Assembly: GCF_001465295.1 (NCBI RefSeq)
Contig: NZ_CP011034.1
Location: forward strand, 1,680,001 to 1,712,000
Length of the DNA stretch: 32,000 nucleotides
Direction of reading: 5' to 3'
Source: Pseudoalteromonas translucida KMM 520
GTDB lineage: Bacteria > Pseudomonadota > Gammaproteobacteria > Enterobacterales > Alteromonadaceae
The position numbers were made by a program, and so were the translations under genes. Shown in pieces: positions 1 through 32,000 of the stretch. A model generated the notes under the pieces. That model did no database searches, was not told the DNA's origin, and saw nothing but the letters and a program-made list of their open reading frames with translations. Within the stretch, counting starts at the first letter, position 1, and every line of letters begins with the position of its first letter.

Positions 1-1
1 A

Positions 2-778
2 GCAAACCTTAAACGTGTACAAGCGTGTGTGGGTGCTAAAAACCACATGGTTATTATGCCAGATGCCAGCAAATCGCATGTTGTAAATAACTTAGTTGGC
101 GCGTCGGTTGGTGCAGCTGGCCAGCGTTGTATGGGTATTTCGGTTGCGGTATTTGTTGGCCAAGCAAAAGACTGGGTTGATGAAATTAAAGCAGGTTTTG
201 AAGGTGTACGCCCAGGCGTATGGGATGATGCAGGTGCAGCGTATGGCCCGCAAACGTCACCAGCTGCCAAAGCACGTATTTTATCGCTTATTGCCGGTGG
301 TAAAGAGCAAGGTGCTAAATGTTTAATTGACGGCTCAAACTTTACGGTTGAAGGCTACGAGCAAGGTAACTGGGTAGGCCCAACATTGTTTACCGATGTT
401 ACTAAAGACATGGACTTATATAAAGAAGAAATTTTTGGTCCAGTACTGGCGTGTATGTTTGTAGATACATTAGATGAAGCCATTGCCCTAATAAACGACA
501 GCCCATATGGTAACGGCACATCGCTGTTTACCTCAAGCGGCGCAGTTGCACGTAAGTTCCAACACGAAATTGAAGTAGGCCAAGTAGGTATTAACGTGCC
601 AATTCCGGTGCCACTGCCGTTCTTTTCGTTTACTGGTTGGAAAGGCTCGTTTTATGGCGACACTCACACTTATGGTAAGCAAGGTATTCGTTTTTATACC
701 GAAACTAAAACCATTACTTCACGTTGGTTTGAAGACGACATAGCGTCGGGTCCAAATATGAGCATTAACTTAAAGTAA
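2..778 (+). CDS. mmsA: methylmalonate-semialdehyde dehydrogenase (CoA-acylating), C-terminal ~258 aa; 5' end outside window
   Basis: Frame 2 is open from the window edge to TAA 776-778. Aldehyde-dehydrogenase catalytic Cys context GQRCMG and C-terminal [11 protein letters not shown] motif. Heads a valine-catabolism gene set. Confidence 0.85.
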
Positions 779-904
779 TTACTCATAATAAATAGTTTAA
801 AAAAGCATAATTAATAATAAAGAAGGGCACGAAGGTAACTCCTATTACCTTCGTTGCTCTTCACTAATCACCTAGACAACACATAACTAATTGAAGAGGT
901 CTAT

Positions 905-2062
905 ATGGACTTTAATTTATCAGATGATCAGCAAGCATTTGCTCAAACAGCACGTCAGTTTGCTGACTCAGAACTCGCACCTTACGCCGCTAAGTGGGAC
1001 CGCGAACATATTTTTCCTAAAGACACGATTAAAGCTGCAGGCGAACTTGGTTTTTGCGGCCTTTACACGCCAGAAGAAGCCGGTGGACTTGGCTTATCGC
1101 GCTTAGACTCAAGCATTATATTTGAACAACTTGCTATGGGCTGTACAGCAACTACCGCCATGTTAACCATACATAATATGGCCACTTGGATGGTAGCAAG
1201 CTTTGGTACTGACGCCGCTAAAGACAAATACTGCGAACAACTGGTTACAGGCGACTTACTGGCATCGTATTGTTTAACCGAGCCAGGCTCTGGCTCAGAC
1301 GCCGCATCGCTAAAAACCAAAGCAGTACGCGATGGCGACGAATACGTAATTAACGGCTCAAAAATGTTTATTTCGGGCGCGGGCGAAACCGAAGTATTAG
1401 TGGTGATGGCGCGCACCGGATGCGATGGCCCTAAAGGTATTTCGGCCTTTATAGTACCAGCCGACGCTAAAGGCGTTGAATACGGTAAAGCCGAAGAAAA
1501 AATGGGCTGGAACGCACAACCTACACGCTTAATTAGTTTTGAAGATGTGCGTATTCCGGCGCATAACTTATTAGGTGCAGAAGGCGAAGGTTTTAAATTT
1601 GCTATGCAAGGGCTTGATGGCGGGCGCATTAATATTGCAACTTGTTCAATTGGCACGGCGCAAGCGGCGCTTAATACGGCCCGCGAATATTTAAAAGAAC
1701 GTACTCAGTTTGGTAAACCACTAGCCGCGTTTCAAGCACTGCAGTTTAAAATTGCCGATATGAATACCGAGCTTGTAGCCGCGCGCCAAATGGTAAGGTT
1801 GGCTGCATTTAAGCTTGATAATAACGACAGCGAAAAAACCACGTATTGCGCCATGGCAAAACGTTTTGCAACCGATGTAGGCTTTACAGTATGTAACGAC
1901 GCCCTGCAAATTCATGGTGGCTATGGTTATATTAAAGAATACCCATTAGAGCGCCATGTACGTGATGTACGTGTACACCAAATTTTAGAAGGCACTAACG
2001 AAATAATGCGCGTTATTATAGCGCGTCGTATTTTAGCAGAGTCAGCCAGCGAAGTTTTATAA
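905..2062 (+). CDS. acyl-CoA dehydrogenase (isobutyryl-CoA dehydrogenase-like)
   Basis: 385-aa ORF with ACAD hallmarks (YCLTEPGSGSDA, QIHGGYGY, catalytic E in ILEGTNEI). RBS-like gaagagg upstream. Operon context. Confidence 0.85.
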   Translation: MDFNLSDDQQAFAQTARQFADSELAPYAAKWDREHIFPKDTIKAAGELGFCGLYTPEEAGGLGLSRLDSSIIFEQLAMGCTATTAMLTIHNMATWMVASFGTDAAKDKYCEQLVTGDLLASYCLTEPGSGSDAASLKTKAVRDGDEYVINGSKMFISGAGETEVLVVMARTGCDGPKGISAFIVPADAKGVEYGKAEEKMGWNAQPTRLISFEDVRIPAHNLLGAEGEGFKFAMQGLDGGRINIATCSIGTAQAALNTAREYLKERTQFGKPLAAFQALQFKIADMNTELVAARQMVRLAAFKLDNNDSEKTTYCAMAKRFATDVGFTVCNDALQIHGGYGYIKEYPLERHVRDVRVHQILEGTNEIMRVIIARRILAESASEVL

Positions 2063-2072
2063 GGAGTTATTT

Positions 2073-2870
2073 ATGTCAGAGTCAAATACTAAGTCTAAAC
2101 CTAGCATTGAATTAACGACCGAAGGTCATGTAGCCATATTAACTATGTCAAACCCGCCAGCAAATACCTGGACCAAAGACACATTAATTGCCTTAAAAAA
2201 CACCGTTAATAAGTTAAACAAAAATAAAAATATTTATGCATTAGTGCTTACTGGCGAAGGTGAAAAGTTTTTTAGTGCAGGTGCCGACTTAAACTTATTT
2301 GCCGGTGGCGATAAAGGCGTAGCCGCCGAAATGTCGCGCGTATTTGGCGAAGCATTTGAAGCACTTAGTAACTTTAGAGGCGTGTCGGTTGCGGCTATTA
2401 ATGGCTATGCCATGGGTGGTGGTTTAGAAGTAGCACTCGCGTGTGATATTCGTATTGCCGAAGAGCAAGCACAAATGGCGCTTCCTGAAGCTAAAGTAGG
2501 TTTACTACCGTGCGCTGGTGGTACACAAAACCTAGCATGGCTAGTAGGCGAAGGCTGGGCAAAACGCATGATTTTATGTGGCGAGCGCTTAAAAGCCGAC
2601 AAAGCACTGCAAATTGGCTTAGTTGAAGAAGTTGTTCCACAAGGCGAAAGCTTTGCTGCAGCGCTTAAACTAGCTAACCAAGTGGCCGATCAAAGTCCGT
2701 CATCGGTTACAGCATGTAAAACATTGATTCAAAAAGGGCGTCATCAGCCTATGGCGAGCATTTTACCGCTAGAACGTGAATTGTTTGTGGCCTTATTTGA
2801 CACCGAAGATCAGCAAGAAGGCGTAAGTGCCTTTTTAGAAAAGCGTCGTGCAAATTGGGTGAACGGCTAA
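2073..2870 (+). CDS. enoyl-CoA hydratase (crotonase family)
   Basis: 265 aa with crotonase signatures (FSAGADL, INGYAMGGGLEVALACDIR). AGGAG RBS 8 nt upstream. 10-nt gap from the previous gene. Confidence 0.85.
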   Translation: MSESNTKSKPSIELTTEGHVAILTMSNPPANTWTKDTLIALKNTVNKLNKNKNIYALVLTGEGEKFFSAGADLNLFAGGDKGVAAEMSRVFGEAFEALSNFRGVSVAAINGYAMGGGLEVALACDIRIAEEQAQMALPEAKVGLLPCAGGTQNLAWLVGEGWAKRMILCGERLKADKALQIGLVEEVVPQGESFAAALKLANQVADQSPSSVTACKTLIQKGRHQPMASILPLERELFVALFDTEDQQEGVSAFLEKRRANWVNG

Positions 2871-4012
2871 TGAGCGGTTTAACATTATTAAATCATGCAG
2901 ATGACGCAGTCGTATTCGAAACGGCAACCGCGTCAAACGGTGCTTTAATAGCGTTTGCCACGCTTAATGCACCAAAGTCGTTAAACGCGCTTAATTTTGA
3001 AATGATCAAACTATTAGAGCCGCAACTAAAAGCATGGGCGCAAGATAGCAGTATTGCCATGGTGGTATTAAAAGGCGCAGGCGACAAAGCTTTTTGTGCT
3101 GGCGGCGATGTTGTAAGTTTGCACCACGCTATGGCGCAAGGCAGCGCAAGCGACTTAGTAGAAGATTTTTTTACGCAAGAGTATCGCCTTGACTATTTAA
3201 TTCACTGTTACGAAAAACCATTATTAGTGTGGGGTAACGGTATTGTAATGGGCGGCGGTTTAGGCTTAATGGCTGGTGCAAGCCACCGCGTAGTTACCGA
3301 AACATCGCGTATAGCAATGCCTGAGCAAACTATTGGCTTATACCCAGATGTTGGCGGCAGTTATTTTTTACATAAAATGCCTCACAGTGTTGGGTTGTTT
3401 TTAGGGCTTACGTCAGCGTCTATAAACTGCGACGATGCCCGTTTTGTTGCCCTTGCCGATCACTATGTAAAAGCAGATAAATACGATGCTCTTTTAGCGG
3501 GTTTACTCAGCATTAAGTGGGGTAAAACGGCCAGTTTAAATCACGAAAAACTTACTACGCTGTTAACCGATTTAGATCAGCAATCAGGGCGTTTACCTAA
3601 AGGTAATATCAAAGCTAATTTGGCAACCATTCAAGAACTTGCTGAGTTTACTACGCTACAGCAACAGGTTGACTATATTTTAAACTTAAACACAGACGAC
3701 AAATGGCTACTAAAAGCGCAAAAGTCGCTTAAGCATGGTTGTCCGCTAAGTTGTGCATTAGTAAGCCGCCAATTAAAAACCAGCAAAGGCAAAAGCCTTG
3801 CTGAGTGTTTTAGAATGGAGCTAGGTATGTCGGTACGTGCCGGCGAAGTGGGCGAGTTTCAAGAAGGTGTGCGTGCATTGTTAATCGACAAAGACGGTGC
3901 GCCAAACTGGCAATATAAAACACTCAGCGATGTGCCAAGCACAGTGGTAGATAGCTTTTTTGAAGATCGCTATGGCAACAACCACCCACTTAAACAATTA
4001 CAACAAGGCTAA
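2870..4012 (+). CDS. 3-hydroxyisobutyryl-CoA hydrolase (ECH_2 family)
   Basis: Start chosen at ATG 2870, overlapping the upstream stop (TAATG); the track ORF starts at 2855. FCAGGDV and GIVMGGGLGL crotonase-like motifs plus a long C-terminal extension typical of HIBCH. Confidence 0.8.
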   Translation: MSGLTLLNHADDAVVFETATASNGALIAFATLNAPKSLNALNFEMIKLLEPQLKAWAQDSSIAMVVLKGAGDKAFCAGGDVVSLHHAMAQGSASDLVEDFFTQEYRLDYLIHCYEKPLLVWGNGIVMGGGLGLMAGASHRVVTETSRIAMPEQTIGLYPDVGGSYFLHKMPHSVGLFLGLTSASINCDDARFVALADHYVKADKYDALLAGLLSIKWGKTASLNHEKLTTLLTDLDQQSGRLPKGNIKANLATIQELAEFTTLQQQVDYILNLNTDDKWLLKAQKSLKHGCPLSCALVSRQLKTSKGKSLAECFRMELGMSVRAGEVGEFQEGVRALLIDKDGAPNWQYKTLSDVPSTVVDSFFEDRYGNNHPLKQLQQG

Positions 4013-4016
4013 AGCT

Positions 4017-4907
4017 ATGAGCAAACTCAATATAGGATTTATTGGTTTAGGCAATATGGGTGGGCCCATGGCGGCAAACCTTATTAAAGCAGGGCACACA
4101 GTAAGTGTGTTCGACTTAAACCAAAATGCAGTTAACGAGCTAAAAAGCAAAGGTGCAAACGCAGCCGCAGATGCCACGCAATGTGCCAACAACGTAGACA
4201 TACTTATTAGTATGTTACCTGCCGGTAAGCATGTTAAAGCGCTTTATTTAGGCGAAGACGGACTAATTAACAGCTTAAACAAAACCACTTTAGTTATTGA
4301 TTGCTCAACCATAGATGCCGAATCGGCGCGTGTGGTTGGTAAAGAGTTAGCCCAACAAGGTATTAGCTTTGTAGATGCTCCGGTATCGGGTGGCGTTGCA
4401 GGCGCAACCGCCGGCACACTTACCTTTATTGTAGGTGGTGATAAAGCCGCGTTCGACAAAGCCAATACTGTGCTGGTTGATATGGGCAAAAATATTTTTC
4501 ATGCTGGCGATATTGGCGCAGGGCAAGTAGCAAAAATATGTAATAACATGCTATTGAGCATTTTAATGGCAGGCACCAGCGAAGCACTACAAATGGGTAT
4601 AAATAATGGCCTAGATCCTAAAGTGCTTAGCGACATAATGACCGCAAGCTCAGGACGTAACTGGACGTTAGAATTATATAACCCGTGTCCGGGTGTAATG
4701 GAATCGGCTCCTGCAAGTAACGAATATAAACCAGGCTTTATGGTCGATCTAATGGCGAAAGATCTAGGCTTGGCAATGGAAGCGGCAAAGCAAAGTAAAT
4801 CAGCCACGCCAATGGGTTCAATGGCTAACGACTTATACGCTACATTGCAGCACCAAGGTGCAGGCACTGAAGATTTTAGTGCCATATTTAAATTATTTTC
4901 GAAGTAG
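4017..4907 (+). CDS. mmsB: 3-hydroxyisobutyrate dehydrogenase
   Basis: Start at ATG 4017 gives N-terminal Rossmann motif IGFIGLGNMGGPMA; the track ORF 3960 overlaps the upstream gene. Beta-hydroxyacid dehydrogenase motifs DAPVSGG and GAGQVAKICNN. Confidence 0.85.
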   Translation: MSKLNIGFIGLGNMGGPMAANLIKAGHTVSVFDLNQNAVNELKSKGANAAADATQCANNVDILISMLPAGKHVKALYLGEDGLINSLNKTTLVIDCSTIDAESARVVGKELAQQGISFVDAPVSGGVAGATAGTLTFIVGGDKAAFDKANTVLVDMGKNIFHAGDIGAGQVAKICNNMLLSILMAGTSEALQMGINNGLDPKVLSDIMTASSGRNWTLELYNPCPGVMESAPASNEYKPGFMVDLMAKDLGLAMEAAKQSKSATPMGSMANDLYATLQHQGAGTEDFSAIFKLFSK

Positions 4908-4916
4908 AGGTAACGC

Positions 4917-5687
4917 GTGGAAATTAAAAATAACACGGTAGTAATAACCGGTGGCGCACAAGGCTTAGGTTTTGCTATGGCGCAAAAGTTTGCAAAAATG
5001 GGCGCAAACATTGCCCTAATCGATATGGCGCAAGATGCACTTAACACAGCAACCGAGCAATTAAGTCAACTTGAAGGCGTGACTACGCGTATTCAAGGCT
5101 ACGCCGCCAACGTTACCAACGAGAGCGAAATGGAAGCGGTATTTAACACCATTAATAGCGACTTTGGCCATATTGGTGTATTGATCAACAACGCCGGTAT
5201 TTTACGCGATGGCATGTTTATTAAAGCTAAAGACGGCAAAGTAGTTAAAAAAATGTCGCTTGAGCAATTTCAATCAGTAATAGACGTAAATCTTACTGGC
5301 GTGTTTTTGGCAGGCCGCGAAGCCGCCAGCCATATGATTGAGTCGGGCAAAGGCGGCGTTATTATAAATATGTCGAGCGTAGCGCGCGCCGGAAACATAG
5401 GGCAAACAAACTACGCAGCCTCTAAAGCAGGCGTTGTAGCGCTTACTACTACATGGGCTAAAGAGCTTGGCCGTTTTGGTATTCGCGTAGGCGCAATTGC
5501 ACCAGGTGTTATAAGCACCGCAATGACCGACGTAATGAAACCAGAAGCTAAAGAGCGCATGCTTAGCGTAACCCCAGTAGGGCGTTTAGGTGAAACTGCA
5601 GAAATAGCCCATACCGCACAATATATTATCGAAAACGACTTTTTTACCGGTCGCGTAGTAGAAATAGACGGCGGCATTCGTTTGTAA
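4917..5687 (+). CDS. short-chain dehydrogenase/reductase (3-oxoacyl-ACP reductase-like)
   Basis: GTG start preceded by AGAGG. TGGAQGLG cofactor motif, NNAG, and YAASK catalytic Y-x3-K. Confidence 0.8.
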   Translation: MEIKNNTVVITGGAQGLGFAMAQKFAKMGANIALIDMAQDALNTATEQLSQLEGVTTRIQGYAANVTNESEMEAVFNTINSDFGHIGVLINNAGILRDGMFIKAKDGKVVKKMSLEQFQSVIDVNLTGVFLAGREAASHMIESGKGGVIINMSSVARAGNIGQTNYAASKAGVVALTTTWAKELGRFGIRVGAIAPGVISTAMTDVMKPEAKERMLSVTPVGRLGETAEIAHTAQYIIENDFFTGRVVEIDGGIRL

Positions 5688-5710
5688 CATACTCAGATTT
5701 AAGATTAATT

Positions 5711-5746
5711 AAAAAAGCATAACTCTTGTGGGTTGTGCTTTTTTGT
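5711..5746 (+). terminator. rho-independent terminator of the valine operon (member of a GCATAAC-stem hairpin family)
   Basis: aaaagcataac / gttgtgctttt stem followed by a T-run, directly after the SDR stop. Confidence 0.6.
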
Positions 5747-5761
5747 TTTAAATAGAGAAGC

Positions 5762-6724
5762 TTATAATCTTGAAAAAGGGCTAATAACACCATTAGCACC
5801 TTGTTGTAAAACATGGGTATATATTTGTGTAGTACGAACGTCACTGTGCCCAAGTTGTGTTTGTACTGTGCGTATATCAGCGCCGCTTTGCAGTAAGTGC
5901 GTAGCGAATGAGTGGCGCAAAGTATGTGGTGTAACGTGTTTATTAATGTGTGCATCAAAAGCCGCTTTTTTAACAGCACGCTGTAATTGCTTTTCATCAA
6001 TATGATGGCGCCTTAGTTGTTTACTCTCAGGATCAATACTGAGTTTATAAGATGGAAATACATATTGCCAACCCAGCTGTTTGTTATGATTTGGATATTT
6101 TTTACGTAATAAATGCGGCATATACACGCCACAAAACAGCGGGTTATTTAGGTCCAATTGTAAATAATTATCGACTAATTGAATTTGTGTTCGTATTTGT
6201 GGTATCAGCTCCTCTGCAAGCGTTACAACACGATTTTTGCCCCCTTTACCATCCCAAATTCGAACACAGTTATAATCAAAGTCAATATCTTGTATCCGCA
6301 AACGTAGTACCTCCATTAACCGCATACCGCTACCATAAAGTAGTGCACACGCTAAATAATGCTTTGTAATACAGTGTTTAAATAACGCTGAAACTTCTGT
6401 TTGTGTAAGCACAACGGGTAATTTTCTAGACCGTTCACTTTTTACAAAATCTAATGATAATGAGAGAGGACTTTTAATTATTTCTTTATATAGAAAACTT
6501 AGCGCATTCAATGCCTGGGATTGTGTGCCTTGCGCTACATTTTGCGAGTTTACTAAATGATTTAGATATAACTCCACTTGAGTATCCCCCATAGAGCTTG
6601 GGTGTTGCATATTATTAAAGCGGATATAGGCAGCTATCCAAAACAGATAAGCTTCAATAGTGCTCTTTGCATAACGCTTGCTATACATATGATCTTTAAT
6701 CATGGTTAGGAAGATAGACTTCAT
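5762..6724 (-). CDS. intI: integron integrase (tyrosine recombinase, IntI family)
   Basis: 320 aa. Tyrosine-recombinase boxes ([27 protein letters not shown]). The IntI-specific insertion ([35 protein letters not shown]) closely resembles VchIntIA/IntI1. Divergent from an attC-bearing array. Confidence 0.92.
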
Positions 6725-6753
6725 AAATGATATTCAATTATTTAAATCAGATA

Positions 6754-6769
6754 CTGTATATATAGACAG
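6754..6769. promoter_or_regulatory. LexA (SOS) box in the intI promoter region
   Basis: CTGTATATATAGACAG matches CTGT-N8-ACAG perfectly, about 30 bp upstream of the intI start codon. Confidence 0.75.
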
Positions 6770-6954
6770 CTGTTTGTATTTTGTCTAATAACATTATTAA
6801 AAGTCGTTTTGGGGCATTTTAACAAAGGCAATTTTATAACACACGTAATTACCTGTTTACATTAGAGTTGTTTGGTGGAACTATTAAGCTATGTAATATA
6901 CGCCGTTTTGGGGGGTTATAACCCCCCAAAGTGGTGTTCAATAAGCTGTTATAA
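6770..6954 (+). other. attI region; candidate crossover core GTTATAA at 6948-6954
   Basis: Lies between intI and the first cassette ORF. GTTATAA at 6948-6954 is the exact complement of the R'' box TTATAAC (7660-7666) of the first cassette's attC. Contains the 24-bp palindrome 6907-6930. Confidence 0.45.
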
Positions 6955-6966
6955 GTTTTGGAAAGT

Positions 6967-7665
6967 ATGAGTATATCAGCAGAGAAACGACATAGAGTTT
7001 TAATTAAATTTATGGATGAAGAATATGTAGAAAGCTTCATTAATGAAGGCCTGATATTTATGAATAATATCCAGTTCTTTCGAGAGTATGAAGATTCAGA
7101 TCCCGCATTACGTGGCGATGCGAAAGAAGGCCTTCGCGCAAGTTACTTGCCTGAAAATATTACATTAGAACTAAACGGTAGAACCTTGACTGCTCTTGTT
7201 GGTAAAGTTGAACTTCGAGAATCTCATCAAAATGAAACTAACATTTACAGCATGACCATTGTAAGTGATGCTGACATATTAGATGCAGGTGAAAAAGGTT
7301 TATATTTATCTGAAGATTTCAATAAATTTGGAAACAAAGCTGTTTTTATTGGTGGTAGCGATATCAATATTTTTTGGAACAGAGTCACTGAGGCGATAAA
7401 TAATAACGAAGATTTATTTACGTTAGAAGAAAACGTCGCGAAAAAGGTGACTTATGTAGATGCTAGTGAACATCATAGCGAATTAAATGTTTTCACTAAG
7501 TTTTCCGAGTACAAATGGCAACATGAATGGCGAGTTGCACTCAAACAAATTTCGTCGAGTGGTCCCTTAGAGTTAAGAGTCGGCAACCTATCAGACATTG
7601 CTCATATCACTGGTACTAAATCTTTAATACAGCAACCTTTAAAACTCGTGCAAAACAACTTATAA
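6967..7665 (+). CDS. hypothetical protein, integron cassette 1 (possibly DUF2971-like)
   Basis: 232 aa from ATG 6967 (alternative TTG at 6958). Stop TAA lies inside the attC R'' box. N-terminal K-F-x-x-x-x-F-I-x-x-G-x-I-F and C-terminal Y-K-W-Q-H-E-W-R pattern recalls DUF2971, from memory only. Confidence 0.7.
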   Translation: MSISAEKRHRVLIKFMDEEYVESFINEGLIFMNNIQFFREYEDSDPALRGDAKEGLRASYLPENITLELNGRTLTALVGKVELRESHQNETNIYSMTIVSDADILDAGEKGLYLSEDFNKFGNKAVFIGGSDINIFWNRVTEAINNNEDLFTLEENVAKKVTYVDASEHHSELNVFTKFSEYKWQHEWRVALKQISSSGPLELRVGNLSDIAHITGTKSLIQQPLKLVQNNL

Positions 7666-7685
7666 CAACACGCCCTGAGGTGGAC
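7660..7685 (+). other. attC of cassette 1, 5' arm (R''-L''), interrupted by an IS
   Basis: TTATAACAACACGCCCTGAGGTGGAC resembles the Vibrio VCR start TAACAAACGCCTCAAGAGGGAC. The same arm recurs at 12737, 13290 and 15717. Confidence 0.7.
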
Positions 7686-9215
7686 AGCAAGCACTAAAGT
7701 TCACTTTCCACCGCAAATTTTAACAGCGGTGATCCCTTACTTTTCAATGCGATTAAGTAAGTTGATTCATCGTAGGGCGTATGTGTTTTCCAGCACCTAA
7801 ATAGTATTCTTATCCACTTAAATGCTAATGATCTGATGATGGTATTATGGGGTTTTCCTTTGGCCTCTTGCTGCCGATAATATGCTTTTGCCCAAAATGA
7901 ATAACGCACAGATAATCCTGCCCATTCAACAAATGTTTGCCTTAAAAATTTAGTGCACGAATATCGCCAGTGTATCCATTCCTTCTTGCCACTGCGCTCG
8001 GTAACAGGGGCAATGCCTGCGTATTTTTGTATGTCAGCAGCGCACTTATAACGGTCACGATTTGACCCCATAGCGGCTAATAACCGAGGCGCTAATTGTG
8101 GTCCTGCACCTGGTAAACTATCAAAAATAGCGCGATCTGAATGTTGCTTATAAAGCGTTTTAATTTCGTTATCAAATCGGGTTATTGCCTGCATTAGATG
8201 TTTGAGTTGAGGAACGAGGCATTCAATAAGCAATAAGTTTGGCGTGATCACGGCCATATCATCGGTGAGAATTTCAGCATCCTTTATTTCTTTTATCCGC
8301 TTTTCATTAACGAGTGGGTAGCGGGAGTTATGTTGATTAAAGAAGTCGAGTAGTGTTTGCTTTCTCGCTTTTTTAGCGTGAGTAAGAGATGGCCAACGCA
8401 GTAAAAAGTCACAGAATATTTGAGTGTCCTTTTCTTTAAACCAATCAATCACGTGGGGGTAATAATTTTTTAGCGTTGTGGCTATTTTATTGGTTAAATT
8501 AACACGATCTTGTACTAATTTACGTCTGTATTCGACAAGCTGTGCAAGGCACCTAACTTCTTCTGTGTCAGGTCTAATAACCGTTAATTTATCCATGTGA
8601 AGTTGTAGAATTTCAACTTGAATAATCGCATCAGTAGGATCATCTTTAGCCCCGCTGTGCGAAAATGCTGCACGGTATTTGGCGACACTTGATGGGTTAA
8701 TCACAAATAATATAATGTGCTTAAATTTACTGAGTGCATATATAAGTGGACCTTTTTTTAGCTCACACGCGACAGCAACGGGTCTGCCGTTGTAGCGTTG
8801 TTTTAACTCAAGCGCCCATGCATTAATTGACTTAGGTTCAGAGGAAATCACACTTAAATGTTGTGTGTTTGTGTCGCGGTTTATTTCACAAATATCATGT
8901 TTACGGTCGGCCCAATCGATCCCGATAAGGGCAGCAAAACCTGAGACGTTAAAGGCTTCCATTTTGGGCCTCCTAGAGGTAAAGTGAAAGAATAAATAGA
9001 GGCTAATAGTGTTTCTCGCAAGTCTTATAGATAGTCGGCATTACGACAATCCCTGAGTATGCGTATTGAAACAAATTACTCCTGTTGATCCGAAAGTCTT
9101 GTTACAAACATTGATTGTTTCCGCTCAAATATTCGTGATCAACAGAAGCATATTCCATGTATTAATGAGATAGGTAAATACATTAATTAATGGAACGGAG
9201 TAACTATAAGTTGCT
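7686..9215 (-). mobile_element. intact IS110-family insertion sequence (variant A) inserted in attC
   Basis: Right boundary defined by comparing four attC/IS junctions. The left boundary (about 9215-9220) is tentative, from imperfect terminal inverted repeats AGCAAGCACTAAAGTTCAC (7686-7704) and GTAACTATAAGTTGCT (9200-9215). About 250 bp non-coding lies upstream of the transposase. Confidence 0.8.
7694..8962 (-). CDS. IS110-family transposase (DEDD RuvC-like N-domain plus C-terminal Ser recombinase-type domain)
   Basis: 422 aa. N-terminal IGIDWADRKHD, central AKDDPTDA, and C-terminal LPGAGPQLAPRLLA...YAGIAPVTERSGKK motif typical of Transposase_20/IS116-IS110-IS902. Confidence 0.92.
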   Translation of the reverse strand: MEAFNVSGFAALIGIDWADRKHDICEINRDTNTQHLSVISSEPKSINAWALELKQRYNGRPVAVACELKKGPLIYALSKFKHIILFVINPSSVAKYRAAFSHSGAKDDPTDAIIQVEILQLHMDKLTVIRPDTEEVRCLAQLVEYRRKLVQDRVNLTNKIATTLKNYYPHVIDWFKEKDTQIFCDFLLRWPSLTHAKKARKQTLLDFFNQHNSRYPLVNEKRIKEIKDAEILTDDMAVITPNLLLIECLVPQLKHLMQAITRFDNEIKTLYKQHSDRAIFDSLPGAGPQLAPRLLAAMGSNRDRYKCAADIQKYAGIAPVTERSGKKEWIHWRYSCTKFLRQTFVEWAGLSVRYSFWAKAYYRQQEAKGKPHNTIIRSLAFKWIRILFRCWKTHTPYDESTYLIALKSKGSPLLKFAVESEL

Positions 9216-9301
9216 CAAGCAGGACAAAATACAGTTGGTTTTTTGCTCGTGCCTCACTTATTTTAACCAACTATATTTTGCCTCTTAGCAAGGCGTTAGC
9301 T
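9216..9301 (+). other. attC of cassette 1, remaining loop and 3' arm (L'-R'), core GTTAGCT 9295-9301
   Basis: ...ACCAACTATATTTTGCCTCTTAGCAAGGCGTTAGCT. GGCG/CGCC and CCTC/GAGG segments pair with the 5' arm with bulged bases. The same 3' arm is seen at 14004-14035 and 22012-22041. Confidence 0.55.
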
Positions 9302-9351
9302 GACTAAACTGGCATTTGAACTAAATTCAGGATTTTGGAAAATGGATAAAT

Positions 9352-10395
9352 ATGAGTAACAATAAAACTGCTTTAAAAGTATCTGATAAAAGCATAGAAG
9401 AAGGAATTGCACAGGGTAACTTCAAAGAAGATGGAATCCTAATTCGTGATGTATCAAATGGACAAGTTGTAAAGGTGCTGAAGCAGAAAGAAGAAAGTTT
9501 GAACCACATCCCTTCAACCTTCATTCAGGTGCACCATAATTATATATATCAGGCCGACCTTTCTCCTATCCTTGAAGCTATTTCACATGAGAGAGAGTCA
9601 AGCCTATACAACGAATTAGAAGAACAATATAACTTAGTGTTAGATTATTTGGATTCTTTTAATACTTATGATACTGGAATTGAAAAAGTTCATCAGATCT
9701 GTCTTGAAATTTCAGTGTCATTTGATAATAAGATAAGGAGAGAGATTGAAGCTTTAGATATTGATGAGCTTGAAAAAATAGATACGGAAAGATTTGTTGG
9801 CTCATTAAATGCGTATGTTAAGATCCTATTCTCATATATCGTCAGTACCTACATCCTTCATAGGGATAAGTTCTCAAAAGATAAAGTAATTATATCTAAA
9901 ATTCTTAGTTTTGAAGGGGCTGTTAGATCACTCTATGAACAGGTTCTTGCTAAATCTAGCAAACAAAAGAACAAGGATGGGGAATTAATAAATATTATAC
10001 CCATGGAGGAGTCTCTGTACAGCATGTACTTGTTTGATGATAATTATGACCTCCATGACCTCGATCGACTAGTCTCGTATGATTCAAGGTTCTCAACATC
10101 ACTTCAAGTGATTAATTTCTTCAAAAAACACTTAAAAAATGGCAGCTTTCAGGGGGAAGGCTACGGCTATAGGGATAATGACGATGAATTAAAAATATCC
10201 ATTAGGTCTAAAAGGATATCAAAAGAAAGCAATAGAAATAAGATGGCTATCGTTCTTTTAAGAATACTAGAAGATATTGAGAAGTTGAAGGAAATCAGAG
10301 AAGAGGTAGTAAGCTTAAAAAATCTTTCAAATGAAGATGTATTGCAGAATTTCAGTGCTACGTCAGCTAACAAGAAAAATCAGTCGGACGCGTAA
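9352..10395 (+). CDS. hypothetical protein (347 aa, no domain recognised, predicted mostly helical, K/E-rich)
   Basis: Long ORF in a very AT-rich cassette, co-directional with and about 60 nt upstream of the ATPase gene. No recognisable motif. Confidence 0.7.
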   Translation: MSNNKTALKVSDKSIEEGIAQGNFKEDGILIRDVSNGQVVKVLKQKEESLNHIPSTFIQVHHNYIYQADLSPILEAISHERESSLYNELEEQYNLVLDYLDSFNTYDTGIEKVHQICLEISVSFDNKIRREIEALDIDELEKIDTERFVGSLNAYVKILFSYIVSTYILHRDKFSKDKVIISKILSFEGAVRSLYEQVLAKSSKQKNKDGELINIIPMEESLYSMYLFDDNYDLHDLDRLVSYDSRFSTSLQVINFFKKHLKNGSFQGEGYGYRDNDDELKISIRSKRISKESNRNKMAIVLLRILEDIEKLKEIREEVVSLKNLSNEDVLQNFSATSANKKNQSDA

Positions 10396-10421
10396 ACGCG
10401 CCGCTGTTTTTGGCGTTAGCA
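10391..10421 (+). other. possible vestigial attC / cassette junction (GGCGTTAGCA)
   Basis: cgTAAACGCGCCgctgtttttGGCGTTAGCa. The 3' part is identical to the ends of the array's attC 3' arms. GTTAGCA (10415-10421) is the exact complement of R'' TGCTAAC (12737-12743). Confidence 0.35.
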
Positions 10422-10456
10422 CTACAATGAATATTCATCAATTAACTGGAGAAGTT

Positions 10457-11779
10457 ATGATAAAGGAATTCTTTATTACAGAACTCTATGAAGAGAGAAA
10501 TGTAAGAATAAAATTCGACGATCCATATAAAATATTAGTAGCTGAGAATGGTTACGGTAAAACAACCATTTTAAACTCTTTTTATGCATTATTATCTGGT
10601 GAAATTTCGAAGCTAAGAAAAATTTCTTTTGAAACAGTAGGCATAGTGTTTAGCGATGGAGAGACTATATGCTTCAAAAAATCAGAGTTTGATGCTGATC
10701 TGGCTTTAATTCGGGAGCACCCTCTGTTTGAGCATATTGAATCAAGGTTTGGGCAGGAGTTCATTTTACAACTAATTGATGATGTTAGGCGTTTCCCAAG
10801 CCATAGAATGGAAATGTCACCTGTATTTAGGAGAGTGGTTGATGAACTTGACTTGCCAGCTAGGGTTTTAAAGGATAGCTTACGAGAAATTCGCCCAAAA
10901 GGCTTCAATAGAAAAAAAGTAAAGTCATCAACACAAAATAAATTAGAAAGTATTGCTAATAAAGTGAATTTGAAGACTTTATACCTTCCTACATATCGAA
11001 GAGTCGAAGAAGATATTAGAGCTTTTAATAGTTCCGGGAAGGGCACTTTAGATGAACATAGTTCAATCAATTTTGGGATGCGTGATGTTCAGCTGAGTAT
11101 TGAAAAAATAACCTCTGAAATTTTAAGTTCATCAGTTGAATGGTTTTCGAAAATAAATGGAGAAATGCTGAGTCAGTTAGTAAGTGGATTCTTAGTCACT
11201 CCTGAAATGAAGACTTCAATTTCTGATCCCAAAGCAGTTGAAATTGTGCTTGAGCGTATTGGTAAGCATATTTCTGAACCTCAGAAAAAACAAATATTAG
11301 ATTTAGTTGAGACAGGAAAAATTCAGAATGATCATGATCCTCTAATATATTTTGTAAGTAACCTTTTAAAGGTATATGAGCAACAGCAAGAAAACGATGA
11401 AGCGATTCAAAAATTCACAAATGTATGTAATAGGTATCTAGTAGATAAAGAAATTATTTACGATGAAAGTAATGTGACTATTGATATTGTTAGAAAAAAG
11501 AATAATAGAACGGTTGATATTGAAAGTTTGTCCTCTGGTGAAAAGCAAATTATTTCATTGTTTGCATTGTTGTATCTTCAAAAGAAAGAAAACCTAGCTA
11601 TTTTCTTTGATGAGCCTGAATTATCCCTATCTATGGAGTGGCAAAAGACTCTGCTACCTGACATTGTTAATTCTGGAAAATGTAAATTTCTTTTTTCAAC
11701 TACTCACTCTCCTTTTATTTTTGAAAATGAACTTGAAGATCATACTGTTGATTTGTTTGAGTACATTGAGGAATTGTAA
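10457..11779 (+). CDS. ABC/SMC-type AAA ATPase (AAA_15/AAA_21-like; PARIS AriA-like)
   Basis: Start at ATG 10457 with GGAG 5 nt upstream (track ORF 10331 extension rejected). Walker A AENGYGKTT, Q-loop-like LPTYRR, signature LSSGEKQ, Walker B IFFDEPELSLS, H-loop TTHSP. Confidence 0.85.
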   Translation: MIKEFFITELYEERNVRIKFDDPYKILVAENGYGKTTILNSFYALLSGEISKLRKISFETVGIVFSDGETICFKKSEFDADLALIREHPLFEHIESRFGQEFILQLIDDVRRFPSHRMEMSPVFRRVVDELDLPARVLKDSLREIRPKGFNRKKVKSSTQNKLESIANKVNLKTLYLPTYRRVEEDIRAFNSSGKGTLDEHSSINFGMRDVQLSIEKITSEILSSSVEWFSKINGEMLSQLVSGFLVTPEMKTSISDPKAVEIVLERIGKHISEPQKKQILDLVETGKIQNDHDPLIYFVSNLLKVYEQQQENDEAIQKFTNVCNRYLVDKEIIYDESNVTIDIVRKKNNRTVDIESLSSGEKQIISLFALLYLQKKENLAIFFDEPELSLSMEWQKTLLPDIVNSGKCKFLFSTTHSPFIFENELEDHTVDLFEYIEEL

Positions 11780-12726
11780 TGTCTAGAGTTGATGTGCTTA
11801 AAAAATCTAGGGATTCCATTTCAGTAAAGTTTTTAGAGTTTACTAGAATTGTCTCGAAAGGGGCTAATAAGGTAGCTGTATTTTTTGAGGGTGAAGACGA
11901 GAAATATTTTTCAGTAAGAATTAACAACATACGTCCGGACATACAATGGTCGGGCGTTAATTCTAAAGGGAAGTCAAATGTAATAAAGTTAAGAAATAAA
12001 ATACGGAAACACTCTACTTATCAGAATGCTTCGTGCTTATTCTTTGTAGATAGTGATTTTGATTGTAACTCCGATATAAATGGTTTTAATGATATATATA
12101 TAACGCCATGCTATTCAATCGAAAATCTCTTTTTGTCAAGCGCAACTTTTGAAAGAGTGATGACAGCTGAATTCGGTTTATCTGATGTTTCAGAAGAGCA
12201 TAAATGCTACCAAAGAGCTTTAGAGGTATATGACACGACCAAAGAGAGTTATCTACAAGTGATTAAGGAATTTAATTACCTTATTAGAGAATTAAGGAAT
12301 ATGGAAAAAAATGGGGCATTGAGTAGCAGACTTAATATTAATAATTTGAATATTAGTGACTTAATATCAGTGAATTTAGGGAGTGTTTCTAAAGAATACG
12401 ATGAAAGTAAACCAATAACTCTATTTCCAGAACTTCCTGAAAATCTCCAAGTTTCACTTCAAAGCTCTGTTGAGCACTTTAATGATCTCTGTTTTGAGCA
12501 ATGGTTTAGAGGGAAGCAACATTTGGAATTCCTTAGAGTCTTCTTAGGAAGAATTAAAGAAGATAGATGTAAGAAAAAAGACAGAACGATATTTCATGCT
12601 AAAGTCAATGTAAAATTGAGTTTAACTAAGGCAAATTGTATTTCAGAATTGAGTCAGTATGCAGATACACCGACTTGTTTAAAAGAGTTCTTAGAAAGAC
12701 AAATACTAGATAAATCAGTGGCCTAA
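11779..12726 (+). CDS. DUF4435 / OLD-type TOPRIM-like protein (PARIS AriB-like putative nuclease effector)
   Basis: Start overlaps the ATPase stop (TAATG). Motifs VFFEGEDEKYF, FFVDSDFD and CYSIENLF match my recollection of DUF4435 conserved blocks (EG-x-x-D, D-x-D, IEN). Confidence 0.75.
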   Translation: MSRVDVLKKSRDSISVKFLEFTRIVSKGANKVAVFFEGEDEKYFSVRINNIRPDIQWSGVNSKGKSNVIKLRNKIRKHSTYQNASCLFFVDSDFDCNSDINGFNDIYITPCYSIENLFLSSATFERVMTAEFGLSDVSEEHKCYQRALEVYDTTKESYLQVIKEFNYLIRELRNMEKNGALSSRLNINNLNISDLISVNLGSVSKEYDESKPITLFPELPENLQVSLQSSVEHFNDLCFEQWFRGKQHLEFLRVFLGRIKEDRCKKKDRTIFHAKVNVKLSLTKANCISELSQYADTPTCLKEFLERQILDKSVA

Positions 12727-12736
12727 TAAACAGTAG

Positions 12737-12762
12737 TGCTAACAACACGCCCTGAGGTGGAC
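12737..12762 (+). other. attC 5' arm of the ATPase/DUF4435 cassette (R'' TGCTAAC)
   Basis: TGCTAACAACACGCCCTGAGGTGGAC, 11 nt after the DUF4435 stop. Interrupted at the same nucleotide as attC 1. Confidence 0.7.
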
Positions 12763-13292
12763 AGCAAGCACTAAAGTTCACTTTCCACCGCAAATTTTAA
12801 CAGCGGTGATCCCTTACTTTTCAATGCGATTAAGTAAGTTGATTCATCGTAGGGCGTATGTGTTTTCCAGCACCTAAATAGTATTCTTATCCACTTAAAT
12901 GCTAATGATCTGATGATGGTATTATGGGGTTTTCCTTTGGCCTCTTGCTGCCGATAATATGCTTTTGCCCAAAATGAATAACGCACAGATAATCCTGCCC
13001 ATTCAACAAATGTTTGCCTTAAAAATTTAGTGCACGAATATCGCCAGTGTATCCATTCCTTCTTGCCACTGCGCTCGGTAACAGGGGCAATGCCTGCGTA
13101 TTTTTGTATGTCAGCAGCGCACTTATAACGGTCACGATTTGACCCCATAGCGGCTAATAACCGAGGCGCTAATTGTGGTCCTGCACCTGGTAAACTATCA
13201 AAAATAGCGCGATCTGAATGTTGCTTATAAAGCGTTTTAATTTCGTCATCAAATCGGGTTATTGCCTGCATTAGATGTTTGAGTTGAGGAAC
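12763..13292 (-). mobile_element. truncated copy of IS variant A (3' ~530 bp only)
   Basis: Essentially identical to 7686-8215 (I saw one substitution, N->D). Homology ends at GAGGAAC, where an attC-arm sequence begins. Confidence 0.85.
12771..13271 (-). pseudogene. IS110-family transposase fragment (C-terminal 166 aa)
   Basis: The ORF product equals the C-terminus of the 422-aa transposase. The N-terminal 256 codons are absent. Confidence 0.9.
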
Positions 13293-13311
13293 AACACGCC
13301 CTGAGGTGGAC
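13290..13311 (+). other. second attC 5'-arm copy (AACAACACGCCCTGAGGTGGAC) fused to the truncated IS
   Basis: The exact arm sequence reappears. The AAC at 13290-13292 is shared between IS-A sequence and the attC R'' box. Confidence 0.6.
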
Positions 13312-13990
13312 GACTAGTAAAATTTAGCTATTAATTGCAAATTTTAAAAGTGGTGAGCCTCTGCGTTTTAATGCAGCTAAATACGTCGATTCATCGTAGG
13401 GTGTATTCGTTTTCCAACACCTAAATACAATCCTTATCCATTTAAATGCCAGTGATCTAATAATGCTGCTATGCGGCTTACCCTTGGCTTTTTGTTGCTC
13501 ATAATACGCTTTAGCCCAAAATGAATAACGAATAGAAAAGCCTGCCCATTCTACAAATGTTTGCCTTAAAAAAGTGGGGCAACTATAACGCCAATGCGTC
13601 CACATCTTTTGACCACTGCGCTCAATAACAGGCGCTATACCAGCGTACTTTTGAAGTTCTGCAGCATCATTGTAACGCGCACGATTGCTCCCAAAAGCAA
13701 CAAGTAAACGTGGGGCGAGTTGTGGACCTGCACCGGGTAAGCTATCAAATATCTTTTTATCTTGCTGGGCTTTATAAGCCGATTTTATTGCTTTATCGAG
13801 CTTTTCAATACCTTTTAATAACACTTTAAACTGCGTAATAAGCACTTCAACGAGCATTTGATTAGGCACAATGACTCCTTCATCCAGAGTTAATGGCATC
13901 GCATTTTTAATACTGTCTAGTCGTGCATTATTGACCGTGCAATAGTGTGAGTTATGACTCTCGAAAAAGTCGAGTAAAAGTTGGCCATCG
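13312..13990 (-). mobile_element. 5'-truncated IS110-family element, variant B
   Basis: Diverged homologue of variant A, with clearly related protein but many substitutions. It starts at the same attC position but with different terminal bases (GACTAGTAA). Confidence 0.8.
13324..13986 (-). pseudogene. IS110-family transposase fragment (variant B, C-terminal ~200 aa)
   Basis: Track ORF 13324-13899 plus upstream homology without a start. The N-terminal catalytic domain is missing. Confidence 0.85.
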
Positions 13991-14003
13991 CTACGCGATT
14001 ATA

Positions 14004-14035
14004 GCCAACCATTTTTATCCGCTTAGCAAGGCGTT
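14004..14035 (+). other. attC 3' arm (…CCAACCATTTTTATCCGCTTAGCAAGGCGTT)
   Basis: Aligns with 9265-9297. Ends in the GTT that is duplicated by the MITE insertion. Confidence 0.6.
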
Positions 14036-14181
14036 GAGGCTGTAGAATTACTCTTTTTTAAGAAAAACAGCCTGTTTTATGGGTTCCAAATGCATTACCT
14101 AATGCTCTAAAAACGCTTAGAATTAATTGTAGGAGCTCGTTTTTTAATAGATTTTGGCTGTTGGAGTTATTCTACAGCCTC
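14036..14181. mobile_element. 146-bp MITE-like element with 18-bp terminal inverted repeats inserted in the attC core
   Basis: TIRs GAGGCTGTAGAATTACTC (14036-14053) and GAGTTATTCTACAGCCTC (14164-14181) match 17/18. Flanked by direct GTT (14033-14035 and 14182-14184). Removing it restores CTTAGCAAGGCGTTAGCTG, as at 9285-9302. Confidence 0.6.
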
Positions 14182-14252
14182 GTTAGCTGGCTTTTGATAT
14201 TAGTCACACCTCAAAGTAAGTTGTATTTAATTAATATAGAAAGGACTCAGAA

Positions 14253-14672
14253 ATGAAAAAATGGATTATCGTACTGCTAATAAGTTTTAGCTTTATTTCA
14301 ATTCAGTTTGCAAATGCCACTAGTGGAAGAACAAACTCATCAGGCTGTCACAATAGTAAAAAAGTTGGCTATCATTGCCATGGGACACCTAAAACATCAA
14401 GTTATAAGCCTAAAAGTACGACTTATACATCAAAAAGTAAAACTACAACTAGCTACTCCTCAGCAAGTAAAAAAATTAATGAAATAGATAGCCTTGTTCA
14501 AGGTATTCAAATTCAACTTAATGTGCTCGGTTATAAAGTAGGAAAAGCTGATGGTATTCTGGGTAAAAACACAATATCAGCCATTAAAAAGTTTCAAGCC
14601 AATAGTCATCTCTTGGTTGATGGCAAGCCAACAACGGACTTGTTGGTAAAATTAGTCTTAGCCAATAGTTAA
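14253..14672 (+). CDS. secreted YHYH-motif / peptidoglycan-binding (PG_binding_1) domain protein, integron cassette
   Basis: Signal peptide MKKWIIVLLISFSFISIQFANA, GCHNSKKVGYHCH motif, S/T/K-rich linker, and C-terminal LGYKVGKADGILGKNTISAIKKFQ PG-binding repeat. AGGA RBS. Confidence 0.8.
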   Translation: MKKWIIVLLISFSFISIQFANATSGRTNSSGCHNSKKVGYHCHGTPKTSSYKPKSTTYTSKSKTTTSYSSASKKINEIDSLVQGIQIQLNVLGYKVGKADGILGKNTISAIKKFQANSHLLVDGKPTTDLLVKLVLANS

Positions 14673-15136
14673 GTGTAATCAGCCAACTAATCGGGTAGCC
14701 GGAGGTCTCTAACCTCCAGCCCCCACACCACCCATCATGCGGGTCCGCAATGTGCGGTTCATCTCCCGTGACGAATACCGATCCAAATATCTCTCAATGA
14801 CACTAAACCTTGTGACGCTAAATAGTCATTACCTAGCGCAATGTTAATTCTTTTTTTTTTTGAGCTTCTACAAGGGCCTTTACTGGTGATACCACAGGCT
14901 ATGGCGAGCCGTTCGCTAACACCTAGTTTTATTAAACTGCGTATTAGTGCGTGGTTTACGCTATTGCCGCCAGTAGCACATTCATATCCTACGGCGGATC
15001 CAATGATCTAAATCCACCGTTAGCTGATAAGTATTGGCTACTAGATAATAGTGTCGTATCAGCTAGTTCGTCTTTAGCCTACGCTTGATATGATATTCCC
15101 ATCGACAACTGATGCGCATCACGCTACACTTATTAC

Positions 15137-15416
15137 ATGATTAAATCTTTTAAGCACAAAGGCCTTAAAAAAATACTTCCAAACTGGCAGCGTCTCCGGT
15201 ATTCAGGCAAAGCATGAACGTAAATTACGTATGCAACTTGCCGCAATAGATACCGCACAAGAAATTGATGATATCAATTTACCAGGCTTTAAGTTACATC
15301 CATTAAAAGGGAATCGTGACGGAGTTTGGTCTATTACTGTAAATGGTAATTGGCGTATTACTTTCGAGTTTATCGATGGTAATGCTTATATTTTGAACTA
15401 TGAGGACTATCACTAA
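15137..15416 (+). pseudogene. higB: HigB-family (RelE/ParE superfamily) toxin, +1 frameshift in an A7 run
   Basis: ATG 15137 reads MIKSFKHKGLKK, then stops early. Deleting one A of the run 15167-15173 restores ...KKYFQTGSVSGIQAKHERKLRMQL... continuous with track ORF 15231-15416. Total length is 280 nt, i.e. 3n+1. Confidence 0.8.
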
Positions 15417-15712
15417 TGAGTATGCATCATAATCCACCACATCCTGGGGAGTTTATCTATGACGTTTATTTGGAGCCTTCTGGCTTTAGCTGCCGTTATT
15501 TAGCTAAACAGTTGGATGTTGCATCGTCGACTTTAAATAGAGTTCTAAAAGGTCAAAGCGCTATCTCACCTGAAATGGCACTTCGCTTATCTAAAGCAAT
15601 TGGCAGAACTCCTGAGAGTTGGCTATCAATGCAAGATAACTACGATCTCTGGCATGCTAAACAGAAAATAAATTTAACCAATGTCCACTGTGTAAATTTT
15701 GCAGGGGCATAA
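15416..15712 (+). CDS. higA: HigA-family antitoxin (XRE HTH)
   Basis: 98 aa. PHPGEFI... and HTH LAKQLDVASSTLNRVLKGQSAISPEMALRLSKAIG typical of HigA/VapI. Start overlaps the higB stop (TAATG). Confidence 0.85.
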   Translation: MSMHHNPPHPGEFIYDVYLEPSGFSCRYLAKQLDVASSTLNRVLKGQSAISPEMALRLSKAIGRTPESWLSMQDNYDLWHAKQKINLTNVHCVNFAGA

Positions 15713-15716
15713 AAAT

Positions 15717-15740
15717 ATAGCAATACGCCCTGAGGTGGAC
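15717..15740 (+). other. degenerate attC 5' arm (ATAGCAATACGCCCTGAGGTGGAC)
   Basis: Matches the arm consensus except two substitutions, one of which destroys the AAC of R''. Followed by an IS end. Confidence 0.6.
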
Positions 15741-15975
15741 AGCAAGTATTAAAACTTACTTTCCATCGCAAATTTTAAAAGTGGTGAGCCTCTGTGTTTT
15801 AAGGCTGCTAAATACGTTGATTCATCTTAGCGTTTTCCAAAAAATAAAAGGACAGGCATAAAATATTTGCCAGTCCCTTTCTAACACCTAAATACGCTCC
15901 TTATCTATTTAAATGCCAGTGAGCTAATAATGCTGTTATGTGGTTTACTTTTGGCTTTGTTACTTAAAATGCACT
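15741..15975 (-). mobile_element. remnant (3' end only) of an IS110-family element, variant C; end of recognisable integron array
   Basis: Aligns with 13330-13520 of variant B (GCAAATTTTAAAAGTGGTGAGCCTCTG...), with a small deletion and a 42-bp insertion. No intact ORF. Confidence 0.7.
15841..15882. repeat. REP-like hairpin insertion (GGACAGGCA-N9-TGCCAGTCC)
   Basis: Present in variant C but absent from the aligned variant B sequence (CGTTTTCCA|ACACCTAAATAC). Its core GGACAGGCATAAAA matches the left flank of the Y1 transposase at 26712-26725. Confidence 0.55.
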
Positions 15976-16091
15976 GTGGTGAATTCAATCAGCTATTTAC
16001 AACCCCCAGCCTGCACAGCTGGGTTTGTACTAAACATGTGGGTAGGATAACGCGCTAATGAGCCCACACTGTGCATATAATTTGGCTATGG

Positions 16092-16976
16092 TTATGTTGT
16101 TTTTTTAGCTTGGTCAATAAAGTCATTTAAGTAGTCTATATGCTGCTCGTTGTTACGAATACCGACAAATATTTGTTTGTTAATACCTTGCTCTCCAAAC
16201 CTTAGGCTTTTGATAGGCATTGTTTTAGAATACTCGTCTACTAGCCAGCCAGGTAAAGCACAAATACCGCGACCCGCAGCGACCATTTGCAGCATAATTT
16301 CGGTTGTTTCAATGGTTTTATGTTTTTTTACTGAGCACTTTGCCGGATTAAGAAACTGGCTAAAAATATCAAGCCTTAGTGGCTCTACAGGGTAACTAAA
16401 CAATACTTCTTCGCTTAGTTGCTCGGGTAACACAAACTCTTGCGTTGCAAGTTTATGGGATTTAGCAACTACGAGTCTGTGTTCGTAGTTAAACACAGGT
16501 ATATAGCTTATTTTAGGTTTAAAAAGTGGATCGGGTGTTATTAGTACGTCAATTTCGTAGCTTAGTAATGCACCTAAAGCGCCAAACTGAAACTCCTGCT
16601 TTACGTCAATGTCTATGTCTGGCCAATGCTCTAAATAGGGCTCAATTACTCTAAGTAACCATTGGTAACAAGGATGGCACTCCATGCCAATGCGTAGCGA
16701 GCCCAGTTCACCTTTGGCAATTTGATTTAGTAATAATTCAGTATGTACAAACTGCGGTAATACTCTGTTTGCCAGTGTTTGAATGTGCTCACCAGCCGCT
16801 GTAAGGCGCAAATTTCGACCGTCTTTTTTCCATATTGGCGTACCAACTTGGCCTTCTAGTTTTTTAATACTGTGACTTAGTGCCGATTGCGATAAGTACA
16901 ACGAATTTGCTGCCTTAGTTAGGGTTCCATGTTCTTTTATGGCGGTTAGTATTTCTAAGTGGATCCTTTCCAGCAC
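16092..16976 (-). CDS. metR: LysR-family transcriptional regulator, MetR-like
   Basis: 294 aa. N-terminal HTH ...SQSALSHSIKKLE... and RLTAAGE..LANRVLPQ pattern like MetR. Adjacent to methionine-synthase genes. Confidence 0.65.
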   Translation of the reverse strand: MLERIHLEILTAIKEHGTLTKAANSLYLSQSALSHSIKKLEGQVGTPIWKKDGRNLRLTAAGEHIQTLANRVLPQFVHTELLLNQIAKGELGSLRIGMECHPCYQWLLRVIEPYLEHWPDIDIDVKQEFQFGALGALLSYEIDVLITPDPLFKPKISYIPVFNYEHRLVVAKSHKLATQEFVLPEQLSEEVLFSYPVEPLRLDIFSQFLNPAKCSVKKHKTIETTEIMLQMVAAGRGICALPGWLVDEYSKTMPIKSLRFGEQGINKQIFVGIRNNEQHIDYLNDFIDQAKKTT

Positions 16977-17247
16977 AAGTTAACTCCTATCTTTAATTTA
17001 GCTTTAATGATGACTGATATTCATTGGTTGATGAAATTATATCATTTTATCAGGCAAACAAGTTTATTTACTATTAAGGTGGGAATAACTAATTATAACA
17101 AAGCGTTATATTAAACTTAGCGAGAGCTGAGTTGGTAGGACTTGCTAACGTTATTGTTATATTTAAAAACCAAAAAGCAGGGGCTGTAATTACCTCGTAA
17201 ATTGACTGAAAGGTCTTTGTTGTGATTAAAAATAGAAGTAATAATTA

Positions 17248-18078
17248 ATGAATATCATTGAATTTATAACAAGTAATATATCAACTTTGTTGGCATTGGT
17301 AGCCACAGGCGTATTTGCCGGTATTTTAGCTGGCTTACTCGGTGTGGGCGGTGGAATTGTAATTGTGCCTGTGTTGTTTTTTTTGTTTCAGAGCTTTGGA
17401 GTATCGCCCGAGTCTGCAATGTTAATTGCAACAGCAACGTCTTTGGCAACCATAGTGCCTACATCTATTAGTTCAATTAGGTCTCACAATAAAAAAGGCA
17501 ATGTAGACTTTAGCCTTTTAAAACGTTGGGCTGCATTTATTCTTATAGGTGTATTGTTGGGTAGCTGGTTAGTTACCCGGGTTGATGGCAAGTTGCTTAC
17601 GGTGCTGTTTGGGGCAATAGCGCTGTTATCTGCACTTAATATGCTGTTTAGAACGGGTAAGTCGGCGTTATATCAAAGACTACCAGGTACAGTAGGGCAA
17701 AGTTTTATGGGCGCATTTATTGGTTTTTTAAGTTCTATGGTGGGGATTGGCGGCGGTACTATTTCGGTGCCATTACTTACCTTATATAACTATCCTGCTC
17801 ATAAGGCTGTTGGTACTGCTGCAGCAATTGGGTTAATTATTTCATTGCCTGGTGCGCTAACTATGTTGATATTGGGCAGTACGCCAATTGATGCGCCCGC
17901 GGGGACTTTTGGTTTGGTTAATTTATTTGGTTTTGCGTGTATTGTACCGCTAACCGTGTTGTTTGCGCCTGTAGGGGCGTCGTTAGCTGCAAAATTAGAT
18001 GCAGGTAAACTGAAGAAGGTATTTGCTTGTGTACTATTAATTACTGGTTTACGCATGTTAGCGCAAGTTTTTTTATAG
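17248..18078 (+). CDS. TauE/SafE (DUF81) family sulfite/anion exporter
   Basis: 276 aa, about 8 TM segments, duplicated GxGGG motifs (GLLGVGGGIVIVP and MVGIGGGTISVP). Confidence 0.8.
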   Translation: MNIIEFITSNISTLLALVATGVFAGILAGLLGVGGGIVIVPVLFFLFQSFGVSPESAMLIATATSLATIVPTSISSIRSHNKKGNVDFSLLKRWAAFILIGVLLGSWLVTRVDGKLLTVLFGAIALLSALNMLFRTGKSALYQRLPGTVGQSFMGAFIGFLSSMVGIGGGTISVPLLTLYNYPAHKAVGTAAAIGLIISLPGALTMLILGSTPIDAPAGTFGLVNLFGFACIVPLTVLFAPVGASLAAKLDAGKLKKVFACVLLITGLRMLAQVFL

Positions 18079-18106
18079 GTTTTTAATTTAGTTATTGTTT
18101 GTTTAT

Positions 18107-18152
18107 AAAAAGAATGCGCGGTATAGAGATCTCTATACCGCGCATTCTTTTT
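18107..18152. terminator. bidirectional rho-independent terminator
   Basis: Perfect 38-nt palindrome AGAATGCGCGGTATAGAGATCTCTATACCGCGCATTCT flanked by an A-run and a T-run, between convergent genes. Confidence 0.8.
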
Positions 18153-18209
18153 ATAAAAACTATATTTAAGTGCTAATACTAGTTGGATTATATAGATTGA
18201 TTTATAGGA

Positions 18210-19259
18210 TTAACGTTTGTTAGCTAGTTCTTTGCGGATTATTTCTGCTCCTGCACTTAAGGCATTTAACTTAGCGTTTGCTACATTACGCGCTAAAGGA
18301 GCCATACCACAGTTGGTACAAGGGTAGAGCTTATCGGCATCAACATATTTAAGCGCTTCGCGCAGGGTATTAGCAACTTCTTCGGGTGTTTCTATGGTGT
18401 CGGTTGCTACATCAATAGCGCCTACCATCACTTTTTTGCCGCGAATAAGTTCAAGTAGCTCCATTGGTACATGAGAGTTATGACATTCTAGCGAAATAAT
18501 ATCTATATTTGATTGCTGTAACTTAGGAAACGCTTCTTCGTATTGGCGCCATTCTGAGCCTAATGTTTTTTTCCAATCGGTATTGGCTTTAATGCCGTAG
18601 CCGTAGCAAATATGCACCGCGGTTTCGCATTTTAGTCCTTCAATTGCGCGCTCTAAACAGGCAATGCCCCAGTCATTAACGTCATCAAAAAACACATTAA
18701 ATGCCGGTTCATCAAATTGGATAATATTTACCCCTGCGGCTTCTAGCTCTTTGGCTTCTTGATTAAGAATTATGGCAAATTCCCACGCAAGTTTTTCGCG
18801 ACTTTTATAATGATCGTCATAAAGGGTATCTATCATTGTCATTGGGCCAGGCAAAGCCCATTTTATTGGCTGGTTAGTTTGTTGGCGTAAAAATTTAGCA
18901 TCTTCAACAAAAACCGGCTTTTGCCGACTAACAGGGCCAACAACCGTTGGTACACTTGCATCGTACCGATCGCGAATTTTAACGGTTTTACGCTTTTCAA
19001 AATCAACACCGTTGAGATGCTCAATAAGGGTGGTAACAAAGTGTTGCCTGGTTTGCTCGCCATCACTGACAATATCAATGCCTGCTTGTTGCTGATCGTG
19101 TAATGACAAGCGTAGGGCGTCTTGCTTACCTTCAATTAATTCATCGTCTTGTAATTTCCAAGGCGACCAAAGTGTTTGTGGTTGTGCAAGCCAAATTGGT
19201 TTAGGCAAGCTGCCCGCAGTTGACGTAGGTAATAGTGTATTGCTAATAAGTGTTTTCAT
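18210..19259 (-). CDS. core-MetE type cobalamin-independent methionine synthase (single Meth_synt_2 domain; MesD-like)
   Basis: 349 aa, about half the length of MetE. Zn-ligand contexts HICYG and CTNCGM. Paired with a DUF1852-like gene. Confidence 0.8.
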   Translation of the reverse strand: MKTLISNTLLPTSTAGSLPKPIWLAQPQTLWSPWKLQDDELIEGKQDALRLSLHDQQQAGIDIVSDGEQTRQHFVTTLIEHLNGVDFEKRKTVKIRDRYDASVPTVVGPVSRQKPVFVEDAKFLRQQTNQPIKWALPGPMTMIDTLYDDHYKSREKLAWEFAIILNQEAKELEAAGVNIIQFDEPAFNVFFDDVNDWGIACLERAIEGLKCETAVHICYGYGIKANTDWKKTLGSEWRQYEEAFPKLQQSNIDIISLECHNSHVPMELLELIRGKKVMVGAIDVATDTIETPEEVANTLREALKYVDADKLYPCTNCGMAPLARNVANAKLNALSAGAEIIRKELANKR

Positions 19260-19329
19260 AATAAATAGTGCCGTATATTTAAAGTTATAATTGAACCTAG
19301 CTATAGAGCGGCGCAGTTAAGCGCCACTT

Positions 19330-20304
19330 TTAAACGTAATTGGCAGAGAATTGTTCAAGCACAGTTTGGTATGGCTTAATTAAGTGCTCTTCGGTAAACT
19401 TTCCCTGCTGACTGGCCATTTGGCTACGTTCTTCTCGATCATAAACAATTTGTGTTAATGAATGATCTTGGTTGTTTAAATTTGGCTGATAAGACTTTCC
19501 TGCAGGTGCATTTGCATTGTAAATTTCAGGTCGATAGATTTTCTGAAATGTTTCCATGGTACAAATGGTGCTTATAAGTTCAAGGTTAGTGTAATCATTA
19601 AGCAGGTCACCAAAAAAGAAAAATGCTAAAGGCGCTACACTGTTTGGTGGCATAAAGTAACGTACCTGCAAGCCCATTTTTTTGAAATATTGTTCGGTTA
19701 AAGACGACTCGTTTGGCAGGTATTCAACGCCTAAAATTGGATGCTGGTTTTGAGTTTGATGATACGTTTTGTTATCAGAAACACTAATACATATTACAGG
19801 TAGTTTATTAAAATTTAGTCTGTAAGTACTTGAGTTAATAAAATGCTGAAACAGCTTGCCGTGCAGCTCGCCAAAGTTATCTGGGATACTAAATTTAGCT
19901 TGGTTTTTATTATGATTTTGCAGTAATACGCTAAAGTCATAATCGCGCACATAAGAGGAAAAGTTATTGCCTACAATGCCTTCAATGCGTTTATTGGTTT
20001 TATGATCAACAATAATTGTTTTTAATATTTCTATTGACGGAAAAGTATTACCACTGCCTTTAATATCTAAATCTACAGAAATAATCTCGAGTTCGACAGA
20101 GTAACGATCTCCATTTTCGTTATCCCAATTCGCTAAAGCATTAAAGCGGTTATCAATCATTTTTAACGCGTTGCGCAAATTAGCTTGGCGGTATTTTCCT
20201 CTGGCCAAGTTAGCAAAGTTGGTTGTAAGGCGCGTATCGTTAGATGGCTGATAACTTTCATCAAGAGAAGTGCTCTTAATAGTAAATTTAAAGTCTTTTT
20301 TCAT
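19330..20304 (-). CDS. DUF1852-like protein (MesX-like partner of MesD)
   Basis: 324 aa immediately upstream of and co-directional with the core-MetE gene. The N-terminal ...TTNFANLARG... block matches my recollection of DUF1852. Confidence 0.6.
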   Translation of the reverse strand: MKKDFKFTIKSTSLDESYQPSNDTRLTTNFANLARGKYRQANLRNALKMIDNRFNALANWDNENGDRYSVELEIISVDLDIKGSGNTFPSIEILKTIIVDHKTNKRIEGIVGNNFSSYVRDYDFSVLLQNHNKNQAKFSIPDNFGELHGKLFQHFINSSTYRLNFNKLPVICISVSDNKTYHQTQNQHPILGVEYLPNESSLTEQYFKKMGLQVRYFMPPNSVAPLAFFFFGDLLNDYTNLELISTICTMETFQKIYRPEIYNANAPAGKSYQPNLNNQDHSLTQIVYDREERSQMASQQGKFTEEHLIKPYQTVLEQFSANYV

Positions 20305-20841
20305 GATTTTTGGTATCCATTTATATAATTAAAGCTGAATTTTTTGTTTAACTTCTGAGGTTTTCGGTAATATCTTCAGATTTCCGTGTCAGTAGTCACC
20401 ATATTATTTTTTATTTTTACCTAAAGGCTTAATTGCAACCAAATGCAGTACGGCCAAAGGTAGAAGCAAGAATGTATTTTATACGTTGTTACTGTTATGA
20501 ATAAAACTGATTTAATTTCATTTATATATGAGCGTTGTTCATGAGTTGTTTTTCTTGTTAGTTTTCTGCGTTTATTAGCATTGTTGTGGCTTTGTAAAGT
20601 GAACTTTTAATGTGGAATAAGTTGGGTTAAATAATGTTTATTTAATAAAGCTAAGTAAAAGTATGTAGCAGCTGCTTATAAGTAAATAAAGTTACTGTAA
20701 ACTTCTTCTTTGTTTTATGTAAATGCAAAGTAAATAATTGAACTGAAATAGGAATTCGGCTATGGTTTATTTAGCAATAACAATAAATTAAAGCGAGTAG
20801 GTTTTAACGCTCGTTAAGTAAAATCATATCAAGGATTAAAT

Positions 20842-21156
20842 ATGAAGATTCAAGCAAATGTAGGAACTATAGATATTTTAGGGCATTTAATACTGTGGTT
20901 TATTTTAATACTAATAACGTTTGGTATAGGGGCGTTCTTTTTTCCTTATTCGTTCTCTAAGTTTATTTTGAACCGCTCTGAGTTAATTGACGAACACGGT
21001 AATGCAAGAAAAATGGTGTGTAATACAGATATTTTTGGCAGCATTGGCCATGTAATTCTTTGGATTATAATTTCAATACTTACCCTTGGCCTTGGTTATG
21101 CCTTTTATTTTTATAAGGTGTGGAACTACTCTTTAAATAATACAGCTATTGAGTAA
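20842..21156 (+). CDS. small membrane protein with an internal two-fold repeat
   Basis: 104 aa, AGGA RBS. Two similar TM-hairpin halves (GHLILWFILILITFGIGAFFFPY and GHVILWIIISILTLGLGYAFYFY). Followed by a strong terminator. Confidence 0.55.
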   Translation: MKIQANVGTIDILGHLILWFILILITFGIGAFFFPYSFSKFILNRSELIDEHGNARKMVCNTDIFGSIGHVILWIIISILTLGLGYAFYFYKVWNYSLNNTAIE

Positions 21157-21240
21157 CTAGCCTTTTAACAAAATACTTTAAGGCAGTTAAGCTGGTAAGA
21201 GAGATATACGGCGCATTCGTTTATTAAATAAACTAAATTA

Positions 21241-21275
21241 AAAAGCATAACTTTAATAGGGTTATGCTTTTTTGT
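21241..21275 (+). terminator. rho-independent terminator (GCATAAC hairpin family)
   Basis: aaaagcataac-N9-gttatgctttttt. About 85% identical over about 42 nt to the terminator at 5711-5746. Confidence 0.7.
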
Positions 21276-21532
21276 TTAAGTCAGAAATTTGAGGGTAAAT
21301 ACCATAAAACGAATAAAGGAGCTAACCCCATAATAAGTAAGCACCTTATAATGTTTAAAAAGGGAAGTTTTATAAACAAAGTTTAATTTTAAATAATGCT
21401 ATGTAGATATACGGCACGATGTATTACAGGCTCAAGCGGAATAAACTCATTAGGTAAGTTACTGTTGATTGTTGCACTCAAACGCAGTGATTTATTATTA
21501 ATCAAGCGTTATGCACTCAGGAAAATATATTT

Positions 21533-21883
21533 ATGCCACATGTAGAAATTAAATATTCAGATAACTTAAAAATAAACATAAAAGAAATTTTTGATGTTAT
21601 AGAGCAGATTATAAATAACAAAGATGGCAGTGCTGGTGTATGTAAATCAAGAGCTTACCCATGTTTAGAATATAAGTACTCGCATATTCTCATTACAATA
21701 TCGTTATTAACTAAGGCTCACAGAAATAAAGAATTCACATTAGCATTAAGTAATGAACTAGAAACATCCATAAAAACACACCTTAAACAAAGCGTGTATT
21801 TTTCGTTAAATATAGAATATAGCCAAGCTTATTACACCACCAATGTTCACCTTGTTGATGACGATATTTTGGCAGGTATATAA
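21533..21883 (+). CDS. 5-carboxymethyl-2-hydroxymuconate isomerase-like tautomerase
   Basis: 116 aa beginning MPHVEIKYSDN (Pro-1 tautomerase signature), with overall pattern like HpcD/CHMI. Confidence 0.6.
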   Translation: MPHVEIKYSDNLKINIKEIFDVIEQIINNKDGSAGVCKSRAYPCLEYKYSHILITISLLTKAHRNKEFTLALSNELETSIKTHLKQSVYFSLNIEYSQAYYTTNVHLVDDDILAGI

Positions 21884-22011
21884 GGTTTATTAAAACCTGC
21901 TCATTCTCGCTTATTAAATAGCGTACTCACTTATTTAATGCGGTTGGTGCTATGTGTTAAATTTTAAAAACGTATAATACGTTTACTGCTGCGAGAAATT
22001 ACTCTCTCGCG

Positions 22012-22041
22012 TTGCTATTTTTTTCTAGCAAGGCGTTAGGC
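22012..22041 (+). other. orphan attC 3' arm (…ATTTTTTTCTAGCAAGGCGTTAGGC)
   Basis: Matches the array 3'-arm consensus ATTTTT..CTTAGCAAGGCGTTRRR. No matching 5' arm (TAACAACACGCC / GCCTAAC) lies upstream. Confidence 0.45.
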
Positions 22042-22555
22042 GAGGAAAGTGGGTAGCTGTCGTTGACAGAACTAGGCTATGTCGTGTTATTACTTGTGTA
22101 AAACTGCCATAAAGAATCGTACAGCTGGAAAGGAAAATGATGAATATTAAACAATGACGACAAGCTAAAAGATGGATTCAGGAAGATCTTGCTTTGTTGT
22201 AATAAGGCTATAAATACTAGGCATAACTACCACAGTGTTTATGCTTATTTATAAGTATAACCCCCCAAACTTACTAATTAATTATCCCTCAGCTTTTATG
22301 CTTACGCGACCTTTGTCTCATATGGTTACACTTGCCCGCAAACTTCACTAATCGTATATTCAAGTTCGTTTACAATAATTAACAAATGAAAATTTGTATG
22401 CATTTGTTATAACAAAGTAGCAGGATTGGTTAGCTCATACTTAACTGATGTTTAGAGTGATGCGTATTTATTATTTATAGCGCAGCTTTGAGTCAGTGTT
22501 TTCAAACAATTAAATTACCTTACATTATACAGATGGCAGGCGTGTACTTGCACCA

Positions 22556-22576
22556 AATAACAAATAATTATTATCG
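22556..22576. promoter_or_regulatory. possible Fur box upstream of the TonB-dependent receptor
   Basis: AATAACAAATAATTATTATCG. The AATAATTATTATC core matches 11/13 of the GATAATCATTATC half of the Fur consensus. It lies about 45 nt upstream of the ATG. Confidence 0.35.
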
Positions 22577-22621
22577 TCAACAGTGAATAAGTCTTAATAA
22601 CAATACAACACAGGAAAGCCA

Positions 22622-25177
22622 ATGATAAACACATCTAAGCTGTGTAAGGTTACTATAGCGATAGGGCTCGCACTAGGAACTTCAGCACTATCAGTACAAG
22701 CAACAGAAACACAAAGTGCTGCAACAGTAAAAGCCACCGCCGTGGAAAAAATACAAATAATAGGTTCACGGGTGTCTAGTCGTACTTCTACAGAGTCAAC
22801 ATCGCCGATAGATATAATTGCATCAGAGACACTCAGTAAAGGCGGCTTTACTGAGTTAGGACAATCTTTACAAGCAACCGCCCCGTCGTTTAACTTTAGC
22901 CGAACACAAGTATCGGATGGTGCAGATTTATTTAGACCGGCTACATTACGTGGTATGCAACCAGATCAAACTCTCGTTTTAGTAAATGGAAAACGACGAC
23001 ATAACCAAGCCATATTTGGTATTTTTAATACCGTGGGTGGTGGTGCTGCGGGTACTGATATGAATGCTATTCCTTTAACAGCATTAAAAAATGTACAAGT
23101 GTTACGCGATGGCGCTGCGGCGCAATATGGCTCGGATGCGATTGCGGGCGTTATTAATTTGTCGTTAAAAGATACTACCGATGTGACTAGCGGTTTTATA
23201 CAAGCAGGCACAACTAAACAGGGAGATGGAGACACTTTAACGTTAGGTTTAAATACGGGGTTTGATTTAAGCAACGATGGCGGCTTTATTAATTTATCGT
23301 TAGAGTATCGTAATGCAGATGGTACCAATAGAGCGCAACGAGATACAGGGGGGTCGTCGAGTGTTGCACCGGGGACTTTATCGCAAAATGTGCGTTGGAA
23401 GCAAGGTAACGCCGATGCTGAATTTAAAACCCTATTTTATAATATGATGCTGCCAGTTGGGGAGTTAGAGCTATATTCATTTGGCGGTTACTCTAAGCGT
23501 ACCGCGCTGGGAAATGGCTTTTATCGTTATTTTAATGAAGCTGCGAAAAATGTACCTCAAGTATACCCTGATGGCTTTTTACCTCAAATTGATAATGAAT
23601 CAGAGGATAAGTCGATTGCGATAGGTGTTAAAGGCGATATTAGTAGCTTATGGGCTTTTGATGTGTCGGCTGTTTACGGCGAAAACGGTTATGATTTTTA
23701 TTCTGCAAATACCATAAATCCTTCTTATGCTGCTGAATATTTAACTAATAACCCATCGGCGACTGACAGTGAAATTGCCGCTAATGCGGGTAAAAAATCA
23801 GGGTATTCAGGTGGCTATCGCTTTGATCAATTAACATTTAACGCTGATGTATCGGGTGAGGTTGATGTTAATTTACGCAATGAGCTCTATGTTTCATTTG
23901 GCGTTGAATACAGAGAAGAAAACTACCAAATAGTTAATGGCGAGCAAGCATCTTATGCCTGTGGTGCCAGCAATCAAAACAGCCCATTTCCATCAGTGAT
24001 TGACCCTAACGTTTTTGCTACCTGTGGCTTTGAGGCATTTAATGGTATTAGCCCTGCAGCGGCACGTAAAGAGGGGCGCGATAGCTACGCTGTTTATATC
24101 GACGTTGAAAACCAGCTAAATAATAATTGGTTAGTGGGTGCAGCACTGCGTTATGAAGACTTTTCTAACTCGGGTGATGACCTTATTTGGAAGTTATCTT
24201 CGCGTTATGAAGTAACTAGCGACTTTTCGGTAAGAGGCAGTGTATCAACCGGTTTTAGAGCCCCGTCGTTACAACAAAGTGCATACACGGCATATACCAC
24301 TAATATAGGCGAAGGTGGTGAATTAGAAAGATCGTTCACTGCTAATGCAGGATCTGCGTTTCCACGTGCATTAGGGGTCGATGAACTTAAGTTAGAAACA
24401 TCAGAAAGTATTGGTCTAGGCTTTGTTTTTAATGCCAGCGATGAAGTATCTATTACCTTAGATGCATACCACACCGAAATAAAAGATCGTATCTCAGGCA
24501 CAGGTTTTTTAACCGCTGCCGATGTTGCCTTTAGCCCAGAGGCGAGCGAAGCGCTTGCTGCATCGGGTGCAGTGAGTGTTAATTACTTCTCAAATGCTGT
24601 TGATTTAACAACAAAAGGAGTTGATTTAATCGTCACTTATCAAACTACTGTAAACGAGGGTGAATTTGCAATTACGTTTGCCGGTAATATTAATGATACA
24701 GAAATAGATAGAGTGAATACCCGAGAAGGGATCCCCGCATCGGTTACTTTAGATAAAAATAATCGTGACTTTATTACCGACTCCCAGCCTAGTGAGCGAG
24801 CTACACTCTCGTTTGACTATGATAAAGGGCCATGGAGTACTCTGATCCGTGCCAATTATTTTGGTGAAACTGAAGTGTCATTATTTGGTGCGAATCATAT
24901 TAACTTGCCGGGTACGCTTTCACCCACGGGAGCATTTAAACCAACCAGCGTGGTTGAGGCCGCTACTTTAATAGATGTAAACGTGGATTATCAAGTGTCC
25001 AGTGCATTTACTATTAGTATGGGTGTTAATAACTTATTTGATGTTACACCTGATGAACTGGGAGATGATGAAGTGTTGCAATTTATTTCTCAACAGGCAT
25101 TTCGCTACCCATTACGTGCGGTTCCATATGGTTTTGACGGTATGAGTTATTACGCACGCGTGGGCTTTGTGTTTTAA
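22622..25177 (+). CDS. TonB-dependent outer-membrane receptor
   Basis: 851 aa. Signal peptide, plug domain motifs (VLVNGKR, IPLTALKNVQVLRDGAAAQYGSDAIAGVINL), and C-terminal ...YYARVGFVF ending in Phe. Confidence 0.9.
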   Translation: MINTSKLCKVTIAIGLALGTSALSVQATETQSAATVKATAVEKIQIIGSRVSSRTSTESTSPIDIIASETLSKGGFTELGQSLQATAPSFNFSRTQVSDGADLFRPATLRGMQPDQTLVLVNGKRRHNQAIFGIFNTVGGGAAGTDMNAIPLTALKNVQVLRDGAAAQYGSDAIAGVINLSLKDTTDVTSGFIQAGTTKQGDGDTLTLGLNTGFDLSNDGGFINLSLEYRNADGTNRAQRDTGGSSSVAPGTLSQNVRWKQGNADAEFKTLFYNMMLPVGELELYSFGGYSKRTALGNGFYRYFNEAAKNVPQVYPDGFLPQIDNESEDKSIAIGVKGDISSLWAFDVSAVYGENGYDFYSANTINPSYAAEYLTNNPSATDSEIAANAGKKSGYSGGYRFDQLTFNADVSGEVDVNLRNELYVSFGVEYREENYQIVNGEQASYACGASNQNSPFPSVIDPNVFATCGFEAFNGISPAAARKEGRDSYAVYIDVENQLNNNWLVGAALRYEDFSNSGDDLIWKLSSRYEVTSDFSVRGSVSTGFRAPSLQQSAYTAYTTNIGEGGELERSFTANAGSAFPRALGVDELKLETSESIGLGFVFNASDEVSITLDAYHTEIKDRISGTGFLTAADVAFSPEASEALAASGAVSVNYFSNAVDLTTKGVDLIVTYQTTVNEGEFAITFAGNINDTEIDRVNTREGIPASVTLDKNNRDFITDSQPSERATLSFDYDKGPWSTLIRANYFGETEVSLFGANHINLPGTLSPTGAFKPTSVVEAATLIDVNVDYQVSSAFTISMGVNNLFDVTPDELGDDEVLQFISQQAFRYPLRAVPYGFDGMSYYARVGFVF

Positions 25178-25254
25178 TTAGTTGTTCTTGTTTTAGCTGG
25201 GGCACTGTAAGTGCCTCAAATATTATAAATATAAATTAACGGCAGAAGTACTAA

Positions 25255-26196
25255 ATGAAAAGCAAAATGAAAAAACTATTGTTTATTTTTAGCTATGCAC
25301 TTTCGTGCATGTTTATTAATGCAACGGCGGCTGAAAATGAGCCGTATCTTTATATTCTGGGTGTAACACAAGATGCAGGATACCCGCAAACAGGCTGTTA
25401 TGAGCAACATTGTATGCCAGGCTGGGAAAATCCACTGTTAAAACGCGGAGCGGTGTCATTGGGAGTAATTGACCCAAAAAATAACAAAAAATACATGTTT
25501 GAAGCAACGCCTAACTTTCCAGAGCAACTTTATCAACTTGAGCGAGTTGCGCCTTCTTCGCGTTACAACCTTGCAGGCATTTTTATTACTCACGCCCATA
25601 TTGGCCATTATACGGGGTTAATGTTTTTGGGACACGAAGCGGCAGGCACCAGTAATACGCCTGTGTACGCAATGCCTAAAATGACCCAGTTTTTAAAGGG
25701 AAATGGCCCTTGGGAGCAATTAGTTAAATATAAAAACATTCAGCTAATGCCATTACAACACAATCAACCAGAAGTGCTTGGCCAAATAACAGTAACTCCA
25801 TTTTTAGTACCGCATCGCGATGAGTATTCAGAAACTGTGGGCTACATAATAAAAGGGCCAAATAAGTCAGCATTATTTATCCCTGATATTAATAAATGGC
25901 CACAATGGGATACAAGGCTGGTGGATGCAATTAAAGCAGTAGACTACGCACTCATTGATGCAGCCTTTTATGATGATGGTGAGTTACCAGGAAGAGATAT
26001 GTCTAAAATTCCTCATCCATTTGTTGCAGAAACAATGACAGAGCTAAAAGATATAGGCGACACAGAAAAAAATAAAGTGTGGTTTATTCATATGAATCAC
26101 AGTAACCCATTACTTAATTTAGAGAGTAAAGAAAGCCAATTAGTAAAGTCGCGTGGATACAATATCGCTGTTGAAGGGCTAAAGCTTGCTTTATAG
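25255..26196 (+). CDS. secreted MBL-fold metallo-hydrolase (PqqB-like)
   Basis: 313 aa with signal peptide. THAHIGHYTG metallo-beta-lactamase motif. Confidence 0.75.
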   Translation: MKSKMKKLLFIFSYALSCMFINATAAENEPYLYILGVTQDAGYPQTGCYEQHCMPGWENPLLKRGAVSLGVIDPKNNKKYMFEATPNFPEQLYQLERVAPSSRYNLAGIFITHAHIGHYTGLMFLGHEAAGTSNTPVYAMPKMTQFLKGNGPWEQLVKYKNIQLMPLQHNQPEVLGQITVTPFLVPHRDEYSETVGYIIKGPNKSALFIPDINKWPQWDTRLVDAIKAVDYALIDAAFYDDGELPGRDMSKIPHPFVAETMTELKDIGDTEKNKVWFIHMNHSNPLLNLESKESQLVKSRGYNIAVEGLKLAL

Positions 26197-26264
26197 CACT
26201 TATAAAATTATTAATTAAATTAGCGATACAAAACAGAGTATAACTATTATTAGTTGCTACTTAT

Positions 26265-26295
26265 ACGGCCCTTCAGTTAACAGTAAAAGGGCCGT
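26265..26295 (+). terminator. hairpin terminator candidate
   Basis: ACGGCCCTT-N13-AAGGGCCGT followed by TTTAT. The T-tract is weak. Confidence 0.4.
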
Positions 26296-26752
26296 TTATA
26301 TAAATTAGCAGAAGAAAATCTGTGAGCAGAGCGAGGTGATGTCGCGGGGGGAATCTGTTTTACCCTTGTTTTTGAATATACTTCGTGATGATTTCAGCAC
26401 TTGCATTCCCAACCAACAAAGCAAACGAAATAACAGTCTGACCAAAAAGCCTTTTCGTTCCAAAGCTTTAAATACAAGAGGCCAAAATAAAATTTAGCCA
26501 CAATCTTAGAGGTGTTTTCTTACTTAATTATGCCTAACAGAAAATTTCACTCCAATCTTGGGCTGCATGTGAGTGTGGTTGCCGTCTATCTCTCTTTCTT
26601 CAACGTCAAAATCTGATCTATGCGAAATATCTAAATCTTCCTTTTATAAACGTATCTAATTTTCTTTTAATAACGGTTTTCTATATTTAACGGCTAATGC
26701 ATGATAATAAGGGACAGGCATAAAAAATTGGTAATTTCCTCGCTTTGAACTA

Positions 26753-26768
26753 CTGTTTATATATACAT
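26753..26768. promoter_or_regulatory. LexA-box-like sequence upstream of the Y1 transposase
   Basis: CTGTTTATATATACAT is CTGT-N8-ACAT, one mismatch from CTGT-N8-ACAG. It lies about 20 nt upstream of the ATG. Confidence 0.3.
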
Positions 26769-26788
26769 GTAAAGCAGGAGTGTTAAAC

Positions 26789-27787
26789 ATGACCCGCGCT
26801 AGAAAGTCACTCATAGATTTATCGGCAACACCTTATTACCACCTAATAGCGCGCTGTGTTCGCCGTGCTTTTTTGTGCGGCAATGATAAATACTCAGGCA
26901 AAAACTTTGACCACCGTAGGGAATGGCTTGTTAAGCGGATGAAATTACTGAGCGATGTATTTGCTATTGATATAGCAGCTTACGCTATTATGAGTAATCA
27001 CTATCATATAGTGGTTAAAGTAAATAAAAACAAAGCACTTGATTGGTCTGTTGACGAGGTTATAAGGCGTTGGTATAAGTTATACAAACGAGGAGACCCT
27101 TTGGTTGAACGCTTTTTAAATAGCGAGAAATTAAATGAGGCTAGCTTGCATATTTTTAGTGGAATAATAGCAACATGGCGAGCACGACTTTATGATATTA
27201 GCTGGTATATCAAAAACCTTAATGAGTATATTGCCAGGCAAGCAAATAAAGAAGATAACTGCACTGGAAAATACTGGGAAGGGCGTTATAAATCCCAAGC
27301 ACTATTAGATGATAAGGCCATTTTAAGTTGTATGGCGTATGTTGATTTAAATCCAATTAGAGCGAAAATAGCTACAGAACTTAAAAATAGTGATTTCACA
27401 TCAATTCAAGAGCGCATTCATAATTATAAAAACACGCCAAAAAATAGTAAGCAATCTATACAAAAAACAGAACTGTTTGAGCATAAAAGTCAACCAATGC
27501 AATTACTTAAATTGGGGAGTAATGCAGATCCAGACACGATCCCATTTAGGTTAATAGACTATTTAGAGTTAGTAAGTTGGAGTAGCCGTAGCTTTACTTG
27601 CGATAAACAAGGAGAAGTAAGTGAAAATGTACTCAATATATTAGCCAAATTAAATATAGAAGAGGCTGAGTGGCTAAACGCAATTCAGCATTTTCGTAGA
27701 CAATATGCAAACTTTGCAGGGAGTAAAGTAAGGTTAATGAATTTAGCTGCGCAGAACCAAGCCAAGTGGTACAAAGGTGTTGGTTAA
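26789..27787 (+). CDS. Y1 HUH transposase (RayT / IS200-like, COG1943-type)
   Basis: Start at ATG 26789 with AGGAG 8 nt upstream (the track starts at GTG 26780). HUH motif SNHYHIVV and catalytic-Tyr helix YVDLNPIRAKIA. Confidence 0.8.
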   Translation: MTRARKSLIDLSATPYYHLIARCVRRAFLCGNDKYSGKNFDHRREWLVKRMKLLSDVFAIDIAAYAIMSNHYHIVVKVNKNKALDWSVDEVIRRWYKLYKRGDPLVERFLNSEKLNEASLHIFSGIIATWRARLYDISWYIKNLNEYIARQANKEDNCTGKYWEGRYKSQALLDDKAILSCMAYVDLNPIRAKIATELKNSDFTSIQERIHNYKNTPKNSKQSIQKTELFEHKSQPMQLLKLGSNADPDTIPFRLIDYLELVSWSSRSFTCDKQGEVSENVLNILAKLNIEEAEWLNAIQHFRRQYANFAGSKVRLMNLAAQNQAKWYKGVG

Positions 27788-28209
27788 TGTGTAAGTTATT
27801 TAATGCAGAGTAAATACGATCACCCGCTGTTTTTTTGTTCTAACCAGTAAAATTTACTCTTATTGTTTTGGCGGAAGTAAGCAGTTGGTGTGATTACTTA
27901 AATAAATAACTAAATAACTAAATAACAATGGCTTGAGGTCATTCAAAATATTGTGCCAGTTTAAGTTAGCAAATATCCAGCAGGTGAGGGATAAGCCTCT
28001 TACTCTCGTTATCCCCCTAAAATCGAATAAACTTCAAACCAGAAAGTAATACGCTCGAGTAAATAATAAATATACTCGCATTTGCTTTTTAATAGTATTT
28101 ATATGCCTGTCCCATATTAAAGATTCCATATTAAAAATTTTTAAAGTTAAAATAAACACTCTGCTTTTGAGCGAGTGTTTATTTGTTTTTATAGTTTGGA
28201 TAACGTGCT

Positions 28210-28797
28210 TTAAAAGTTTTCGAGCTTTTCAGCGGCTATTGCTGCGTTATTTATTACTCCAAGCTCTTGAAATTTAATGCGTCCTTGTTCGTCTAAACCT
28301 GTCATTAAGTTGGAGTGGTTTACTTCATTGTTGTCTATGTTTTGAAACTTTATATTTAATACCATGGCTAAACTACGAACGTCTTGTAGTGTGCCGGTTA
28401 ATAAACTCCAGTTTTGTAAATTTAACTTTCGACTTTGTGCAAATTCTTTTAGGGCTGCAGGTGTATCTGTGTCTGGAGTTAACGATACTAAAATAAAGCC
28501 TACGTCTTGTTTTTCAGTTTCACTCAGCTTATTTTCAATGGCTTGCATGGTAGAAACAATAGTAGGGCAGGTATGTAAGCAGTGTGTGTAAATAAGGCTT
28601 ATGACTTGTTTTTTACCGCTAAAGCTACTTAAAGTACGTTTATTAGCGTCTTGATCTAACCATGTACTGTTAAGCTGATAAACAGAGTCTTGTGGTATGT
28701 TTTGCGAGTAAGCGTATGAGCTGGCAAGCATGCAGATCAGCCCTAATATTTTAAGTGTTATATTATTAGAAATTATAGCTGGGTTATATTTTATCAT
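28210..28797 (-). CDS. SCO1/SenC-family copper chaperone (thioredoxin fold)
   Basis: CxxxC motif in YTHCLHTCP plus a later conserved H. Start chosen at ATG 28797 (MIKYNP..) with AAGGA upstream, just after the nirV stop. The track start 28821 overlaps nirV. Confidence 0.8.
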   Translation of the reverse strand: MIKYNPAIISNNITLKILGLICMLASSYAYSQNIPQDSVYQLNSTWLDQDANKRTLSSFSGKKQVISLIYTHCLHTCPTIVSTMQAIENKLSETEKQDVGFILVSLTPDTDTPAALKEFAQSRKLNLQNWSLLTGTLQDVRSLAMVLNIKFQNIDNNEVNHSNLMTGLDEQGRIKFQELGVINNAAIAAEKLENF

Positions 28798-28801
28798 TTG
28801 T

Positions 28802-29560
28802 TTATTCCTTTGATTTCGCACAGCGAAACCCTAAATTAGGTAAAGTATATTTGGCCTGCAAACTAGAGCGAAAGCCAAAGCGCATAAATGCGGCATAATC
28901 ACTGGGATCAGCAGCGCCTTGCGCTCCTGCGGCGCAAAATAATTTTTGATTTATATCACTATCACCACGAGATTCGCCGCTGACCAAAGCGGAGTTAAAA
29001 TCCTCTGTCCATTCCCAAATTAAGCCGTGTAGGTCTTGTGCTCCCCAATAGTTTGCTGGATTAGTACCAACCTCAGGGAGTTGTTTGCTACTAGGGCGGC
29101 TATACCATTGTAAAATACGTTGGTTATAACTTTTCTCTAGGCTGCCATTGGGCTGAGTTGCACTGGCACTGGCAACACGCTCCCACTGAGCAACCGTGGG
29201 TAAGCTTTTATTAAGTGACTGGCAATAAGCTTGGGCTGCAAACCACGACACGTTAACTACAGGGCTGTTTAATTGCCCCTGTGATGGCTGCTTTGCTGTT
29301 TGATTTTGTTGCCAATGTTGTAAATATTGAGCTTCTGCAAATATGCTAGGTATTTGCTGTGGCTGCCAACGTGGATTGTTTGTTACAAACTTTAAATATT
29401 GCGCGTTAGTCACAGGTGTAATATCTATGCTAAAAGCGCCCACAAATGTTTGTGGGCTGTTTTTATTCATATAAAGTGGCCTGTAGTTACCTGCGGGCAG
29501 CGCTACCATTTTAGGTGGCTCTGCCAGTGCCAATGACATCATTAATAAAGAAAAAATCAT
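28802..29560 (-). CDS. nirV: formylglycine-generating-enzyme (SUMF1/DUF323) family protein, NirV-like
   Basis: FGE-sulfatase-like motifs (PVVNVSWFAAQAYC, GLIWEWTED, GFRCA). Start at ATG 29560, 1 nt after the nirK stop, gives a signal peptide MIFSLLMMSLALA. Located downstream of nirK. Confidence 0.75.
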   Translation of the reverse strand: MIFSLLMMSLALAEPPKMVALPAGNYRPLYMNKNSPQTFVGAFSIDITPVTNAQYLKFVTNNPRWQPQQIPSIFAEAQYLQHWQQNQTAKQPSQGQLNSPVVNVSWFAAQAYCQSLNKSLPTVAQWERVASASATQPNGSLEKSYNQRILQWYSRPSSKQLPEVGTNPANYWGAQDLHGLIWEWTEDFNSALVSGESRGDSDINQKLFCAAGAQGAADPSDYAAFMRFGFRSSLQAKYTLPNLGFRCAKSKE

Positions 29561-29561
29561 G

Positions 29562-30965
29562 TTACTTGCGCTGCTTAGCAACTTGTTCAGCAGAGATTTT
29601 TCCGCCGGCGTTATCCCAGTTATTTAGTACAAAGGTAATAACATTGGCAATATCTTCGTCATTTAGGTTCATTGCTGGCATTACGCCGTTGTAGTTAACG
29701 TTATTAACTTTAATCGGACCCGATAAGCCTTTAATAATCGCATTAACACCTAAAAGTGGGTTGTTGTTCAAATAATCAGACTTTGCTAAAGGCGGGAATG
29801 CTCCGGGAATACCTTCGCCATTAGCTTGATGGCAAGCCATGCAGTTAGCTTCATAAATACGTTGACCGAATCGTATTTGTTCATTTTTATTGTTGGCTGT
29901 TATTTTGGTAAAAGTATTATCTAACGACTGTATTGCTGAGCCTTCTGGTAAATATACGTTTTCAGCTGTTTTGCCTGTAAAAATAGAATGGTCGTCAGGG
30001 CCTTCTACTTTTAGCATTGCTAGCGCGCCTTTGTTAAATGCTCTAAAAATAGAATGATCGACCAAAATAAAAGTACCCGGTACTTCTACTTTAAATTCAA
30101 CAATGGCAGCGCCGCCAGCGGGGATCAATGTGGTTTGTACGTTGTGATTTTTTAAACTGCCGCCTTCTACATAAACGGTATCAAAAATTTCGCCTATTAC
30201 ATGAAAAGATGAAACCAAATTAGGGCCACCATTGCCAATATATAACCGAACTGTTTCACCTACCTTAGCGATTAAAGAATTTTCATCTGTGGTACTGCCT
30301 ACTGAGCCATTAAATACTACGTAGTCTGCGTCTTCATCAATTGCTTTTGCCATATCAAAAGGTTGCAAGCCAGCTTCACCAAATTCACCTTTAGTATAAA
30401 AATCCCCTTGTACTAAATAATACTCACGGTCTACAGGCGCAAGGCCTTCTTTTGGTTCAACTAAAATTAAGCCATACATGCCATTGGCTATGTGCATACC
30501 AACAGGAGCAGTGGCGCAATGGTAAATATAAAGCCCTGGGTTAAGTGCTTTAAAATTAAATGTAGAAGTGTGCCCTGGGGCTGTAAATGACGACTCCGCG
30601 CCACCACCAGGGCCTGTTACTGCATGTAGGTCAATATTGTGCGGCATTTTTGAACTAGGGTGATTTGAGAGGTTAAACTCTATTTCATCTCCTTCTCTAA
30701 CTCTAATAAAGCTCCCTGGTACGGTTTCACCAAATGACCAAAATACATATTCAACGCCATCGGCAATTCTGCCTACTTGTTCTCTTGTTTCTAGGTTGAT
30801 AACTACTTTTGCACTGTGATCTCTATTAATGGCGGGTGGCACCATAGGAGGAGGCGTTAGTATTGCTTGTTCAGTTTTTAAATTACTGGCAGCAAGTAGG
30901 TTACCACTAAATAAAATAGCTAATAGAGGGAGCCATAGAGTGTGCTTATTAGGTTGTATTTTCAT
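29562..30965 (-). CDS. nirK: copper-containing nitrite reductase with C-terminal cytochrome c domain
   Basis: 467 aa. Signal peptide, cupredoxin Cu-ligand motifs ([28 protein letters not shown]), and C-terminal CMACH heme-c motif. Confidence 0.9.
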
Positions 30966-31025
30966 TTTATATTTTCCATTATAAATGACGATTAACTTAG
31001 TATTGCGCTTAAGTGCAAAAATGTA

Positions 31026-31039
31026 TTGATGCAGATCAA
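31026..31039. promoter_or_regulatory. FNR/Dnr/NnrR-type box upstream of nirK
   Basis: TTGATGCAGATCAA is a perfect TTGAT-N4-ATCAA, centred about 67 nt upstream of the nirK ATG. Confidence 0.65.
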
Positions 31040-31216
31040 TTAACTGCCGATGAACAAAAGTTTAGTACTGATCAGCAATGTTAACGAGTTTGATTTTAGG
31101 CCTACAGTTTGTTTTTATTGAGGTATAGATTTTTATCAGTCAGTTAGCGATTTATTGTTGTAAGCATACTGTTAACTTTCTTTGGAAACGATATAATAAA
31201 GTTAATATCAATAAGG

Positions 31217-31696
31217 ATGATGATGACAAATCAAGTAGAGGTTTCGGCCAAAAATGGAATGCATTTTAAGTTTTATAGTGATGACGTAGAAGTTACCTAT
31301 TACTGCTCGCCCGTATCGGGAAAAGAAGTTGTAAAAGTTAACGGTGAGATAGTTAGCGAAGCACAAAACTTTAAGTTTAGCTCTACTCATCAGTTTGAAG
31401 TAAATGGCAACCCAGCCAAAATTAGGTTAAATGCCCACGGTTTAACTAAAAGCGTAACACTTTGTGAGTTTTTTGTGGCTGATGAATTAGTTAAAGCTTA
31501 TAAACTTACTTACGGTACCAAAGGTAAAGTTCCGCTTATGGCTCAGCTTGTTATTAGTGTTATTGCCGCTGCAGTGGGTTGGTTTTTTGCAGCACAGCTT
31601 TTATCATCTTGGTTAGCTTTTGCAATAGTGATAGCACTTTTAGGATTAGCACTGTTTAAATTTGAAAAACCAAACTGGGAGTGCGAAGAGCTTTAG
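31217..31696 (+). CDS. hypothetical membrane protein (two C-terminal TM helices)
   Basis: 159-aa ORF with triple ATG start after AAGGA (true start may be 31220/31223). Followed by a terminator. Confidence 0.55.
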   Translation: MMMTNQVEVSAKNGMHFKFYSDDVEVTYYCSPVSGKEVVKVNGEIVSEAQNFKFSSTHQFEVNGNPAKIRLNAHGLTKSVTLCEFFVADELVKAYKLTYGTKGKVPLMAQLVISVIAAAVGWFFAAQLLSSWLAFAIVIALLGLALFKFEKPNWECEEL

Positions 31697-31746
31697 TAAC
31701 GCATTTATAAAATTTTAAATTACCTACATTATATTCCGTATTTTTA

Positions 31747-31778
31747 ACACTGTAGCTAGCCCTAGCTGCAGTGTTTTT
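31747..31778 (+). terminator. rho-independent terminator
   Basis: ACACTGTAGCTA-GCCC-TAGCTGCAGTGT stem (one G-T pair) followed by TTTTT. Confidence 0.7.
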
Positions 31779-31891
31779 ATTTAATAAAGTTAACAAAATT
31801 TATTGCTCATTTACCTATTCGAGTAGTAGTATAGCCGACCTTTTTAGCTCAGTAACTGAGCTAAATACTACTATAAAAATTTAGGTTATTA

Positions 31892-32000
31892 ATGAAGTTA
31901 TGTATTTTCGGTTTTTTATTTGCGTTTAGTGTCTGTTTTAGTTCCCTTGCTTTAGCGCAAACTACGCAAGAGTATAGTGCTGTGCAAAATGTTTCAGCAG
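31892..32000 (+). CDS. hypothetical secreted protein, N-terminal 36 aa only (runs off window)
   Basis: ATG 31892 gives MKLCIFGFLFAFSVCFSSLALAQT..., a signal-peptide-like start. The frame is open to the window end. Confidence 0.4.
   Translation, partial: MKLCIFGFLFAFSVCFSSLALAQTTQEYSAVQNVSA

What the first reader, a model, noticed from the sequence alone, without database searches (positions are those of the whole stretch)
7660..15750. Four independent IS110-family insertions at exactly the same nucleotide of attC 5' arms
- The junctions at 7685/7686, 12762/12763, 13311/13312 and 15740/15741 all read ...ACGCCCTGAGGTGGAC | IS end.
- All are in the same orientation, with the transposase antisense to the cassettes.
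- The IS ends differ (AGCAAGCAC, AGCAAGCAC, GACTAGTAA, AGCAAGTAT) and the transposase sequences are diverged. At least three variants (A, B, C) have therefore targeted the same position of this attC family.
- attC-specific targeting is described for the IS1111-attC group. Here, however, the transposase stop lies only 8 nt from one IS end and the about 250-bp non-coding region is upstream of the gene. As I recall, that layout is IS110-subgroup-like rather than IS1111-like.
- Every attC whose 5' arm I could identify in this array is disrupted, which should immobilise the cassettes.
Basis: partly seen in the sequence, partly recalled or inferred. Interest (0 to 1): 0.7.

Follow-up and report, generated by a model that had tools for sequence, protein, structure and literature searches.

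The report
attC-targeting IS110 element, junction misplaced
The repeated 16-base "target" is the insertion sequence's own end: these IS110-type elements insert 19 bases further out, at the edge of integron attC sites, apparently guided by an RNA they encode, in the same spot as the unrelated IS1111-attC group.

Summary
The four ACGCCCTGAGGTGGAC copies are real and lie at the stated coordinates. They are not attC 5' arms. They are the last bases of the IS right end.

- **Empty site.** A metagenome scaffold (L100) carries the same cassette with an uninterrupted attC. It reads GCTAAC-AA-GTTGCTTAAACGG and lacks the 16-mer.
- **Relatives.** In 98 related loci the 12-mer core occurs 79 times, always at an IS right end. 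That includes non-attC relatives such as ISEsa2. None of 25 unoccupied attC targets contains it.

The complete element is window 7667-9209 (1541 bp plus a duplicated AA/TT core). It sits between the attC R'' box (RYYYAAC) and L''. Copy A2 is at the same position of a second attC, and remnant C closes the array. Copy B is not in an attC: its end abuts the interior of A2 at a look-alike site.

- The non-coding region is 247 nt upstream and 27 nt downstream of the transposase gene.
- There are no subterminal inverted repeats.
- The transposase is 50% identical to ISCps4, 48% to ISEsa2, and essentially unrelated to ISKpn4.

The upstream region folds into a covariation-supported RNA. Its loops match the target and the IS ends, and they covary across the clade. 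ISKpn4 inserts at the same attC position, so this is convergence.

The parts
5762..6724 (-). Integron integrase gene intI; defines the array that starts at about 6900.
   Evidence: TIGR02249 integron integrase, 517.7 bits (cutoff 265). Pfam Phage_integrase plus SAM_4.
7660..7666 (+). R'' core site (TTATAAC) of attC1, left attached to cassette 1 by the insertion.
   Evidence: Homology to full-length relatives starts at 7667. Unoccupied attCs read RYYYAAC-AA-G....
7667..9209 (-). IS copy A1, the only complete copy. It is 1541 bp plus the AA (TT in IS orientation) core, which is present at both ends.
   Evidence: Aligns end to end (positions 1-1543) with L001, L002, L003, L006 (two copies), L008 and L010. 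Junction alignment.
7667..7685 (-). Right-end terminal 19 nt (GTCCACCTCAGGGCGTGTT in IS orientation). It is the left-donor sequence and the spacer of the putative junction promoter.
   Evidence: Invariant in all relatives. Absent from the empty attC2 and from 25 unoccupied attC targets. CTCAGGGCGTG is also present at the right end of ISEsa2-type elements with other targets.
7694..8962 (-). DEDD transposase/recombinase, 422 aa.
   Evidence: PF01548 plus PF02371. NF033542 'IS110 family RNA-guided transposase', 169 bits against a cutoff of 140. D16, E67, D108, D111 and S324 are conserved in the alignment with IS621, IS1111A and ISKpn4.
8963..9207 (-). Left-end non-coding region (247 nt counting the core), proposed to encode a bridge/seeker RNA.
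   Evidence: Arm-1 stem has 7 pairs with compensatory changes, up to 13 of 24 sequences at one pair. No Rfam family matches.
9121..9129 (-). Candidate left target guide (UUUGAGCGG), same sense as the attC L'' segment CTTGAGCAA.
   Evidence: On the 5' side of the arm-1 internal loop. Guides match their own flank better than shuffled flanks in 5000 of 5000 permutations, mean 5.87 against 4.87. Variant guides track variant flanks.
9099..9104 (-). Candidate right target guide (UAACAA), complementary to core TT plus GTTA, which is the R'' box.
   Evidence: On the 3' side of the arm-1 loop. Covaries across the clade: CCGCUU with AAGCGG, CGGCUU with AAGCCG, CUAACAUAG with CTATGTTAG, CUAACUUAG with CTAAGTTAG.
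9046..9057 (-). Candidate left donor guide (CUCAGGGAUUGU), same sense as the right-end terminus CTCAGGGCGTGT (10 of 12).
   Evidence: The same arrangement is seen in ISEsa2.
9025..9030 (-). Candidate right donor guide (CUAUAA), complementary to core TT plus ATAG at the left-end start.
   Evidence: Relatives have CUAUAU with ATATAG, and CCAUAA or CCAUAU with TTATGG or ATATGG.
9208..9301 (+). Remainder of attC1: L'', inner stem, loop, L' and R' (GTTAGCT at 9295-9301).
   Evidence: The L'' segment GTTGCTCAAGC pairs with the 3' arm GCTTAGCAAGG-like segment and covaries in 10 or more attCs. The reconstructed bottom strand folds with R''/R' paired and single-base bulges.
8211..8226 (-). Look-alike target inside IS-A (TTGAATGCC-TC-GTTCC), at the position where IS-B's right end is joined in copy A2.
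   Evidence: Compare the canonical TTGAATGAC-TT-GTTAT of L017.
12737..12743 (+). R'' core site (TGCTAAC) of attC2.
   Evidence: Identical sequence in the empty site of L100, where it is followed by AAGTTGCTTAAACGG.
12744..13292 (-). IS copy A2. Only the right-end-proximal 549 nt remain (IS positions 995-1543).
   Evidence: 99.8% identical to A1.
13293..13977 (-). IS copy B, a right-end-proximal fragment of about 685 nt. Its terminus with the AA core abuts the interior of A2.
   Evidence: The translated fragment matches PF02371.
13978..14039 (+). Distal part of attC2 (inner stem, loop, L', R' GTTGAGG), joined to IS-B by a deletion at an AAAAGTTGG microhomology.
   Evidence: Colinear with L100 3489-3549.
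15722..15965 (-). IS copy C, a decayed right-end remnant with a 44-nt internal insertion, at the end of the array.
   Evidence: The same remnant lies next to the same higBA cassette in an independent sample, L102.

Best explanation
The window holds a chromosomal integron invaded by an IS110-type (not IS1111-type) insertion sequence of 1541 bp.

**Insertion site (shown by sequence comparison).** The element inserts without target duplication, other than a shared TT core (AA on the + strand). In IS orientation the insertion point is ...YTTRARYRMC-TT|GTTAK..., the boundary between the R'' core site and L'' of attC. The transposase gene is always antisense to the cassettes.

**Mechanism (inferred by analogy with IS621 and ISEc21).** The element excises as a circle. 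Joining right end to left end creates a promoter (TTGCTG, 17 nt, TATAGT). This transcribes a roughly 200-nt RNA from the left-end non-coding region. Two loops of that RNA pair with the target (UUUGAGCGG with L''; UAACAA with TT+GTTA) and with the joined IS ends (CUCAGGGAUUGU; CUAUAA). A DEDD/Ser recombinase then exchanges strands at the core.

**History of this array (inferred).**
1. IS-A entered attC1 and attC2.
2. IS-B entered a look-alike site inside IS-A2.
3. A deletion of about 1.9 kb removed both left ends and the 5' part of attC2.
4. IS-C is an old footprint closing the array.
For: **Boundaries**
- Full-length relatives align exactly over positions 1-1543.
- Left-end flanks are variable attC arms that covary with their own 3' arms, whereas the right-end 19-mer is invariant.
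- The empty attC2 in L100 reads GCTAAC-AA-GTTGCTTAAACGG.
- None of 25 unoccupied attC targets contains the 12-mer. All 79 copies of the 12-mer lie at IS right ends.

**Family placement**
- Pfam and NCBIfam matches; DEDD plus Ser conserved.
- 50% identity to ISCps4, 48% to ISEsa2; ISKpn4 only E = 0.058.
- 247-nt left-end and 27-nt right-end non-coding regions; no inverted repeat longer than 5 nt.
- This layout matches the IS110/IS1111 distinction described in PMC11187229 and PMC11208160.

**RNA**
- Compensatory changes in the arm-1 stem.
- The right target guide covaries with the target across sub-clades.
- The left target guide matches its own flank better than shuffled flanks, 0 of 5000 permutations reaching the observed score.

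**Nested insertion.** B's terminus abuts A2 at the look-alike site TTGAATGCC-TC-GTTCC.
Against: - There are no expression, circle-junction or transposition data.
- The second RNA arm is almost invariant, so covariation says nothing about it.
- In this sub-clade the candidate left target guide stops 1 nt short of the core and does not pair with it, unlike IS621. Its register shifts by 1 nt between sub-clades.
- The permutation test does not correct for relatedness of the elements.
- For ISEsa2 the cores read at the two ends are not identical, so the exact cleavage positions in this clade are uncertain.
- The nested-insertion scenario for B rests on a single junction.
Confidence: 0.85

Rival explanations
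1. One reading: ACGCCCTGAGGTGGAC is the conserved 5' arm of this attC family, and four IS copies cut it after GGAC.
For: - The 16-mer resembles VCR-type attC arms.
- It can pair with GGCGT near R' in a fold of equal energy.
- It always lies next to a cassette 3' end.
Against: - The empty attC2 lacks it.
- None of 25 unoccupied attCs has it, and every copy is IS-linked.
- It is present in non-attC relatives.
- B's copy is flanked by IS-A interior, not by a cassette.
- The genuine 5' arm, which covaries with the 3' arm, lies on the other side of the IS.
Confidence: 0.02
2. Target choice is made by the protein recognising the folded attC hairpin, as the integron integrase does. The RNA complementarities would then be coincidental or serve only donor recognition.
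For: - attC sites are structured.
- Most left-end flanks contain full attC palindromes.
- The left target guide pairing is imperfect and misses the core.
Against: - The right target guide covaries with the target in four different sub-clades, including non-attC targets.
- Several occupied sites keep only the roughly 16-nt L''-TT-GTTA motif without a recognisable hairpin (L003, L056, L078, L081).
- B inserted into a linear look-alike site inside an IS.
- RNA guidance has been shown experimentally for other family members (PMC11208160, PMC11187229).
Confidence: 0.08
3. The A2/B junction is not a nested insertion. It would be a deletion, either IS-end-mediated or by integrase acting at an AAC/GTT secondary site, that fused IS-B (originally in a downstream attC) to the interior of IS-A2 and removed the intervening cassettes.
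For: - The junction falls at ...GGAAC|AA..., an AAC triplet like the one ending R''.
- Right-end-only remnants are very common in related genomes.
Against: - L100 shows attC2 followed directly by the same downstream cassette as in the window. No extra cassette is therefore missing, and the retained attC distal half is attC2's own.
- The IS-A site resembles the canonical target at 12 of 16 positions.
Confidence: 0.2
4. The right-end terminus is a captured half-attC that makes the IS (or IS plus cassette) mobilisable by the integron integrase as a cassette-like unit.
For: The right end reads GTCC-N11-(T/C)-TTGTTA once joined to the flank, the same spacing as a genuine attC arm.
Against: - The CTCAGGGCGTG terminus is ancestral to the clade and present in elements with unrelated targets.
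- No partner arm exists in the IS.
- No copy is bounded like a cassette.
Confidence: 0.03

Closest known systems
IS1111-attC group (ISPa21, ISKpn4, ISPst6, ISPa25; Tetu & Holmes 2008; Post & Hall 2009)
   Same: - DEDD transposase superfamily.
- Site- and orientation-specific insertion at one end of attC, with the transposase antisense to the cassettes.
- ISKpn4 in a class 1 integron sits at TCTAACAA|TTCAAGCC, the same R''/L'' boundary.
- No target duplication.
- From my recollection of the Tetu & Holmes abstract, which could not be read here: degenerate footprints at array termini.
- RNA-guided targeting has been shown for ISKpn4 and ISPst6 (PMC11187229).
   Different: - The transposase is essentially unrelated in sequence (E = 0.058 to ISKpn4, 17% in the alignment) and is 422 aa against 347 aa.
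- The guide-RNA region is upstream (247 nt) rather than downstream (about 284 nt in ISKpn4).
- No subterminal inverted repeats, whereas ISKpn4 has GGACTCTCCCC/GGGGAGAGTCC.
- Hosts are marine Alteromonadales with Vibrio-cholerae-repeat-like long attCs, not Pseudomonas or class 1 integrons.
ISCps4 and ISEsa2 (ISfinder IS110-family entries; sequences from PMC11187229 supplement and PGAP annotation)
   Same: - Closest named relatives, at 50% and 48% identity over the full length, with the same roughly 70-aa insertion relative to IS621.
- ISEsa2 shares the layout, the CTCAGGGCGTG right-end terminus, the TATAG left-end start, and the positions of the guide segments.
   Different: - ISEsa2-type elements read a different target (AA+GCGGAC), with CCGCUU in place of UAACAA, and are not attC-associated.
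- ISCps4's target was not examined.
IS621 / ISEc21 bridge (seeker) RNA systems
   Same: - IS110-type layout: left-end-encoded structured RNA with a putative junction promoter.
- A guide on the 3' side of a loop complementary to core plus right target, and a guide on the 5' side of the same sense as the left target.
- An analogous pair of guides for the donor (PMC11208160).
   Different: - About 22-25% identity.
- The left target guide here does not cover the core.
- The guide is G/U-rich and would tolerate purine or pyrimidine variation in attC through wobble pairing (inference).
- No experimental data for this element.
Group IIC-attC introns
   Same: Another mobile-element class that homes to attC sites, antisense to the cassettes.
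   Different: They are retroelements with an unrelated mechanism. No intron signature was found in the window.

Membership tests
IS110 family (DEDD transposases) | N-terminal RuvC-like DEDD domain and C-terminal Transposase_20 domain with a conserved Ser. | tested here: met
   PF01548 E = 2e-24 and PF02371 E = 4e-17. NF033542, 169 bits against a cutoff of 140. D16, E67, D108, D111 and S324 are invariant in the alignment.
IS110 family (DEDD transposases) | Site-specific insertion without target duplication beyond a shared core. | tested here: met
   Occupied against empty attC2: only the AA/TT dinucleotide is shared.
IS110 family (DEDD transposases) | Circular intermediate that assembles a promoter across the joined ends. 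| not testable with these tools
   The joined ends would read TTGCTG-17 nt-TATAGT. In relatives the -35 is TTGACG. This is read from the sequence only.
IS110 subgroup (as opposed to IS1111) | Long non-coding region upstream of the transposase gene and a short right end. | tested here: met
   247 nt upstream, 27 nt downstream. Criterion from PMC11187229 and PMC11208160.
IS110 subgroup (as opposed to IS1111) | No subterminal inverted repeats of 7-17 bp. | tested here: met
   The longest match between the first and last 70 nt is 5 nt.
IS1111-attC group | Transposase related over its full length to IS1111, ISPa21 or ISKpn4. | tested here: not met
   ISKpn4 E = 0.058 over 85 aa. IS1111A 22% over 201 aa.
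IS1111-attC group | Non-coding region / seeker RNA downstream of the transposase gene, plus subterminal inverted repeats. | tested here: not met
   ISKpn4 has both; this element has neither.
IS1111-attC group | Insertion at a fixed point at one end of attC, in a fixed orientation. | tested here: met
   All right-end flanks of this sub-clade read GTTA(K), with a few decayed remnants differing by 1-2 nt. Left-end flanks are attC L'' arms. The position is the same as for ISKpn4.
Bridge/seeker-RNA-guided recombinases (IS621-like) | Structured non-coding RNA with conserved stems in the non-coding end. | tested here: met
   Arm-1 stem: 7 pairs with compensatory changes. Arm 2 is invariant and therefore uninformative.
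Bridge/seeker-RNA-guided recombinases (IS621-like) | Loop segment complementary to core plus right target, covarying with the target. | tested here: met
   UAACAA with TTGTTA. Four other guide/target pairs occupy the homologous position.
Bridge/seeker-RNA-guided recombinases (IS621-like) | Loop segment of the same sense as left target plus core. | tested here: inconclusive
   Own-flank matches exceed all 5000 shuffles and variants track their flanks. However, the match ends before the core and the register varies.
Bridge/seeker-RNA-guided recombinases (IS621-like) | The RNA is expressed, binds the recombinase and is required for transposition. | not testable with these tools
   Needs RNA-seq, pull-down and transposition assays.
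Integron attC site (the target) | R''-L''...L'-R' imperfect palindrome with extrahelical bases, downstream of a cassette ORF in an intI-linked array. | tested here: met
   intI. Intact attC2 in L100. The reconstructed attC1 folds with R''/R' paired and single-base bulges. 25 similar sites occur in related arrays.

The most novel reading that the evidence does not exclude
A widespread marine lineage of IS110-type, left-end bridge-RNA elements appears undescribed. All 120 listed of 7999 scored homologues are at least 67% identical. Hosts include Pseudoalteromonas, Colwellia, Aliiglaciecola and Aliivibrio, with a possible sister group in cyanobacteria. The lineage has converged independently on the same R''/L'' boundary of attC used by the IS1111-attC group. 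Its G/U-rich target guide tolerates attC polymorphism, and guide variants track attC sub-families. If so, this is a natural series of bridge-RNA reprogramming events aimed at integron cassettes.
Probability: 0.5. Interest if true: 0.6.

Novelty: new variant of a known kind. Interest (0 to 1): 0.5.

Why it matters
- **Annotation.** The right end of this IS family looks like a Vibrio-cholerae-repeat-type attC arm. It can therefore be mistaken for attC sequence, and real insertions next to R'' can be missed. A Shewanella integron survey reported IS110-family elements in arrays but no IS interrupting attC sites (PMC9229058).
- **Integron biology.** A second, unrelated DEDD lineage disables attC sites of sedentary chromosomal integrons and leaves footprints at array ends. 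Here it freezes a cassette that carries a PARIS-like defence system.
- **RNA-guided recombination.** The clade offers natural guide/target covariation, including a guide that reads the integrase's own R'' core site. It is also a case of convergence between left-end-encoded and right-end-encoded guide RNAs.

Tried and rejected
- **Rfam.** The gathering-threshold scan of the window and permissive scans of 7600-9350 and 13950-16100 gave no family, only chance-level hits.
- **Unbiased complementarity search with G:U allowed.** Too noisy alone; it became interpretable only with the alignment and relatives.
- **First two attempts to extract the left target guide by regular expression.** They missed many elements or used wrong registers, and were replaced.
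- **Folding energy of the two attC reconstructions.** Not discriminating.
- **Tetu & Holmes 2008 (PMC2447020).** Not held, so the IS1111-attC insertion point was read directly from ISKpn4 in a plasmid.
- **Exact-protein look-up of the cassette 1 ORF.** Not on record, so there is no empty site for attC1.
- **Guess that 14673-15138 (- strand) is a group II intron remnant.** No Pfam or Rfam support; dropped.
- **Motif TTAGGATGGGTGTC.** Seen next to truncated copies elsewhere, but present in the window only at chance level.
- **Integrase-mediated deletion as the general source of right-end-only remnants.** Their upstream junctions do not end in AAC/GTT.
- **ISfinder.** Could not be queried.

Full report
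**1. The observation**

ACGCCCTGAGGTGGAC occurs four times on the + strand, at 7670, 12747, 13296 and 15725, with none expected by chance. Each copy is followed by sequence from one insertion-sequence family.

- The only complete transposase ORF is 7694-8962 on the - strand (422 aa). It carries DEDD_Tnp_IS110 and Transposase_20 domains. It passes the NCBIfam cutoff for 'IS110 family RNA-guided transposase'.
- The array lies downstream of an integron integrase gene at 5762-6724.
- A BLAST of the complete element against the window shows the four copies:

| Copy | Identity to A1 | What remains |
|---|---|---|
| A1 | reference | complete element |
| A2 | 99.8% | last 549 nt |
| B | about 76% | right-end fragment |
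| C | about 79% | decayed right-end remnant |

**2. Where the element really ends**

I collected 41 loci from genomes and 54 from metagenomes that encode relatives of the transposase.

- **Invariant right-end flank.** In every relative of this sub-clade (Pseudoalteromonas, Aliiglaciecola, Colwellia, Cognaticolwellia, an Aliivibrio MAG and many uncultured sources), the variable ...CTTGCT/G is followed by an invariant GTCCACCTCAGGGCGTGTT and then GTTA. Repeat-collapsed contigs of 1.2-1.6 kb end exactly at ...GTGTTGTTA.
- **Full-length alignment.** Complete relatives align with window 7667-9209 from the first to the last base.
- **Variable left-end flank.** On the left-end side the flank is different in every copy. 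It is a complete attC minus its R'' box: 3' arm, inner stem, loop, inner stem ending in GTCC, then about 11 variable bases, then C-TT.
- **Covariation.** Those variable bases covary with the 3' arm of the same attC. Examples are TTGCTAAG with CTTGAGCAA, GCATTAAG with TTTAAATGC, and CGCTAAGG with CTTGAGCG. They are therefore the genuine 5' arm.
- **Unoccupied attCs.** In the same arrays these read ...GTCC-N(9-15)-C-TT-GTTAG.
- **Counts over 456 kb.** There are 25 unoccupied sites, none containing CCTCAGGGCGTG. There are 79 copies of that 12-mer with at most one mismatch, every one at the right end of this IS or a more distant relative.

**3. The empty site**

An exact-protein look-up of the last gene of cassette 2 found a metagenome scaffold, L100. 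It carries the same three-gene cassette followed directly by the same downstream cassette. Its attC reads gtgctaac-aa-gttgcttaaacggaataaaaaagttggccatcgctacgcgattatagccaaccatttttatccgcttagcaaggcgttgagg.

The window is identical up to GCTAAC-AA and again from AAAAGTTGGCCATCGC onward. Between those points it holds CACGCCCTGAGGTGGAC... (IS-A2), then IS-B. The 16-mer is therefore IS sequence. The insertion point is between R'' (RYYYAAC) and L'', with AA (TT in IS orientation) as the only shared bases.

The corrected junctions are 7666|7667, 12743|12744, 13292|13293 and 15721|15722.

**4. Copy B is not in an attC**

B's terminus, including its AA core, abuts ...GAGGAAC of IS-A2 at IS position 995. 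In A1 the same position continues GAGGCATTC.

In IS orientation the A sequence there reads TTGAATGCC-TC-GTTCC. It matches the canonical target (for example TTGAATGAC-TT-GTTAT in L017) at 12 of 16 positions.

L100 shows that nothing else lay between cassette 2 and the next cassette. The simplest history is therefore:
1. IS-A inserted into attC2.
2. IS-B inserted into the look-alike site in IS-A.
3. One deletion of about 1.9 kb, at an AAAAGTTGG microhomology, removed both left ends and the first roughly 26 nt of attC2.

This is an inference from one junction. An IS-end-mediated deletion is the alternative.

Copy C, with its degenerate junction ATAGC-AA-TACGCC, closes the array. It is found next to the same higBA cassette in an independent sample, L102, so it is an older footprint.

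**5. What kind of element it is**

- **Layout.** The non-coding region is 247 nt upstream and 27 nt downstream of the gene, and the ends share no inverted repeat longer than 5 nt. Both Siddiquee et al. (PMC11187229) and Durrant et al. (PMC11208160) use exactly these features to separate IS110-type from IS1111-type elements.
- **Sequence comparison.** I used ISfinder transposase sequences printed in the supplement of PMC11187229. The protein is 50% identical to ISCps4. It is 25% identical to IS621 over its C-terminal part. It is 22% identical to IS1111A. It matches ISKpn4 of the IS1111-attC group only at E = 0.058.
- **Plasmid search.** The closest named element is ISEsa2, at 48% identity.
- **Catalytic residues.** The DEDD residues and the catalytic-domain Ser align.

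**6. Comparison with IS1111-attC**

I located ISKpn4 in a class 1 integron (intI1-aadB-qacL-ISKpn4) and read its junctions.

- Its transposase gene is also antisense to the cassettes.
- It sits at TCTAACAA|TTCAAGCC, the same R''/L'' boundary.
- Its roughly 284-nt non-coding region lies downstream of the gene, and it has subterminal repeats (GGACTCTCCCC/GGGGAGAGTCC).

The two lineages have therefore converged on the same point of attC with opposite internal layouts.

**7. How the target is probably chosen**

- **Structure.** An alignment of 24 distinct left-end regions gives a long stem with compensatory changes at seven pairs, in up to 13 of 24 sequences (nine sequences). No Rfam family matches.
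- **Right target guide.** On the 3' side of the loop enclosed by that stem lies UAACAA, the complement of TT+GTTA (core plus R'' box). At the homologous position other sub-clades carry different guides that match their own targets:

| Sub-clade | Guide | Flank read |
|---|---|---|
| This element | UAACAA | TT+GTTA |
| ISEsa2-type | CCGCUU | AA+GCGG |
| One ISEsa2-type variant | CGGCUU | AA+GCCG |
| Cyanobacterial | CUAACAUAG | CTATGTTAG |
| Cyanobacterial variant | CUAACUUAG | CTAAGTTAG |

- **Left target guide.** On the 5' side lies a segment of the same sense as the L'' arm. Examples are UUUGAGCGG here, UUUGAAUGA in L017 (flank TTTGAATGA), GCAUGCGU in L058 (flank GCATGCGA) and UGAUUUAC in L056 (flank TAATTTAC). 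Own-flank matches exceed all 5000 shuffled pairings, with a mean run of 5.87 against 4.87. Relatedness is not controlled in this test.
- **Donor guides.** The second arm carries CUCAGGGAUUGU, which matches the right-end terminus CTCAGGGCGTGT at 10 of 12 positions. It also carries CUAUAA, the complement of TT+ATAG at the left-end start. Corresponding changes occur in other sub-clades.
- **Junction promoter.** Joining right end to left end gives TTGCTG-17 nt-TATAGT.

This is the IS621 architecture as described. There is one difference: the left target guide does not reach the core in this sub-clade.

Everything in this section is computational. RNA expression, circle formation and guide dependence are inferred.

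**8.

The right-end terminus resembles a Vibrio-cholerae-repeat-type attC arm and always lies next to R''. It is ancestral to the clade, however. ISEsa2-type elements with unrelated targets end in the same CTCAGGGCGTG. It is not a captured attC half.

**9. Verdict**

It is wrong on the insertion point, on the nature of the shared sequence, and on copy B.
- An attC-targeting IS110-type lineage was not found in the held literature, and PGAP names it only generically. ISfinder could not be checked.
- I rate it a new variant of a known kind, of moderate interest.

Noticed in passing
window 9296-12743: Cassette 2 is a three-gene cassette. It holds an unknown 347-aa ORF plus a PARIS-like defence pair: AriA (AAA_15/AAA_21 ATPase, PADLOC E = 7e-31) and AriB (DUF4435, E = 5e-32). 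Both of its bounding attCs carry an IS insertion.
   Followed up: partly
window 15139-15415: The higB toxin gene is frameshifted in an A-run near 15168. Joining the two frames restores a full-length HigB-like match (PF05015, E = 6e-25). The higA gene (15416-15712) is intact. The copy in L102 is also disrupted.
   Followed up: partly
window 14673-15138: About 460 nt with no convincing ORF, Pfam or Rfam match lie between the PG_binding cassette and higBA. The stretch ends in an R'-like CCACCGTTAGCTGA near 15019. It may be degenerate cassettes or attC remnants.
   Followed up: partly
window 14034-14190: An 18-nt inverted repeat (GAGGCTGTAGAATTACTC / GAGTTATTCTACAGCCTC, 94%) is followed by TCGTTAGCTGG. 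It looks like a short ORF-less cassette or a second attC type. The same GAGGCTGTAGAATTACTC start is seen in L004 and L045, and a related R' (CAGGCTCGTTAGCTGAC) opens L100.
   Followed up: no
L012, L014, L018, L020-L022, L032, L033, L036, L037, L083, L091 (e.g. L020:3932-3987): A small hairpin motif, TTAGGATGGGTGTC(ATCCTAA), is sometimes part of a repeated unit of about 100 nt. It occurs about 29 times in related arrays and often lies 10-25 nt upstream of the point where right-end-only IS remnants are truncated. It may be the end of another mobile element. It is absent from the window beyond chance.
   Followed up: partly
L013-L038 and L079-L095 (genome and metagenome loci): Truncated copies of this IS almost always keep the right end and lose the left end (at least 25 cases, with variable break points). 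The cause of this bias is unexplained. The junctions do not look integrase-mediated.
   Followed up: partly
L015, L064, L066, L068 (cyanobacterial MAGs and metagenome contigs); L027 (Saccharibacteria MAG): Relatives at about 50-65% identity have right ends ...CCTCAGGGCCT followed by ATGTTAGG. The cyanobacterial-type loci carry a matching guide CUAACAUAG. The GTTAGG flank suggests that they too may target an R''-like core site.
   Followed up: partly
L028 (- strand, about 393), Pseudoalteromonas sp. H105: An ISEsa2-type relative (right end ...TTGAATGCCTCAGGGCGTG, flank AAGCAGCC) coexists in the same genome as the attC-targeting type. Two guide specificities of one clade therefore occur in one host.
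   Followed up: no
L098 / L099 (Salmonella and Klebsiella plasmids): ISKpn4 sits in the qacL attC immediately next to a res/tniQ module. The remaining attC half is followed by Tn402-like tni genes rather than a 3' conserved segment.
   Followed up: no

Follow-up and report, generated by a model that had tools for sequence, protein, structure and literature searches.

The genome of Pseudoalteromonas translucida KMM 520 carries three co-directional ORFs between two attC cores, raising the question of whether they form one cassette encoding a three-component anti-phage system or are separate cargo of an integron. The window, i.e., the whole 32,000-nt stretch that was analysed, covers part of a chromosomal integron, with the region of interest at 9296–14033. 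An earlier, sequence-only reading had taken the ORFs as a single 3.4-kb cassette and the 347-aa product of ORF1 as a candidate third component of a PARIS variant or, alternatively, as an independent cassette or unrelated cargo. The present analysis favours, with a probability of roughly 85%, two separate cassettes, one carrying the orphan ORF1 and the other a canonical two-gene PARIS, with the outer attCs split by IS110-family DNA and ORF1 not being part of PARIS.

Integron platform and cassette boundaries

The array lies next to an integron integrase gene (intI; Table 1), whose product has Phage_integrase and Phage_int_SAM_4 domains (Pfam), and its co-directional cassettes lie downstream of intI and run rightwards from ~6950. 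The three ORFs were recovered at the coordinates first proposed for them, and the AT-richness noted earlier was likewise evident (GC 0.33–0.34 in the three-ORF region vs 0.44 in the left-hand core genes). The protein of cassette 1 had no match in Pfam or NCBIfam, and the stop of its gene overlaps the R'' core TTATAAC (7660–7666). With the intervening insertion sequence (IS) removed, 7660–7668 joined to 9210–9301 gives a 101-bp attC, which is identical to an intact attC of the related locus L016 at 81 of 102 positions and folds into a hairpin of −18.7 kcal/mol. The two outer cores from which the large cassette had been read, GTTAGCT and TGCTAAC, are therefore real attC cores but not the ends of intact attCs, both sites having been split by IS110-family DNA.

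The single 3.4-kb cassette did not hold, as a third, complete attC parts ORF1 from ORF2. This 57-bp site extends over the final 10 codons and the stop of ORF1, and its bottom strand folds into a hairpin with bulged bases (−16.4 kcal/mol, z = −3.4), with 90.6% of cells paired vs 32–48% in slid controls. Covariation support was weak because the aligned sequences are too similar, and it is the fold and the breakpoints that carry the case for the internal attC. An imperfect hairpin with bulged bases between R'' and R' cores was found both here and in the reconstituted attC of cassette 1. The ORF1 attC is kept in six related loci (L001–L004, L006, and L007) and decayed in a seventh (L009), and the same attC lies 3' of ORF1 homologues in Marinobacter, Vreelandella, Photobacterium, two Shewanella species, and a MAG; past its G/TT crossover point, the downstream sequence is different in every one of those homologue loci. 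Upstream, the similarity of ORF1 loci across genera starts exactly at GTTAGCT (9295–9301), so that homology edges fall on G/TT at both ends. Given this complete hairpin attC, its conservation elsewhere, and the similarity edges, ORF1 is, as judged from sequence comparison, an independent cassette that travels apart from PARIS.

For the AriAB cassette, the boundary was traced at the 5' end and at the attC by comparison with L016. The 5' start, TTAGCACTACAA, is common to the attC-flanked AriAB cassette of that locus, and the attC is identical to the intact attC after AriB in L016 at 62 of the 70 retained positions; ~22 nt of its 5' arm are missing, leaving only two parts of a recognisable but defective site. 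In L016–L019, AriAB lies between two intact attCs, and its cassette begins as it does in the window. Moreover, AriA was always directly upstream of AriB in 29 AriB loci, and an attC-type hairpin stood right after AriB in 7 of 17 AriAB loci, compared with ~1 expected by chance. The proposal of a cassette-borne PARIS pair was thus upheld by the intI platform, the attC parts, and the cassette match in L016.

Table 1 Features of the integron region (positions in the window)
Feature	Position	Strand	Evidence or remark
intI, integron integrase	5762–6724	−	TIGR02249, 517.7 bits vs cutoff 265
Cassette 1 gene, 235 aa, unknown function	6958–7665	+	phrog_26561, E = 1.7e-55
Cassette 1 attC, 5' part: R'' TTATAAC + AA	7660–7668	+	
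Intact IS110-family IS, ~1,541 bp, transposase 7694–8962	7669–9209	−	DEDD_Tnp_IS110 + Transposase_20
Cassette 1 attC, 3' part: R' GTTAGCT at 9295–9301	9210–9301	+	Alignment with L016 attC and hairpin fold
ORF1 cassette, 1,120 bp, single-gene mobile unit	9296–10415	+	Breakpoints at both G/TT crossover points
ORF1, 347-aa orphan protein	9352–10395	+	
ORF1 cassette attC, 57 bp: R'' AGCTAAC 10365–10371, R' GTTAGCA 10415–10421	10365–10421	+	
AriAB (PARIS) cassette, 3,618 bp now, ~2.4 kb without IS debris	10416–14033	+	
ariA (ORF2), ABC/SMC-type ATPase, 440 aa	10457–11779	+	
ariB (ORF3), predicted DUF4435/TOPRIM nuclease, 315 aa	11779–12726	+	
AriAB attC, 5' part: R'' TGCTAAC (12737–12743) + AA	12737–12745	+	Identical to start of L016 AriAB attC
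Truncated IS copy, 3' part of transposase gene only	12746–13292	−	166-aa Transposase_20 ORF
Second, diverged IS fragment with internal deletions	13293–13976	−	191-aa Transposase_20 ORF
AriAB attC, 3' part: R' GTTGAGG 14033–14039	13979–14039	+	Matches L016 AriAB attC

The ariA–ariB pair and its proposed mechanism

The published detection rule for PARIS asks for co-located AAA_15 (≥32 bits) or AAA_21 (≥27 bits) together with DUF4435 (≥27 bits) (PMC9122126). ORF2 scored 53.6 bits for AAA_15 and 45.0 bits for AAA_21, and the HMM search of ORF3 that the sequence-only reading had proposed gave a significant DUF4435 match of 109.6 bits spanning the full model (Pfam), while PADLOC returned AriA (PDLC04164, E = 1.3e-30) for ORF2 and AriB (E = 5.5e-32) for ORF3. 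The best PDB sequence match of ORF2 was the solved AriA 8ux9_B over its full length (residues 5–431 aligned with 9–437, E = 2e-14), and the motifs already noticed in ORF2 (GYGKTT, LSSGEKQ, FFDEPE, and TTHSP) were present and aligned with it (GYGKTT/GAGKST, LSSGEKQ/LSSGERQ, FFDEPE/LIDEPE, and THSP/THSP). The Walker A lysine, signature, Walker B glutamate, and H-loop are accordingly intact in ORF2, the E. coli AriA reference residues being K39 and E393, both essential. A longer ORF2 from 10331 is less likely, since GGAG lies 7 nt upstream of the ATG at 10457.

As described earlier, ORF3 overlaps the stop of ORF2 by 1 nt (TAATG) and contains EGEDE, DSD, and IEN blocks. Its residues E37, E39, D40, D91, D93, D95, and E115 were invariant in 22 family members, in line with the conserved acidic residues of a DUF4435 TOPRIM protein, and are not equated with the acidic metal-binding residues of E. 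coli AriB (E26, D30, D88, E90, and E122). By sequence alone, no similarity to the solved E. coli AriB was detectable. The sole significant PDB match of the AF2 model (pLDDT 83.9) was the AriB chain 8ux9_A (E = 6.6e-6, probability 1.00); the comparison with OLD was not significant (E = 0.36). Taken on sequence and on the predicted fold, ORF2 and ORF3 are a canonical two-gene PARIS (AriA/AriB) pair.

The pair has the same gene order, ATPase then DUF4435, as PARIS of the P4-like satellite in E. coli B185 (Rousset 2022, PMC9122126; Burman 2024, PMC11464382; PDB 8ux9, 8v45–49), and the proteins are of similar size (ATPase 440 aa here and 464 aa in E. coli; TOPRIM protein 315 and 306 aa, respectively). 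The ATPase motifs and acidic TOPRIM residues are conserved in both, the alignment of AriA spans its full length, and the AriB folds match, whereas the AriA sequence is distant and AriB is beyond the reach of sequence comparison. The carriers also differ, PARIS lying in a cassette of a marine Pseudoalteromonas integron here and in a phage satellite hotspot in E. coli. In E. coli PARIS, an AriA hexamer holds three AriB, which are released in an ATP-dependent manner once a phage protein is sensed, and AriB cuts tRNA-Lys (PMC11464382). PARIS protects against phage through abortive infection and needs both genes for this. By homology, AriA of KMM 520 would act as an ATP-dependent sensor scaffold sequestering AriB; detection of a phage protein would release the AriB TOPRIM nuclease from AriA, and the freed AriB could cleave host tRNA, with translation stopping as abortive infection. 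Phage defence, complex formation, and a tRNA target are thus extrapolated to the KMM 520 pair from a distant E. coli homologue, and the trigger of its AriA is probably other than Ocr, given that clades show little conservation at the AriA pore residues.

IS110-family elements in the attCs

The intact IS, whose transposase also matched NF033542 (169 bits), splits the attC of cassette 1 upstream of ORF1, its exact ends being ambiguous by the shared AA. The AriAB attC is split by two remnants (12746–13976): 7667–8215 of the intact IS and 12744–13292, with the shared AA included, are identical but for one mismatch in 549 bp, and the second fragment is ~72% identical to the intact IS, in blocks. 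The insertion junction is the same in all four IS copies or fragments, xxxxAAC AA followed by CACGCCCTGAGG, i.e., directly after R'' and AA. With IS110-family DNA inside their flanking attCs, the ORF1 and AriAB cassettes are probably immobilised and no longer excisable by IntI, and IS DNA separates both from the integron promoter Pc. A search for sigma-70-like promoters upstream of ORF1 and ariA found none, and with IS standing between the genes and Pc, the system may be silent.

Insertion sequences of an IS1111-attC group were reportedly described by Tetu and Holmes in 2008. The elements in KMM 520 resemble this group in their DEDD transposase, in always inserting at the same place and in the same orientation at one end of attC, and in a decayed footprint at the array end. 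Known examples include ISKpn4, ISPst6, and ISPa25 (PMC11187229). The IS1111-type layout, which places a long non-coding region (seekRNA) on the downstream side of tnp (PMC11187229), was considered for the intact IS and rejected, as 247 nt of non-coding sequence lie upstream and ~25 nt downstream of tnp, i.e., an IS110-type layout; no match to an Rfam family was obtained. Both the internal 57-bp attC and the IS110-family elements had been overlooked in the sequence-only reading.

ORF1 and the competing readings

Profile searches with the ORF1 protein in Pfam, PADLOC, NCBIfam, and PHROGs gave no match, its AF2 model (pLDDT 72.8) had no significant structural match in PDB and BFVD, and no catalytic motif was recognisable. 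There are 30 close homologues, and relatives are rare (~60 cluster representatives among 1.84 billion), with none found among sequenced phages or plasmids. The cassette is spread over at least seven genera, occurring as a single cassette adjoining intI in Shewanella, within a superintegron-type array in V. cholerae, in the accessory region beside the integrase of one prophage in Proteus, and on one islet in Pseudomonas. Its neighbours include, in Shewanella, a restriction cassette of the DpnII type and, in Pseudoalteromonas, a type I R-M system with DUF4145. In a small sample of ~10 distinct ORF1 contexts, AriA/AriB lay within 8 kb of ORF1 in 0 of 15 ORF1 loci, and ORF1 was present in 0 of 29 AriAB loci, i.e., no co-occurrence in the 44 loci examined. 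The position of ORF1 beside PARIS in KMM 520 is thus a product of cassette shuffling.

These counts go against the proposal, made in the sequence-only reading, of one oversized three-gene cassette whose 347-aa protein may be the third component of a new PARIS variant. The ORFs lie side by side in the same direction, with short spacers, low GC is common to all three, the IS copies bracket them jointly, and their adjacency could in principle allow functional interaction in KMM 520; however, a complete attC stands between ORF1 and ariA, both edges of the ORF1 cassette are comparative breakpoints, and the AriAB relatives (85%/75% identity) make up a cassette of two genes that comes after a DarT-NADAR cassette rather than after ORF1. 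Together with the missing co-occurrence, this largely refutes the three-gene variant, which is now very improbable, and the earlier alternative of an independent cassette or unrelated cargo is favoured by the attC, the breakpoints, and the separate travel. Joint mobilisation of ORF1 and AriAB as a composite unit, with IS rather than the integron as vehicle, might be read from the intact IS on the left and the 549-bp, one-mismatch fragment on the right in direct orientation, but is also highly unlikely, since all four IS copies sit at the stereotyped attC target, the attC parts on the far sides of the ISs match ordinary attCs of the array type, and ORF1 and AriAB are each found elsewhere without IS. 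Furthermore, an IS110-family element moves through site-specific recombination, as a single circle, and composite transposons formed by this family are not known. It is similarly hard to credit that ORF2 and ORF3 belong to another ABC-ATPase and TOPRIM system (AbiL, the Gabija or OLD class, MADS3-4, or Septu/PtuA-like). The AAA15/21 ATPase is common to these families, and AbiL (AbiLi/AbiLii) and OLD-like systems also pair it with a TOPRIM nuclease (PMC11464382); many PtuA models (E = 1e-14 to 1e-9) and MAD3 matched the ATPase, and AbiLii matched ORF3 weakly (E = 0.016) in PADLOC. AriA and AriB nevertheless ranked ahead of all of these, the DUF4435 match covers the full model, the ORF3 fold matches only AriB significantly in PDB, and ORF2 aligns best with AriA.

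Within the preferred two-cassette reading, ORF1 itself may be an independent defence gene. That it represents a new family of single-gene systems against phages or mobile elements, spreading as an integron cassette, is a tentative reading, more doubtful than probable. The wide spread, the frequent defence neighbours (PARIS, DpnII-type restriction, and type I R-M with DUF4145), and the place beside the Proteus prophage integrase are consistent with it, as are the reported ~2.2-fold enrichment of cassettes for defence systems and the protection conferred by 18% of those V. cholerae cassettes of unknown function that were tested (bioRxiv 10.1101/2024.07.02.601686). Against it stand the lack of any similar PADLOC model, Pfam domain, or solved or viral structure, the lack of a recognisable catalytic motif, and the absence from sequenced phages and plasmids; moreover, guilt by association is weak in integron arrays because neighbours are shuffled at random.

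Defence systems are reported in integron cassettes by Darracq et al. (bioRxiv 10.1101/2024.07.02.601686), whose main text discusses systems without naming PARIS, and by Kieffer 2025 and Getz 2025, as cited in bioRxiv 10.64898/2026.03.17.712381. Like those systems, AriAB is a known system of at most two components that occupies a single cassette in a sedentary chromosomal integron, its host being Pseudoalteromonas, compared with Vibrio in the reported work. As described for the IS-bearing Sucellos cassette of V. cholerae, IS enlarges the AriAB cassette and probably immobilises it, and at ~2.4 kb it lies at the large end of the cassette size range.

PARIS pair in a chromosomal integron

The score of the integron integrase against TIGR02249 (518 bits, cutoff 265) places the region within a chromosomal integron; its cassettes run rightwards, and the array stops before a LysR gene at 16092. 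The three co-directional ORFs described in the sequence-only reading were all recovered (table below), the motifs quoted for ORF2 and ORF3 were all found in the translations, and the region was indeed AT-rich, with a GC content of 0.33-0.34 vs 0.44 in the catabolic operon on its left. The start of ORF2 is most likely at 10457 because GGAG lies 7 nt upstream, and its stop overlaps the start of ORF3 as TAATG; ORF3 is identical (100%) to PTRA_a1844 of Pseudoalteromonas translucida KMM 520. In the first cassette after the integrase gene (cassette 1; gene at 6958-7665), the 235-aa product strongly matched phrog_26561 (E = 1.7e-55), a phage protein family of unknown function, and had no match in Pfam and NCBIfam searches.

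Features of the cassette array and its insertion sequences (IS); R'' and R' are attC core sites
Feature	Position	Strand	Description
Integron integrase	5762-6724	minus	320-aa tyrosine recombinase
Intact IS110-family element	7669-9209		~1,541 bp; right after cassette 1 R'' TTATAAC + AA; transposase 7694-8962, minus
ORF1	9352-10395		347 aa; co-directional with ORF2 and ORF3
ORF1 attC	10365-10421		complete, 57 bp; ORF1/ORF2 spacer; AGCTAAC-aagaaaaatcagtcggacgcg-taaa-cgcgccgctgtttttggc-GTTAGCA
ORF2 (ariA)	10457-11779		440 aa; co-directional with ORF1 and ORF3
ORF3 (ariB)	11779-12726		315 aa; co-directional with ORF1 and ORF2
IS remnant 1	12746-13292		after AriAB R'' TGCTAAC + AA; one mismatch vs the intact IS
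IS remnant 2	13293-13976		diverged copy with internal deletions
AriAB attC, 3' part	13979-14039		after the IS remnants; R' GTTGAGG
Fourth IS footprint	15722-15955		array end

ORF2 and ORF3 are a canonical PARIS (AriAB) pair, as had been proposed in outline from their motifs. The published detection rule combines AAA_15 of at least 32 or AAA_21 of at least 27 with DUF4435 of at least 27 in co-located genes (PMC9122126), and the Pfam scores exceeded every threshold, with 53.6 bits for AAA_15 across the full length of ORF2, 45 bits for AAA_21, and 109.6 bits for DUF4435 in ORF3, covering the entire model. The top PADLOC models were AriA for ORF2 (1.3e-30) and AriB for ORF3 (5.5e-32). Residues 5-431 of ORF2 aligned with residues 9-437 of solved AriA (8ux9_B, 8v45), with the Walker A, signature, Walker B, and H-loop motifs in register. 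No AriB match was obtained for ORF3 among PDB sequences by phmmer or a 22-sequence profile; the sole significant PDB match of its AlphaFold model (pLDDT 83.9) was the AriB chain 8ux9_A (E = 6.6e-6, probability 1.00). Furthermore, the AriB acidic residues E37, E39, D40, D91, D93, D95, and E115 were invariant among 22 family members, and AriA stood directly upstream of AriB wherever upstream sequence was available in the 29 fetched loci with an AriB relative. The assignment to PARIS draws on all of these lines.

In E. coli PARIS, AriB is held by an AriA hexamer until a phage protein triggers its ATP-dependent release, and the AriB dimer then cuts tRNA-Lys, leading to translation arrest (PMC11464382). 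By analogy, the AriA of the window may likewise form a hexamer sequestering AriB, a phage protein would induce ATP-dependent release, and the AriB dimer would then cleave tRNA-Lys and arrest translation. The trigger may well be different from that in E. coli, since the pore residues of AriA show little conservation from clade to clade (PMC11464382).

Two cassettes instead of one

The three ORFs had been read as one oversized cassette, in which ORF1 might act as a third PARIS component. The region is instead two cassettes, as a complete attC parts ORF1 from ORF2. This 57-bp site extends over the final 10 codons of ORF1 and the stop codon that follows them, and the bottom strand of the site folds into a canonical hairpin with bulged bases (-16.4 kcal/mol, z = -3.4). 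The same attC is present 3' of the homologues in Marinobacter fuscus, a gammaproteobacterial MAG, Vreelandella stevensii, Photobacterium andalusiense, Shewanella psychrotolerans, and S. algae, and past its crossover point (G|TT) the sequence differs in every one of these loci. On the 5' side, similarity among the ORF1 loci starts exactly at GTTAGCT (window 9295-9301), and the sequences further upstream are unrelated. The attC hairpin and the breakpoints at both ends thus delimit ORF1 as a discrete single-gene cassette of 1,120 bp (9296-10415). Pairing within the attC was kept in 90.6% of cells vs 32-48% in slid controls; covariation was weak, with one compensatory pair, not above shuffles, as the sequences differ too little from one another.

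The linkage expected of a third component, or of a new PARIS variant, was absent in both directions: AriA and AriB were not found by tblastn with the window queries within +/-8 kb of ORF1 homologues (0 of 15 loci from about 10 distinct contexts), and ORF1 was not found in any of the 29 AriAB loci. The apparent three-gene PARIS variant is therefore an accident of cassette order, which corrects a tempting over-interpretation, and no new system architecture is to be expected from ORF1 joined to ariAB.

The closest AriAB relatives (loci L016-L019; 85% and 75% identity) form a two-gene cassette with an intact attC of about 92-102 bp on each side, in the order DarT-NADAR cassette, AriAB, 373-aa gene, and GmrSD gene, and this AriAB cassette starts with TTAGCACTACAA, the same bases as at window 10416. 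An attC-type hairpin was located directly 3' of AriB in 7 of 17 distinct AriAB loci (about 1 expected by chance), an approximate count given that the simple structural detector yields about one false hit per 5 kb, and three of the 17 had such a hairpin on both sides. The criterion was relaxed for this count, as a stricter detector requiring 6/7 R''/R' complementarity missed a known site. Together, the attC-flanked relatives and the hairpin counts indicate that the two-gene PARIS cassette is a recurrent mobile unit. It agrees with the two-component maximum of integron-borne systems, which never exceed two components according to the Darracq preprint (bioRxiv 10.1101/2024.07.02.601686); PARIS cassettes did not come up in the text and supplementary material of that preprint that were searched. 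Marine gammaproteobacteria are now documented to carry a full two-gene PARIS that circulates as a cassette with flanking attCs, which fits and slightly extends the recent view of integrons as defence biobanks. It was also observed that the array on the L016 metagenome contig (1-7001) consists almost wholly of defence modules, namely DarT with a NADAR-type antitoxin, AriAB, a 373-aa unknown, and a GmrSD-type (DUF262) protein. The V. cholerae AriAB (L021-L023; 6682-8942 in L021), with 73% and 58% identity to the window pair, adjoins a filamentous prophage (Zot, RstB, and Rep_trans genes) and is not in the superintegron.

ORF1 as an orphan cassette

ORF1 is an adjacent orphan cassette unrelated to PARIS and the sole lead here with real novelty potential. 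It matched nothing in Pfam, PADLOC, NCBIfam, or PHROGs, and among 1.84 billion cluster representatives a profile search returned only 60 relatives. The full-length relatives are single-domain proteins (~310-360 aa) that aligned end to end and showed no fusions, and shorter matches were fragments. Searching 42 diverse members against Pfam gave no consistent domain, just scattered single chance matches, and the family profile retrieved nothing below E = 0.07 from PDB sequences. In the AlphaFold model (pLDDT 72.8, pTM 0.71), a small beta domain at the N terminus is followed by a long helical bundle and a helix at the C terminus; the Foldseek search that had been proposed as a check gave no significant match, with best E values of 0.85 in PDB and 0.18 in BFVD. 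A pore-forming toxin was considered and rejected, as the ClyA/Hbl/Nhe/Mak helical toxins appeared only at probability <= 0.1 and TM ~0.15, and the predicted hairpin (residues 203-215) lacks hydrophobic character. Within the family, Y223 and D244 are invariant and D69, L89, S221, and R246 nearly so, a set that takes in the D-S-R-F block.

The 1.1-kb cassette has spread to at least seven gammaproteobacterial genera. It is the single cassette beside intI in both Shewanella genomes, and in V. cholerae it is located in a superintegron-type array. Its neighbourhoods include a DpnII-type restriction cassette, a type I R-M island, the accessory end of a Proteus prophage, and a small Pseudomonas islet, and no matches were detected in sequenced phages or plasmids. 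This context, together with the known enrichment of cassettes for defence genes, makes an independent defence function of ORF1 conceivable at rather long odds; that the family represents a single-gene system of defence (or other conflict) not described before, spread as a self-contained integron cassette, has a probability of roughly one in four. As a widely shuffled orphan cassette, ORF1 is a cheap candidate for phage-defence screening.

Two divergent settings were also recorded. In the Proteus terrae prophage (L009/L010, 8001-9057), the ORF1 cassette lies outside integrons, in an accessory region between tail genes and integrase; its similarity with the Shewanella copy starts exactly at GTTAGCT, and its attC is decayed (R' GTT to GCC), which suggests capture at a secondary site. 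In Vreelandella stevensii (L003, 8001-10117), an insertion of ~1.08 kb splits the homologue into residues 1-218 and 218-347, and an integron integrase fragment is nearby.

IS110-family elements and the remainder of the array

Both outer cores that had been taken to bound a single cassette are genuine; IS110-family DNA, however, interrupts the attC to which each one belongs. Four copies or fragments occur in the array, all in the same orientation and at the same attC point, after R'' plus AA. With the IS removed, the cassette 1 attC measures 101 bp, shares 81/102 positions with an intact L016 attC, and folds at -18.7 kcal/mol. What is left of the AriAB attC on the 3' side agrees with the L016 AriAB attC at 62 of the 70 positions retained, and 22 nt of the 5' arm are missing; we infer that this site is no longer able to fold. 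As the attC upstream of ORF1 is in turn stretched to 1.6 kb, both cassettes are probably immobile, as has been argued likewise for the V. cholerae Sucellos cassette, which contains an IS. The canonical PARIS is thus an integron cassette that is probably held in place by an attC-targeting IS, a likely instance of such elements freezing defence cassettes in position. The IS also separates both cassettes from the integron promoter Pc, and a search for sigma-70-like promoters upstream of ORF1 and of ariA was negative.

The intact IS has a 247-nt long non-coding region (NCR) upstream of its transposase gene, an IS110-type layout that differs from the IS1111-attC group as described. The NCR was considered as a possible source of a guide RNA; it matched no Rfam family, and it has 7-mers that match both attC target flanks, as do 23-26% of shuffles, which is not above chance. 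A direct repeat of 549 bp with a single mismatch (7667-8215 vs 12744-13292, in a register including the shared AA) brackets the ORF1 and AriAB cassettes, and homologous recombination across it could delete both at once.

Further along the array, a 149-bp segment without an ORF (14034-14182) lies between two cores of R' type, GTTGAGG and GTTAGCT, and folds into a long, nearly perfect hairpin with 18-nt arms (-26.3 kcal/mol, z = -5.6). It could represent a cassette that is empty or degenerate, or else an attC-like element that lacks a canonical R''. A relatively GC-rich non-coding stretch of ~240 nt (14673-14913), with no Rfam match at E <= 0.1, lies between a PG_binding-domain gene and its attC (14914-15025). 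The last cassette (15137-15712) carries a higBA-type toxin-antitoxin pair. A frameshift within an A-run disrupts the higB-like toxin, which meets a stop after 26 codons and can be read on in the +1 frame, and the HigA antitoxin is intact (TIGR02607, E = 8e-31).
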